Both the position numbers and the translations under genes were made by a program. A stretch of 63,895 nucleotides of DNA, filler included, from Stramenopiles sp. TOSAG23-2 (lineage: Eukaryota), in assembly GCA_900128395.1 (NCBI GenBank). It is 23 parts of 23 records of this genome, joined end to end, with 100 filler letters (N's around TTAATTAATTAA, not from the genome) between each part and the next. Parts side by side here need not be neighbours in the genome. Positions count along the whole stretch, not along the records: positions 39,066 to 41,745 come from LT651589.1; positions 41,846 to 44,520 come from LT651590.1; 21 more parts are not named here. The stretch is one strand, 5' to 3'. Numbering within the stretch: the stretch's first letter is position 1; each line of letters begins with the position of its first letter. The notes beneath the pieces are model-generated. The model was given only the letters and a program-made list of their open reading frames with translations. It had not been told where the DNA came from and made no database searches. Positions 1 through 63,895 of this stretch are shown here, one piece after another.

Positions 1-103
1 TTTATTATTAAAAATCGCCAAGGAAATGATATATATATATATATATATTTGTATCACATACTCTTTTAATTGAAAATGTGCTCTTTTTTCTCCTTTCTCA
101 GTG

Positions 104-1600
104 TCACAATTCACTCTGTTGCTGCTGCTGCACATTATCTTGCTGATCTTTCACTTTGTTGTGATGTTTCCCTTTCCTCCTCCTTCTCTTCCTCTTCTTC
201 TTACGTTTCTTCCTGCTCTTCTTCTTATCAACATCACTATCACATAATGATTCCTCTTTCCATCTTAATGATGTTGGATGTATTGCCATTGCAATATCAC
301 AATAATTTCTCACTTCATCGACCATTCTACGTTTTAAACTACGATATTTATAAATTTTTGATATAAATAAATAATAACCTTGTGCAATTGCTCTTACATC
401 TGCATTTTTCATTGCAATCCATTTAGTAAAATAGGTATGATGCCATTTATGCATCAATTGTATAGCTTTTTTCGGTGTTTTTAATGCAACATAACTATCT
501 ATTAAATTTAATACTATGAAAAAATTATACGGCATTTGTTGGGATAATCTTACAAATTGTGGTAAACTTGATGTGTTGAATATATATATCGCTCCTTATA
601 TAGTTAGTATATATTATAGAAAGAGACAAAAGAAATATACGAAAGTACAAAATGTATTGCAACATACCCATTTTCTTTTAAAAACAATTGTTCTTGTTTT
701 GTTATTTTATGATCTTTCCAATATAACCATGGTGTAGTAAAATACAATAACATACGTGTTGCATGTGGATCATCTGGACGTGTTTTATAAATTTCTTTTG
801 CTAAACTTACACCTAAATCTGGAAACACCTCATATTGCATTCCATATCCAATAGCTTCACCTTGATTTTCTGTTGCATGCTGCGATGTATATGTGTATAG
901 ATATATATGCATGTAAAATGTTAGTTTCAATATATATATCATTATATATGGAGTACATATTAAAAAACACATACCGCCCAAAATTGTGGCAAATACAATG
1001 TACTACCACCACGTTGTGCACATATTATTGGTATGTCTTCTTTATTACTATCATGCCAACTAACAGTTTTCCAATTTGATTTAAAAAAATGATTACTTTG
1101 TTGATGTATTCGATTCGAGCGTGTCCCGGGTTTATATAAATACCATATTTTGATTCCATGAATTAAATTTAATATCGTTGCACCATGATCATGATATGTA
1201 ATTCCACCACCAGTTCCACCTAATGATATAATATGTGATCTACCTTTTTCATTTGCATCTTTACGTTTTGGTAATGAAAAGTTTTCAAAAATTTCAGTGC
1301 CATCTTTATTTATTTGTTTTGTATGTTGAATAATATTTTTAAATCGTTGAAATAATTCCGGGTTTTTCTCCTCATTATCTTGTTGAAGTATATGTAATAA
1401 ACCAAATATAAACTTTTGTTGATGTATACCATGTTGAAAAAACTTTTTGACGGATGTTGCTTCACCAGTAGGTAAACTAAATGGTACTTCACTTGGACTA
1501 TTTTGTCGTAATACTAATTTACCATATTTGTTGATAAAATTGGTTTTATTGAATTCATCGTATAAATTAATCATTTCATTTGTAATTGGATTTTTATGGG
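104..1600 (-). CDS. JmjC/cupin-domain 2OG-Fe(II) oxygenase (JMJD8-like), multi-exon; 5' end and last splice junction uncertain
   Basis: SLGGTGGGITYHDH (Fe-ligand region), GIKIWYLYKP and GSTLYLPQFWA. A GT-AG intron at 974..880 joins these in frame to HATENQGEAIG, restoring the distal His. ORF 104-535 is a probable further exon. Confidence 0.7.
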
Positions 1601-2083
1601 CGATCAATATATTTAACCAGGCTAGGGACGATGATGTATACAATGATAAATCAACTTTGAAAACAGTTCCTTTTGTAGTACACACTTCAGATGGGAAGAA
1701 TTTACCTCCAGACGTGCAGACTAAACAACAAAACAACACCGGCATTCTATCAAATTATTATGAGCAGCATGATATTAGGAATAATGACAATAACTTTTTT
1801 GATGAAAAGGCCAAACCAGACGTTCTTTATTACGTAAACACAAACACCAAGAATGCGCAACAGAATGAGATTCATCATGTGAATACTGTATGCTGCAAAA
1901 AACTATTATCCAAAGAGGATATCATTCAAAATCATAGTCACCGGGCGATCACTTTAAAATTTAACCAGGCTAGGCTCTATGATGTATACAATGATAAATC
2001 AACTTTGAAAACAGTTCCTTTTGTAGTACACACTTCAGATGGGAAGAATTTACCTCCAGTCGTGCAGTCTAACCAACAAAACA
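1598..2083 (+). repeat. Diverged direct repeat of about 140 bp (1598-1735 and 1943-2083)
   Basis: Both copies contain TGATGTATACAATGATAAATCAACTTTGAAAACAGTTCCTTTTGTAGTACACACTTCAGATGGGAAGAATTTACCTCCAG exactly, with diverged flanks. Confidence 0.9.
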
Positions 2084-2282
2084 TCAGGGAGCAAAAACCC
2101 AAGATTCATCACTTGCCAACGTTACAAACTCGTGATAATTTTGTGCATTGCAACCACAACCTATTGTCACCCAAGACAATGGTTGCTATGAATCCACTCC
2201 TGGGGAATTCAAAACCACCAAACTTTGGAAAACCTATGGACTATTCACACCACTTTCATCGAGTGTGTTATACTGGATTCAG

Positions 2283-2460
2283 ACCTACTTGTGCTTATAG
2301 AGTATTAGCTTGCGGCGGCGCATGAGAGCTTTAATAATAATAGGATAGAATATTTATTCTCGAGATTGAGTATTGAGCATATTATTTAACATGAGAAGTA
2401 AAATTATTTACTTTAACACGAGAAGTGTAAAATTATTATAACTTAGATTTTAACCAATAT
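2283..2460 (+). repeat. Dispersed non-coding repeat family A, copy 1
   Basis: Reverse complement aligns with 15055-15223 (shared GCTCAATACTCAATCTCGAGAATAAATATTCT and TTTTACTTCTCATG). The end motif ATAACTTAGATTTTAACCA also occurs at 23073-23091. Confidence 0.85.
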
Positions 2461-2600
2461 ATCACTATATATTATGATATATTTTAAAATAATAACTGCT
2501 GATATGCATCATATGATACTATCATAATCATACTCGTATATACTTCGTTACTCGTATTATATAATTTTCTCTTACGTTCGTACTCATAATACTCGTATAT

Positions 2601-2634
<34 letters not shown>

Positions 2635-2697
2635 CATTTGGTGAGTCGTATAATGAATTGTACCCTGGTACAATTTATTCTCCGCCTTCCTATGATG

Positions 2698-2797
2698 NNN
2701 NNNNNNNNNNNNNNNNNNNNNNNNNNNNNNNNNNNNNNNNNTTAATTAATTAANNNNNNNNNNNNNNNNNNNNNNNNNNNNNNNNNNNNNNNNNNNN
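2698..2797. other. Artificial contig-joining spacer (N44-TTAATTAATTAA-N44). It recurs 22 times, starting at 2698, 5494, 8289, 11084, 13879, 16673, 19466, 22257, 25047, 27833, 30617, 33400, 36183, 38966, 41746, 44521, 47293, 50064, 52835, 55602, 58368 and 61133
   Basis: Identical 100-nt N-padded linker with stops in all six frames. Segment lengths run in non-increasing order from 2697 to 2663 nt. Confidence 0.98.
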
Positions 2798-3555
2798 ATT
2801 TAGTAATTTCTTCCATTGCATCTTTTGTTGTCATGAATGTATCACGAATATATTTATTATTATTATTATTAAAATCATCGTTTGTAATAATAATATTATT
2901 TGTTACATCCCAATCCCAATGTGCAAAGTTCGCTTCGTGATTAAATTTCTCTGGTGTTTTAATTGGTGTTAATGTGTATTCGTTGTTTTCAGTTACATTC
3001 GTTACTGCAAATACTTGTTGAGTTTGAACATTTTTAACACGATCACCAATTGCAGCTTTTATGTTTGGCTTGATTATTAATGTTTCCTGGTCACTTAACG
3101 TGATATTTTCCCTTACAATATGTTTATTATTATTATTATTCAATTTACGAATTTGCAATGTATTAGTTGATAATTTAATGGCACTATTTCCTTTGTAAAA
3201 TACACGTTCTGCATTATTAAATTTATTCAATCGTTATTTTAATTGGTGTTAATGTATATTCATTGTTTTCTGTAACATTTGTTACTGCATATACTTGTTG
3301 AGCTTGAACATTTTTCACACGATCACCAATTGCAGCTTTCATATTTGGTTGTATTAGTTGTATTTTCTCGTCTAGTAACATAATATCTTCTCTTACAATT
3401 TTGTTATCTTTATCCAGTCTACGCACTTGAATAATATTATCAGCTAATTTAATCGCACTTTCACCATCATAAAATACACGTTCTGCATTATTAAATTTAT
3501 TCAATCGTTTGGATATATCTTGTAATACTTGTATTTTCACACCACGTATATCCAT
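2798..3555 (-). CDS. Hypothetical protein, 5' part only, with a duplicated ~90-aa domain and a frameshift at the duplication junction (~3225)
   Basis: ORFs 3223-3615 and 2742-3230 share LNKFNNAERVFY...KAAIGDRVKNVQxQQVxAVTNVTENNEYTLTPIK. Likely start is MDIRGV at 3555. Runs off the contig. Confidence 0.55.
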
Positions 3556-4195
3556 TTTTTCGACGGTAATCTTCTTTTCTAGATATGATATCTTCGTTTT
3601 CTTCAATTGTTTCAAAAGTACCCTCTTGTAATACTTTGGTTAATTTAGCCAGATGTAGACTAAAAATATATTTATAAAAATTAAAAAGATGTAATTTTTC
3701 ACTACTTCGTCGTATGATTATGTAAAAATACTTTTTATAACTTTTACCAAATATATTTACGGATACAAACAGTATACGTATATAATGAATGTAATTACTG
3801 TTTTGAATATAATATTTCAATATTGTTTTTCTTTCTTTCACTCTTTCTAAACCTACATCTATCCATCTATACATCTATATATATATACATATGTTTTTTA
3901 ATGATTTTCGATTTTACTGAAGTGTGTGAGATGTGATTATTTTTTACCACTAATAAATCCATTTTATCCTCTATAAAACTATTCATAGTTCTACATTTAT
4001 ATATATACAATATTAAAAATATCGTGTTTTAATTACTAAAATACCAATAATAAATATAATTAATAATTAAATATCCGATATTGGTCATTTTTACAAGCAA
4101 CAACAAAATGTTGGTCCAATATATATGGGTCAATATGTGTCTCACAATCACCCTACAGTTCATTTTCTACTCCACTCCAGACACTCCTCTAACTT

Positions 4196-5243
4196 TCACG
4201 TCCCTTGAATATATTTCTCTGTCCTTGCAACCATTTGTTTTTGTTGTTGTTCCCATAAACCAACACTAGCATTATTATTCTTCTTCTTATTATTATTATT
4301 ATTACGACTACGACTAACAACAGCGGATGGAATCGATCTAAATTGCTTTTGACGTGATGATCCACTATTATTATTATTATTACTACTACTATTACCATCG
4401 TTCAATACATCATGTAAATGCCCTAAAACAGTTATACAACTTAATGGAACTGCATTGGTTAAATCTTTTATTTCATCACTAGACAATGGCAATTTACGTT
4501 TTTTAATCAATGCATTGATTATATTCCAATTATGACAATGGATCATCACAATGAATCAATAAATCTTCCAAACATATATGATACCAACCCATGTAATTTG
4601 CAACATCTTTCGTTATATTTTCAACATTTCCAGGGCCTTCAATAGCTATAATAAAACGTGGAAAATCAATGTAATCATTTGGTTGATATTGAATTTTACG
4701 TTTTTGTTTATGATGTTTATTTACACGTCCATATGTCTTTACACGATCTTTTTTAAAACCAGGACGTTTCGATTTCTTTTCCATGCGTTTTCTATGTTTT
4801 TCTGCTTGTCGATTGCTATGATACGTCGGCGTCGTTGTTGTTGTTGGCGGTGTTTGTGTTCCTTGTTGTTGTTTAATATGTCGTCGTATTGGTGTATATT
4901 GTTGCTGGTTATAGGAACCATTATTATTTCTTGATGGTGGTTGTGGTGTTCGACCTTGTTGATTATTAGAATTGGATGGAGATGCCCATCCCCAATTTGA
5001 TATATTTGTACCTCTTGATTCTGCATTTGAACGTGGTGGATTATTATTATTATTATTATACGGTGACGATGATTGCAAATTGTACCCATCATTGTTGTGT
5101 TTATTGTTGTTTTGGTAATGATAATAATGCGATGAGGAAGACATCGATGTTCCTGTTGGCGATGGGGATGTGTAATAATGTTGATCCGTTCGTGTTAATG
5201 TTTTCATTTTCGTTGGCGTTGGTGCATATTGTCGGATGGACAT
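4196..5243 (-). CDS. Low-complexity (Asn/Gln/Pro) protein with a weak nucleoside-monophosphate-kinase-like segment; frameshift near 4535
   Basis: ORFs 4530-5243 and 4196-4549 overlap with the same codon style. FIIAIEGPG...VANYMGWYHICLEDLL resembles the start of adenylate/UMP-CMP kinases but lacks the GK of the P-loop. Confidence 0.4.
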
Positions 5244-5394
5244 GATGATGATTCTTTATGTCTTTCTCGTTATAAATATATGATGTATATATGATGTATA
5301 TACGTGGATTATATAGTAACACCAACTGTTTTTTCTATCTCTTTTTTTTCTATACCTGTGTTTTCTATACCTGTGTATTCTTACGTTCGTTTTT

Positions 5395-5476
5395 AACTTT
5401 CGTTTCTACCTATTCTTTCTAAGTTTCGTTTCTAACTTTCGTTTCTAAGTTTCGTTTCTACCTATTCTTTTCTACC
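5395..5476 (+). repeat. Minisatellite of ~13-bp units AA(G/C)TTTCGTTTCT
   Basis: At least four TTTCGTTTCTA units next to the contig end. Confidence 0.75.
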
Positions 5477-5651
5477 TGTCCGTTCTGATAAAANNNNNNN
5501 NNNNNNNNNNNNNNNNNNNNNNNNNNNNNNNNNNNNNTTAATTAATTAANNNNNNNNNNNNNNNNNNNNNNNNNNNNNNNNNNNNNNNNNNNNATATTTA
5601 TATATATATTTATATATATATTTATATAAATTTACAAGATGTATAGATGTA

Positions 5652-6182
5652 TTATTTTTTTAAACTACTACCTTCATCATCGTCGTCATCATCATTCATT
5701 TTTTGTGACATTTTCCATTGTTTCATCATTTGAAACTCATTATAATGTGCTTTTCGTTTATTTGCAAAGTCTTTATTCTTTGGTTTATTTGCTTTTGCCA
5801 TTGCTTCTGCCATTGAAACTGTATATACATCAGCATCTATTTTTTTATTATTATCACAACTGGTTTTATCATTATTATTATTATTATCACTCACACCTTC
5901 TTGTTGTTTTTTCACTGCATTTAATTTATTACTAAGTTCCGTAAAATCCAGCTCTCCTGGTTTTGTATGTTCAGGAGCACCAGCATATTCACCCGTGGCT
6001 GATTTTGCTTTATCACTATCTTCATCATAATAAACATATGGGGTATTTGGTTCCACAATTCTCATACGTGTTCCCCTTTCTTTATCATGTTCTTTTATAA
6101 TTTCTTCATCCCAACTTATTGTTTTCCTATTGTTATTATCATCTAGATCATTTGTATCCTCACTTGTTGTTTTTGTAGACAT
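5652..6182 (-). CDS. PPP1R2: Protein phosphatase 1 inhibitor-2 (IPP-2/GLC8 family)
   Basis: ISWDEE, MRIVEPNTPY and FANKRKAHYNEF motifs of inhibitor-2. Confidence 0.92.
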   Translation of the reverse strand: MSTKTTSEDTNDLDDNNNRKTISWDEEIIKEHDKERGTRMRIVEPNTPYVYYDEDSDKAKSATGEYAGAPEHTKPGELDFTELSNKLNAVKKQQEGVSDNNNNNDKTSCDNNKKIDADVYTVSMAEAMAKANKPKNKDFANKRKAHYNEFQMMKQWKMSQKMNDDDDDDEGSSLKK

Positions 6183-6568
6183 GTTTACAATATTATATTA
6201 TACTTTTCTTGAACGATTACAATGATTCTTCAGTATAGCTATTTGTATATTTTTATTTTTCCTGAGAAGAACATTTCATCATTTACTATGTTTTAAGAAT
6301 ATTAATTGATGAAGAATGATCAATTGTTGTTGTCGTGTGCCCGGCGCCATATAGAACCTTTTCTAATATCAAATCAGATGGTGTATAGTAATATGGAAAA
6401 ATAATACAAAATTTAAATGGTATAAAGTAAATGAAAGTTTCTAATAACCACAATTAGTAAAAATCTTCTTCTCCATTTTGTAAATTAGAATTAGAAATAG
6501 AGGCATATATAGAAATAGAAATAAAAAAGTATAAATAAGAACACCAAAACAATAACCAATTCATCAAA

Positions 6569-8288
6569 ATGTATATTGTCTCTTTGATTACCATTTGTAT
6601 ATCTATACTCCTTTCATTAATACTTGGTGCTTTTATTATTTTTCTTTTGTCTCCATCCATCACAGCAGAAGTTTTCAATTATTGTATTGTATTTTTATTA
6701 GCACGCAATCCAAGTATTGCAAAAAACAATATTATCATACAAGTTAAAATGAAAGAGATTAACTTACGAAATTTTGAAATATCTGGTATAACAGTAGTTA
6801 CAAAACAAGGAACATGTTTGTATATTAGTAATATCAAATTAAAATGTCAACTTTACAAAATGTTATTTAATACTCTTAGTCGAACAAATTCGATAACAAT
6901 ATTAATTGATATAATAATGTTACATGTATCTTTAAAAGAAGCAAAAATGATATTATTGCAAACAAAGAGCAACAAAACAACTGCTGATGGTAAAGAAAAT
7001 GTCCAGTTAAAATCAAAGAATAATACCAAAAAAAATTCTAATGATATGATAAATAAAATGTTTAATTGTGTCCAATTTTCTTTTACAAAGTTAAGTGTGA
7101 TTGTCTATGATGATGTCCCCGTTGAGACACAAACGGAAAATGATAACAATTATTTTGACAACGATAATAAAAATAATAATGATAACGATAATTTGATATA
7201 TAATGAAAAGAACAATAAGATTGTACAAAATAATAATAATACTATTGTCCTCAATATGAATAATTACATCAAACAAAATGAAAAGAATATTTATTTAAAA
7301 TTTAATATAGATGCAATTTCTTGGATGATGGCGACGAAAAATAATGGTAATAATAATAAATCATCATATTGTAATGGATTTTGTATTAAAAATCTTATAT
7401 TAATTCAACCAAATATAAAGCAACCTACAATATCAATACCTCATTTTCAATTCGATATGACATTTTTAAGCCAAACGGATGCATTTAATGTTCAAACTAT
7501 TGATATTGAATCATTTGATTTAAACATACATGATAAAATAATAATCCGAATTGATCCAAATATCTTAACTCGTATTGAATATATCATGTCTATATTATTA
7601 TTATTAGCAACAAAGCAACAAAGTAATATTAAGATTGATGATATTACCAATAAAAATGCAACTACAATAAAGAAACAGAACTATCAACGTAAATTACCAT
7701 CAAAAGTAAATTTGAATATAAAAATGATCGATTTTCAAATATTTGGTTATCGTCAAAAATTCTCATTATCACAAATAAACAAAACAAAATTTAAAAAAAA
7801 TATTATGAATAATGTAAAATTACGACCACTTTTGAAAATGAAATTAGAAAAATTAACATCTACATTGCTATCAACAAATGTAACATCGTTCTTTGAATTG
7901 ACTGTAAATAATTTCATAGTAGAAACAGGAGAATCGCTGGAATTTACACTATCAAAAATAATTACAAAGTCAACATTGGGAAAAGTATCTTTAACTACTA
8001 CAGCAAAATCATTTTCATCTGAATGTGATATTGATAAAATTGACTTTAGAGATATGCGTCAATATGCAACTTCTACTTCATTTAGTAATGTTTATTTGCA
8101 TGAATTTCATACAAGCATTGCATCCGAAGAAGAGACATTTGAAGGCAGTTTTAAGGACGAGGCAACATATGTGGAAAATGAAGATATTGATAATTTCACA
8201 GTTGCACAACGTTTTAACATTTCTCTATCTTCTAAAGGAATTCCATGCTGCTCTTGATTTTTTCGGTACACAATCCATCAATAAACTT
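6569..8288 (+). CDS. Large hypothetical protein with an N-terminal transmembrane anchor, 3'-partial; possibly a bridge-like lipid transfer (FMP27/hobbit-type) N-terminus
   Basis: 562-codon ORF with a hydrophobic N-terminus followed by alternating beta-strand-like patterns. A frameshift near 8230 is likely. The family call is tentative. Confidence 0.55.
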
Positions 8289-8388
8289 NNNNNNNNNNNN
8301 NNNNNNNNNNNNNNNNNNNNNNNNNNNNNNNNTTAATTAATTAANNNNNNNNNNNNNNNNNNNNNNNNNNNNNNNNNNNNNNNNNNNN

Positions 8389-11083
8389 GCTCTTCGACTA
8401 CCGTAGTAAGTGCCTCTTCTCCATCAACTTTCAAAAGTGTCCACATGGTAAATAATATATAAAGCAAACAACCAGTACCAAAGAACCAATAGAGCCCACT
8501 TTGGCCTGCTCCACCGCCAGCGCATATCGTGCATTTTCCACCAACACGTACATAATTGGCTTGGCAGATGGCGCACAAGGTCCCTGTGTTTCCCTCTGAG
8601 CATTGATCGTCGACATTGTTTTTGATTTCGCCACCAGTGCAATCTTCTGGCATGATGCATGGATAGAATATAGCTTGGTAATTTGATTCACGCCAAAATC
8701 CTTTCCTTGTAACCATCGTTTGCATAGTGGTTTTTGAGAATGCGCATTCAGCATGTTTTGGGCATGGAAGGCAGTAATCACTCCCTAGCGTTTTCTTCAC
8801 AGGATTGTGGTAAAAACCTTCCTGGCATACACAACCTAAGGTGACGTTGAAGATTCCAGTTGTACCATTTGTGGTAGAAAATGGAACAAATTCTACACAC
8901 TTGAGGCACTGAGCCAGTGCAGTATTGCCTGTCGTCTCGCTGAATGTATCAGCAGGACAGTCTATGCATACCGTTTTTCCTTTCGCGTTTTGGTAAGTAC
9001 CGGGAAGGCAAGTTTCACAATGAAGAATACCAGCTTTGTTTGGAATCATTATACTTCCCATGTCGCAGATTTTACATTCCAAGGAGCCTTCTTCTTCGGC
9101 AAAAGAATCCTCGCTACATTTAGAACATTTATGAGTACCTGCGACAGTCTTTGAAGTACCCCTAGAGCAGGGCACACAATTGTATCCTTGAACTTCGTGG
9201 CCTGCAGGACAATGAATTGGCAAACACTTAATATAACCATTTTTTGATTGCCACGATGTATCTAGGGGACAAGGCAGAACCTTGCCATTTTCAACAGTAG
9301 CAATATCAGTTGGAGTATACGTACTAACATTAATGTGTTCATTTGAATATTGAATTCCAGCATATACTTGCATTTTCGAATTGTCATTTAATGGCGACTT
9401 TGCACAGCAATTTGGAAACTCTTCAGAACATGCATTTTCACGAAAGGACGGGTTTCGTGATGAAAAGTCTGCAGTCTGGACAACAAGCCCCAAATCTAAG
9501 GATTGCAAAATTGTTTTTCGCATAATTACAGGCTGTTTATTTTCTCCCCAGATGACATCATAGCCAGAAGTTTTTCTAAATGTGGTGTTTTGAAGTACCA
9601 AGGGCAGATAAACATTGTTCCGATTACAAAACGAAGTGAATACTGAACCATCTTGCCACTTAAAAAAGTCGTTATAACCAATTTCAATCATGCCACGAGC
9701 ATTAATACTCACAAATTTACATCCAATGAATGTTACCGGCGAAGCTTCTGAAATGATTGCAGCGTGGTCACTCATCAAATTCCTGAATGTAACTTCCCGC
9801 AAAATAAGTGGCCCACCTGGCGATTTTGATCTTACCCTGCCGGTTTGGCTCCAGGTGTGGATGAATGACATGTTTGTAAAAGATCCATCAAATATAAGGT
9901 GTTGAATGTTAACTTGCCTAAGTCCAGATCCGTATATGGAAAAACACGGTTTTGGCGGATGGCATATTAAGGTTGATCGCTCGTTCAATTTTGTTGAGTT
10001 TGTGGACACAATTCGTCGTACATTTTTCATTTCAATTGCAAGCGGCTTTATGTAATACTCTGTGTTTTTCTTAAAATACATTGTGTTGTACTTTTGGTAC
10101 AGAGACAAGTCAACAGGCTCGTTAATCCTGGAGTTACTGTTTATAAGCATAGAAGTTTGCGTATTCTTGTACCATGCTATTTTGTTATCATAATTAGATG
10201 CCGAAGCTACATCAAAATCGCCATCGCCGTCAATATCTGCAAGAAACACGCTGTATGCACCCATGGCATTGGTTGAAATGATTTGCTGCGCCCCAAAAGT
10301 TCCTTTCCCATCAACGTTTTCATACCAGGCCACTTTGTTATCATTCCTGGAAGCTGTCACAATATCCATATCACCATCTAGATCTATATCGGCAGAAAAT
10401 ATTCCCCTTGGACCAATGGTGTTTGTAGTTATTATTTTTTTATTTCCCGAAAAATTTGCATGCCCGTCCATATTTTCATGCCATGCCACTATTCCATCAT
10501 TAGCAAGAGATACCAAATCAAAATCCCCATCGTTGTCCAAGTCTGCTGCAATAATATCCCTCGGTTTATAAATGTTCGTTGCAACGACTCTTTCTGGGCC
10601 ATATGTACCTTTTCCATCAATATTCTCGTACCACGTTACCTTATTGTCCCTATAGGCAGTTCCTGCTAAATCTATGTCTCCATCGCCATCAAGGTCTACA
10701 GGTACAACGCTAATAACACTTCTTGTTTCTGTTACGATTATACCCGTTTTAAAGGTTCCGTTTCCATCTGAATTTTCGTACCATTCAATGCCGTTGAAGT
10801 CCATCTTTCCAACAACCAAGTCGTAGTCACCATCCCCATCTATGTCGGCCGCTTGAATTCTCCAGGCGTTTGAAGCATTTATAGCAACGATGTTTTCCTG
10901 CCAAAGTGACGCTTTACCATCTACGTTTTTATACCATACAACCTTATCACTCCTGAACGATGCTGCTAGATCCAGATAGCCATCCCCATCCAAATCTGCC
11001 GCAATTGCACTCGTTGCCCTCTCAGAGCTTAAAGAAACCATTTGTTGTGCTCCAAATGCGCCGTTGCCATCAAGATTAGCGTA
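8389..11083 (-). CDS. Cell-surface protein with FG-GAP/VCBS repeats, a beta-helix-like region, Cys-rich (GCC2/GCC3, CxxCxxG) repeats and a TM segment; partial at both ends
   Basis: Six (A/V)D(L/I)(D/N)xDGDxD repeats each followed by WY(E/K)N. Also CVPCSRG, CETCLPGTYQ, CSEGNTGTLCAIC and a hydrophobic helix near the contig end. Confidence 0.85.
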
Positions 11084-11710
11084 NNNNNNNNNNNNNNNNN
11101 NNNNNNNNNNNNNNNNNNNNNNNNNNNTTAATTAATTAANNNNNNNNNNNNNNNNNNNNNNNNNNNNNNNNNNNNNNNNNNNNGTAAAGGCAAGGTAGCA
11201 ACTGATAAGACTGCTTGCATGTTGAATCGTAAACAGTAACTGAAAAAGGAATGATTACATGACACTACTTGTCGTCCATTCTGTTCTTTATGTATATTTT
11301 TGTTGAAAATGAATTAATTAATTAGTCTACACGAGCGATGTGCCGACTGCACGACTGGCCGGATATTCTCATATTATTGCACTACCAGGTATTATTATTG
11401 CTATTATTATTTATTTTTTTTTGAAGAGAAGAATTATTTGTTGTTATATGTGATTACCAGGATTAGCTCTACCACCAGGTGGTATTATATAATATGCCAG
11501 TACTAGCTCTACCACACTACTGCTGGTGGTATCTTAGACTAAGAATCTATAGGTTAAGGTATGATGAGATGGGATTTGCACATTTGCACATTTCGATCTA
11601 TATTAATATATCATATTATAGTATTGTGTGTATAGGGTGGAATTATACTGGTATTAATAGCTATTAATAGAATTAATCTAATTAGAGTAAAATAAATATT
11701 CTCTTCAAGT

Positions 11711-13054
11711 TTAGAAGGGTTGAGCTCCGCAAGCTTCCTTATTTACTTTTGCCCACCCAATTTGATTTTTTTCATTGTCAAAAACTAGGTAATAATTACG
11801 CATAAGAGTATCCCCAAATATAAAATACCCGCCAGGGCCTGTTCCGCGGACAGCAAGGCAGTACAAAGATTTGTCGCCATCTGCACGTACATCACCTTGA
11901 AGTAAATAATCTTCAGGGTGCATTTCTAGGTTGACGTTATTGTCTAACCCGATATGGAAAAAAGGAAACATTGCAACATCAGTGGATGTAAGGTTGAAGC
12001 ATGCTCCGTCAAAAAGTGTAGGCTGGCCTGGTTCAGTACAAATACCAGGCAATTTAGCACCTCCGGTGTTACATGTATTTATGAATTCTTGCTTCATTGA
12101 AGCAAACCCTTCATCAGGAAGCAGCAGGATATTTGTACCTGTATCTAAGATGCTTTCCGCTGACAATCCTTGAATAGGTTTCTTATTGCCCCCAATAGTA
12201 AAACTAAGCACATCCACTCCATAAAAATGACCTTTTCTAGGTACATATTGCATGATACCAGTATATAAATTTGGATCTATCCCGCCTAACGTTAAAGTAC
12301 CATTACTTTTTGAGCCATTGTTATTAAAACATACAGCAAAGATAGCATCAACTTTATTTCCTTTTACCAGCTGCGCAAATACATTTCGGTTGCCATTTCC
12401 AATAAATCCCATGACTCCAGTAACTATTTTCCACTGATCTGCATCTTCTGTCATTTTTGTTATCGATCCAAATTGAACACGTACGGGACCAAGAGAGCCA
12501 ATTGAAACGTCATCCTCATACACATTCCCAGAGACAGTGCAACGAGCTGTCATATTTTTTAGATCACATGTTAAATAAGAGTTTGAAAATGTAGGAGGCG
12601 AACCTACTTTTGAGGTTGTTGATTTTGACGCGTCATATGCATTATTTGGTGGCTTTGGATTGCAACCAGAGCAACCAGCACCTTCAATATCCAAATTGCT
12701 GCTTCCACTATCAACATTTACAGGGAACTGAACAGGCGGTGATCCAACATTAATATATGTCCAATATATAGCGACTGGCCAAATATTCCCACCTTGCGGA
12801 AAGTTGTGTGAATCCTTTGACATTAATTGACGAACAACAGAGGAATGAATATAACCAGGTTTAGTTTTCATGTGGTGCAAATGGATTGGCAAAGTATGAA
12901 ATTTTGGTTTATTCATTCCAACAGCTATTTTAAACTTGTTTTGAAATCCTTTGGTAGTAACATCAAGACCATCAGTAGTGCCACATTTCACTGGCGAAAA
13001 TAGTAAACTTTCGTATAATAGTATTATGGAAATGACAACGTATTGCCACTGCAT
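11711..13054 (-). CDS. Secreted pepsin-family (A1) aspartic protease
   Basis: Signal peptide, catalytic VDSGSS and LDTGT motifs, IFGDTLMRNYYLVFD..KNQIGWA C-terminus. Confidence 0.95.
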   Translation of the reverse strand: MQWQYVVISIILLYESLLFSPVKCGTTDGLDVTTKGFQNKFKIAVGMNKPKFHTLPIHLHHMKTKPGYIHSSVVRQLMSKDSHNFPQGGNIWPVAIYWTYINVGSPPVQFPVNVDSGSSNLDIEGAGCSGCNPKPPNNAYDASKSTTSKVGSPPTFSNSYLTCDLKNMTARCTVSGNVYEDDVSIGSLGPVRVQFGSITKMTEDADQWKIVTGVMGFIGNGNRNVFAQLVKGNKVDAIFAVCFNNNGSKSNGTLTLGGIDPNLYTGIMQYVPRKGHFYGVDVLSFTIGGNKKPIQGLSAESILDTGTNILLLPDEGFASMKQEFINTCNTGGAKLPGICTEPGQPTLFDGACFNLTSTDVAMFPFFHIGLDNNVNLEMHPEDYLLQGDVRADGDKSLYCLAVRGTGPGGYFIFGDTLMRNYYLVFDNEKNQIGWAKVNKEACGAQPF

Positions 13055-13978
13055 CAGTGCCTACTTTAATCAACAGAATGTACTGTTGAAGATGAAGATA
13101 GAAAATACTTTGATTGTTACTTCTTGTTTGTCTCGCAGTGTATTGTTGGAGAGATGGAGAGAATCTTCGATTGTTAATTCTCGTGTATTAATAGTATCTT
13201 AATCTGCACTACCTCACTACCTATATTACAGTAATGATATATAATTTAAAATTTAAATTACAAAAAATCATTATTTCAATTATTTCATCAAATTATATAT
13301 TTTGTGCTTTTGGCACTTCTTTGGCCTTACTGTAGCAAGTGCCTTGCCTGGCCAGCTGGCTTATATTTTTTCGGAGATCCAGAAGAGATCGGTCTGATAA
13401 ATATTAATACGGTATTTTTTATAGACCGTATTATATATTTGTACATGGATAGTACTAATATTTATAAAGAATGGAAATATAAATATATTTGAATTTTGAT
13501 CATTTAAAAACTATATATTAATAGTAAGCCACAGTACCAGGTAAGGACGGAAGAAAAAAAATAAAAAAAATAAAAAGCACAAAATATAAATCTAATTAAT
13601 ACCCACAGGAGGTATTTATTTATTATTGAGATTTATTTTTAGATTTATATATGTAAAAGCCTGATTGGAACCCAGGGCCAGAAAGCAGAACAGGAGAAAT
13701 TGTTCTTGATTAATTATAAAAAAATACGAACATATTACACTTAGGTATATATGATATATGGTCATAGTTCATTTTAAAGTAATATATTATTTTTTTGAAC
13801 ACCACCTCTTTTTCCTTTGGCCCTTTCTTCATTCCTTATTAATCTAATTCCATAAATAATTTATTCGAAAGTGGTGCANNNNNNNNNNNNNNNNNNNNNN
13901 NNNNNNNNNNNNNNNNNNNNNNTTAATTAATTAANNNNNNNNNNNNNNNNNNNNNNNNNNNNNNNNNNNNNNNNNNNN

Positions 13979-14925
13979 TTTAATTGAATCATTCTTCAAG
14001 GAAGTTTCATTATGTGGACCACGTATTGTTGACAAACCAGGTGCAAAAGATAAACAAAAATTATGTGAATTATTTGTACCATATGAACATTCGATGACAC
14101 AATTTTATAATTTAATTAAAAATTTATATTATCAACCATTAAATATGCAGCAATCATTACCATCGTCATTTTTACAAACAATGGAAACTTCATTACGTAA
14201 GCGTCAATTAATACATTCAAAAAAACAACGCATTGGTAAAAATATGAATACAAATATGAAACATATTATGCAAGCAAAGCCAATTGCAAAAGCACCAAAA
14301 GCCGAACAACAATGTAAACATGCAGAAGCTGGTACTGCCTGGACATCTGATAATTTAGCGCAAAAGAAAGAATTGTATTGTAATGGATATAATCATATTG
14401 ATTTATCAAATACAGATATTAAAAATATTGCAATGCATTATTTAGAAAACGATCTTACAAATGATAATAAAATCATGTTTAATTTAGAACAATCATTACG
14501 ATATGAAATAAAGGACGAAGGTTGTCCAGCTGCACCATTATTCAATGCAAACGATATTTCGATTCAGCAAGTTGCAATGGATTCATTAGGGGGAAAAAAA
14601 GAATGGGCTGCAATAGTAGATTTAAATACACAAGACAAGAATGGTTATTTGCAAAGTGAACTGCCATATTGTAAAGTTAGGGACTACCTAATTGGTGCAA
14701 GTTGAAGTAAAAGCATACGTCGATAATGACCGTTGCTGCGACGGTTTGAGAGATGTTAAGCTCTGTCAAGCAAAACCTGGATGCAAAGGTAAATTGGTAG
14801 CATTGAAAGATATACGGAATAAGGATTATTCCAAAGATGTTGCGGTGACTGGAAAACAGTATACCGTGGCCAATTCACAATTGCATAGTAGGAGGTTGTT
14901 GCAAAGTGGTCGACAGTCCAGTTGA
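13979..14925 (+). CDS. Cys-containing hypothetical protein, 5'-partial, frameshift near 14695, ending in RRLLQSGRQSS
   Basis: The frame is open from the contig start. ORFs 14094-14705 and 14692-14925 overlap. Confidence 0.55.
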
Positions 14926-15054
14926 GGTATATATACAGCAGTGATGTATTTCCTGGGCGTTGAAGTCTTATTTAGCAAAAGATAATTAGTCGGGATGAGG
15001 TTCACTTCTCTCGGATATATTCACGGAGGATATTGGTAATCTATGCATATATAT

Positions 15055-15223
15055 TATTGGTTAAAATCTAAAGTTATATCATATCATAATAGTTTTACTT
15101 CTCATGGAAAATAATATGTGCTCAATACTCAATCTCGAGAATAAATATTCTGTATATCCTACTATATACTATTAGTGAAGCTCTAATGCACATCTGCAAA
15201 CTAATACTCCACAAGCACGAGTA
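15055..15223 (-). repeat. Dispersed non-coding repeat family A, copy 2
   Basis: Inverted, diverged copy of 2283-2460. Confidence 0.85.
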
Positions 15224-15359
15224 AATATTCTAGCATTTGTTCTATTCGTATTTAAAAAATCTTTTTCTACACAAAAATGCGTGATTGTGTGTATATATTA
15301 AATTTTTTACAAAATGATATTTTCAGAGGCATATATATATATATCTAGCAGTATATGTT

Positions 15360-16007
15360 TTATACAATCAGCTCTGGAGTAATAATATGATCCAAAACAT
15401 AATCATGATCCTCTACAGGTACATTATCAACAATTTGTTCATCTAATGCAACCCCAATTAATACTGGTGGCTTCAATTCTTTTTGACTACGTGCTTGATA
15501 TATTTTTTTAAAAAATGTATCATAATAACCTTTTCCTTGTCCCAATCTATATTTCTCTTTTGAAAATGCTAATCCAGGTACTATTATTAAATCAATATTT
15601 ACAAGACTTTCTTCATTAATCAGATTGGTATAATATTCAATTGGTGGTTCTTTAATTTTCCATTTTGATAATGGCCAACTTTCAATATCTTCTACTTGTT
15701 TAACTGGTATCATGATCATATCGTCATTTGTTGATCCAGTAACTTTCGGGACAAAAACATTTTTACCATCTTTAAAACATTGTTTTACAAAATTCCATGT
15801 TTGTATTTCTTTTGGAGATGGCATGGATAGAAAAATTGAAATTCCAGTAGCTTTTCTATAAAAATCCTGTTGGGTTACTTTATTAAATACAATATTAGAG
15901 CGTTCCTCCATGGTTGAAACTTGTATATTTTTCAATGTATTTCTAATAAGATGACGCATTTCTAATTTCAATGTTTTCACACATACTTTGTTAGGTGTCT
16001 TTTTCAT
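15360..16007 (-). CDS. MTHFS: 5-formyltetrahydrofolate cyclo-ligase
   Basis: IFLSMP..EIQT, VFVPKV, IKEP, DLIIVPGLAF...RLGQGKGYYD and VPVEDHD motifs. Confidence 0.95.
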   Translation of the reverse strand: MKKTPNKVCVKTLKLEMRHLIRNTLKNIQVSTMEERSNIVFNKVTQQDFYRKATGISIFLSMPSPKEIQTWNFVKQCFKDGKNVFVPKVTGSTNDDMIMIPVKQVEDIESWPLSKWKIKEPPIEYYTNLINEESLVNIDLIIVPGLAFSKEKYRLGQGKGYYDTFFKKIYQARSQKELKPPVLIGVALDEQIVDNVPVEDHDYVLDHIITPELIV

Positions 16008-16380
16008 AGTAATAATAACAATCAAACTATTTTCATATATATTATCTATCTATTGTATACTTATACTGTTATTTGGATATTAGTTGTTGGCATATTTATA
16101 TATATGTATCAGTTATGCAGTTTAAGTATGCATCAGAGAGAGGAGGTTGCATATTATTTATTTCGGCATATATAATATAATACAGAGTAATGCACTAATG
16201 TTGCTAATCTATATAAAAAAAAGATACTGTAAAAAAATGGAGATCCCAGAGATAGAGATGTGGATGGTGCGATGGGCCATAGGGCACTATTATAGGATAT
16301 TGATTACGAATATTGATTAAATTGATATTAGATCTAACTACTCTCCAGCACTGAGAATATGAGAAAATGCCAAATGTGAT

Positions 16381-16530
16381 ATTCCAGAACACAATCTCCT
16401 TAATTCCATTCTACTGTATTTAGTATAGAGTGCCTCGTAATAGCTAATAATATAAGAGTTAGAGTATACCATTCCAGTAGACGACTATAATATATTTAAT
16501 ATTATTCCAGAACACAATCTCCTTAATTCC
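16381..16530 (+). repeat. ~27-bp direct repeat (ATTCCAGAACACAATCTCCTTAATTCC) in a non-coding region
   Basis: Copies start at 16381 and 16504. Confidence 0.8.
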
Positions 16531-17513
16531 AGCATTCCAGCATTCTGTATATTCCTGGCCTTAAAGGTGTGGCAGATGGAGCTATTGCCTGTATTGGCTG
16601 CAAAACCTATTTCTTTTGTAGTCTAAGCATCGAAGAAACTTTGAAAAATATATAAATATTTTCCTAATATCTNNNNNNNNNNNNNNNNNNNNNNNNNNNN
16701 NNNNNNNNNNNNNNNNTTAATTAATTAANNNNNNNNNNNNNNNNNNNNNNNNNNNNNNNNNNNNNNNNNNNNTCATATCATCTCAGCAGATGTTCCTTTA
16801 GGAATAATTCCATTTTTATCTTCATGGTCAATATGCAATATATATATATATATATAAAAGATATGGCATATATTTACCACCAAATGCGAAAATATTTTTA
16901 TGAAAAATGTGTGAACATGTTAATGTGTGTGAAGAGAGTAACAGTAATGGATCATTTTTATATTTTTGAAAAATGTATAAAAGCCTATCTTTTATGATTG
17001 CATTAATGTTCATAAATAATTTATGCGTGGAAGTTGAATTTGAGACACAAATAGGAGTTTTTGTGTGTACTTGCACTGGAAAGTTTTTGTGTGTACTTGC
17101 CAGCTTGCCCGGATTGCACTGGAAAAAGTAGTAGTCTTGTATGGTTGTTCCTTTATTTTCAATGCTATACCATGCTAATTTCATATCAATATTTTTGTTT
17201 ATTCCTATTCAAGTATAAATTATGTGTCATTTGTGATAGGAATACATCAAATATTAGACTACATATTTTTTAACAACTTATACGTTTTCAGACATTTTTG
17301 TGTAAGAATGTATATATATATATCATATCGGATATAAACTGAGTAGAATAGAGATCTGGGAGATCGAAATATAGATAGAAAAGTGAAAATTGATACATAG
17401 AGAGAGATAGAAGCTATATACAATATACACAACGATTAATATATACGTGAAGGAAAATAATATATATATATATATGATGAATTTATCACCAGCCTCCATC
17501 ACCAAAGGGTCGA

Positions 17514-19427
17514 ATGTTAGAAGAGCGGAAAACACAACAATCATCCCCGTCGACGGAGTTAATGAGTCAGCAGTATCAAGCTTTTTATGGGAGTAAGAAC
17601 AGCAATAAAAATAGCAACTTGTCCCCGCGTACAAGCCCCAGTGGTGTAACAACTTCTACTGCCATTGTATCACAACAATATAATAATAATAATAATAATA
17701 TTGCTTCACCAACGTCTTCGTCAGCAACACTTGCTACAAAAGCTTTACAAAAAGCAAATATGTTGTCACGTGATGAAATAGAAAAGGCGCTGGAGGAGAT
17801 TGAAGAGGAACGAAATTCAACTCAAAACCAATTAGGACAAGTACGCTTAAGTCTGCAAGATAGAAATGATGCTGCGCAACAACTATTACAAGATACATAT
17901 GCAATGGATACTGCATCCAAGTTAAAAACACTGCCTCCACAGTTACAAAATATTGCAAAATCAGCTTTAGAGGAAGCAAAAGCAGAGGTTCAAAGTGAAT
18001 GGTCTGAAGAGGAGCTTCGGCTATTGGATTGGTTGGAAGAATTAGTCAATGAACGTAGTCAACTTAAGCAGGAAAGCCTGCAAAAAAAAGTGCAACATGC
18101 GAAAGATATACGCGATGCGTTGAAAATACCGAGCCAAGGCCAAACTGATAAGTTTAGACAGTTAACTGATAAATTATTAGAAAGTGAATCTCAGCGTGCT
18201 GATATTGTGATTGAACTTGGACAAGCACAGCGTACTGCGCAAGATTTGAGACGATTGTTATCCAGCAAAGGGGCGGATGAGGTGCGTCATGCGAGAGAAG
18301 TCGTTGCTAGAATGGAACGTGATTTAGAAGCATCGCAAGGGGAGAGAAAAACCCAAGCTAATAAAATTGTTGAACTCCAAAGTCGCAATGCAGTCTTGAT
18401 GGCTGAAAAATCTCGTTGGTTAGAACAAGTTCAAGAGGAAAATGGGCAATTACAAACGTTGTTTAAAGAAGCTAGAAGTGCAAAGGAAATGATGGTACGT
18501 GAATTAAACTTAATTGATCGTGAGCGAAGAGAATTGGAAGAAGAACGACATCAGTTACGGAGCAAATTACAGCAACATAATCAAAACTTACGCAGTGGTT
18601 TAGGTGGTTCGCAACGTGGAGGTGGTGGAAATTATAGAGGTGGTGCCGTGGATGTTCGAACGTTGAGATCAGCAGGACGCTTAAACGAGACTACGAAGAA
18701 ACTTCGTGATGAATTATTATTGCGTCAAGGGGCCATGCGCAACGTATTTGAAGCAGGGAAAGGTATTTTAGAAAGTGTATTTAGACGAAACATGCAATTA
18801 GATCCGAATAATCGTAATGCAATAGTGACTACTACTTACATTCCATCACAAAACTTTGAAAATTTTGATAAATTATATACGCAACTCGTATCGTTTTCAT
18901 TAGATGCTGATAATTCATTAATTTTAGAAGCTTCCAAAAACAATATTGAATTTAAAGGTGAATTTGCAGCTGTGAATACGAAAATAGAGAGCATTACAAT
19001 TGCATTTGAAGATCGTTTAAAAGCACAAAGGTCCTATTTGGCTGATAACGAATCCCGTATGGAAAAAAAATGGGCCGACATGTGGTCTAATGTATCGTTT
19101 ATAAATGATAATGACATTGATATAGAGATGAAAAAAATATTAGGAGATTTGAACAAAATTGTTCCTCGAGCTCTTGCTGCTGGTGGTAGTGCACAAACAG
19201 CTGGTGACGAAGCTGTTCGATTAAATTTAGACAAGATGAATAATAATAATAATAATAATGGCGGCATTAGTAATCGTGGTAATTCTCGTACTAATATGAG
19301 TGAAAACATTATGTTAAAAAAACAAGTAGAGAAATTAACTGGGGAATTAGATCGATTGCAAAGTTTACATCGTGCATTGCATAGTAACCATAATAAGTTG
19401 AAAGCTAAAGCGAGGCAACAAAAGTGA
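17514..19427 (+). CDS. Long coiled-coil hypothetical protein
   Basis: 637-codon ORF rich in E/Q/L/R heptads. Confidence 0.8.
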   Translation: MLEERKTQQSSPSTELMSQQYQAFYGSKNSNKNSNLSPRTSPSGVTTSTAIVSQQYNNNNNNIASPTSSSATLATKALQKANMLSRDEIEKALEEIEEERNSTQNQLGQVRLSLQDRNDAAQQLLQDTYAMDTASKLKTLPPQLQNIAKSALEEAKAEVQSEWSEEELRLLDWLEELVNERSQLKQESLQKKVQHAKDIRDALKIPSQGQTDKFRQLTDKLLESESQRADIVIELGQAQRTAQDLRRLLSSKGADEVRHAREVVARMERDLEASQGERKTQANKIVELQSRNAVLMAEKSRWLEQVQEENGQLQTLFKEARSAKEMMVRELNLIDRERRELEEERHQLRSKLQQHNQNLRSGLGGSQRGGGGNYRGGAVDVRTLRSAGRLNETTKKLRDELLLRQGAMRNVFEAGKGILESVFRRNMQLDPNNRNAIVTTTYIPSQNFENFDKLYTQLVSFSLDADNSLILEASKNNIEFKGEFAAVNTKIESITIAFEDRLKAQRSYLADNESRMEKKWADMWSNVSFINDNDIDIEMKKILGDLNKIVPRALAAGGSAQTAGDEAVRLNLDKMNNNNNNNGGISNRGNSRTNMSENIMLKKQVEKLTGELDRLQSLHRALHSNHNKLKAKARQQK

Positions 19428-19429
19428 TT

Positions 19430-19462
19430 TACTCTCCAGAAAGAATACAATAACTGAGACAA
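19430..19462 (+). repeat. Dispersed repeat family B; 33-bp exact match to 38921-38953
   Basis: TACTCTCCAGAAAGAATACAATAACTGAGACAA occurs at the 3' ends of two different contigs. Confidence 0.85.
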
Positions 19463-19565
19463 TGTNNNNNNNNNNNNNNNNNNNNNNNNNNNNNNNNNNN
19501 NNNNNNNNNTTAATTAATTAANNNNNNNNNNNNNNNNNNNNNNNNNNNNNNNNNNNNNNNNNNNN

Positions 19566-19668
19566 TTTTAAACAAACCTGGTATACCACATACATCGTAT
19601 ATGTTTTTAATTTCATCATCATCGTCGTCCTTCACCTCTTTCCGTTGTTTTGTATTTCTTGACGCCAT
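19566..19668 (-). CDS. 5' fragment of a tandem paralogue of the neighbouring ankyrin gene
   Basis: Encodes MASRNTKQRKEVKDDDDEIKNIYDVCGIPGLFK, nearly identical to the start of 20108-20908; upstream sequence is also similar. Confidence 0.8.
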
Positions 19669-20107
19669 CTTGTATATATATATATATTTATTGTGTTATC
19701 TATAGTTCAACATTATTCTATTTTATTTTATATATTTTTAGTTCAAATTCAAAGGAACAACGACAAGAGATGTAAAAATAGAGACAACGACGGCATTCGA
19801 AAAAGCTTTTGTGTCAAGTGTGTGTATTAAGAAAGAAAGAAAAAAAAAATATATTGTCGTCTTAATTTCTATTTTTAGTTTTCAAATTTTTGGTAACACC
19901 ACGCGCCGTACCATATATATTTTCACCACTCAGTCTCTCCTCAATCTCCGTTTGCTCCATCTCATCCTTCTTGTGATCTAATTGTAATGGAATTTATATT
20001 TGATATTCAATTGACAATGAATTGAAGTGATGCGAATTAGATAGACGACATCTCTCTATATGCAAACACAACTCTTTCATTCTGGACGTCTTCCTATGAT
20101 TGTGTTG

Positions 20108-20908
20108 TTAATGATTTAAATCGCCATTACCTCTTCCTACTTCTCTACCATTTTCATCATATTTATTTGCTTTTCCACCTTTTAAACGTAAAAGTGCAAT
20201 GATCTCTTGTTTAATTGGACTATTATTATATTCATATGCCTGGTCCAGGGGAGTGTATCCCGTCCTGTTCTTCTTATTAATGCTATTAAGAGACATATGA
20301 GTTAATAACAATTGAATCAACTCAGTATTTGTTCTGCTATTATATGCTGCACAATGTAATGCATTCGCTCCATAACTATTTGCAATATTAGGATCAGCTT
20401 CACCTTGTTCAATTAAATATTTAACTACTTGGAAATGTTCGTAGTTTGCAGCTATCATTAAAGGTGTACATTCACCACCATAACTAGTGCTACCGAGTTG
20501 ATTCACCATTTCTTTCAATGTCATATTACCTTCTTTCACACCGTTCATTTCAATATATTTATGAAAACGATGTAAATTTACAAATAATAACACATCATTC
20601 ATACGTCCTTCTTCACATGCACATACCAATGCAGTATTTCCTTCGAACTCATTTCCATATCTTTGATATAGCTCATACAACTGCTTTGGTTTACGTATCG
20701 CTTCACTTACACACTCATTAAAACTTCTATGTCCTAAATTTTTCACTAAACAAGACTCGCTCATTTTTAATATAGATTTAACATTTAAAAATTTTAAAAT
20801 ATTTTTAAACAAACCTGGTATACCACATATATCGTATATGTTTTTAATTTCATCATCATCATCGTCGTCCTTCACCTCTTTCCGTTGTTTTGTATTTCTT
20901 GACGCCAT
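20108..20908 (-). CDS. Ankyrin-repeat protein
   Basis: TALVCACEEG, TPLMIAANYEH, GANALHCAA and GYTPLDQA ankyrin motifs. Confidence 0.9.
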   Translation of the reverse strand: MASRNTKQRKEVKDDDDDDEIKNIYDICGIPGLFKNILKFLNVKSILKMSESCLVKNLGHRSFNECVSEAIRKPKQLYELYQRYGNEFEGNTALVCACEEGRMNDVLLFVNLHRFHKYIEMNGVKEGNMTLKEMVNQLGSTSYGGECTPLMIAANYEHFQVVKYLIEQGEADPNIANSYGANALHCAAYNSRTNTELIQLLLTHMSLNSINKKNRTGYTPLDQAYEYNNSPIKQEIIALLRLKGGKANKYDENGREVGRGNGDLNH

Positions 20909-21350
20909 CTTGTATATATATATATATATATATCTTGTGTTATATCTATATAGTTCAACATTATTCTATTTTATATATATATATTTGTTTAGTTCAAATC
21001 AAATTCAAGATAATAAAAAACCGACTTAGACTGTCCGGAGAGGAAGAATGTGGGAAGAGAAAGGAAAAATAAACACACCAAGGAGATGTATTTCTAATAC
21101 ACACTTGTACACGTTATAATTGTTTAACTGAATACCTCGTATATAATATATTACTGAAATAAACACACACATTACATTTTACACCGCACACCTGCTGTAA
21201 TTAAACTTTTTTCTCCAATCACCAACTTCTCCTTCTCTCGTTTATAATCTATCCTCTTTTTACAACATCAAAACACTTTTCTCTTGGTGAAAGGTATATA
21301 TATACACATACGTACGTATTCCAATCAATCATCATCCAAAACGAAAAACA

Positions 21351-21566
21351 CATATATATGTGTATAAAATATATTAGAATTAACAACAACTTCCAGATCG
21401 TTGGCCAACACCACGTGATGCACCTGCGCCGCCCCCTAATGAAACACCTCCATCGTTTCATATATATGTGTATAAAATATATTAGAATTAACAACAACTT
21501 CCAGATCGTTGGCCAACACCACGTGATGCACCTGCGCCGCCCCCTAATGAAACACCTCCATCGTTT
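21351..21566. repeat. Exact 108-bp tandem duplication of the Rab 3' end and 3' UTR (likely assembly artefact)
   Basis: 21351-21458 equals 21459-21566. Confidence 0.85.
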
Positions 21567-22117
21567 TGCGATGCTGATTTAGTAATATTATGTGTCAATA
21601 TATTTTCTACTAATGATTTTGCAGACTCATGGATATTAATATTTTCTTTTGCAGATGTTTCAAACCATCCAATAAATCCATGTTCTTTACAAAATGCATC
21701 CATTTCTGCTTCATTTACGGTTGCCGTTTCAATGTCGCATTTATTTGCACATAAAATAACTGGCAATGCATTGCCGCCTGGCAACGTCACTTTAGCATCG
21801 ATTTCTTTTTTCCATTTTGGAATTGTTTCCAACGTTGAGGGCCGAGACATATCATAAACCAACATGGCACCTAAAGCATCTTTATAATAAACACGTGCTA
21901 TTGCACCAAAACGATCTTGGCCAGCAATATCCCATAGTTGCACATGTACTACTGTTTTACCAACTACTAATTGTTTCAATTGAAAATCTACACCAATCGT
22001 CGTTTTATGATGGCTTGAAAATAGATCAGAAACATAACGTTTAATGATACTGGTTTTACCAGTTGCTGGGTCACCAAGCACTAATACTTTCATCACACAA
22101 TCATTATCACCTTCCAT
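21488..22117 (-). CDS. RAB32: Rab32/Rab38-subfamily small GTPase
   Basis: [21 protein letters not shown] (Ile typical of Rab32/38/29), NKCD, WFETSAK and a C-terminal CC prenylation site. Confidence 0.88.
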
Positions 22118-23199
22118 CTTAATTATTATTTATTATTAATTAATTATTATATTTTTATGAATTATATTGACGTGTATATATATATTATATAAATTATATA
22201 TATATTCAATTGAAAGAAGAAAGACTATTGTTCTATTTTGACGTATATCTTCTTATNNNNNNNNNNNNNNNNNNNNNNNNNNNNNNNNNNNNNNNNNNNN
22301 TTAATTAATTAANNNNNNNNNNNNNNNNNNNNNNNNNNNNNNNNNNNNNNNNNNNNTCTAAAAATAATCACCGAGTAACTGATTGGCTTACTGAATACTG
22401 AATAATTGCATTTTCTTTTTTAATATAAATATATACCTGATGTTCTATCTTCTACTTAATTAGAGTATTATTTAAGGAGGATATTATATATAAGGAGGAT
22501 TTTTTAATAGCTCTAGTTTAGATAGAGCTCTGGCTGGGAGCATACCAAGGCATACCTGGTATTATATAGTAGATGTAATTTAAATTTTAAAAAATGCGTC
22601 AAAATTGGTCTTCTTCTATAGTTCCTTATATGTATTGAAATAATACGTTATTAATTTTAATCTATCAAAATTTAACAAAGGGTTTTGAGGTCCATGGAGC
22701 TCTGGTGGGTTGATGGTAAGGCAACAAATACGAAAAGAAAAAGGCAATGCAAAATACGTTCCGATTGAGAAAGGAGAATGTATAATTTTTCGAGGTAATA
22801 TAAAGAAGATAAAGGAATTAGCTTTTGCACAATCAAATTAACAGAAGATACTCAATATTTATATATTCTTCCTGGTTTTTCTGTGTGGAGAACAACCAGG
22901 ATATAAAATATGTATAAAACATCTTCAGTTATTATTACGTATAAATTGCAGAAGGAAGATTCAAAGAATAGTGCAATAGGCATTACAATTATTGAATGCC
23001 TAATAAAAGTATGTGTACCAGCAGAAAATTGCTTTGGTGATGGACAATCCTGTAAAGAAATTATTATTATACATAACTTAGATTTTAACCACATGTCATA
23101 ATATTAAAATATTAAAATAATATCTGGTTCTCTTTTTCAATCATAACCTCAAAACTCATACAATGACTTGTGTGCGTAATTTTGTACGCGTAAATTTTA

Positions 23200-24774
23200 T
23201 TATTCAGTCCTTGAGTCTAATGACATCATACGCCTGGCAACATATTTTTCAGAATGTCGAATTTTTGATACTTCTCCAGTTTCACGATAGATATGATCAA
23301 CAATAAACATATACCTTTCTTGTTTTTTATCACGATACAATGTAATTATACCATTCAAACTTAGTGTCAATACACTGAAAAATAAAGTTCGTTTCACACT
23401 TCTTACATACACGGTTTGCCCAAATGGCTGAATCAAAATTAAACCAAGCTCTGCTGTTCCAAATATTCTGTTGTACACATTAAAAATATTAACAAACACA
23501 AATATACTACCTGTGACTAATATCAATGCACGGTGCTTCCGTTTCATTGCATCCAAAAGCAACAATATCATTCCACTTGTTACATAACCAAAAGATGAAA
23601 TGATATCCATTGGCTGTTGCACAGAGTAAATATCAATTAAAAATATGAAGATTAGACAACAAAATACTAATATAACAGAAATTTCACGACACAAGCGTTT
23701 GAACCTTCTCATTGAAAATTCATTGTGCATAATTGTATACGATGTAACAATTATTCCGCACATTTCCAATATATAAATTATTCCAACTGTTAAACTTTTT
23801 TCATATTCACGAGTTAAAAATGTTATAATAAATGCAATCGTTAAAATCAATAAGACTGCATGTCCTATTTTTTCATGCAATTTCATCTTACGAAATGCCA
23901 ACTCTGATTCTTCATCGTTATCATTATCATCTTCCTGTGATTGTACCTCATCCTTGAGCAAAACGTGGCGAGTACAAAACATTAAAAACTCTTGCTTTTT
24001 GTCTTTATATAATGTTTTTAAACCTTTCAGCATCAAAATAAACGAATTCGAAAAAATGCTTCGTTTAATAGAACGTGTATATATGCTTTTTCCATAAATT
24101 ATCATTAGAATCTTGTTTTCCTCTTCCATAGAAAATATACGTATAAAAACATGATACAAAGTCAAAAGGCTATAAACAGTGCCTGCTGCTAATATGAAAT
24201 TTCGACTCTTTTTCTCCACAGCATCTAGTAAAACTAGAGTTGCTAAACCTACTACATATGCTACAGAACGCACGATCATGGATGCACTTCCGATACTAAA
24301 GATATCAACAAGTAGTAAACAAGATGATAAAATTATTACCTGCCATACATTTGGTTCTTTTAACAATTTATATATAATGGTAAAACTTGTATTTTTATAT
24401 AATATTAAAAAAATGCATATCCAAGTTATGATAAGTGCACTGATCAATCCGGATAATAGAACTGGATTATAATTTTGCGTTGGGTCTGCAGAATCACTAA
24501 GATAATTAAGTTGTGAAAATATTATGGCTATAATCATAAAAATATACACACCAAGCTGAGCATACTTCACACGTGTCGGAATCGTTAGAACACCAGAAGA
24601 AGTACAGTCAACGTCGTCAGGTTTCTTCCATGAGTTTTGATTTTTCGGCCGTATATTTATATTAATGTTACTACTACTACTACTACTTGTTGTATTCGAA
24701 ATTAACTCCAATCTAGCTGCTGAAGTTTCAGAAGTAGCAGTAGTAGGTATTGAAATGGGAGTTTGTCGAGACAT
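23200..24774 (-). CDS. Multi-pass membrane protein made of two homologous halves
   Basis: Repeated LLDA(V/M)xxKxR...RIF...G..(I/V)YxRS(I/V)KR...G..TLYxDKKQE..MF in both halves, with many hydrophobic helices. Confidence 0.8.
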   Translation of the reverse strand: MSRQTPISIPTTATSETSAARLELISNTTSSSSSSNININIRPKNQNSWKKPDDVDCTSSGVLTIPTRVKYAQLGVYIFMIIAIIFSQLNYLSDSADPTQNYNPVLLSGLISALIITWICIFLILYKNTSFTIIYKLLKEPNVWQVIILSSCLLLVDIFSIGSASMIVRSVAYVVGLATLVLLDAVEKKSRNFILAAGTVYSLLTLYHVFIRIFSMEEENKILMIIYGKSIYTRSIKRSIFSNSFILMLKGLKTLYKDKKQEFLMFCTRHVLLKDEVQSQEDDNDNDEESELAFRKMKLHEKIGHAVLLILTIAFIITFLTREYEKSLTVGIIYILEMCGIIVTSYTIMHNEFSMRRFKRLCREISVILVFCCLIFIFLIDIYSVQQPMDIISSFGYVTSGMILLLLDAMKRKHRALILVTGSIFVFVNIFNVYNRIFGTAELGLILIQPFGQTVYVRSVKRTLFFSVLTLSLNGIITLYRDKKQERYMFIVDHIYRETGEVSKIRHSEKYVARRMMSLDSRTE

Positions 24775-25146
24775 GCCACAACCAATTGATCTAAAGTATT
24801 GAGGCCGCTGTATTGTTTCACTCGCGACATTATCAAGAGTAGTAGGTTCATGTATTTCACATACTTAGATAGATGAATTTAAAATGTGAATAATATAAAT
24901 TCAATAAATAATATAAAAAATTATTATTAGTAGTGATGGGTGCCATCATTCTCACGACGTGAACTAATGCATGATATTAATATGAGCTTACTCAGGAAAC
25001 CACCGCTATGCTATTCGCCTATACTAACGCTACACTCCTTTTAGAGNNNNNNNNNNNNNNNNNNNNNNNNNNNNNNNNNNNNNNNNNNNNTTAATTAATT
25101 AANNNNNNNNNNNNNNNNNNNNNNNNNNNNNNNNNNNNNNNNNNNN

Positions 25147-25814
25147 AAGAGAATTTCATGTATCATGTTATGAATCAACAAGAACAATCAACAAAAAATT
25201 CGTGGTATAAAGCAGTTAAAAATGGTATTGCAGAAGCTGAAGAAAGATATTGTAAACAAGCAAGACGAGTAGGTGATGATAGTGGTGCATGTTTGATTAC
25301 ATGTGTTTTATCAGAAGACAGTTACATTGTTGCTGGTGTTGGTGATTGTCGATGCATCGCAGGTATAGGATGGAATAAAAGAAATAAAAAAGTCATTGCG
25401 TTGAGTACTGATCATACAGCAAAAGTTGAAAGTACTCGAATCCGGCGTGCAGGTGGTAGAGTATTACATGGTAGATTGGATGGTATTTTGGAACCGTCAC
25501 GTACCATCGGTGACTTGGATGTTAAGGATAAAGGAAATACCGGATTAATTGCTACTCCTGAAATGAGGAAAGGAAAAATTGAACAAGATAAATTATATGT
25601 TTTTGTATTGGCATCAGATGGTCTATGGGATGTTTTTAAAAATCATGAAGTAATTAGTTTTATACATAGAGCAATTGAAAATAAAAAAACTGGAAATCCA
25701 TGTAAACAAACAGCAGAATCGAAAAATATTGCAGATCAGTTAGTAGCAGAGGCATCAAGACGAGGTTCAAGAGATGATATTACAGCAATTGTTTGTATTG
25801 TATGGTTACCATAA
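25147..25814 (+). CDS. PP2C/PPM-family protein phosphatase, 5'-partial
   Basis: DSGAC, VGDCR, LSTDH, SRTIGD, LASDGLWD and GSRDDIT motifs. Confidence 0.95.
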
Positions 25815-26230
25815 TTTGTCATATATATAGAAAAATATTTGGACGTGCAATATATATATATATATATTAATATATTAAATGATGGTATTTTTATTACGAA
25901 CGTAATAATGTCAAAAAATAAACAATAATTTGCAAAAAAATATGAAAAAAAAATGTGAGAAAAAAATGCCACAGCCAGCTGGCCAGGACAGCGACAGCAT
26001 ATACAGAGGTATTTTATAATACTTTGTACAGTACCACCACTGGTGGTATAAGAAGAGGATGTGGTGAGAAATAAAAAATATAAAATTATAAAAAATAATA
26101 TGTAAAAAAAGTACGAAATAAGAAAATAAACAATTTAAAATATGCGTGTATGTGTACACTATATATAAAATGTTCTCTTACTCATATATTATATAAAATT
26201 TCTTTTACTCCCGTTCATTAACATCTCAAA

Positions 26231-26509
26231 TCAAAAATGATTTTTATATTCAAAAGATTGTTCCTCAGTCTGTGATTCAGAGTTAGATGAAAGAGCGACT
26301 CCTTCATAAAGTTGTAAATCACATTGTTTAATCAATCTAAATGTTTTTGTATTGTCGTTATCCAACTTAACTTTCAATTTTCCATCCTTACGTGAGGTCG
26401 CCTCAATAACTGTCCCTCTACTTCCTTGTTTAAATGTTGCATTACCTGTTGTATAGTCCTTCGTTAATTGTATTTCGCGCCCAACAATATGTGTATGTAC
26501 TATATACAT
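26231..26509 (-). CDS. Small hypothetical protein or exon with an SH3/KOW-like pattern
   Basis: VGREIQLTKDY...FKQGSRGTVIE...LKVKLDND reads as coding. Boundaries are uncertain. Confidence 0.35.
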   Translation of the reverse strand: MYIVHTHIVGREIQLTKDYTTGNATFKQGSRGTVIEATSRKDGKLKVKLDNDNTKTFRLIKQCDLQLYEGVALSSNSESQTEEQSFEYKNHF

Positions 26510-26648
26510 TTTTTATAATTTTACGAAGAAAGAGAGTATGTAATAAAAATATTTTTACGACACAGAGAGTAAAAAAAAATACGAGTATAAAACTTTTTAA
26601 AATTTAACCAGGATTATATCTACATATTTTAAATTATGTGTCGACTTT

Positions 26649-27832
26649 TTATTCCGTATTTCCCTCTTCTTCTCCAGTTACATCACCAGTTGCATCACCA
26701 GTTGCATTACCGGTGGCATCACCGGTTGCATCACCAGTTTCTGCTTCATCTTCATCTTCATCTTCTTGCATTTCCGCTTCCTCTGCATTAACTTCCTCTT
26801 TTGAAGCTTTCTCGCCATTCGTGTCATCATTATCGTCGTCGTCATCATCGTTCTCCGCGCTACCACTTGCACTCTCTTCCTCCTTTGTAGCTTGTTCGCC
26901 ATCCGCATCGTCGTTCTCCGCGCTACCACTTGCACTATGTTCCTCCTTTGTAGCTTGTTCGCCATTCGCATCACCGTCATCATCATCGTCGTCGTCATCG
27001 GTATCGTTGCCAGACGCACTACCACTGGCATCGTTTGCTTCAGTATTGCCAGCTTCATCGTTTGTTGTAGGATTTTTTTCATCGGCATCCAAATCATCTA
27101 TACCAGTTGTCTCTTTCAATTCCTTCTTTTCTTTCTCAACTTCCTCCGAAATTTCATCTGCTTTCTTTTCAACAGGAGTAGCGTCGTCATCATCATCATC
27201 ACCAGCACCAGAGATTGCTTTTTTGGCTTCCTCTGCTTTTTCTATAGCGGCATCTTTCATTTTAGCGCTTGCTCTTCTAGCTCCCTCGGCTGCTTCACCA
27301 GCTTTCTCCATAGCAATCTTTTTCATTTTAAGTGCTCTCTCTTTGGCCCTTGCAAACATTCCTGATCCACGTTTTTTAGCAGGCTTTCCATTGTTTCCAT
27401 CAGCATCACTTGTATCCGTGCCATCTGAAATTTCATCTGCTTTCATTTCAACAGGAGTAGCGTCGTCATCATCATCATCACCAGCACCAGAGATTGCTTT
27501 TTTGGCTTCCTCTGCTTTTTCTATAGCGGCATCTTTCATTTTAGCGCTTGCTCTTTTAGCTCCCTCGGCTGCTTCACCAGCTTTCTCCATAGCAATCTTT
27601 TTCATTTTAAGTGCTCTCTCTTTGGCCCTTGCAAACATTCCTGATCCACGTTTTTTAGCAGGCTTTCCATCGTTTCCATCAGCTTTAGCGCTTGCTCTTT
27701 TAGCTCCCTCGGCTGCTTCACCAGCTTTCTCCATAGCAGCATCTTTTATTTCTCTCATTTTACTAGCAGTTTGATTGGCTTTCTCCATAGCAATCTTTTT
27801 CATTTTAAGTGCTCTCTCTTTGGCCCTTGCAA
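26649..27832 (-). CDS. Low-complexity Ala/Lys/Glu repeat protein with an acidic tail, 5'-partial
   Basis: Repeated KKRGSGMFARAKERALKMKKIAMEKAGEAAEGA and KDAAIEKAEEAKKAISGAGDDDDDD blocks, then a D/E-rich tail with ATGD repeats. Confidence 0.8.
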
Positions 27833-27932
27833 NNNNNNNNNNNNNNNNNNNNNNNNNNNNNNNNNNNNNNNNNNNNTTAATTAATTAANNNNNNNNNNNN
27901 NNNNNNNNNNNNNNNNNNNNNNNNNNNNNNNN

Positions 27933-30616
27933 TAAATTGGTCCAATATTTATAATATTTTCTTCTTAATTTATCCATTGTCGTTTGACATTTACTTTCCA
28001 TACCTAATCTTGCATCATTTGCAACGGTGACCGATTTGTCGCGATTTTTAGTTAATACGTCAATTTTCAACATATGATCATTTTCCAGATTTGCAAATGC
28101 CAAATTATGTTCCGTTTTTAATGATTCTAATAATATTAAATGATCCTTTTCGATTTGTTCACTTTTATTTACATGATCATTTTTGAAGTTACTTAACGCC
28201 AACTTGTGTTTTTCATTTAACCTTGCAATTTCATCTATATGATAAGCTTTTATCCGAGACTCTTTTTCTATCGATTCATTCCGAATATCGTCAACAACAG
28301 ATTGATTTGAAAAATATTTCCAAGTTTGAAATCCTTTTAGCAATTGAACTTTCCGCAAGCGCAAAGTAATGCTTTTAACACGCGTTGTTTGGATATTTTC
28401 CGATGATATTCTAGACACTTCGCGTAAAATCATTCCATGTGTATATTGTTTCCATGATTGGAAGCCCTTCATTAGGCTACATTTTACAATACGCAAAATT
28501 ATATTTCGAAGCGATGTTGATTTATTTTTATGCAAAATATTGTCAATTTTCTTCATATAATTTCGTTCTCTTTCTATTCGTTGACTGTTTAATTTCCGGT
28601 GTGTCTCATTAATTTTTATTCTGTTACTAAAGCTTTTCCATCTATTGAATCCCAAAAATCTAGTCAATTTAGAAAATCGCATAGCTATTCTCATTATTGA
28701 AGTTGATTTTGACTCAAGCAAGAAATTTTTCAATTTCAGTGAATGTGCCTTTTGTAGTTCTGCATATTTGACCACAGACTTCTTATGACTTTCCACCATC
28801 TTTAAAAGAGTTAAAGCATTCTTCCACGTTCTAAAACCTATGAAAACTTTAGATTTCGCAAACCGCATTAAAAGATTCTTAAGAGCTGCTCGTCTTGCAC
28901 TTTTATGCCATAAAGTTTTGTAAGTGCATGCTAACCATTGTTGAAATCTCTCTTTTAATATACGTCCACCTGCAATCCTTGCAGCCCAATTTGACATTGC
29001 TGCGACAGCGTTTGTGTGTTCCTCCATGTTTCGATCTTTATCAGTTTCCGTTTTCCACTTCAAAATGGCACCACTCAATCGTGCTCGTCGGGCTCGAGAG
29101 TATAATCTTCTTGCCATATCTACTTTTGTCTTCCTCATTGCAGCGTGTCCAAGGCATAAAGCGTCTTCTATATTGTATCTGTGAACTACTGATTTCCAGT
29201 GACTTAATGCTAGTGAAAAAAACTGCTTTGAAATGATCCGACTCATTCTTTGACATGATTTTTTTACGTACTTTTTACGCCTTATATTTATATTCCACAT
29301 CATAAAATGGTGCTTTAGTAATCGTATGGATTTACGAGATAGCATATTTTGAAATACAATTTTGTATCTCAACGACAATCTTGTATATAAGATCCACTTA
29401 CACAGCATCTGCTTTAAAAGGTGGTATTTTTTACTAATAAGAAGATTTTTCATATGTCTTAATTTTCGTAATCTGGTAATTTTCTCTTTTTGTATCTGTG
29501 TTGAAAAACTTTTCCATGAGAAAAACGCAAGTCTGCGGGAAGATTTTCTTACAGCTGCTATCATCCTTGATATTATGGCAGAATCTGATTTATTATCTTC
29601 ACTATATTTACGCCAATTCCGGAATACCATCAAAACCAAAGACCTTCTAGCAATTTTTAAATGTTGTTTTAGTAGTGTGTACATGTGATCTTTACGTACT
29701 TCAGCCTCGGCCATAAGTTGAGAATTAGCCTTTAATTTCTTTAAACCATAGGTTAGCAAACGGTATCGTTTCCACTTTAGACGCTGCAATATAATGTGTC
29801 GCTTTTCAATCTTGTCAAGTACGTGCTGTCTCCATGCATACAACATAACCCTACATTTTTTTTTTCTAAATTGCCTCCAAAGAGATAACGCAAAGTTGAA
29901 CTTTCTGTGGTCCAATACATTTTCAAACTCGAGAGTTGAGACGCTAGTTTTAATCCTAGACCATGCTCGCATTAAAAGATCACGGCGTTTCCATTTAAAT
30001 AGTTCTAAAATCGTACGGCGTTTTCGCATGTCATTGGAAACAAAATCTTTCCAAGCTCGAATCAGCTTTCGCAGTTTTTTCTTCTTTAACTGACGCCAAG
30101 TAGAAATGGCAATCATTAATTGCTGGAGTTAAAAGATCACGGCGTTTCCATTTAAATAGTTCTAAAATCGTACGGCGTTTTCGCATGTCATTGGAAACAA
30201 AATCTTTCCAAGCTCGAATCAGCTTTCGCAGTTTTTTCTTCTTTAACTGACGCCAAGTAGAAATGGCAATCATTAATTGCTTCTTATTGTGTATTGCCTG
30301 GTGCTGATCACGAACACTTTGGCGATGCCAAAAATGAAACGACAAAAACAGCTGGCGACGAAAGTGATTACCAAATATATGACTACACAATACCCGCTTA
30401 TATTTCCGTTTCTGGCTATATTTATACCATCTAGAAAAACTATATTTTCGACGTATGTGATTGTAATTAGTAAAGATACGAGACACAGATTTATCACGAT
30501 TTCGTTGTAGACGCAACGATAGCACGTTTTCACGCCATATGCGAAGAATACGAGATTTATTTAAATTGGTCCAATATTTATAATATTTTCTTCTTAATTT
30601 ATCCATTGTCGTTTGA
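27933..30616 (-). CDS. Sfi1-like (centrin-binding-type) Trp-repeat helical protein, internal segment with no evident start or stop
   Basis: Periodic (F/L)xxW(K/R) motifs in basic helical sequence (AFFSWKSF, GFRTWKN, GFNRWKSF, GFQSWKQY, GFQTWKYF). The frame break is explained by a 157-bp duplication. Confidence 0.7.
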
Positions 30617-30716
30617 NNNNNNNNNNNNNNNNNNNNNNNNNNNNNNNNNNNNNNNNNNNNTTAATTAATTAANNNNNNNNNNNNNNNNNNNNNNNNNNNN
30701 NNNNNNNNNNNNNNNN

Positions 30717-32909
30717 ATTATTATTGTTATTATTACTAAAACACCAAAAGCACCAATAAACAAAAAATTAGCTTCAGCCATAAAACTTACTTCTAGTAAA
30801 AATGCTGTAACAGATTCGCCTTTAACTGGTACAACAAGTGCTGGTGCTGAATTATTTAGTCCATCCGAAGGTTTAGATATAGGTGAGCTTGCGTTGACAC
30901 CTCCTGAAATGGGAGATTTGGGCTTTAAAAAGACCGATGGGAAAGACTCTAATGCTAAGCGCGAACTTGCAATGTCAGAAGATAGTGCTGTTGACGACGT
31001 ATCTGAATTATTGCAAACAACACCGACTAATGCGAAGAAAGGGGCACATAATAAGCGTGCCTCGACGGCGTGGGTACATAACACAGAATTAGAAGGAGAA
31101 CAAGTTGTTATGACTACACCAAATGTTTTATATTTTTCACCAATTAGCAAAGATGGTTTTAAAGGTTCGCTAGAAGTAACAAATTTTAAAATGCGATTTA
31201 AACCAATCGATGCAAACGATTCATCAAAAGTACCTGCAGGCTTATTTACCATCCCATTGATGACCATTGATCGTATGACTTTGAAAAAATTAGATCCAGT
31301 ACCAATTTCCAAAACCTCCATGAATTTAGAACCATTTCAACCAACAGAAATTTACATGTTATGCAAAGATGCAAGGCATTTACGATTTGAGGTACATGAT
31401 CGTGCTATGAGGATGGATAAATTAGAAATGTTATTTACCGCATTTGTATATCCAAATAATCCAAAACATTTATTTGCATTTGATCATAAATATCCACATG
31501 TTTCGAATGAACCAGGTACTGGTTGGGATGTTTATCAAGCAAAAAGAGAATGGCAAAGGTTGGGACTGATACCTAGTGGTGATAAAATTTCAAAAGCAAA
31601 TGTATTAGCACCAATGTTACGTGAAACCAAGTTAAATGAAAATTACAAAATTTGCAATACATATCCAAAAGTTTTATTGGTACCATCAAGTATTGAGGAT
31701 AATATTGTTCGTGAATGTTCCACCTTTAGAACAAAAGGGAGGTTGCCAGTATGCACTTGGGTGCATCAAAATGGTGGTTCGTTATGGCGTAGTAGTCAAC
31801 CACGCGTAGGATTAAGGGGCAATACAAATAAAGCAGATGAGGCATATTTACGTGCTATGGCAGCAACTTCTCCTAGGAAAGGTAATAAAATTTTAGTCAT
31901 AGCTGATGCACGGCCAAAATTAAATGCAATAGGCAATCGTGCACGTGGTGGTGGATTTGAAGGATCGAACTATCGCAATATTCGTTTTCGATTTTGGGAT
32001 ATTGGTAACATACATGAGGCAAGGGGTAGTTTTAATAAAATAGCATCTGTAGCAATGAATGCTGGGAATGACTTATCCTTTGATAGTGCAATAGCTGATA
32101 CACAATGGTATCAACACGTACGCTCTATATTACGTGCATCAATTTATGTAGTAGAACAAATAGTTGGGCAGCAACGCGCTGTATTGATACATTGTAGCGA
32201 TGGGTGGGATCGCACCCCGCAGACATGTTCCTTGGCTCAATTAATGATGGATCCGTTTTATCGTACTATTCGTGGATTTCAAATTTTAATACAAAAATCT
32301 TTTTGCAATTTTGGTCATAGAGTACATTATCGAACCGGCCATGGGGAGAAAAATGGAAGTGATTATGACAGTGACCGTGGACCGATTATATACATGTTTA
32401 TAGATGCTGTATATCAATTAGTAAATCAATTTCCAACTGCATTTGAGTTTAATGAATCCATGTTATTGGATATTGTAGATAATTTATGGTCATGCTGTTT
32501 TGGAACTTTTTTGATGAACAATGAACGGGAACGTTTAGATTTGAACATACCGGGAATGACAGTGTCGCTATGGTCTTATATTGATCATGAAAGGAAACGT
32601 TACTTGAATCCGTTTTATGATAAAAATTATCCAAAAGAAATTCGTGCGCGGTTTCCTGCAGTTGCCAGACAAGTTTGCTTATGGAAATCGTTTTTCTTAC
32701 GTTTTAGTCCTGTTTTACCATTTCACTCGTGTCCATGTCCCAAAGTTTCGAATTTTAAAGAATTCCTTTTGAATAATGCGGAAGCGATAGAAGAGCAAGT
32801 GAAGGCTTTGAAATCAGCAGAAGAAGCTGATAATGAAGTAGAGAATACGAATTTATTAAATGCAATACATTTAATTACACAAACATTTGCATTGAAATCT
32901 TTGAAGTGA
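30717..32909 (+). CDS. Myotubularin-family phosphoinositide 3-phosphatase, 5'-partial
   Basis: Catalytic HCSDGWDRT, ICNTYP, RSSQP, DARP and QFPTAFEFNE motifs, preceded by a PH-GRAM-like region. Confidence 0.96.
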   Translation: MIIVIITKTPKAPINKKLASAIKLTSSKNAVTDSPLTGTTSAGAELFSPSEGLDIGELALTPPEMGDLGFKKTDGKDSNAKRELAMSEDSAVDDVSELLQTTPTNAKKGAHNKRASTAWVHNTELEGEQVVMTTPNVLYFSPISKDGFKGSLEVTNFKMRFKPIDANDSSKVPAGLFTIPLMTIDRMTLKKLDPVPISKTSMNLEPFQPTEIYMLCKDARHLRFEVHDRAMRMDKLEMLFTAFVYPNNPKHLFAFDHKYPHVSNEPGTGWDVYQAKREWQRLGLIPSGDKISKANVLAPMLRETKLNENYKICNTYPKVLLVPSSIEDNIVRECSTFRTKGRLPVCTWVHQNGGSLWRSSQPRVGLRGNTNKADEAYLRAMAATSPRKGNKILVIADARPKLNAIGNRARGGGFEGSNYRNIRFRFWDIGNIHEARGSFNKIASVAMNAGNDLSFDSAIADTQWYQHVRSILRASIYVVEQIVGQQRAVLIHCSDGWDRTPQTCSLAQLMMDPFYRTIRGFQILIQKSFCNFGHRVHYRTGHGEKNGSDYDSDRGPIIYMFIDAVYQLVNQFPTAFEFNESMLLDIVDNLWSCCFGTFLMNNERERLDLNIPGMTVSLWSYIDHERKRYLNPFYDKNYPKEIRARFPAVARQVCLWKSFFLRFSPVLPFHSCPCPKVSNFKEFLLNNAEAIEEQVKALKSAEEADNEVENTNLLNAIHLITQTFALKSLK

Positions 32910-33583
32910 TACATTAACAAATAATGTAAGTATTGTCACACACCAAAATATATTCGCAACATATAAATATTTACACATAATATAATATATATATTATGCT
33001 CACGTTGAGTCCGTACGGTATAAAATATGTGCCGTCTGGAATTTTGTTGAGCTACATCAAATCTTATTACTATAAGTGGGTTAATCTTGTCCCGTGTGCA
33101 ATATATATCATTTGTATCTCGGTTGTTTTTATTTTGTCCACCCGCACATTTTTTTTTTTTCAAAATGTATATATCTATATATAATGTATCATTTTCCATT
33201 TTCTTAACACATCTGTAATTGGTATATTTACTAACAATTTACATTTTATTGAATTTATTTACTAATGAACATGTTGATAAAAAGTTACAGTATTTTAAAT
33301 TACAATTTGTAAAGTTTTTTGTGTTTTTTATACAATAACACTATTTACCATTACAACTCGCATATTTTCCATCAAATTTCACTAAAAGTCGTATACACTN
33401 NNNNNNNNNNNNNNNNNNNNNNNNNNNNNNNNNNNNNNNNNNNTTAATTAATTAANNNNNNNNNNNNNNNNNNNNNNNNNNNNNNNNNNNNNNNNNNNNA
33501 TATACAAATTTGTACATACATGCATATACATTTATACCATTTTATTTCATTTAATATCTGTCTATACCCATCTCATTTGTCAC

Positions 33584-34123
33584 ATGTCGTCTAATTCATC
33601 ACCAAAGTCATCTCCTGAAAAAAATGAAAAGAAAAAAGTATTTAAAATGGGGGGTGGTGGAATATCGGCAGATGGTACAAAAAAAGTAAAAAAAGAAAAG
33701 AAATCACCTTCAAGATTAACACGGTTTATTCCACAAGAAGAACGTAAAAATGAAATCAGTGCATATTTAAATAGGAAAAAGAAGAGTTTATTGACAAAGA
33801 ACATTGAGAAAAAAATGGATAGCTTTGTTCAAGAAGGTGTTGATGAATATAATGCGAAAAAATCAAAAGAAGCAGGACAAATGCTAAAACAAGTATATTT
33901 AATAGAAAAACGAAATAAACTAAGTAATTTTAAAGTAGAGAATAAACAAGCACGTAAAGAAGTAAAAGCAAAGGTGAAAGGTAAATGGGTATATGATAAG
34001 CCACTTTCACGTTTGAAACCTGGTGAATTTAGCAATGCTGAAGCTGCATATAGGGCAGGAAAGCCAAAAGATTTTAAAGATATCCCTGATCGATTTCCTG
34101 CTACATTATTGGAGCGTACATAA
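33584..34123 (+). CDS. Lys-rich hypothetical protein
   Basis: 179-codon ATG ORF with host-like codon usage; no recognised motif. Confidence 0.65.
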   Translation: MSSNSSPKSSPEKNEKKKVFKMGGGGISADGTKKVKKEKKSPSRLTRFIPQEERKNEISAYLNRKKKSLLTKNIEKKMDSFVQEGVDEYNAKKSKEAGQMLKQVYLIEKRNKLSNFKVENKQARKEVKAKVKGKWVYDKPLSRLKPGEFSNAEAAYRAGKPKDFKDIPDRFPATLLERT

Positions 34124-34304
34124 AAAAATATTCGTATTATATTATACTTTGTAAATTATTTTTTTAAATATGATAGCATTGCAAATATGAAATATGGAAA
34201 AAGGTGAAAACAAAATTTAACTTTTTAGTCTAACACACAGAGAGAGACAGACACACACACATTATATATAATTATATATATAACTGCGGTGTTATTTTTA
34301 TATT

Positions 34305-36088
34305 TTATTTTGTATTTTGTTCTGATAACAATCCATCGTACATAATACCAGCGTTTAATGGCATCATACAGACATTATCACCACCATTATCTTTTTGATT
34401 TAACCAATGTTCCTCTACATTTTTCAATGAATTGTTACCTAATACAATTGCTACAATAGCATCATATCCACCAGCTCCTGGAACACTACATGATAAGACA
34501 CCAGGCAATTTCATAGTACTATTACATAACAACGTTTGCTCAGTTGGTTCAATTGGTACACCAGCATTATCACCCATTTTTTTTAATGCAATTCGTGTAT
34601 TTAAAAATAATGATTTTAATTTTAATAATTTCATAATGATTTCCTTGCTAATGTTTAATTTTTCGGACAAGTCCATCGTCTTTAATTTTTCAATTTCTAT
34701 AGTTTCATCATTTTTTGCCAACGGGACAACTTTAAAAATATCTGTTAGATAATCATACAATTTCTCGTTCACAATATATTTATCATCGTCGTTTTCTTTT
34801 TCGATACCCCATTCTTCGCTTGTTATGTTTTCGCATAGATGTATTGTTTGGCGATATATATAATTATGGTCTTTTGATATTTGTATTAAATTTAAAAATT
34901 CTTTTTCGATTTGTAAATTCCACTCTCCTAATTGATTCCAAAGAGTTAGGCCGAAATCTTCCGTAGTTTCCTTACGATCAAATTTTTCTTTTGATAATTT
35001 TAACCATGCTTTCACTTTTCGAACCATTGATGGTGTCGATGATCCAGCACTAATATCACCTAATCCCATACGGAATGATTCAGGTAATCCAAATGGCTTG
35101 GATTGAAAATTCCATTTTTCATTTACATCATTATAAATCACATCTTTTAATATCGTTTTGCTAGGTCCAAGTAACATATTCTGTGGAGTATTGTTGCCAT
35201 TATTATTATCCCCATCATCATCTTGGTTCAATACTGGTAATAAAATATCTGGATTGCATCGAATATACCTATTACTACCAAAACATGCTGCACATACATC
35301 AAATCCACTACCAACTTTTCCTTGAGCAACAATATGTACAACTTGAGAAACACGATGCACTAACTCAAGTCCATTTGATCCTCGTGTTCTTTCCTCTAAT
35401 GTAGGTTTTGATGGTAATTCTACTATATTGAAAATAGACAATATTGATGCTACGAATGATGTGACAAGTGCTGCTGAACTTCCTAAGCCAGTTTTATTAA
35501 CTTTTTTTAATGGTCTGCAAGGTGGTAAACGACGCAATGAAGCTACATTTTCAGGCCATCCAAGACGCTTTAACTCCTCGCGTTGGGAGTAAAATGAATT
35601 ATCTGCTTCCAATATTACGAAAAGATATTTTTGTAATGGATCTGGAAAAATATTACTTGTATCATGTTGTGATATTAAAATTAGTGTAATACAATACGTA
35701 ATACATGTTTCAATGTATGGATTACGACTTGGTATTTTTGAGGTATCTTTATTATTTAGTAACAACTCGTTTGNNNNNNNNNNNNNNNNNNNNNNNNNNN
35801 NNNNNNNNNTACTACTTTATCGTCAATATATTTAATATCGTATTTATACGTTGTATTGAACTGTGGACTGCGTACTACTATTGTTAATAGCAAATCATTT
35901 CCATTCGATGGTTTTTGTATAGTAATAGTATCCTCGTTTTTATTATTATTATTCTTGTATAATTGCCAACTTGTAGTTGTATGAAATTTCGATGTTGTTG
36001 CAATAGTTAATCCAATATTTGGACGATTTAATACAAGATATCCACCAGCAATTAATACTTTACCAGGGGCAGAACATTTTGTTTGCAT
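34305..36088 (-). CDS. ERG8: Phosphomevalonate kinase (ERG8/GHMP type), spanning an internal N gap at 35774-35809
   Basis: SAPGKVLIAGGYLVL, ADNSFYSQ, KTGLGSSAA, AQGKVGSGFDV, VPIEPTEQT and VPGAGGYDA motifs. Confidence 0.95.
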
Positions 36089-36599
36089 GTTTATATATAT
36101 ACTTTTCCAATTGAAACTAAGCCACAGTTTGATATTTCTTATTTCCCGATTGGTTGTTGGCAATTACAATAATATATATATANNNNNNNNNNNNNNNNNN
36201 NNNNNNNNNNNNNNNNNNNNNNNNNNTTAATTAATTAANNNNNNNNNNNNNNNNNNNNNNNNNNNNNNNNNNNNNNNNNNNNTTATACTACAATATTACA
36301 CATAAATAGATCCTTATAATATTAAAAACAACATATACCAACACAAGATACATTATTGACACCCACACACTTCAGGGCAGGGAATTATTAATAATATGTG
36401 AGTCTAACGACGATTAGCACAAACATATAATTTAGCACATGTCCTTGCATTTTTCTGTTTATTTTACATATTCCAGGAGGAATATTCAATTAGGAGGAAC
36501 GAATATTCCTCATTCCTTGAACTTGTAGAAGAAAAACAAAGAGGAGATTGAATTGAACACTGTCTCATTCTTGAAACATTTATTTGCTACATATTTAAC

Positions 36600-37825
36600 A
36601 TGTCGAGGGTTATATATAAACATTTCACTGCATCATCTTCATCAACGTCAAAGGATAAATTCCAACTACCAAAAGAAGATTTATTAGGTGGTGCAGGATG
36701 TAAGTAAAATATACATATATATATATAGTGTGTAGCTTGCTCCAGTATCATTGCATAATTCCTTTCTATTCGTTTATTGCCTAATATAACTGACATAAAA
36801 CATATTTTCGATTCCTTTCTATTCGTTTATTGCCTAATATAACATCAGTCTTGGATCGACTAGGTATGAAACAAGAAGCAACTCCAGCAAAGCCAATTAA
36901 GAAGACTCGAAGAGATGAGCTATATATAACTTTAAAAAAATTAAATTTATTGAAACATGTTCAACAACTGAGTGAGGAAGGCTATTGTATAGTGGAAGAT
37001 GCAATCCCACCAGAAATGGTAAAGCGTCTGCGTGATCGTGTCATTGAAGTTGGCAAAGACCAACTAAATAAGAAAAGAAGAAGTGGGCAAAAATTTGCGC
37101 AAGTAGGTGCACTCTTTTACAAGGGGCGTGTTTTTGAAGAAGCAGTGCAATTACCAAAACAAGTTGCATTAGCAGAATACATGTTGGGCGCAAATTATAG
37201 TGCCTGGCAATTCCTTGCTAGCGTAAGAGGCGAAGGTACGAAAGGATTGCCGGTGCACAATGATTTGGGCCCAGGCTGGCGTGTGCCTTTTCAAAGTTTC
37301 CCTGAAATGTGTACGTCGCTATATATTTTGGATGAGTTTAATCAAGACGCAGGAAGTACATTTGTAGTTCCTCGCACACATCATTTAAGAAGACGTCCCG
37401 ATATCCGTAATCGAAAAGATAGGGCGTACATTGAAAAGCATGCAATACCAATTGTTGCAAAACCAGGATCAATTGCTATTTGGGATGCTCGGATGTGGCA
37501 TGGCAGTCTTCCACGAAAATTAAAAGGTGAACGGGTTGTTCTCTCGTATGCTGCCACAAGGGTATATTTCCGACCAAGCGATGATTATACAGAATTGCCT
37601 GAGGAAGTATTTGAAAGAAACGATGATTTCTTTGCCAGGTTAGTTGGAAGAGGCATTGGTTATGGTGAACTTGGCATTGAAGCAGGTGTTTTATTTGGTG
37701 GGGCGCGGGATGCAAATAAAACTGGTGCATGGATAAATGAAGAGGAAAATTTAAGCTTACTAGATACGGATAAACGATTAAAGACTGCATCAGTAAAATT
37801 TAAACCAGAAGGGATGGATCCATAA
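36600..37825 (+). CDS. Phytanoyl-CoA dioxygenase (PhyH)-family 2OG-Fe(II) oxygenase, two exons (intron 36700-36848)
   Basis: EGYCIVEDAI, HND (HxD), GSTFVVPRTH and WDARMWHGS motifs. The GTAAGT...CAG intron joins the exons in frame. Confidence 0.9.
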
Positions 37826-39065
37826 AAGAAAATATTATATGTATTTATAAATATGGTATCACAGAGGTAATTCATATATATTATGTGCCAATATATAATA
37901 TTTTAATAAATATTAATGTGATGAATATTATAATGATTGTAATTTTAGAGTGAGATGCTAATATTATTATCTCCTCAAATATTGGTTGAAATCTAGGTCT
38001 AAGTACGGAGTAGTTGTATTACTGTGGAAATATTTAAACCTATGACGTACTCAGAGTATATATTAAAATATGATATGTGTTATGTATGTGTTACACTCGG
38101 ATTATCTTACGAAGTATATTTTATTTTTACGTACACTATTTTTTATTAGAATTACAGGGTTCGGTGTCTCGATCCTCCTTCACAGTTTACACAAAGTTCC
38201 TCTATTGTTAATATTTATAACAGGTGCTATGTAATGCTATTTTATATACACATTCGCATATATATCTATGCACATAATTTCAATTCAATATGGATAAATG
38301 TATCGGGAATATCGGAAGCCACAGTAACAAAATTTATCATCAGGGACACTACGGGACATAAATTCACTGTTAGGGTATTCAAGTTACATCATAAGATAAC
38401 TGTTTTTACATATATCTAAGAAACTACCAAAAACTCTGCCAAACTACACGTCTGTAAAATAATAATTGCTAATTTTCATTATTTTTTTCAACATAGTAAT
38501 ACCTTTTGCTTATTATAGATCAAATGATTTAACTAATATGTTAACCGATATTACCAAGAAGGTAACTTGTACATCATAAAAATGTATTGTAGATAGTATA
38601 TCGTAAATTATATATAATCTAGATGATTATCCAGTGAAAGATTTGGAGTAGTTCATGAAGAAATCTTTGTTTACGACAAGAAATTGAAAATAATATTTCC
38701 AAAAGTAAAACTTGAAGAACAAATGTTGCAAATGTATGATGTATATATTTGATGAATGTAGAAAGATAGATAGAGATCATTAGCACTAATTAGTATACTC
38801 TTTTATATATAGGAGCGTTCTGTTCTTTCGTAAGCCTGTGTACGGCCTAATTAATGCTATTTACCTGGACCTGAGTATCGCCATCTCACTCTATTTTTTA
38901 ATTTACTCATTGATAATTCCTACTCTCCAGAAAGAATACAATAACTGAGACAAATCTATCTCACTNNNNNNNNNNNNNNNNNNNNNNNNNNNNNNNNNNN
39001 NNNNNNNNNTTAATTAATTAANNNNNNNNNNNNNNNNNNNNNNNNNNNNNNNNNNNNNNNNNNNN

Positions 39066-39278
39066 GTTGTGGATAATGAGAGAATGTCTAAAAAAGCAGA
39101 ATAGCTTTTAAAAAAAATGACCAAAAGTGTAAAAAAAAAAGTAAAAAAAGCCATTAAGAAAAAAGAATTACCAAAATCAATCACCAGTAAATTAAGTGCA
39201 AGACAAAAAAAACTGTTATCAAAAGGTAGTGATGTGTTGTTATCAAATTTATTAGGAAGTGGTTTAAAATTAATGTGA
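39066..39278 (+). CDS. Lys-rich viral core-like protein, 5'-partial, with an in-frame TAG at 39102-39104
   Basis: Reads VVDNERMSKKAE*LLKKMTKSVKKKVKKAIKKKELPK...LLSNLLGSGLKLM*. Not in the ORF track. Confidence 0.6.
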
Positions 39279-39323
39279 TTATTTAGAAAAATATTTAAAA
39301 TTTTGTATTTAAAAATATTTTTT

Positions 39324-39347
39324 AATCTTTTACCATATTATAACATG
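39324..39347 (+). promoter_or_regulatory. Shared upstream/initiation motif of viral genes, AATMTTTTAYCATATTATAA(C)ATG
   Basis: Near-identical copy at 40687-40708 and a shorter GATATATAATG at 40969-40979, each ending at a start codon. Confidence 0.55.
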
Positions 39348-40676
39348 AATATAGTGCATCCAAGCCTACAATTCTTCCAAGAACCACTTGAAGACAAAAG
39401 TATTGAATCAAAACACATGCAAGTGTACAACCCCAATGATATTGCTCCTGGATTGACCACAAAAACCAGATATGAAGTCCAGGTCGCTGGACAATCTGCG
39501 TTTATTAATTTTGGAGAAGCAGTGTTAGAGTGCTCCGTTAAAGTTGTATCCAACGCTAATGGAGCAGGTCTGGCTAATGGTCAACATACTGCACTCCAAA
39601 ATGGTTTCTGGTCGTTGTTTGAACGTGCTCAGCTACAAGTTGGATCAGGCAGTAGTATAATTGAAGAAGTAAATTTTTGCAATATAGCCAACCAAATGAA
39701 ATATTTAATTTCCAGCACTGACGATAAATTAAGAACTGAAGGTGGAAATTTAGGAGTTTATTTAGATGAAGGACTGACTGGAGGAGCTGAAGATGACGTT
39801 GCTGATAATGCATATAATAGAGGTTTTGCAACACGCATGTCCCAAGCCTCTGCTGATGCTGGTGGTAATGCAAAATTAATTACTTTTTATGCCCCACTAA
39901 AATATTTATTTGGTTATTGTGCCGAATCACGTGTAACAAGAAATCTAAAACACACAATTATTTTAAATCGTGCTTCACATAATAATATGATTCATCGCAG
40001 TGCAGGGGCAGACCCTGCTTTAGTAAGTTTTCAACGCCTACGGGTATGGTGTCCCACCGTAGTACCCAGCCTGGAGATAATTCAACGCTATGAGAATTCA
40101 ATGCTTCAAGGGTATAGTCAGAAGATAAATTTTGAAAGTATGAACTGCTACAGGTCTGGTGTATTTCCAGCCACCGATTTAACTCCAGTATTTAAAGTGA
40201 CCACTTCTATACAAAACCCAACACATATTTTAGTGGCCATACAAAATTCAGCAACAGATAACAACCAAGAGGCAAATAATCAGGTATTTTTAACATCTGG
40301 CGTCACTGAGATGGAGGTTAGATTAAACCAAACTCAACTACCAAGAGAGCGTTTAAACACAGATTACTCAGACTCTAATGAGAATTATGGACGTGCTTAT
40401 CAGATGTTTTTAGATTATCAAAAGGATTTTGGTGCAAATTCCTTAGTTAGTAAAACAGATTTTAAGAATTTATACAACATATATCACATCGATACTACTA
40501 CTGCTGAGCCTATGGTTTTTAATAATGATGGTGGTGGAAATTCCAGTTGTGATATAGAAGTAAGATTGCGTAGGACCGCCAATCAAACTGCAATTCATAT
40601 TTACACATTAATATTCTCAGATACGGAATGTGTTGTTACTGGAACGTCTGGAGAAGTTAGAATTGAGAAGTTGTAA
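39345..40676 (+). CDS. Polinton/Maverick-type double jelly-roll major capsid protein (443 aa)
   Basis: Motif order as I recall it for Maverick capsids: FQEPLEDKSIES...NP, LQNGFWSLFE, IEEVN, FYAPLKYLFGYC, LKHTIILNR, RLRVWCPTVVPS, NPTHILVAIQ, VRLNQTQLP, RAYQMF, DFKNLYNIYHID, LIFSD. Recognised by eye, not by database search. Confidence 0.88.
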   Translation: MNIVHPSLQFFQEPLEDKSIESKHMQVYNPNDIAPGLTTKTRYEVQVAGQSAFINFGEAVLECSVKVVSNANGAGLANGQHTALQNGFWSLFERAQLQVGSGSSIIEEVNFCNIANQMKYLISSTDDKLRTEGGNLGVYLDEGLTGGAEDDVADNAYNRGFATRMSQASADAGGNAKLITFYAPLKYLFGYCAESRVTRNLKHTIILNRASHNNMIHRSAGADPALVSFQRLRVWCPTVVPSLEIIQRYENSMLQGYSQKINFESMNCYRSGVFPATDLTPVFKVTTSIQNPTHILVAIQNSATDNNQEANNQVFLTSGVTEMEVRLNQTQLPRERLNTDYSDSNENYGRAYQMFLDYQKDFGANSLVSKTDFKNLYNIYHIDTTTAEPMVFNNDGGGNSSCDIEVRLRRTANQTAIHIYTLIFSDTECVVTGTSGEVRIEKL

Positions 40677-40705
40677 AAAAAATAATAATATTTTATCATA
40701 TTATA

Positions 40706-40921
40706 ATGCCTTATAGACCACCACCACCCAGAGGTTATAAATATGATCCAGTGACTTACAAATTGGTAAAACATGTAAAACCAGTAAAAACTTTAGGAAG
40801 ACGAAGAAAAAGAAAAACTGGAGGTAGATTAAATGTTAAACAAATTAAAAGTTTAATTAGCAAAGTGAAAAAATTAACCACTAAAAAAAATGTTGCAAAA
40901 TTAAAACAGTTTTTAAGATAA
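40706..40921 (+). CDS. Small basic viral core-like protein (71 aa)
   Basis: RRRKRKTGG followed by a Lys-rich amphipathic helix. Its ATG is preceded by the same motif as the capsid gene. Confidence 0.75.
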   Translation: MPYRPPPPRGYKYDPVTYKLVKHVKPVKTLGRRRKRKTGGRLNVKQIKSLISKVKKLTTKKNVAKLKQFLR

Positions 40922-40976
40922 CAGGGAAAAAAACTAATACAAAATGATATTAATTTTTTTCTAATACAGATATATA

Positions 40977-41189
40977 ATGGTGAAGAGGAAAAAATGTGCA
41001 AGACATTGCAAAAAGAGGCGTGTGGGCAGACCTTTAGGTAGTAAAAATAAAAAACGTAAAAAAAAGACAGGTGGAGCACTACCAGCATTGGCGGTGACTG
41101 GAGCAAAAATTCTTGCTCCAATTTTAATTAGAGAGACAATGAAAAGATTGCGGAAAAAAAAGAGAGGTGGAGGTATGAGGCTCATGTGA
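40977..41189 (+). CDS. Small basic core protein, adenovirus pX/mu-like (70 aa)
   Basis: Basic tract, then TGG, then hydrophobic ALPALAVTGAKILAPILI. This matches the layout of adenovirus pX (RRMRGG-ILPLLIPLIAAAIGA). Confidence 0.72.
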   Translation: MVKRKKCARHCKKRRVGRPLGSKNKKRKKKTGGALPALAVTGAKILAPILIRETMKRLRKKKRGGGMRLM

Positions 41190-41645
41190 AAATTAGAGAA
41201 TGATGAGCCCCTGAGTAATTTTGACCTGGATAAGATGTTAAAAAGGAGTAAATCCTACATTGGTACATGGTCACATGATGCAATACCAAAATTACCAAAT
41301 AAAACATTTAGCGGAATTATAAATTTAGATAAATCAACAGGGGCAGGAACACATTGGGTATGTGTTTACCACGATAACAATAAACCCTTTACAGAATATA
41401 TTGATTCTTTTGGATTGCCTTTTAGCGACATAATAGAGAAAAAATTAAAACAGGTAAAACCCAAAATATTAATGAATTCTTCCAGGATTCAGAATATTAA
41501 AAGTAGTTTGTGCGGATTTTTCTGTTATTATTACATCACAGAGAGAGATAAGGGCAAAACACCTTACGATATTCTTTATAAATTTAGACCTGAGGGAGAA
41601 AAAAATGAAAATATTTTAAGAAAAGCCATAAAAAATCTGGAATAA
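41190..41645 (+). CDS. Adenain/Ulp1-like (clan CE) cysteine maturation protease; frame open from 41190, first ATG at 41235
   Basis: IINLD...GTHWV (His), YIDSFG (Asp) and RIQ...SSLCGFFC (Gln, Cys). PLSNFDL lies upstream of the first ATG. Confidence 0.92.
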   Translation, partial: KLENDEPLSNFDLDKMLKRSKSYIGTWSHDAIPKLPNKTFSGIINLDKSTGAGTHWVCVYHDNNKPFTEYIDSFGLPFSDIIEKKLKQVKPKILMNSSRIQNIKSSLCGFFCYYYITERDKGKTPYDILYKFRPEGEKNENILRKAIKNLE

Positions 41646-41726
41646 TCGTAATTTTTTGTAATTTTAAGACAAAAAATTAGGAAAAATCCGTAAAAAATTA
41701 GTATAAAAATCTGGAATAATCGTAAT
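41631..41726 (+). repeat. 22-bp direct repeat AAAAATCTGGAATAATCGTAAT
   Basis: Copies at 41631-41652 (overlapping the protease stop) and 41705-41726. Confidence 0.85.
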
Positions 41727-42194
41727 GTTTTTAAAAAATATGAAANNNNNNNNNNNNNNNNNNNNNNNNNNNNNNNNNNNNNNNNNNNNTTAATTAATTA
41801 ANNNNNNNNNNNNNNNNNNNNNNNNNNNNNNNNNNNNNNNNNNNNGAATAGGAGATATTGTGTTGATGGTGGTATACATGTGTTTGGTTTGTTATATTTC
41901 GTTTATGTTCATTCTCTTTTTCTGCGATTCATTTTGTTTCTTGCACTTTTCACGTATTACAGTAGCTATATTAATAACTTTAAGTTTTTTATATACTTCT
42001 TGGACTTCAATCAACACTCAACACCGAGCTATATACTTTTCATATTTCATATCACACCTTTCCCTATCAAAACCTATTTTTTATATAAAAATCAAACTGT
42101 ATTATATAATTCTAATAATAACAAGGAAAAACTAGTTTTATAAAAAATATTATAGCACTATACGTATAAAATTTTTTAGAGTATTAAAACCTAG

Positions 42195-44036
42195 CTAGCT
42201 ACCTTTAAGTTTAGGCTTGCCTTTCATATCATGCATGTTTGCAATAGCACCATGTTGATATAATAAATCAAATAGTTCCATCGTTTCCTTCTGTGGTGGC
42301 ATGGGCATGTGGGATAAACTTGGGTCATTTTGGAGCAAATAGTCAAAAACATAAGCACAATCTAGTGCTGTCGACCCATCTTTACCTTTATGGTTAATGC
42401 TGTCTAGTGGCATCTTGTTTAATAACAGTTTAACTATCTCCAATTGTTTGGCAGGAGTTCTAATAGCAGCTGGGTCAGTAAAAAAGACTCTAATCGCTTG
42501 GTGGAGGAAATTGTGCCCGGGAAAGGCGAGGAAATTTCCCGCCCGAATAAAGCTTGGATCGGCACCATGGTCTAGCAAACATTTGACTGCATTAGAGTTA
42601 CAATAATCAATAGCTATACCTAATGGTGATAGCACCCCGCCTTTCCTCGCTGCTTCAAAGTCACTTTCAAAAGTAGAACTAGAAACTGAATCCGAACAAA
42701 AACGACGAAAAATTTTCTTTACGATCTCTAAATCAACACCTTCTACATTTTGAACAAATATCTGTTGAAGGATTGTACTAGATTTATCACAATCATAGTT
42801 ATCAATAATTTTTTTCACTATTGCTGAATCTCCTTGAATCATACACGCAATCATCAAATATCCTATATTGGGTCTACCATTTTTATCAAAATGTAAACAT
42901 TTGCCACCATGTTCCATTAGTAAGTGGAACAATTTCGAAAAATGTGGATGTGGGTCATCCATATTGACACTAGCTAAAAATTCGCAAATGTTTGTGCTAT
43001 ATGGGCTGTACTCTTTGAATACCTTTTTATTAATCTCCTCTGCTGACATCTTCATTAGCAATAATTGAACGATCTCAAGGCTACTTGTTCTTGCCGATTC
43101 ACTTCTAGCTATTTTAAAATTGTCACAAGCGCATCCTAGGATACAATGAAAAAATGTACTTCCTGTATCATGGTCTACGGATACGCGTATACCTAGGTCG
43201 ACATCACCGGTATCAAGTAAAGTTCGAGTTAAATCAAGATCTCTATTTAGTACTGCAACCCAAAGCTCATTTACAGTTCCAGTTAAATCTTCAGGTTTTA
43301 AAATTTGGCTGTCTCCTTCATTCGAATTGATCTTACCATTTCCGTTCCGCATATTTTTCGGTTCCACTTCTCGTTTGTTCCCCCCACGTTGACATACCAA
43401 TTCAATCAAATCTTTCTGTATAGGACTTTGATTTTTCTGATAGCAAAAATCTAATGGAGTTTTTTTAGAAAGATTATCACGATGATTAATAGCTTCTACG
43501 GTCATATTATCCAGTAACAATTTTACTGTATCAACATTTTTTGTATTCGTACAAACTGCAAAATGTAACGCGTTCATTCCCATAGACGTTGCAAGATTAG
43601 CATCTGCACCATGTGCTAACAAATGTTCCACTACGTCAATATGTTCATTCGCTGCAGCAACAGTTAGAGCGCTGTTGCATGTATAGTTTCCTATCATTGG
43701 AATTTCAAAACCTTTACCTTCTTGATTTATCATCTCTACCACGCTCATACCAGTTTCCCTCGCATCATGATTTCTTATGAAAAAATCTACATGTTCAAAG
43801 TGCCCAATTTGCGATGCTACAACAAATGGCGTTTTACCTGGATATTTTTTTTCATATTGTGCTTCCAATAAACTATTGATTGAATTTGAATGGAACGATT
43901 TGAAAGATGCATTTGACGCACGCCATGTACGCATGGTATAAGATGGGCTTTTGTTCGTATTGAATTTTGTTCTAGTGCCATATCTTACATTTTTTGCAAT
44001 AAAATTGCAATATCTATTACGTATTAAGTTGATCAT
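42195..44036 (-). CDS. Ankyrin-repeat protein with an Arg/Ser-rich N-terminus (possible mitochondrial presequence)
   Basis: GKTPFVVAS, ALTVAAANEH...HGADAN, GMNALHFAV, KTPLDFCY and SPLGIAIDY motifs; same subfamily as 20108-20908. Confidence 0.9.
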   Translation of the reverse strand: MINLIRNRYCNFIAKNVRYGTRTKFNTNKSPSYTMRTWRASNASFKSFHSNSINSLLEAQYEKKYPGKTPFVVASQIGHFEHVDFFIRNHDARETGMSVVEMINQEGKGFEIPMIGNYTCNSALTVAAANEHIDVVEHLLAHGADANLATSMGMNALHFAVCTNTKNVDTVKLLLDNMTVEAINHRDNLSKKTPLDFCYQKNQSPIQKDLIELVCQRGGNKREVEPKNMRNGNGKINSNEGDSQILKPEDLTGTVNELWVAVLNRDLDLTRTLLDTGDVDLGIRVSVDHDTGSTFFHCILGCACDNFKIARSESARTSSLEIVQLLLMKMSAEEINKKVFKEYSPYSTNICEFLASVNMDDPHPHFSKLFHLLMEHGGKCLHFDKNGRPNIGYLMIACMIQGDSAIVKKIIDNYDCDKSSTILQQIFVQNVEGVDLEIVKKIFRRFCSDSVSSSTFESDFEAARKGGVLSPLGIAIDYCNSNAVKCLLDHGADPSFIRAGNFLAFPGHNFLHQAIRVFFTDPAAIRTPAKQLEIVKLLLNKMPLDSINHKGKDGSTALDCAYVFDYLLQNDPSLSHMPMPPQKETMELFDLLYQHGAIANMHDMKGKPKLKGS

Positions 44037-44645
44037 TTTGTTTGTTTGTGTTTTTAAATGTTTTTGTTATTTGTTCTGTCTTTCTTTTTGTTTTTGTTAA
44101 CTTGTATATAACCAGAGAGGAATGATATAACTATACATACATATATACTTTTTATACAGAAAACACTGTGTGTGTACATGTGTGATTGACGCAGTGGAAT
44201 ATAGCAATGCAATAGCATGTAAATACAACAGGAAGCAGAAGGCAATTCGCGTTTCTTTTTTCACACATCGCTATTTCTTCGGTATTTCGGTGTCTTTCAT
44301 AATTAATTTCCACCTACACAGCACTAAATCCAATATACTATAGTAGTTAGAATAGTAGTATAAGTATAATAGTGTTATTTTATGTTAAGGTAGAATACTT
44401 TACCCAATAATCTAAATCATCCAAAATAATAATTCAACACAATAATATAATCGAATAGAAATATAAATATATATGTAAGAAGAACAAAACCCTTCACATC
44501 ATCTTAACTCCCCATAAACGNNNNNNNNNNNNNNNNNNNNNNNNNNNNNNNNNNNNNNNNNNNNTTAATTAATTAANNNNNNNNNNNNNNNNNNNNNNNN
44601 NNNNNNNNNNNNNNNNNNNNCTTTCCCTTGCTGAAATCATATGAT

Positions 44646-47164
44646 TCAATCATCTTTATACAAATGTAAATTATTTGCTAGGTAACGTTCACCATCTGCA
44701 AATAACCATGAGACGGCAGCTTCAACATCTACCGTACCAGTTTTACCATCTTGAAAATTACGTAATGAATGTTTAATTAAACCTTTTGGAAAATAACCTA
44801 AACCCATTTGTATGACTTTTTCTATTGCACTATCAACCATTGTTTCTAAAAAACGTGGATCAGTAAATTCTTCATTAATATTCATAATATCAATTGACAT
44901 TTTTTTACTATTTTCTAGAGCATCAGTTTGATTATTATTATTATTATTATTATTGTTGTTATTGCCTTTCATCGTTGCAAATCCATCTTGTTGTTCCTCT
45001 TCTTCTTCATTATTATTATTATTATTATTATTTGTTTTTTTTCGTTTCATATCTGGTTGATTGTTTTTACTGCTACTATTATTATTACTATTATTATCAT
45101 CATCATCATCATCTTGATTATTGTTATTATTATTACGTATATTATTTGTATTATAACTTGCTTCCATTGCTTGATGCATCATATCTTGTTCAAAACGTTG
45201 TTGTTCAATTCGAAAGGATTCTTCAGATGCTTTTTGTACTTGTTCTAATAATGTATCTTCCACATGTTGTCGTTCACTATCACGCATAACACGTTGTACA
45301 ATAATTGCATCCATACCAACTATACCATTCGAATTAGTAGTAGTAGTACTACTACTATTATTATTATTTGTATCATTATTACCAAAAAAAATTTGATTTG
45401 CTTCTGCACGTGATGCTTGTATTGCAGCATTTAATTGACCAGGTGCACGTGTTTTTGCCAATGCAATTGCACCATCTTCCACTTTACCAGGTGTAGATGT
45501 CATTGGTTTCCAATGATGTGGATCTATAATGGAATCATAATGTCCACCTTTAAAAAAGGATAAACGTATTGGTATTTTTTGACTATTATTATTATTATTT
45601 GATGACGATAATGTGGTTGTTGTCGTTGTTGAAGTGGTGCTCATTGTATTATTATTATTTCCAGATGAATTACTATAAGTACTACTATTACTATTATTAG
45701 TATTATTATTATCCTCATCAAAACCAATACCAAATTTACAATGATCTTGTACATGTGCACCATCATTGACACTATCATATGTCCATATTTCAATTCTACG
45801 ACCATATATTTCTGCACATGCACCAATTTCAGGATAATCACCCCATGCATTTTCACCAACATCACGTGCGTCTTGTGCCATCGTACGTAAATATGCCGTG
45901 AAATTACCTCTGGAACCACGTAATGCTTCACAGGATGGTGCAAAATGTTCAGAATTATGGGACATGTATTCAACACATTTACGACGTATTAATAAATGAT
46001 GATTTTCCGTACCATATACTTGATGACTAATACTACGAAATAAACAATTACCATCACCATGGCAACTAACTATATCATATCGTTCACGTTTCAATGCATT
46101 ACGATATGCTTCAAAATTAGAAACATGTTCATTTAATGTACTTTCTTTTGTTTCCGGTCCACTCGTATCAATCATATGACAATTATCATTGGAATGAATG
46201 TTATTATCATTATTATTTGCATCATTTACGTCAGACATTTTTGATGCATAATATTCAGCATTATACATACTTTTTAATTTACTATTACCAATAGTACTTG
46301 AGCGTGTAGTTGGTGATGTTGGATTAGAGGATGACGTTTTACCACCTGCGCCGCCGCCGCCACCACCACCAGTATTACTATTATTATAATTATTTGTCTT
46401 GCTAGATTCATGTTGTTCATTATTATCATCATTTAAGGCTGTTTTTTGTCCAGGTACAGGTGTATATCTTACAATATATAAGGAAACACGTTCATTGGTA
46501 GTATTTCTTATTTGATTGTTTAACATATCATTGCTACTACGTTTACTACTTCCACCATTGTTGTTATTATAATTATTAGTAGAATATTTACCACGTGATA
46601 AAACGACGGAACATAATACGTCATTTTGATATTGTTGACCAGCATATACAACACGTTGCATATTCCATGGTAAATTAATAACAGGTTGTAATCGTAATTT
46701 TAATTGCTTTACAGTTTCATTTGGATAAATATTAAATTCATAATCAGTAGTTGGACGATTGTTTCGAGTTGTAGTAGCTGATGATGATGATACTTTACTA
46801 CCTGCACTGTTATTATTTAATCTACGACTATAATAACTATTACGATTAGTACTTGCTGCTATTGGATTGCTGTTTTATTTTTTTTATTTGTGTAAATTTG
46901 TATGATTTGACATATTATATATTTTGGTTGTTATGTGTTAATTTTGTTGATTGAAATAAATTAATAATTATTGTATCCTAGTTAATGTATAGGTAATTAT
47001 TGTTTAGTTAGTGTATGTGTGTATGTTGTAACTTACATGACTTTGATGTATACTGGTATAGGTGGAATACTATTGATTTCACTAACACTTGGATGTACGT
47101 TTAAATAATCATCTTGTCGTTGTTCACGATATCGTTCATCATCATCATTGATATTATTATTCAT
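44646..47164 (-). CDS. OTU-domain deubiquitinase (OTUD5-like) with UIM-like and C-terminal UBA-like segments; intron 46870-47036
   Basis: GDGNCLFRS, WG and HYDS catalytic motifs. The frame is open upstream of 46661 and splices (GTAAGT...CAG) in frame to an ATG exon at 47164. Confidence 0.9.
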
Positions 47165-48043
47165 CCTTTTAATTTTTATTTTGAATATATTATTTTGTAA
47201 CTAAGATATATATATATTTATTATCCTAAATTTTAATAATGTAATTGAAAAAAATGTTGAAACGAAACTTTTGTTCTGTAATATCTATCTATNNNNNNNN
47301 NNNNNNNNNNNNNNNNNNNNNNNNNNNNNNNNNNNNTTAATTAATTAANNNNNNNNNNNNNNNNNNNNNNNNNNNNNNNNNNNNNNNNNNNNATCTACAC
47401 CTACGGTGGTATCTCTGTTCCAGAACGCCAACTTCCATTATGAATAGTGTTATTTTTTTAATACAGCATTGGGCACATCAGGGCACAGAAAATCGTTTAA
47501 GACTATTCTTTGCTATACCACACCGTGCTCTATCTAAATATCCCGACCCTACCAATCAATCCACGTACCACGTGGTATAATAAGTTGGATCAGAAGGTTG
47601 AATCATCTGAGAGACACACGGTACTGTACTACATGTAATAGCATTGTAAAATTTATAAAATCTAGAAAAAAAGCTTGTGCTGTGTGCACGTGGCGATCAT
47701 GATATCATAGACTATACAGTTATTCTCCATGCTACAACAATACATGTAATCCTGGTAATGTGAGATGAATATAAGAGATATAAAATCTCACACTACATGT
47801 ATTTTGAATGTATATTATAGTTAAAAGTGGAAAAATAGAAACATATCAGACAAAAGGTATTTTGAAAAACTAACGGTGAGGCAGGTAGGGCATACTTATT
47901 GATATACATTTATACCAACGACATAGCCTATTCATTGTTTTATATGTACGTTTGTTCACTTGGAATTATTTTTTTTTGGAAAATCCGAAATTTTGAAACA
48001 CAGTTAGTCAATATACCATATATTTAGACGACTAGTCTCTGCC

Positions 48044-49680
48044 ATGAAAGTAGAAGGGTCTGATGGTTATATGGTCAATGGCGGTACGTCGAATGGTTCA
48101 CAAAAGCAAACGAACAAAAAAAAAAGAAAAAAGACATCAGGTTCTATGAGTACAAGTACCAGCACCACTACTACTAGTGTAAACCAACGTAAAAAGTACA
48201 AATCATCCCCGTCGAGGCAAGCAGTAATCAAAGGAAAAATAATAGGAATAAAATTGTAAGTATTTTCTCTATTCCCGTACTATTACTCATATTTAGAAAT
48301 TTCACTAACACACTACTATTGCATAACATTATATGTTATGTTCCACAGTATTGTATACGGATCAAAGCCATTTCACATCACTTGTCGTGAAGCATCAGAC
48401 TACTTGTTATTGAATATGGGCGAAGCATGGCCAGCACTGTGCTTAGATTTATATGCAATTAATTATTTATCAGAACTATATTTTGTAAAAAATAAAGATT
48501 TAAACAACATAAGTTCCTATCGGTCTCCGCTAGGCTTCTTTTCAATACCTAAAGACGTCAAAGTATCGCTGTATTATCGTATATACAAGCAAATGCCTTT
48601 GATTATGTGTATACGCCTTTCTGTTTTTAGGTGGATCGCTGATATGGTTAAAAAACGTTTAAATATCAGCACAACGAGTACATCTGATGTAAATCCATAT
48701 GGAGTTTCACCAATCTTGAAGCTTACCTTTCAAATAAGGCTATTCTTGAACGCAATGTTTGGTAAGTAATTTTTTTCCTTCCTGCACATCCGCTTGGAGA
48801 ATGTGTTCTAACATAACCGCTCTTTTACATGAAACAACCTATCTATACAGAAAATATCGAAACTGTTATGAAAGCATCCCCGAATAATTCACCGAACAAA
48901 ATGAAAGAATTTCTACACACGTACAATTTGAAACGTGTCGTAAAAACTCGTTTAATTTTGACAGGAACTGGCAAAACATTTCTTGGTAATAAAAGCAATA
49001 CCTTTCAACCAACGGTCCCTCACTCAGTAATTCCGACGATAAAAAATTCATTACGAAGACACAGTTTATTTTGTTTTGCATTGCATAGGAAAAATGGCAA
49101 AAGAGGTAAAGGTAATTGCAATTCCGGTCGTGGAAGTAGTAGTAGTAGTAAAAGTAAAAGTAAAAGTACCACTTCATCGAGCAATGGCAGAGTATTTCAT
49201 GATGTGATTAAAAACCCTTTATACCATCATGAGCAAATGAAAAGTTCAGATTTTAATATCTTTCACAAAAAGACATTGGGCGAATTTCCATGGGATGTAG
49301 ATGGTTTAATGAAGGCACGACATAATCTTATTTTGCATTTGGCCGGATGGGAAGAAGGATCAGCTATGTTTGGTTTGCACCAGATATACGGTACGAATGA
49401 AAATAAAGCGTTTCAAAATGCTGTTACTAAAATTTTGCTATTTGTGGACAAGCTAGTTGCAGCATATAAGAGAGATAGTAGAAATGTTGGCAGCATGACT
49501 CTAGACTATCAAAATCTGGGTGGTCAAGTACAGGATGAAAGTCCTTCTCTTACTACCTTGCCTCCTCGTTCAAATAGTTCCTTTGGTTCTTTTAGGAACG
49601 GGGGAAGCAACTCAGAGCTTAGCGATAATCTAGCTATTTTAGCAAATTTAGCGTCTGCTTACAAAAGCAACTATTTATGA
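48044..49680 (+). CDS. Three-exon hypothetical protein (introns 48256-48348 and 48762-48850)
   Basis: Both introns are GTAAGT...CTAAC...CAG and join the three listed ORFs in frame. Confidence 0.8.
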
Positions 49681-50412
49681 ATGTTCAATTGTCCATCATA
49701 GAAAATTAAGAGGGCAAGACTCTAATAATGGATTTTTTTTGACACCCCACATTTTATGTCTTGAAATTTCAGTTTAATCAGCAGTATGTGAAATAGAATA
49801 CATACTGATTTTTTGATAAGATTGAATACTCTTTTGAAAAAGACATTAAACACATATATATTTTTACAAATATATATATGTATAATAATAAAAGTTTTCG
49901 TCGTAATGAAAACAAATTTTGATAACACCACGTGTCACATTGTCATTTTTAAATATCTCTCTCAAAATTTAAAAATAATTATACGAGATGCGTGCGTATT
50001 AATATGCGAGAGAGGGTATAAGAGAGTACGGATTTAAGAAAGTAAAAAAAAACAAAATATTCGNNNNNNNNNNNNNNNNNNNNNNNNNNNNNNNNNNNNN
50101 NNNNNNNTTAATTAATTAANNNNNNNNNNNNNNNNNNNNNNNNNNNNNNNNNNNNNNNNNNNNCACCCTCGTATACACAGCACCAGCACCGTAAACTGCT
50201 CTCTAGAGAGAAAAGAGAGAGAAAAAAAATAAATTCTGCATCTCCAGTACTATTGTATACATAAACATATAGTATCACTAAGACGTAAATATATTTTTAT
50301 TTTTGTGCGTGTGTGTACAATATTGTAAATATTAGATAATACGAACTCTTTTCGTATTTCTCTCTCTCAACAAAGTTTTTTTCTTCATTTTTATCACCAC
50401 ACGTGCACACCT

Positions 50413-52078
50413 TTAACTATCATATATATAATTTGAGAAATATGTATTCACTCTTTCGTTTACATTTTCACGTATATTGAAATAAAACAATTCATAGTCC
50501 AAACAATGATACCAACCAAATAATAAAACAGAAGTAAGTAAACCCATGGATGATGTTTGCTCTAATGGTGGCACCATTAATCCATTATCAGTTACTTTGA
50601 CCCATAATCTCCCATCACCATTAGAACTTTTAAATTTTGGAAATATTTTTTTCAAACATAATACAGTAAAATTTAGTGCTTTACCACCAGTAAATTCTAA
50701 AATTGTATATGGTCTTTGCAATGTTGTTTCTGATACTATACTGCCTAAATAATTTGTTTTCGTTGAGTATATTTTACCTTCAGTATAATCATTTGATTTC
50801 CAAGTAAATGGATTTGTATTTAAAATTGGTGAAGTATCAGCATCTTCCCAATTATCATCGCTTTGTTTGGAATAGTTTCCAGGCCATTGACTCGATAATC
50901 TAGACATATGCCCCCATTTCCACTCTGTTGATAACGTATCCCAACCAATAATACAATGAATATCATTTGCTTTTAATGATGGTTTAAAAAATTTATATTC
51001 TTCAAATTTTTTCATTGGCATTCTACTACCTAATAAATAAATGCATATCACTCGTGTCCGTAATCTAGGATTACAATCGATTTCTTCTTCTATCAATCTC
51101 ATTAAATGCCAACCACCTTGAGAATGTGATGCTAATACAAATGGCGGCCGTCTATTGTTATTATTATTATTATTAACATAATCCTTCATAATCTTGTATT
51201 CTTTGATACGATATAAAAAATCATAAAATGCAGCTTTAACATTTTCATATGCTAAATCTAACGCATTTATTATTATTAACATAATCCTTCATAATCTTGT
51301 ATTCTTTGATACGATATAAAAAATCATAAAATGCAGCTTTAACATCTTCATATGCTAAATCTAACGCATTACGACCTTCAATTTTATTGCAGAAGAAACT
51401 TTCAATATGTGCTTGTCGATAATGTGGTGCATAAATACGACAACTTTCATTAAAAGCACTAGCTTGGGTTGCCAGCATCCAATTATTAGTTTGCTCTGTT
51501 GCAGCAGGATTTAAATTTTTCATATTCAATGATTCATTCCATGATGAGTTATAAAAACCAGTTGGGTGTACAAAAAAAAGATCGCATAATCTTTCAGATG
51601 GTTCAATATATTTTTCATTGATTGGTACTAACTCGGCATTATTATTATTATTATTATTACTGCTATTAGTAGCTGGCAAAGATGCCCAAAAATAATCTTT
51701 TGAATAATCGGGTTTTACATTTGTTTTCAATTTTTTAGAAATGGTAAATTTCCTTGGTGTTCTTTGTATAAGATACAAAAAACTGGATATTAATGGTTTA
51801 AAAATGAAATCGATGAAAATGTTTGTTTTCAATTTTTTAGAAATGGTAAATTTCCTTGGTGTTCTTTGTATAAGATACAAAAAACTGGATATTAATGGTT
51901 TAAAAATGAAATCGATGAAAATGCCATAAATATCAATATATGTTTTAACTATTTGAAATATAATAAACATGAAAAATATAGTTTGTACGACTATTGCATT
52001 TTCATTCTCTGTTGTGATTGAAGCAGTAGTGGTAGTAAAGGAGGGAAAAAAATATGTTTTTATTATTCCCACATCCAT
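50413..52078 (-). CDS. DUF3089-family alpha/beta hydrolase, split by duplication artefacts
   Basis: PDYSKDYFWA, DLFFVHPT, QASAFN...IYAPHYRQA, LASHSQG nucleophile elbow and YHCLDYELFYFNIREN. Duplications at 51165-51370 (103 bp, shifts frame) and 51720-51923 (102 bp, in frame). Confidence 0.88.
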
Positions 52079-53899
52079 AATAATAAATCCAAAATGTAAT
52101 TTTACAATGATGAAATAAAATCAATTAATAATAATATCCTAAAAAAAATATTTCGCTAAAGAAAAAAAAACTTGTTGTTGGGATATTTATTTACTACTTA
52201 TCTGCATACCACCACCGTCCAACGTATATATTTGTTTCTGTTTTATCTTTATTTTCTATTCATGAGTCTATATATAGGGGATATAAATGTATATTCATAA
52301 TTTCATCACATGGAAGAAGGATTAAAAAAAAAATAAATAAATAAATTTATTGCGTCGGGTTATTGGGTATGGCCGAAGATCTTATATTTGGATGTATTTC
52401 GGAACAATGACTTTATAACCTTAATATACAACTCTATGTTAATACTATTACTATTATGCGATTTCGTTCCGCTTCCTTCCGCATTTCCTACTCTGCCAAT
52501 AATTACCAAACTCAATTTGATTGGATTTTTTCCCTTCATTTTTTTAGGTAATAATTATTATTATTATGTGTCCAACGACGAGACGATAAATAAAAATTGA
52601 AAGTAAAAAAGATATTCGAAAGCAGAGGCAAAAGTTAGAAACTACCTGTGGTATATTGTAACATTTTCTTTTCTTTTTTGTCTATGAAATTCTGTGGTAA
52701 ACGTGTCGCTCTCTCTCTCTCTCTCTGTGTGTCGTATAAATGGAATATTAATAGTTTTTCTTATCCATATATATATAATATAGGAAGCATATAAGAATAT
52801 GGAAAACAAAACAAAAATACGTGTATGTGTCATTNNNNNNNNNNNNNNNNNNNNNNNNNNNNNNNNNNNNNNNNNNNNTTAATTAATTAANNNNNNNNNN
52901 NNNNNNNNNNNNNNNNNNNNNNNNNNNNNNNNNNATATTATTTTCATCGTTTTATTATTTCTCATATAATATTGTATAAAGTATCAATTACACATACAAT
53001 ATTTTTATAACTATATATAATATGTAAGGTATATCAATTTATTATACGTATATCTTTATAATTTATATTTTGCAAAACAAAAAAAAAAGTTTTAGTGAGA
53101 TTTTTATATTATTGGATCAAAGAAAAAAAAAGTTACTTGTATGGTGCTATGTTGATTAATATTTTTTACGTAGTGGAACGTAGTTGAATATATATATATA
53201 TATACAGTATATATATATATAGACCGATACAATATCTTTCAATATAGAATTTGTTTCTTTACGTGGTTTGCCTTATGCTTGCATCATATTATATATATCT
53301 ACGATACATATCTTTTTATTAATACTAGCACTCGGCATTACTGTGTGCTACAGTATACAGGTACTAAATATAGCAGGCCAGCAGGTAAAAAAAAAATCTC
53401 TGGGGGAGAGACCAGGTTTACAAAAACCTAATTAGTATGGAAATAGCACTGTTGTTTTTAGTTTGCGAAAACCAAAATTAAATAAAAAAACAAAATGAAA
53501 AAAAGGCTTCACAAAAAAATCACATCTCGCCACCAAATCCAAAAATCTAACCACAGCTTATTTACACCATTCCAGCATTGCACATTAACATTCGCACCCA
53601 TTATTCGCACATTCTGGCATTCTGTGGCATTCATACGTGGAAAAATCTACTATAATATAAAATATAATTATGCCTCGTCGTAATAATACTCTGTGTACAA
53701 GATATAAGATATGCTCCTTATATCTATATATATATGTTTTCTTATTTGTATGGTATAGTATGTGTATTGGAGAATATAAATATTAAATAAATTTCGTAAA
53801 TCAAACGATAGAGATATATTAACGTGTGTATCTCTGTGTGCGTGCAATTGTATCTGTATCTGTATACTATAATTAATAATTTATAATTATAATACTAAC

Positions 53900-55345
53900 A
53901 TGTCTCTACAGAAAAACCATACATTAACAAATAATCAAATCAATAGATATGGCCGTCACTTAGTCTTACCATCATTTGGTGTCAAGGCACAGGTATCTTT
54001 AACGACTTCAAGTGTGCTGATTGTTGGAATTGGTGGCATAGGTTCATCCGCTGCATTATATTTAGCATCTTCCGGTGTTGGTACAATTGGCTTATTAGAT
54101 CATGACCATGTGGACGTAAGCAATTTACATCGACAAATTATACATAGTGAAAAAAATCAAGGAAAATTAAAGGTTGATTCAGCAGCTGAAAGATTAAATG
54201 AGTTAAACTCAACTTGTACATATGTTAAACATCCTGTACAATTAACAACAAACAATGCATTTGCCATTGTTTCGAAATACGATGTAGTAGTTGATGCTAC
54301 TGATAATGTTACAGCACGATACATATTAAATGATGCATGTGTATTGGCAAATAAACCTCTTGTTTCTGGAGCTGCTGTTAGTATGGATGGACAATTATCA
54401 GTTTATAATTATAAAAATAGTCCATGTTATCGCTGTCGATTTCCACGACCTCCGAAACGTGGTAACGTAGCAAGTTGCTCTGATGCAGGAGTATTAGGAC
54501 CAGTGCCAGGATTGATTGGTGTATTGCAATCGATTGAAGCTATTAAAATTTTAAGTAATATTGGTGAATGTATGAATGGACGAATAGGTATATTTGATGC
54601 AATGGATGCGAGATTTATGGTAATGAAATTAAATAAACGTAGAGAAACTTGTGAAGTTTGTGGTGATAATAATAGTAATAATATTAATGCAAAAAAGGAT
54701 AATAAAATAATGTCCCTTGATGATACGCTTTTGTTTTTACAGAAATATGGTTTAGATAATGGTATGGGTGAAGAAAGTAGCAGTTGTGCAAAGAAATCAT
54801 CCTGTCCATTAGATAATCAGACAAATGAAAAGAATTTGAAAAAAATTAAAAATAATAATTATATCAATGAGGCAGGAAAAGAGCAAGAAGGTAATAATAC
54901 GTCAGTAGTAATCGATCAATTTCAACATATTACATGTAGCAATTTCTATGAAACAATTTGGAAGAAAATTTCCAATATTAATAATAGAAGTAGCACTGAT
55001 AATGTAAATAAAAACAACGACAAGACGATAGACGTTTCATCTAATGAAAAAATATTATTTCTTGATGTACGGGCAAAACATCAATATGATATTTGTGCAT
55101 TACCATTTCCATTTCAAAATATACCGTATAGTGAATTTAATTTGCAAAAAGAATTATATTTTAAAACATACCTTGATAATTTATCTAAAGAAGATATTCA
55201 AATATTTACATTGTGCCGAAGAGGTATAGCATCACAAAGAGCCGCTAATAAATTAGTTGAATGGGGTTTTAAAACTGTTATTAATATTGATGGTGGTTTA
55301 GAACAATGGCAGAAAGATGTTGATGCAGAATTTCCATTGTATTGA
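53900..55345 (+). CDS. MOCS3: Adenylyltransferase/sulfurtransferase MOCS3/UBA4 (ThiF/MoeB domain plus rhodanese)
   Basis: RYGRHLVL, GIGGIG, SNLHRQ, CYRC, CSDAGVLG, CEVC, rhodanese CRRG and the FPLY end. Confidence 0.96.
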   Translation: MSLQKNHTLTNNQINRYGRHLVLPSFGVKAQVSLTTSSVLIVGIGGIGSSAALYLASSGVGTIGLLDHDHVDVSNLHRQIIHSEKNQGKLKVDSAAERLNELNSTCTYVKHPVQLTTNNAFAIVSKYDVVVDATDNVTARYILNDACVLANKPLVSGAAVSMDGQLSVYNYKNSPCYRCRFPRPPKRGNVASCSDAGVLGPVPGLIGVLQSIEAIKILSNIGECMNGRIGIFDAMDARFMVMKLNKRRETCEVCGDNNSNNINAKKDNKIMSLDDTLLFLQKYGLDNGMGEESSSCAKKSSCPLDNQTNEKNLKKIKNNNYINEAGKEQEGNNTSVVIDQFQHITCSNFYETIWKKISNINNRSSTDNVNKNNDKTIDVSSNEKILFLDVRAKHQYDICALPFPFQNIPYSEFNLQKELYFKTYLDNLSKEDIQIFTLCRRGIASQRAANKLVEWGFKTVINIDGGLEQWQKDVDAEFPLY

Positions 55346-56070
55346 GATTATTAACTAAAATGGGATAAGATATTGATACAGAATTTCCATTGTATTGAGA
55401 TTATATGCATTTTTATACTTAAAACTAACATGGGATAAAACTAGCATCGAGATAATGTTGATTTAATTTATATTTTACCTATCAAATGTATCAAACACTA
55501 CAAATCTACTGAGTATATGGAAAGGACGATATTAAGTATAAATATAATAGGAAATGAAAAACAGAAAACATGGCAGAAAAACACAATTTTCAAGTGTAAA
55601 ANNNNNNNNNNNNNNNNNNNNNNNNNNNNNNNNNNNNNNNNNNNNTTAATTAATTAANNNNNNNNNNNNNNNNNNNNNNNNNNNNNNNNNNNNNNNNNNN
55701 NTTATAAGGAGTATAATCGAATGTGAACGAAATATTTTCTTTATTTTGTTATATATATCCGGGGTATATTCTTCTATCTTAAAAATAAATAAATATTTTA
55801 TTGTATACATCAGCAGCTTCTATAATATTAATAGGTGGTATTTATATATATATATATTATGATGCCAGAGGTTGTTTGTTGTAGAGATGATTCTGTAAGA
55901 CACACTACTGAGCGTCGTGTGTTCCTAAAGACACACAAATAATTACAACAAAATATAAAACCTAATACGGATACGCATATATATATGACACAATGACAGC
56001 AACGATGAACACAAATAAAATTTATTTTTTTCAAACACTCACACAAGATGTACACAAATTCTTTTTTCTT

Positions 56071-56749
56071 TTATTGTAATAAAAATTTCATATCTTCATC
56101 ATTACGTATATCATCATCTATTTCTTGTTGTGTGAATTGTTGATTATTATTAATAATATTACTTTCAGTAGTTGTACTACTAGTAGAATTAAAAGAAGAA
56201 AATTCCGGTGGATCAAATCTCATGCAAACAACACCATCAACAATATCTTTCATAATTTCTAATCCAGCACGTTGAATATCTGGTGCACCACCACGACTTA
56301 ACATATAACCTTTTTTCTCAGCTAATGCTTCACATAACATTTCAGGGCTCCAAGTATCACATGCATCATACCAATCTGGTTTTTTTACATTATATAATCG
56401 ATCTAATTGTAAATATTCATATACAATACGAATAGCAGAAAATGGCTCGCGGATTTGTGCAATTGGATATAAACCCATAACTTCCCCTATAAACCGTGGT
56501 TGTTCCAATGGAAAAATTAATCCAGGACAATCTATTAAATATACACCTTTTGGATATTCTAATGGTATGTGTTGTAAATGTTTTGTATGACCAGCAGTCC
56601 GAGATACACTTGCAACTTTACGACCAACGATTGCATTGAGTAAACTTGTTTTACCAGTATTCGGATGTCCACAAAGTCCAATAGATAATTTTTTTTTCCC
56701 TTCCTTTTTTTTACTATTCTTGCTATTATTATTATTATCATCATCATCT

Positions 56750-56781
<32 letters not shown>

Positions 56782-57699
56782 ACTATCATTTAATAAATCT
56801 ACATTACATATTGTTGCACATAATATCAATAACGTTTTCACTGCTTTATCAGATAATTGTAAATTTGGTTTTTTCTTCAATAATTTTCGCCTAGATGCAA
56901 CACCACCTTTTAATTTATTCAAATCATTTTCTGATAATATTCCACGTGATGAAAATGGAAATATATTTACAAATGGATATAAATGTTTTAAATGTTTCAT
57001 CCAATTATGTACATGCGCAACAGGGACTAGATCAGTTTTAGTTAAAATAATAACGACGGGTTTTCTCAATAATAAACACTCATCAATTAATGATTGTGAA
57101 ATATGAAATAATGGATTACGACAATCACATGTTAATAAAATAATATCACTTTGTTCAACTACTCTCCATAATTGTCGCCATACTTCTAAATTATGTTCAA
57201 ATGGCGTTATATCCCCAGGTTTAAAATTGGAATGGATATTAGAACACCATGTATCAAATTGTATTTTTTCATTTGTTTCTACCTCGTGTATAGACAAATT
57301 TGATGACCATTTTGGACGTCTTGGATGAAATAATATTTGCTTTAATGGTTTATGTATAGCTTTAGGAATTGTACCTTGTTTTGTTGTATCTATTGGTAAT
57401 GGACCTTTTAATCGTCTTTCTCGAACTACTTCATCATCTTCACGTATCATCATAGTTGCTAGTCGATTATCAATATTTTTCACACTAGTTCCACCAAATG
57501 AAGTCACTAACTTTAATGAACCTTTTTGTTCATTATCCTTACTGTTATTATTTTTTTTCATATTGTTCGTATTATTGTCATAATTATTATCACTATTTTT
57601 TTTTTTTTTCGCTTCCGCACGTCCTTTTCTTTTTTGTTTTAATTGTTCTTTTTTTTTCTTACCAGAAAATGGTTTTTTTCTTGCTACTTTTTTCGGCAT
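56071..57699 (-). CDS. Circularly permuted GTPase of the GNL1/LSG1 family
   Basis: PFEHNLEVWRQLWRV, TKTD (G4), then GHPNTGKTS (G1), SRTAGHTKH (G2) and DCPG (G3). Confidence 0.93.
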
Positions 57700-58262
57700 A
57701 TTTTACCACGTTTGTGTTTTATTTCTTTTTCAATTAACTAATATATATATATATATATGAGATATATCAATATGTATTAATAATTAAAATGTATTTCATC
57801 TCTTTTATATTTTCTTGTTTATACTTATGTATTAATAGTTATAATTCTTAATTCATTTTTTTTTTTATAAATTTTTTTTAGTGGTTTTTTTTTTAGTGCA
57901 TATAATATTACTGGTTTGCTGGTTTGCCTGGTTTGCACATATTACCTGGTATTAATATTATTTAATATGTATGGAAATAAATTCCTCTATTATTATTATT
58001 CAATATAATAGTAGCTATTGTTCTAATTGTATGTTCATGCTATTTCTCTTGTCCGCGTGCCTGCTCCCGCGTATTATATACGTAGCTCTATATATACCTG
58101 GATTAGGTGTTGTGGTACCTGTAATCCTGTAATAAAAATACTCTGATACTCTGTCCCATCCTAATAAATGCATTTTCCGTTATACTACAATGATGTAACA
58201 CAGACACAGAGAGAGAGAGATGACTTAGTGACAACCTTTCAATAAAGAACAAAACAACAACC

Positions 58263-58367
58263 ATGTATGATATATTAATTAAAAATGGAGAAGTCATTGA
58301 TGGCTCTGGTACAAAACCATTTATTGGTGATGTTGCTATAAAAAATGGAACCATTATAAAAGTTAAT
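58263..58367 (+). CDS. N-terminus of a D-aminoacylase-like amidohydrolase, 3'-partial
   Basis: MYDILIKNGEVIDGSGTKPFIGDVAIKNGTI is the typical amidohydrolase beta-sandwich start. Not in the ORF track. Confidence 0.8.
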
Positions 58368-58467
58368 NNNNNNNNNNNNNNNNNNNNNNNNNNNNNNNNN
58401 NNNNNNNNNNNTTAATTAATTAANNNNNNNNNNNNNNNNNNNNNNNNNNNNNNNNNNNNNNNNNNNN

Positions 58468-59447
58468 GGGGATCAGATAGCTCGTTAGCTGAAGTTACTA
58501 CGATACAATTGGAATTTGAATATTTAGCTCATTTGACTGGCAATAAACAATTTAAAGCAGTTGTGACACGTGTGAATGAAATTATTGCACAAAAAGCAAC
58601 AACAACGAAAATACCACATTTATTGCCTATATTTATAAACGCAAATACGGCATCTTTAAGTAATGGTGCAAGAGTAAGTCTAGGTGCACGTGGTGATAGC
58701 TATTACGAATATCTATTAAAACAATGGTTGTTAAGCGGTAAAACGAATGAGAAAATGCGCGAAAGATATGATGGTGCATTGAATGCTATTGAAGCACATT
58801 TAGTGCAACACTCAAAGCCAAATAATTATCTATTTATTGCTGAGAAAAATAGTGGTGGTGGTGGAAATATTGTAAATAAAATGGATCATCTGGTTTGTTT
58901 CATGCCCGGTTTAATTGCTTTAGGTGCAATAAATGGTGCACATAGTAAAAATGGAAAAGGTGGACCAGATGTTAAACGTTTGCAATTAGCAAAAGATTTA
59001 TTGGAAACCTGTATATTGATGTATGAAAAACATCCAACAGGATTAGCACCTGAAATTGCTTTTTTCAATACGGATGATGGAAAATCGGAAGATATGACGG
59101 TAAAACAAGCTGATTCACATAATTTATTACGGCCGGAAACGATTGAAAGCTTGTTTATTTTATATAGAATTACTAAAGACAATCAATATCGTACAAGAGG
59201 TTATAAAATTTTTAAAAATTTTATAAAACATTGTAAAGTTGCAGATGGTGGCTTTAGTAGTATTAAAAGTGTATTATCACTTCCTGTACAATTTCGTGAT
59301 AAAATGGAAAGTTTTTGGATAGCGGAAACGTTGAAATATTTCTTTTTATTATTTGATGAAACTGATATGATGGTTGATTTAAATAAATTTGTTTTAACAA
59401 CAGAAGCACATATTTTTCCAATTTTAAAGAAAGATGATGTGATGTAA
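58468..59447 (+). CDS. GH47 alpha-1,2-mannosidase, 5'-partial
   Basis: LGARGDSYYEYLLKQW, MDHLVCF, TGLAPE, LRPETIES, MESFWIAETLKY and TEAH motifs. Confidence 0.96.
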
Positions 59448-59778
59448 AAGGGGGTTTTATGTGTACACGCGTATAATTATTCGTACATATATTAAAATGA
59501 TACGATATAATAAATTTTTGTTCCAAATAATACACGGTGTGTATCAGAGTGTGTCGAGAGTGTAAAATGAAAGAAGTGTAATGTGGTGTGTGATACATAG
59601 GTTCTGTAGTCGTCTCTAGATTCGTTTTTATGGAGATATGTGATGATAAAAATATTTGTTCAGCTGCACTTTTTTTATTCATATTATGTACGTACGAATT
59701 CATACACACACACACACATATTTTCTCGTCGCGCGTACAAAATGTCTCTCCCATATATCATATATGCATATATAATTT

Positions 59779-60960
59779 TTAACCAAAAAAATCTTGAAGC
59801 AAATCAATAATAACTCGGAAAAATCCACCACCTCTTTGACTATCACCTCTTACTGATCTACGCCTATCTTTATCTTTATCACCTACAAATACCATGGTCC
59901 ATATATTCATAAAAAATGGAATAAAGTTCATGTTAACAAGTGCAGTGATTACAGTCGTGCAAATGGTTTCAGTAAATATATATTTTATTGTCCATGTTGG
60001 TAATATAGCTAGTAAAAAATCACGTACAAAACCTACAATGACATAATCACGCAAGACAATGCATGCCCCATATGCAATCAATGGTGCTAAACATAATTGA
60101 GAAAACATTTGTGTCGAAACTCTAGTTGATACTTCTTCAAACAATACAATTGCCATAGATTCAAACTCTTCAAAATTCAATTTTCCATCACCATTCACAT
60201 CTATTTTATCATACAATTTCATAATTTCTTCAACACTTGGGACGGTCTTGCCATATATTGTTGTATATTGTGCAACATATAAATACAATAACAATACCAT
60301 GGAATATGCTTCTTTTTTATCTATTGACCCACTATTATCAATATCAACTGTTTTAAAAATATGTTTTAATTTTTTTTTGAAACCATCGCTTTCTGTAAAT
60401 GAATTTAATTTGGACATTGCAAATTTACGAAATTTACCTTTGCCACGTGTTTTACCTAATAATTGTTCCGCTTCCAAAGATGTTTTATCTTCATTTCTTA
60501 AACGACTTAATAACATTGATGGTGTTAATAAATTTATACCGATTAAAATCCAATGAAAGGTATTATATTTTGGTGCTAATTCTGTATACATCCAACTATG
60601 GTATAATTCAAGTGTTATAAAAATTGCAGCACTGGTTCTAAATAAATGGCAAAATAAATATGCTATGGAGCGTGTAAAACTACGGTATTTCCCAAAACCT
60701 TCTCCAACTAATAATGTTGGAAATACTACAATACTAAATAATAAAACAGCTATAACAGATAATCCGGTAGATCCTCGAACAGCATGGCCACAACTTACCC
60801 ATAATGGATCGTACTCTTTTGCCGATTGCAACGATATCTGATGCAACCAATGTGTACTTTTTTGCAAACATGCATGTGATATATAAAAACAATCAATTAA
60901 AATAGTTTGTAATATTAACATCGAAAAATACAACGTCCATATTATGTCTAATTTATCCAT
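59779..60960 (-). CDS. Membrane protein with a pair of EF-hands
   Basis: DIDNSGSIDKKE and DVNGDGKLNFEEF loops flanked by hydrophobic helices. Confidence 0.85.
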   Translation of the reverse strand: MDKLDIIWTLYFSMLILQTILIDCFYISHACLQKSTHWLHQISLQSAKEYDPLWVSCGHAVRGSTGLSVIAVLLFSIVVFPTLLVGEGFGKYRSFTRSIAYLFCHLFRTSAAIFITLELYHSWMYTELAPKYNTFHWILIGINLLTPSMLLSRLRNEDKTSLEAEQLLGKTRGKGKFRKFAMSKLNSFTESDGFKKKLKHIFKTVDIDNSGSIDKKEAYSMVLLLYLYVAQYTTIYGKTVPSVEEIMKLYDKIDVNGDGKLNFEEFESMAIVLFEEVSTRVSTQMFSQLCLAPLIAYGACIVLRDYVIVGFVRDFLLAILPTWTIKYIFTETICTTVITALVNMNFIPFFMNIWTMVFVGDKDKDRRRSVRGDSQRGGGFFRVIIDLLQDFFG

Positions 60961-61306
60961 TATATTACGTATTTGGGAGTAGAAAAAAAAGGGGGGCGAC
61001 TTGCTATTTTTGCAATATTTTGACGAAGAAAAATAGAAATAAAGATGAAAAATGAAAATATACCTAACTAAATAAATATATATCGTTTACACCCAATTTT
61101 TTTTTCAGAGTTGCTTATATTGACTTTAAGAANNNNNNNNNNNNNNNNNNNNNNNNNNNNNNNNNNNNNNNNNNNNTTAATTAATTAANNNNNNNNNNNN
61201 NNNNNNNNNNNNNNNNNNNNNNNNNNNNNNNNACTCGTATCATATTAAATTATGAATAAGAGAATTATTTATATATATATATCATATTTCACACATATTC
61301 TCAGAT

Positions 61307-63557
61307 TTATACCGGAGAAACAAACATTTGCAGCCATGCCATTTCACCATGATGTCCATATGTACTATTAGCATATTTTATTGCATGTAATATTTTATTG
61401 CTTACGATTGGTGGGGGTAACAATCCATCCTCCTTATTACCAAATATACATGGTGGTATGGCTATATAACCTTCCTCATCAAATTTCTTTTCAAGGATAC
61501 CATTTGAATGCCCCCCATAAATCGGTTTCTCTCTGCATATCAATGCACCAGTTACATTATCGAATAAATCCACTTGTAAACATGTTGGTGCATGACAATG
61601 AAAATGCCCGGAGACCAAAGCAATATCTTGTCCATTCATTTGAGGAACATTGAAACTACCTTGAATTTTCTGTATACATTTGTCCGTTGGTGTACCTTTT
61701 GCACATTGTGGAACATCATATTCCACTGGACTGGCAATACCCCAGGTAGTCCTGAGAATAGGCTTATGGTATGAAGCATTGTATTCTTGTACATGAAATC
61801 GAAATTTTAAATGGTACTTCAATGGCTGATCTTGCCATGGAATTTCTTGATCGTGGTCTAGTAAAGACCATAAATGATGACAGGCGGTTTGGCCGCCTGC
61901 ATACGTTCGTAAATCACATGTTGGATTTTTCTCCTTTAATAAATCTGATGCTGGTTCTGGTTTGCATACATTGATAAATCCAACTGATTGATTTTCATAC
62001 TTTAAAAAACCTTTGGCATCCCCGAATGGGATCTCTTTTGCACCGCATATACATGCACTCTTTCCATTTGCCGGATATAATTGCAGCGTAGACGTAGTTT
62101 TTGATTTATGATATGAAAACGTCGGTTGTGAACCAATAGCATTAATAAAAGGTATTTTCAATGTATCAATATCAAATGTATAATGATCATTTGTGATACC
62201 TTTCATTGGTCGAGTCAAGACAACTGTTCGTATCTTTGTTTTTTGGTCAACATCATTTGATACAAGTTTAATCATAGGTTTAATGATTGTTCCAGGATTA
62301 TGATTACCTAATTTATGTTCTGTAATTTTACCAGTATTTCCATCAATAGAAATTGTATATGGAGTATCTGCCATTGAAGTTGCGTTAAATCCAACGCCGT
62401 ACCAAACATCACTAGGTCCAACCAATGTAAGTTCTACTTGGTTTTTCATATGATCTACCTTTGCAGATATTTCAACAAGTGATTTTACATTACCATAAGT
62501 TTGGGTAACATTATTGCCTACTTTGCAGCCGCCATTATTATTATTATGCACGTTTTTTCCATGGTATGTATTAAATGTTGCAGTTGCACTATTTTTCTCG
62601 AGTGACAATGTACATCCAAATGGTGATGTTTGCGAATTTACAGTTTTTTTTTGCACATTAGTACATCCAACTGGTATAATTTTTTCAGCAGCAGCAAAAC
62701 ATTCACTAAATGAAGAAATTTCTACGTTGCATTGATTAGATATGGACAATGTATATTCAGCATTTGTAACAACTTTTTGTATTCTTGTGGTCACTGGACA
62801 TTCCAATAAACCAGAATAAATAGCATCTTGACCACTTGTAGGTCGGATCTGTTTTATTCATTTTGTCTCGATTCCACGTATCAATTTGCATTGGTGTGAT
62901 GTAAATGCTTTGTGGTGATTGAATTAATTGTGCATATCCTGGCGAATATCCATGAAACGATTTCCTATATTCACCACCATTTCCAGCACCAAATGCTTGA
63001 TGACTTGGTATGTCGTCGTTATTATTATTATTATCGTCTGTTATTTCATACAAAACATTTGGATCTGGTCTTCCATGACCCATAGAATTATAACGTGGAT
63101 CACTTGGATTTATTTTAATCTCTTTGACAACAGCACCTTTACCTAACATTTCGCTTTCAAAATGATGGTTATACGCGACATTAATAGGTACTGAAGTATC
63201 TGCAGCTCCATTTTCACCTTTAAATACTTGATCGATTTCAAAACCAACAACTGCCATTGTTTTCTCGTCAAATTTTTTTACTATATTTGCAGGTAAATCA
63301 ACTTTATTCATGCGTGTCCAGTATACTTGACTATATAACGTTGATATTTCTGGTGAATAAACATCAAAATATTCTGTCGGACGTGGATATGAATTAAATT
63401 CAGTAAATGCTTTCTCAATATATTTACCAGTCATAGGATCTGATAATACATATTTTCCGTTCATATTCGTGGAGGGTGGTGCATTGACCGCTGCACTAAT
63501 ATGCAGAGCCACCATTATTACACCTAATAATATTAATAATACATTATAATATGTCAT
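61307..63557 (-). CDS. Secreted SURNod19-like / copper-monooxygenase-like protein with a DOMON-like domain; frameshift near 62840
   Basis: Signal peptide, EYFDVYSP, AYNHH, PMQIDTWNR, YSGLLECP, LVGPSDVWYGVGF (DOMON-like), HFHCH and HHGEMA. Confidence 0.65.
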
Positions 63558-63895
63558 TATATTATTACTATTATATATATATACAATATATATATATAAA
63601 ATAAATATAAATTGGTATATATGTATATATCACTATGAATTGATTATATTATATCAACGTATATGTCCAATATGTAAATGAAAGACGACAGACAGATTGG
63701 TTTGTAAAATATGTTATATATACGCCAGTCAGTGTAATGTTCATCTTCTTTCTATTTTTAATTTTTGATTTTTATTGATGCACTGATGCGAGCTGAAATG
63801 AAATTCATCAAATTGATTTCATGCCCAAAATGCCATGATTTTATCACTTTAAAATTATTATAATAAATATCCGATATATAATTTGATACAAATAA

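Follow-up and report, generated by a model that had tools for sequence, protein, structure and literature searches.

Organization of the contig

The window analysed here is a stretch of 63,895 nt from the Stramenopiles sp. TOSAG23-2 assembly, in which contigs of about 2.7 kb are chained by spacers of the form N44-TTAATTAATTAA-N44. Positions 39066-41745 are exactly one whole contig of 2,680 bases, which was recovered together with the DNA of an AT-rich eukaryote. Five ORFs are found on this contig (Table 1), all on the plus strand and separated by gaps of 66, 29, 55 and 45 nt, with a coding share of 87%. This is the compact, co-directional layout that an earlier note on this DNA had described. 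The same note regarded the layout as unlike that of the host contigs, which is true only in part, since many neighbouring contigs likewise carry long uninterrupted ORFs. Its assignment to a protist assembly is reasonable, as eukaryotic protein families are encoded on the neighbouring contigs. No host junction and no terminal repeat are observed at either contig end. Terminal inverted repeats are absent from the contig, and the inverted repeats that are found are short and internal. The capsid ORF had been said to contain many CpGs, from which a young or active element was proposed. It contains 26 CpGs with an observed/expected ratio of 0.56, and the ratio of the contig, also 0.56, is the lowest among the 23 contigs of the window (range 0.56-1.32), so that this argument fails.

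Table 1. Features of the viral contig, in positions of the window
Feature	Position	Strand	Evidence
Gene of a basic virion protein (172-183 aa), 3′ end only	39066-39278	+	BLASTP to L001
ORF1 (ATG-initiated part of this gene)	39117-39278	+	
AT-rich motif directly 5′ of the capsid ATG (...TTTTACCATATTATAA)	39312-39343	+	direct repeat D1
Major capsid protein, 443 aa, double jelly-roll (modelled), intact	39345-40676	+	Pfam, AF2 model, Foldseek
ORF3, small basic protein, 71 aa	40706-40921	+	synteny and similarity with L001
ORF4, small basic protein, 70 aa	40977-41189	+	synteny and similarity with L001
Clan CE adenain-like cysteine protease	41190-41645	+	sequence matches, modelled fold
ATG-initiated protease ORF, 136 aa	41235-41645	+	
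3′ non-coding tail	41631-41731	+	repeats D2 and I5

A comparison with two metagenome contigs shows that the gene set is real. All five genes are present in the same order in the first of them (L001, 5.3 kb), which encodes a penton-like protein of 262 aa, a protein of 172 aa, the capsid, proteins of 67 and 78 aa, and the protease. The second (L002, 2,405 bp) encodes a protein of 183 aa, the capsid and a protein of 66 aa, followed by the start of the next gene, and thereby holds the first three genes of the window contig and the start of the fourth. Judged from these alignments, such a conserved order of five genes is far beyond expectation for chance ORFs. The 262-aa protein of L001 has no Pfam match and resembles Preplasmiviricota/Nucleocytoviricota proteins of about 250 aa (Atlas), a resemblance that serves as a lead only.

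A second copy of the AT-rich motif in front of the capsid gene precedes ORF3, at 40675-40706; the two copies form a direct repeat (D1) of 32 nt with 78% identity. Similar TACATATTATA/TACATAGTATA sequences are found upstream of the L001 and L002 capsid genes. The motif is a candidate for a shared late promoter or initiator; alternatively, it may be mere AT-rich leader sequence.

Major capsid protein

The identification of the 443-aa ORF as a capsid protein, of the Bamfordvirae double jelly-roll kind, is borne out by a profile match and by structure prediction. The protein matches Pfam PF21738 (DJR-like_dom) with an E value of 3.6e-14 (53.1 bits, cutoff 27), and this profile is also matched by 43 of 46 aligned capsid relatives. 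Its AF2 model has a pLDDT of 88.7 and a pTM of 0.87. Foldseek finds 254 matches of the model in the PDB at E≤0.001 with double jelly-roll (DJR) capsids on top, at a probability of 1.00; the leading ones are the capsids of Sputnik, SGIV, PBCV-1, EhV, mavirus and faustovirus, with E values down to 6e-16. Judged from these fold matches, the modelled chain would consist of two consecutive eight-stranded jelly rolls. Both the double jelly-roll fold and the capsid match, whose lack was to speak against the proposed virus module, are therefore found.

The relatives of the capsid comprise 516 representative proteins at E≤1e-3 and only 8 at E≤1e-54. The nearest ones are unnamed metagenome sequences with 55-58% identity. 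The earlier note had placed the capsid closer to the Maverick type than to virophage capsids. This is weakly supported by sequence, where PF21738 is the sole match and where a search with the capsid finds no virophage capsid in the PDB (Sputnik and mavirus chains). It is not supported by the fold, which does not discriminate because the capsids of the Sputnik virophage, an iridovirus and a chlorovirus score alike (E 6.0e-16, 6.4e-16 and 7.1e-16). The adomavirus hexon LO7 also matches PF21738, as reported in PMC13696692.

Protease

In the ATG-initiated ORF of the protease, His40, Asp57, Gln86 and Cys93 are found in the order of the H-D-Q-C motifs noted before. The HW..D..Q..C stretch is aligned with S273R of ASFV (E 7.8e-5) and is also kept in the L001 orthologue, which is 59% identical to the window protein. 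Against PF00770 (Peptidase_C5) the window protein reaches 16.5 bits (E 0.0072), below the cutoff of 21.3, and the L001 orthologue reaches 26.3 bits, above it. The structural model, built from only 3 sequences, is of moderate confidence (pLDDT 70.5). Its best five fold matches in the PDB are all adenovirus proteinases (1avp, 1nln, 4pie, 4piq and 4wx4), with 1avp at the top (E 1.2e-5, TMq 0.68), and these are followed by SseL, S273R, mpox I7L and Ulp1. The fold of the model is thus of the adenain/Ulp1 type.

The protease frame is open from 41190 and is conserved as protein from about 41211, where a CTG codon is located. From this conservation, the true N-terminus is probably upstream of the ATG. 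A read-through of the TGA between ORF4 and the protease was also considered; it would be in frame in the window but falls into the -1 frame in L001, which makes it less likely than a non-AUG start. No fused form of the protease is on record, the 'near' length search giving one 82-aa fragment and the 'longer' search none, which is weak evidence.

Small basic proteins

The three small ORFs are basic, as had been claimed, with pI values of 10.8 (ORF1), 11.6 (ORF3) and 12.0 (ORF4) and a Lys plus Arg content of 30-39%. ORF1, previously taken as a free-standing gene of 53 aa, is only a part of a longer gene, since homology extends 5′ of its ATG to the first base of the contig, where the 5′ part of the gene is cut off. 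This gene and the 172-aa protein of L001 share 54% identity over 67 residues (BLASTP, E 5e-19). Its relatives are located between the penton and capsid genes, which is the position of pVI in adenovirus or Macc in adomavirus. An LLGS-G in its C-terminus matches the type-1 consensus of adenain. Within the 172-aa family, LxGxG is found at the C-terminal end of all three members and MxGDG near the N-terminal end in two of two. A Pfam search at E≤1 gives only a chance-level match for ORF1.

To be noted, the match to the 172-aa protein spans an in-frame TAG at 39102-39104. The distance of this codon from the contig end is 37 nt; the Logan piece that contains it has a depth of 5.1, and it is covered by no other sequencing run. 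It could mean that this copy is defective. A reading of TAG as a sense codon was rejected as unsupported: among the other 22 contigs, the longest host ORF gains from it in 3, by 3-15 codons. Among 30 stop-terminated host ORFs of at least 200 codons one ends in TAG (3 more run off a contig end), and the relatives use TAA in 13 of 13 stops. Read-through of the TGA between ORF1 and the capsid was rejected as well; it would be in frame in the window, but extra in-frame stops are present in the corresponding gap of L001 and L002.

ORF3 has PPPPRGYKY in its N-terminal part and contains a basic run followed by a Gly pair (KRKTGG-R). Its first 31 residues are 58% identical to the 67-aa ORF at the equivalent position of L001, and the Gly pair after the basic run is kept in all three family members. 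ORF3 is a candidate core-protein precursor; it has no Pfam match at E≤1 and no PHROG match. ORF4 is 64% identical over 33 residues to the 78-aa ORF at the equivalent position of L001. It contains, in this order, GRP-GSKNKK, KKKTGG, the hydrophobic ALPALAVTGAKILAPILI, KKKRGG and a C-terminal GMRLM, and an internal duplication of 22 nt (D3) encodes both Lys-rich Gly-Gly sites. We take GRP-GSKNKK to be an AT-hook-like motif and ORF4 to be pX-like, as the succession of a basic segment, a Gly pair and a hydrophobic tail presumably recalls adenovirus pX. By this analogy, ORF4 is a candidate DNA-condensing core protein. No Pfam match is found for ORF4 at E≤1, and a PDB sequence search gives nothing relevant for the small proteins.

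Occurrence in other samples

A marine metagenome, a marine metatranscriptome and a 'viral metagenome' all contain contigs with 93-100% identity to the window contig. The marine metagenome (run X4) gives 169 nt with no difference and 164 nt with 1 difference. The metatranscriptome (run X2) gives 686 nt with 12 differences; contigs of an RNA library may derive from DNA, so that this match is no proof of transcription. At least 8 pieces, with 4-27 differences each, are found in run X3, for which 'viral metagenome' is only the label of the record. Gaps in the cover of these three runs carry no meaning. Small shares of 0.05-0.09 are observed in runs X5-X20, on which no conclusion is based.

Nearly all of the differences are silent. 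Between the capsid gene and an X3 contig, 25 differences are listed; 21 of these are at third codon positions, and only 2 alter the encoded amino acid. For ORF4 together with the protease, 9 differences are listed to X2 and 9 to X3, and in either case 7 are synonymous. The predominance of synonymous differences and the near-identical marine copies point to a circulating virus or a widespread provirus, and from sequence comparison the element fits such a virus or a still active provirus rather than a decaying relic. No relative was found in pattern scans of IMG/VR, for which the capsid was used as query along with two relatives and two alignments, and none was found in the GTDB genome contigs. 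A tblastn search of a phage collection gave no match, and PHROGs gave none for any of the five proteins.

Nature of the element

We interpret the contig as a fragment of a small Preplasmiviricota dsDNA virus that holds part of the late, or morphogenesis, gene block; the virus would be from the assemblage of polintons, polinton-like viruses (PLVs) and virophages, with a probability of about 0.85. The structural module proposed in the earlier note is present, with the DJR capsid, the adenain-like protease and the basic proteins in a fixed order. A gene for a protein-primed family B DNA polymerase and an ORF for an rve integrase are absent from the contig, which is only a fragment of an element, and from L001. 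An FtsK/A32-type ATPase and terminal inverted repeats are also found on neither, and the penton gene is not on the contig. Because the fragment lacks these replication, integration and packaging genes as well as terminal repeats and a host junction, Polinton, PLV and virophage are not separable on it.

The capsid is predicted to form trimers that would build an icosahedral shell, and the penton gene would be located upstream of the present stretch as in L001. The basic proteins would be packaged with the genome as precursors, and ORF4 may bind AT-rich DNA through its putative AT-hook-like motif. In adenovirus the protease trims pVI, pVII and pX during maturation. Here the protease would trim the basic proteins at the candidate Gly-Gly or LxGx-G sites. 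We take the genes to be functional and under purifying selection.

The element might be a provirus, of Polinton/Maverick or PLV type, that is integrated in the protist genome in several copies; the present copy would have begun to decay, with the in-frame TAG as a sign. We consider this possible but somewhat doubtful. Run X1 (8 million letters) is possibly the run from which the window itself derives and does not count as an independent sample; it contains a second, divergent relative, a contig of 6,198 nt whose matches are confined to 39087-39119 and 41028-41072. Integrated elements typically form multi-copy families, according to PMC10120064. The TAG lies within a conserved gene. The GC content of the contig (0.326) is also inside the range of the host contigs (0.26-0.41). 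However, composition was ruled out as a link to the host, because the relatives share it (0.340 in L001 and 0.326 in L002); AT-richness is thus a trait of the lineage and no evidence of residence in the host. Furthermore, the contig has no host flank, integrase or terminal repeat, the great majority of its differences to the environmental copies are synonymous, and the depths in X1 (5-16 for the window contig and 243.5 for the second relative) come from an amplified sample and are not usable as copy number.

It is unlikely that the contig is foreign to the protist, in which case co-sorting or co-amplification with the cell would have brought in a free particle, a prey item or a contaminant. 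Such an origin would agree with the near-identical sequences that other studies have in bulk marine and 'viral' metagenomes, and the contig, separate like all others of the window, has no physical link to host contigs. But two related elements in the small run X1 are more easily explained if the virus infected the cell or was integrated in it than by accidental carry-over.

A hyperparasite of virophage type, dependent on a giant virus of the same protist, is quite improbable. In its favour, Sputnik is the top PDB fold match and BFVD also places virophage capsids high. The contig encodes a cysteine protease, which both virophages and the Gossevirus group of PLVs have as a core gene according to PMC10120064, and the AT-rich motif that abuts start codons would suit a cytoplasmic transcription of giant-virus type with very short leaders. 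But the Sputnik match is tied with those of the iridovirus and chlorovirus capsids, sequence-level matches to PDB virophage capsids are lacking, the longest ORFs from 20 of the other 22 window contigs show no giant-virus gene, and the motif is perhaps only AT-rich leader.

Comparison with known systems

The element shares the capsid family PF21738 and an adenain-like protease with the late modules of Polintons/Mavericks and of adintoviruses/adomaviruses. In these modules, small basic or membrane-active core-like proteins adjoin the capsid gene, as is the case here. The present module differs from these in its short capsid of 443 aa, its minimal protease of 136-147 aa (about 204 for adenain) and its two basic proteins between capsid and protease. 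The L001 order of penton, small protein, capsid and, further on, protease mirrors LO5-LO8 of adomavirus, as given in PMC13696692. Adintovirus-like virion proteins appear restricted to animals according to PMC8502044, whereas the source here is a protist. PLVs and endogenous PLVs, as described in PMC7805220 and PMC10120064, are small aquatic dsDNA viruses or proviruses that have a DJR capsid and a penton and live in unicellular eukaryotes, and they occur, like the present element, in protist assemblies and aquatic metagenomes.

With adenovirus the element shares a protease whose model is closest to the adenovirus proteinases, candidate substrates with LxGx-G or GG-x sites, and a gene in the pVI position directly 5′ of the capsid gene. 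The capsid is without hexon towers, and searches of Pfam and PDB detect no sequence homology of the small proteins to adenovirus, including ORF3 and ORF4 with the pX/mu and pVI families; by analogy, their likeness to adenovirus core proteins would be one of position, charge and Gly-Gly sites only. The virophages share a similar DJR capsid fold (Sputnik 3j26 with a TM of 0.61; mavirus 6g43-6g45 with E about 1e-13) and a clan CE maturation protease, but no capsid similarity at the sequence level.

More speculatively, the contig, L001, L002 and the second element of X1 may represent an undescribed lineage of marine protist viruses, an idea to which we give little weight. Such a lineage would combine a short PF21738-type capsid with a maturation of adenovirus style, in which an adenain of about 140 residues with a CUG start acts together with a pVI-positioned precursor that has consensus sites at both ends and a pX-like core protein that bears an AT-hook. 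If this is true, core-protein processing of the adenovirus/adintovirus type would be pushed back to viruses of unicellular eukaryotes, and a direct link between cell and virus would be given for an uncultured protist. PLVs, including integrated ones, abound in protists and aquatic samples, yet few are linked to a host; a fragment found with the DNA of an uncultured eukaryote and with 93-100% identical marine counterparts is a candidate virus-host pair. It adds a sparsely sampled capsid clade, with the 8 close representatives mentioned above and no relative in the IMG/VR pattern scans. With their Gly-Gly sites and an AT-hook-like motif, the conserved basic proteins are candidates for genome condensation and maturation in such small viruses. 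The picture of the virus group is unchanged by the fragment, which is too short for defining a new family.

In addition, the 3′ tail contains a direct repeat of 27 nt (D2) at 41631-41657 and 41705-41731, with 26 of 27 positions identical. The first copy overlaps the protease stop, and the contig ends 14 nt past the second. An imperfect hairpin is located between the copies (41639-41659 with 41669-41689), and the 19-nt core occurs 2 times in the window against 0 expected.

Gene content and synteny of the viral contig

The window is composed of 23 separate contigs, each 2,663-2,697 bp long and placed in order of decreasing length, which are joined by spacers of the form N44-TTAATTAATTAA-N44, and positions 39066-41745 correspond to exactly one contig of 2,680 bases. 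Since the contigs are merely chained, adjacency in the window has no genomic meaning and neighbours there are not genomic neighbours. This contig carries five ORFs on the + strand, covering 87% of its length with gaps of 66, 29, 55 and 45 nt. The same order of all five genes is kept in a related metagenome contig, L001 (5,318 bp), and a second one, L002 (2,405 bp), contains the first three genes and the start of the fourth. As the small ORFs are conserved in both identity and order in these relatives, they are genes and not chance frames. The capsid, the protease and the conserved gene order confirm that the earlier note correctly recognised a viral structural module. It is a real module of a known type, and it is fragmentary. 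What makes it attractive is that it offers a candidate link to a host, processing sites like those of adenoviruses, a core protein with an AT-hook-like motif and a protease that probably starts at a non-AUG codon.

Features of the viral contig, of its relative L001 and of two host contigs
Feature	Sequence	Position	Remark
FG-GAP/ephrin-receptor-like frame	window, host contig	8390-11083	- strand; 898 codons, open at both contig ends
First match to second X1 contig	window	39087-39119	
In-frame TAG	window	39102-39104	
ORF1	window	39117-39278	region 54% identical to relative
Shared end, ORF1	window	39264-39278	GLKLM
Capsid	window	39345-40676	55-58% identical to relatives
ORF3	window	40706-40921	N-terminus 58% identical to relative
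ORF4	window	40977-41189	core 64% identical to relative
Second match to second X1 contig	window	41028-41072	
Shared end, ORF4	window	41175-41189	GMRLM
Stretch ahead of protease ATG	window	41190-41234	open in protease frame
CTG	window	41211	conserved in L001
Synonymous variants (X2, X3)	window	41226, 41231	
Protease, ATG ORF	window	41235-41645	136 aa; 59% identical to relative
27-nt direct repeat	window	41631-41731	26/27 identical
OTU-domain protein	window, host contig	44649-46874	- strand; long asparagine and threonine runs
Shared ends	L001	1594-1608	GLRLI
Shared ends	L001	3508-3522	GLRLL
Region 3' of protease	L001	4013-5316	holds a Cys/His-rich ORF of 76 aa and two ORFs on the opposite strand

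A conserved AT-rich motif, ATATTATA, lies directly before the start codons of both the capsid gene and ORF3 (78% identical over 32 nt) and recurs 5' of the capsid genes in L001 and L002. The motif may serve as a late promoter or initiator, or be simply AT-rich leader sequence. At the other end of the contig, one copy of a direct repeat spans the protease stop and the other follows 74 nt further downstream; the sequence between them contains an imperfect hairpin. The contig breaks 14 nt past the second copy, and the repeat region may act as a terminator or may be why the assembly stops there. Downstream of the protease, L001 has on the opposite strand a 226-aa ORF (coiled-coil plus Cys-rich) and a 96-aa ORF that is open at the contig end and membrane-spanning in appearance. 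Neither these two nor the 76-aa ORF gave a Pfam match at a meaningful level.

A Pfam scan of the longest ORFs in 20 of the 22 other contigs found matches in 11 of them, including eukaryotic aspartyl protease, myotubularin phosphatase, ankyrin repeats (two contigs), OTU, ThiF-rhodanese, FG-GAP, PhyH, GTPase and DUF3089, with no viral hallmark among the matches. The earlier description as a protist assembly is therefore fair. The OTU-domain protein and the FG-GAP/ephrin-receptor-like frame are typical of an AT-rich eukaryote.

Capsid fold and class assignment

The 443-aa capsid protein matches Pfam PF21738 (DJR-like_dom) with 53.1 bits (E 3.6e-14), which passes the curated cutoff, and no other Pfam capsid family appears at E<=1. 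An exhaustive phmmer search gave 516 representative relatives at E<=1e-3 and 24 at E<=1e-30, and PF21738 is matched by 43 of 46 aligned members. The AlphaFold2 model built from the alignment of relatives has a pLDDT of 88.7 and a pTM of 0.87. Its best PDB fold matches are double jelly-roll capsids: that of the virophage Sputnik (E 6.0e-16, TM 0.61) and further those of Singapore grouper iridovirus, PBCV-1 (Vp54), EhV-201, mavirus and faustovirus. The best BFVD matches are virophage, giant-virus, adomavirus LO7 and 'MELD virus' capsids. The double jelly-roll fold and the capsid family match, whose lack the earlier note named as refuting, are both present; a search with the sequence of the 443-aa protein found no PDB capsid.

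A capsid of Maverick type rather than virophage type had also been proposed. The support for it consists of PF21738, which is described as matched by the adomavirus hexon LO7 in HHpred (PMC13696692), and a language-model atlas, in which the capsid leads to clusters from animal genomes (Nematoda, Echinodermata) and Preplasmiviricota, some with PF21738; these clusters serve as a lead only. The fold ranking does not discriminate, because the top E-values of 6.0e-16, 6.4e-16 and 7.1e-16 give it no power to split virophage-, NCLDV- and Maverick-type capsids. Polymerase, primase-helicase, integrase and packaging ATPase are all absent from the 2,680 bases of the window contig and from L001, and no terminal repeats occur on the window contig, so these two contigs do not decide between Polintons/Mavericks, PLVs and virophages. 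The presence of the protease narrows the choice slightly: PMC10120064 presents it as a core gene of virophages and of the Gossevirus PLV group, and a figure legend there annotates it in endogenous elements.

The capsid clade is sparse, with four proteins by word-indexed search and eight representatives at E<=1e-54, and five pattern scans of IMG/VR gave no relatives. The literature found for it consists of general PLV, adintovirus and virophage papers (including PMC8502044, PMC13696692, PMC10120064 and 10.64898/2026.10.13.758929), from which we do not claim that the clade is absent from the literature.

Protease and its probable start

The H-D-Q-C catalytic motifs seen earlier are borne out as H40, D57, Q86 and C93. 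The protein matches ASFV S273R (E 7.8e-5). Its match to Peptidase_C5 is weak (16.5 bits, under the cutoff of 21.3) and that of the L001 orthologue is over the cutoff (26.3 bits). The five best PDB matches of a model built from just three sequences (pLDDT 70.5) are adenovirus proteinases (1avp, E 1.2e-5, TMq 0.68), followed by SseL, S273R, mpox I7L and Ulp1, all of clan CE.

The intergenic gaps are short as first described, except that the 45-nt 'gap' before the protease is conserved as protein. The protease frame is open right after the ORF4 TGA. The eight codons ahead of the ATG (LSNFDLDK) are identical in L001 as residues, and the DNA differs at five positions, all synonymous and including an AGT/TCT serine switch. 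Variants in the public runs X2 and X3 add two more synonymous changes, and the model places a helix on the residues ahead of the ATG. With residues conserved and differences synonymous, the codons just before the ATG are very probably translated, and the conserved CTG is the preferred candidate for the start. Read-through from ORF4 would suit the window, where both genes share a frame, but is at odds with the -1 frame relation of the two genes in L001.

Small basic proteins and a possible packaging role

Two of the three small basic proteins, ORF3 and ORF4, stand as conserved genes, and ORF1 is the 3' end of a longer one. The frame from the first base of the contig aligns to residues 106-172 of a 172-aa L001 protein and crosses the in-frame TAG. 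No sign of TAG as a sense codon was seen in contigs of this organism or in the relatives, whose stops are TAA in 13 of 13 genes. Between the TAG and the contig end there are 37 nt; the Logan piece that holds it has a depth of 5.1, and the other compared runs do not cover it. The codon may be a true nonsense mutation or an error at the contig's edge.

The ORF1 family ends with LxGxG and a four-residue tail (3/3 members) and has MxGDG near its N-terminus (2/2). The adenain consensus is (M/I/L)xGx-G, and both motifs fit it. In L001 the homologue is flanked by a penton-like gene and by the capsid gene, a position that adenovirus pVI and adomavirus Macc also hold. ORF3 has an N-terminal PPPPRGYKY, and GG follows an arginine/lysine run in 3/3 members. 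In ORF4 we find, in order, a GRP-GSKNKK motif, which we take to be AT-hook-like, KKKTGG, an 18-residue hydrophobic stretch, KKKRGG and the terminal pentapeptide; the two K-rich-GG sites derive from a 22-nt internal duplication. ORF4 has no Pfam match. Its charge, GG sites and hydrophobic tail recall adenovirus pX, with no detectable sequence homology between the two. The basic proteins would be packaged as precursors together with the AT-rich genome, they would mature through cleavage by the protease at GG or LxGxG sites, and ORF4 would be the main DNA-condensing protein.

Two unrelated basic proteins of each element share the C-terminal pentapeptide G-[LM]-[KR]-L-[MLI], which may be a docking or cofactor peptide. 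Both window copies are followed by TGA; relatives use TAA.

Occurrence in public sequencing runs

The CpGs of the capsid ORF (26) had been taken to suggest a young or active element. This argument fails: the CpG o/e of the contig, 0.56, is the lowest of the 23, and CpG says little on age here because the host contigs (0.62-1.32) are not CpG-depleted.

Public runs are more informative: part of the contig is present in 20 of them, from 16 studies, and four runs (X1-X4) were compared in detail. X1 covers it by three pieces (depth 5.1, 15.7 and 14.3), none reaching past either end, and may be its source. In the marine metagenome X4, one stretch of 169 nt is identical and another of 164 nt has a single difference. 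The marine metatranscriptome X2, an RNA library that may contain DNA, has a 706-nt contig over the ORF4 end, the protease and the 3' tail (12 differences/686 nt). From X3, a 'viral metagenome' by label only, eight short pieces are listed, and each of them shows 4-27 differences. Among the differences listed, beyond which there are 65 more in these short contigs, 21 of 25 in the capsid versus X3 concern the third base of a codon and only two alter the protein (L254I, V320I); for ORF4 plus protease, 7/9 are synonymous versus X2 and likewise 7/9 versus X3. This predominance of third-position and synonymous changes shows that purifying selection acts on the genes, in a population found across several marine samples.

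X1 also holds a second contig of 6,198 nt (depth 243.5), which matches the window contig at only two short stretches. Between them lie 1,907 unlike letters, where the window has 1,908. A peptide encoded by the loose end of this second contig is also present in P0008, a gene model from EukProt (g9911.t1, 498 aa) whose capsid part is 53% identical to the window capsid. P0008 joins a capsid to the central part of an ORF4-like basic protein and to the final residues of a protease; most likely, intron-aware gene prediction produced this artefact from a compact viral locus. Since the second contig matches both the window and P0008, two divergent members of one lineage co-occur in X1, as would be expected either from several integrated copies of one family or from a mixed infection.

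Follow-up and report, generated by a model that had tools for sequence, protein, structure and literature searches.

A maturation protease without its own start behind an in-frame UGA in a marine polinton-like virus: candidate stop-codon readthrough from a small basic gene

The retroviral Gag-Pro(-Pol) protein is produced by readthrough of a UAG stop in gammaretroviruses and by -1 frameshifting in lentiviruses and betaretroviruses. Adenain, the adenovirus protease, has its own ATG and is packaged by binding to DNA. We know of no account of how the maturation protease is dosed and packaged in polinton-like viruses or virophages. For the adintoviruses of animals, putative -1 frameshift 'Hexon-Adenain (Hexain)' fusions have been proposed in a one-sentence KnotInFrame prediction (PMC11071296). 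Beyond that paper, whose supplements may hold more on 'Hexain', the literature at hand contained nothing pertinent on readthrough or frameshifting of a polinton or virophage protease, and recoding of the protease is essentially undescribed in polinton-like viruses.

We describe a cysteine protease gene that lies in frame behind a single TGA at the end of a small basic, 'pX-like' gene. Our preferred explanation, which we hold at about even confidence, is that the protease is made by readthrough of UGA 41187 as a rare fusion to the pX-like protein. As in retroviral Gag-Pro, a start-less maturation protease would be the rare C-terminal extension of an abundant nucleic-acid-binding structural protein, and related lineages would differ in mechanism, with a leaky in-frame stop in some and slippage by -1 at a heptamer in others. 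Unlike retroviruses, the element is a DNA virus with a double-jelly-roll capsid, its protease is a cysteine rather than an aspartic protease, its stop is UGA, no stimulator was found, and the system is known here from sequence. With adenain (MEROPS C5) the protease shares its fold (adenovirus 8 and 2 proteases, E 1.5e-8 to 7e-8, TM 0.69-0.75) and the His-Asp/Glu-Gln-Cys set, and adenoviruses likewise encode small basic proteins with Gly-Gly sites beside the protease; unlike adenain, it stays under the PF00770 cut-off, and its basic neighbour has no Adeno_PX match. Hexain offers the parallel of an adenain homologue in a polinton-related virus, proposed as a -1 extension of a virion protein. The partner there is the hexon rather than a small basic protein, the viruses are those of animals, and the main text of the source describes no readthrough variant. 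The cysteine proteases of virophages and other polinton-like viruses belong to the same family and carry the same N-terminal motif, but they have their own ATG within 25 codons in 49 of 59 loci, which the present protease lacks.

The window, meaning the whole stretch of 63,895 nucleotides that was analysed, comprises not a single locus but about 24 length-sorted scaffolds of 2.66-2.70 kb, separated by spacers of the form N44-TTAATTAATTAA-N44, and the GC content of individual scaffolds ranges from 0.26 to 0.41. Genes of ordinary eukaryotic type are found on most of them (myotubularin phosphatase, ankyrin repeats, OTU, ThiF-rhodanese, aspartyl protease, FG-GAP protein). The scaffold at 39066-41745 is a piece of a marine polinton-like virus, with every gene on the + strand. 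Its features are as follows.

39066-41745, no strand assigned: polinton-like-virus late-module fragment of 2680 bases, with artificial spacers on both sides and no host flank.
39117-39278, + strand: small basic ORF53 (53 aa, C-terminus GSGLKLM-TGA), homologous to an ORF of the related locus L018.
39335-39344, + strand: AT-rich promoter-like motif, atattataac, adjoining the capsid ATG.
39345-40676, + strand: double-jelly-roll major capsid protein, 443 aa, TAA stop (Pfam PF21738).
40698-40705, + strand: AT-rich promoter-like motif, atattata, before ORF71.
40706-40921, + strand: basic ORF71, 71 aa, containing KRKTGG (ORF call).
40970-40976, + strand: AT-rich promoter-like motif, atatata, before the pX-like gene.
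40977-41189, + strand: gene for the pX-like small basic protein, 70 codons and TGA, aligning with genes of relatives.
41156-41162, + strand: A_AAA_AAG heptamer in the pX-like frame, within an A8 run at 41154-41161, read from the sequence.
41179-41209, + strand: predicted 7-bp hairpin GGCUCAU/AUGAGCC from a 100-nt fold, with the UGA in its loop; significance uncertain.
41187-41189, + strand: the single TGA between the pX-like and protease frames, candidate readthrough site, read from the sequence and kept in a second strain (X2).
41190-41234, + strand: 15 sense codons without ATG, KLENDEPLSNFDLDK, containing the LSNxD(I/L) motif (41211-41228) and the start of helix 1.
41190-41645, + strand: adenain-fold (clan CE) cysteine protease, 151 codons past the TGA, with TAA at 41643-41645 and its first in-frame ATG at 41235.
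41200-41214, + strand: +1-frame mini-ORF ATG ATG AGC CCC TGA, at the place of the homologues' usual start codon, read from the sequence.

For comparison we used 100 distinct related loci from scans of IMG/VR and JGI metagenomes, 59 of which have an aligned protease N-terminus; they are cited below by L numbers. The capsid matches PF21738 at E 3.9e-14 (53 bits against a cut-off of 27), and the same family is present in L017 and L018. A double-jelly-roll capsid gene next to a clan CE protease is the late-module arrangement, and both of these relatives have the same neighbourhood. ORF53 matches the C-terminal part of a 158-aa ORF of L018 that ends in GSGLKLL-TAA, and no family match was found for ORF71. 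A scan of IMG/VR with the capsid and another with an alignment of the pX-like protein (A6) found no relative, and a search of PHROGs returned nothing useful.

Read from 40977, the frame runs MVKRKK...KKKRGGGMRLM-TGA(41187-41189)-KLENDEPLSNFDLDKMLKRSKSY... and ends at the TAA of 41643-41645. No in-frame ATG occurs between TGA 41187 and 41235, so the initial annotation was right in describing one TGA followed by a protease frame without a start before 41235. Its statement that the protease lacks the promoter-like motif also stands: the AT-rich motif precedes the capsid gene, ORF71 and the pX-like gene, and none lies ahead of the protease, either here or in L018, where the motif adjoins most genes.

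The TGA is a true feature of this virus and not an assembly slip. The contig of the probable source run in Logan is identical to the scaffold, but it derives from the same data and is not independent. A separate study supplied X2, a 706-nt contig from a marine metatranscriptome, an RNA library in which such a contig is no proof of transcription and still less of translation. X2 is about 98% identical and covers 41038-41723 (686 bases) with 12 substitutions and no gaps, none of those listed falling at 41187-41189. The TGA is thus kept in another study, which answers the concern that a sequencing or assembly error had produced it. Ten differences are listed, nine of them in the reading frame: seven are synonymous and two are conservative non-synonymous changes (K>R, N>K). 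A virome contig (X3) again gives seven synonymous to two non-synonymous changes; it begins at 41185 and covers the TGA just at its edge, where its evidence is weak. Because these changes accumulated among strains that share the TGA, the protease frame is under purifying selection in this arrangement, with the qualification that the strains are at least about 96% identical in the pieces compared and that the 15-codon linker offers just three substitutions in X2. Runs X5-X20 held 5-8% of the sampled words of the scaffold.

Among the 59 related loci, 49 have a protease ATG within 25 codons upstream of the motif, one (L018) has only a distant ATG, and nine have none. In L018 and in each of the nine, an upstream ORF overlaps the protease frame, which is -1 relative to it, and terminates within the overlap (L023 was assigned by eye). 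None of the 59 loci has an in-frame stop arranged as it is here. A sense codon at this place or an upstream ATG, either of which would count against readthrough, is missing from the no-ATG relatives, including all six of the closest, while the 49 loci with their own ATG weigh on the other side.

The six closest loci with readable junctions (L017, L018, L020, L021, L022 and L023) have proteases 41-54% identical to ours. In each, the gene ahead of the protease is a homologue of the pX-like gene (alignment A3), ending in GGGM(R/K)LLG(T)RR-stop or GKGLRM-stop, and the protease frame overlaps this basic gene in -1 with no ATG before the motif. Two qualifications apply: the first ATG of L020 lies inside the motif, and the only ATG of L018 is 84 codons upstream, inside the overlap. 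The proteases of these -1 loci are 26-57% identical to one another (L022/L023 excepted), and therefore several lineages are involved. The -1 pattern also occurs with other upstream partners, either long Gly-motif proteins or another small basic ORF, in the distant loci L003, L004, L005 and L040, and L001 has a -1 overlap and a heptamer, yet also an ATG of its own. We tried and rejected homology of the pX-like family to the long upstream ORFs of L004 and L005 (hhalign probability below 1%); the fusion partner therefore differs between clades. The frame statistics of the own-ATG loci are dominated by near-identical virophage contigs, and we attach no P-value to the -1 bias.

Heptamers of the form X_XXY_YYZ, in the upstream frame and in the overlap, are found in L001, L003, L004, L005, L017, L018, L020, L022 and L040. 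These include A_AAA_AAA in L003, L004, L018 and L040, U_UUU_UUA in L005, A_AAA_AAG and A_AAG_GGA in L022, and A_AAG_GGA and G_GGA_AAA in L020; the heptamers of L017 lie only far upstream, and L021 has none in phase. In L001, a 13-bp stem-loop (dG -28.2, z -4.45, matched by 0/200 shuffles) begins 5 nt past an A_AAA_AAC. RNA structure past the other slip sites is not significant in L018, L003, L004, L005 and L020, and z is -1.80 in L022 (range -1.80 to +1.76). By sequence criteria, the full cassette of heptamer, spacer and structure is clear only in L001, and its first two features appear in nine loci.

From the MRL codons to the motif there are 30 nt in this scaffold, 26 nt in L022 and 32 nt in L021, and the two frames are in phase here. 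The A_AAA_AAG at 41156-41162 is homologous to the candidate slip site of the relatives, but the -1 frame that follows it closes at TGATGA 41201-41206, and the +1 frame has only ATGATGAGCCCCTGA. Polymerase slippage on the A8 run was considered and rejected, as it meets closed frames in both directions. The initial annotation had offered a nonsense mutation in a natural fusion gene as its alternative; this is unlikely, since the closest relatives are not in-frame fusions and the strains sharing the TGA differ by 7:2 changes. One database protein, P0002 (228 aa), seemed to be a natural pX-protease fusion, but the L018 locus shows its upstream part to be the -1 frame of the pX-like gene, open for 85 codons by chance, and the upstream extension of P0004 may be an open -1 frame of the same kind. 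In-frame fusions to larger virion proteins do exist in the wider family (P0044, P0056, P0109, P0115), and in L028-L030 a phospholipase-A2-like domain is fused to the protease. Taken over these loci, recoding-dependent expression of the protease looks like a trait of the clade.

The catalytic codons of the protease are His 41352-41354, Asp 41403-41405, Gln 41490-41492 and Cys 41511-41513; among 93 aligned sequences H55, Q101 and C108 never vary, and D72 hardly does. The His, Asp/Glu and Cys with the oxyanion Gln follow one another in the order of adenain-like clan CE enzymes. An AlphaFold2 model (pLDDT 96.4, pTM 0.91) searched against the PDB with Foldseek placed adenovirus proteases at ranks 1-6 (E 1.5e-8 to 1e-6, TMq 0.69-0.75), with ASFV pS273R and poxvirus I7L next in order. 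By sequence, the best solved relative is ASFV pS273R (E 7.2e-5). An exhaustive library search found 5256 relatives at E<=1e-3, and a word-indexed protein search returned no match. The score against Pfam PF00770 (Peptidase_C5) is 16.3 bits (E 0.0078), under the cut-off of 21.3 bits, which the related protease of L028 passes with 26.2 bits.

The N-terminal motif, which the initial annotation gave as PLSNxD(I/L), proved to be conserved. Of the 93 aligned rows, 81 (ours included) cover it, with L in 55, S in 53, N in 64, D or E in 67 and I or L in 75. In the model, residues 1-10 have a mean pLDDT of 91 and residues 10-16 form a helix. The first in-frame ATG, 41235, lies downstream of the motif, and a start there would therefore remove it. 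This ATG encodes Met-16, whose alignment column holds I 14, M 12, L 11 and Y 11; judged by this column, it is not a conserved start. In alignment A4, the sequence extends N-terminally beyond the motif Leu in 78 of 92 homologues, three residues being the commonest extension (17/92). The K-L-E-N encoded immediately past the TGA is similar to the linkers in the protease frame of L021 (K-I-I-E-N) and P0004 (K-I-E-H-N), a likeness that fits translation through these codons.

These data bear on whether ATG 41235 is nonetheless used, giving a separate 136-aa protease minus its first 15 residues by reinitiation past the UGA and the mini-ORF or by leaky scanning. It is the first in-frame ATG, the gap from the stop is short (45 nt), the remaining 14 of the 92 homologues in A4 have no residue before the motif column, and gene callers begin P0001 and P0151 (90% identical by protein) at its equivalent. 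On the other hand, such a start would delete the conserved motif together with a helix modelled at high confidence. The X2 changes at 41226 and 41231, upstream of this ATG in codons 13-14, are synonymous in frame 0, and leaky scanning would have to bypass four in-frame AUGs in the pX-like gene, which makes it unlikely. Furthermore, L021, L022 and L023 have no in-frame ATG anywhere near the protease N-terminus, the equivalent of 41235 included, so the clade does not rely on it, and the lack of a start is also the probable reason why many database proteins are 'short'. We consider initiation at 41235 unlikely.

Decoding of UGA 41187 would be the simplest route to a protease with the conserved N-terminus. 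Under this explanation, the protease would be translated from the mRNA of the preceding pX-like gene, having neither a promoter-like motif nor a start of its own. Most ribosomes would terminate at the UGA and release the 70-aa basic protein, and a few would decode it through a near-cognate tRNA, giving a fusion of about 222 aa with the junction MRLM-X-KLENDEPLSNFD. This product would hold the complete protease, including the conserved N-terminal helix. The relatives would make the equivalent fusion by -1 frameshifting in the same gene pair, and in the present lineage the ancestral -1 overlap would have been converted to an in-frame layout with a leaky stop; it seems, then, that this lineage swapped frameshifting for UGA readthrough. 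The fusion idea has strong comparative support; the decoding of the UGA and its rate are a well-motivated inference.

The arrangement of the frames is of the readthrough type, with a conserved stop, then an open, conserved and selected frame, and no start of its own. No readthrough signal known from other systems is present around it. The leaky stop of tobamoviruses is UAG CAA UUA, with the consensus CARYYA, in which the C at +4 is the most important base. Here the stop is UGA, the two bases before it are U and G, and AAATTA follows, so that both share xAA UUA and five of six positions agree, as the initial annotation had pointed out; the mismatch falls on the C at +4, which is A here, and the argument from context is weak. 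The sequence is thus not a Type I context (AAA UUA, +4 A), nor is it UGA-CGG or UGA-CUA, since the next codon is AAA. A fold of the 124 nt at 41187-41310 found no structure of note past the stop (z -0.61, 57/200 shuffles as good), and the hairpin at 41179-41209 gave z -2.13 in a 100-nt fold, with 6/200 shuffles folding equally well. Searching the scaffold against Rfam at E<=1 yielded no match, SECIS included, and no tRNA or tmRNA gene was found in the window.

The region of the hairpin also contains the elements of a rival route to a free protease. A ribosome might start at the +1 AUG 41203 (or 41200), reading M(M)SP, and slip by -1 on the C4 run to give M(M)SPLSNFD. The out-of-frame ATGs stand where the homologues usually start, three residues before the motif Leu being the modal class (17/92), and with CCC in the P site, a stop in the A site and a fourth C ahead, perfect re-pairing is possible. 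In X2, 41201 T>A (the N>K change of frame 0) removes only the first of the two ATGs, and the 3' arm of the hairpin starts at AUG 41203. Against this, the route needs two rare events, reinitiation past a 70-codon ORF and then a frameshift. No relative has such an out-of-frame ATG, no stimulatory structure lies downstream, and the conservation of K-L-E-N after the TGA would be left unexplained. We regard this route as quite improbable.

If readthrough of the UGA does occur, the fusion partner is the pX-like protein, which has a basic N-terminus with Cys-x3-Cys, GG, a hydrophobic helix AKILAPILI, KKK, GGG and MRLM. It is 32-52% identical to the products of the genes ahead of the protease in L017, L018, L020, L021 and L022, and G64 and G66 are invariant in alignment A3. 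Its name should be taken as an analogy only, given that none of the six family members matches Pfam PF05829 (Adeno_PX) at E<=5, and the family profile has 0 matches in the PDB. The sole Adeno_PX signal, sub-threshold at E 0.0042, came from the upstream ORF of L005, which is unrelated to the pX-like family. Both ORF53 and the pX-like protein, here and in relatives, end in Gly-Gly or Gly-x-Gly followed by (L/M)(K/R)L(L/M) and the stop. By the cleavage-site rule of adenain, on which our reading of Gly-Gly-type sites is based, a cut at the GGG, which lies five residues ahead of the stop, would release the protease from the readthrough fusion. The fusion would be packaged with the genome and release itself at this Gly-Gly-Gly site.

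A further concern is that the locus is simply defective, either a copy that is dead or decaying or a chimera of short-read assembly, its ancestral -1 overlap broken by an indel and no functional protease made. The arrangement is unique among the 59 loci, and other parts of the scaffold invite caution. Its first 297 bases come from a contig of lower depth (5.1 versus about 15), and an in-frame TAG at 39102 stands where L018 has Lys, so possibly defective spots do occur in the scaffold. False stops in short-read assemblies of such elements are also on record, in the part of PMC10120064 consulted. However, X2 from another study has the same TGA with no gaps over 686 bases, the catalytic residues are all intact, and the purifying selection on the frame, with 7:2 synonymous to non-synonymous changes in X2 and again in X3, argues against a dead copy. 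A defective locus is, in our view, also quite improbable.

Least credible of all is that TGA encodes an amino acid in the true host, which would make the pX-like and protease frames a plain fusion gene. Both TGAs of the scaffold are followed by an open frame into the next gene (ORF53-TGA, 22 sense codons, then the capsid ATG; a rough estimate puts the chance of this at about 0.04). Both, however, coincide with the ends of the homologous proteins in relatives, which have TAA or TAG there, and the same ORF53-capsid intergenic frame contains three stops in L018. Conserved Trp is encoded by TGG, and neither the 443-codon capsid nor the 151-codon protease frame contains a TGA. Reading TGA as sense lengthens long ORFs by 0-22 codons in 20 of the 23 other scaffolds, and the clade otherwise uses -1 overlaps, not fusions. 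On this comparison the TGA is a true stop here. The three stops of L018 also led us to reject a conserved readthrough from ORF53 into the capsid, for which TGA 39276 is in frame with the capsid ATG.

The preferred explanation, readthrough of UGA 41187, can be set in a wider frame. Somewhat short of even confidence, we suggest that the whole clade of marine polinton-like viruses may obtain its protease solely through recoding, as a C-terminal extension of a small basic core protein or another virion protein, its lineages switching among -1 frameshifting (or polymerase slippage on A8-A11 runs), in-frame fusion, and UGA readthrough without a known signal. Gene callers truncate or mis-fuse such proteases, as in the false fusion of P0002 and the internal-Met starts of P0001 and P0151, and annotation of the family therefore needs recoding-aware models. 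The in-frame UGA described here and the -1 overlap of relatives, at 41-61% identity, form a natural pair for a swap of recoding mechanism. If the explanation is true, a recoding tether to a DNA-binding core protein would account for both the stoichiometry and the incorporation of the protease, and a strategy thought typical of retroviruses and RNA viruses would extend to double-jelly-roll DNA viruses.

Fusions of the adenain-fold cysteine protease to other domains are found among the related loci that we collected from IMG/VR and JGI metagenomes. At locus L002, the protease shares a single frame of 503 aa (2740-4251) with a fused rve integrase (PF00665, E 1.7e-14) that carries a chromodomain (PF00385, E 2.5e-9), and two further loci, L038 and L098, have frames of 523 aa with the protease at their start. 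A different partner is seen in the 333-aa frame at L028:940-1941, where a parvovirus-type phospholipase-A2-like domain (PF08398, E 1.4e-6) is combined with the protease (PF00770, E 7.6e-6); frames of this kind also occur in L029 and L030 and in the database proteins P0077 and P0098. Fusion frames of the L028 type are overlapped by an upstream ORF in the -1 frame, and A-run heptamers are present.

Locus L001 carries a textbook -1 frameshift cassette at 3938-4010, in which a spacer of 5 nt separates A_AAA_AAC from a downstream 13-bp stem-loop with a z-score of -4.45. The cassette is found where a 346-aa ORF with a Gly motif ends, and it opens into the protease frame; the protease of L001 also has an ATG of its own.

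About 24 scaffolds of 2663-2697 bases each, sorted from longest to shortest and joined artificially by N44-TTAATTAATTAA-N44, make up the window, and genes on either side of a spacer are not linked, despite their adjacency. The scaffold at 27933-30616 has an identical string of ~25 bases (TTTATAATATTTTCTTCTTAATTTA) at both ends, a hint that the molecule is circular or that the sequence is repeated in tandem. A terminal string of ~28 bases (TCCAGAAAGAATACAATAACTGAGACAA), common to the ends of scaffolds 16773-19465 and 36283-38965, is probably a dispersed repeat that broke the assembly.

On the main scaffold (39066-41745), the first 297 bases come from a contig of the probable source run with a depth of 5.1, as against about 15. 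An in-frame TAG at 39102-39104 falls where L018, a related locus, has Lys, and its region aligns to the middle of an uninterrupted 158-aa ORF in L018. Between the 53-aa basic ORF (39117-39278) and the capsid gene, 22 codons after the TGA are free of stops and in frame with the capsid ATG (39276-39344); by a rough estimate, the chance of such an open stretch is about 0.04. This open frame is not kept in L018, which has three stops in the corresponding stretch.

Another source-run contig (6198 nt) matches the main scaffold in two short patches, 39087-39119 and 41028-41072. The spacing of the patches, 1908 bases, is equal in contig and window, and the depth of this contig is about 16-fold higher (243.5). 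The match suggests that the same sample holds a second element, related but divergent.
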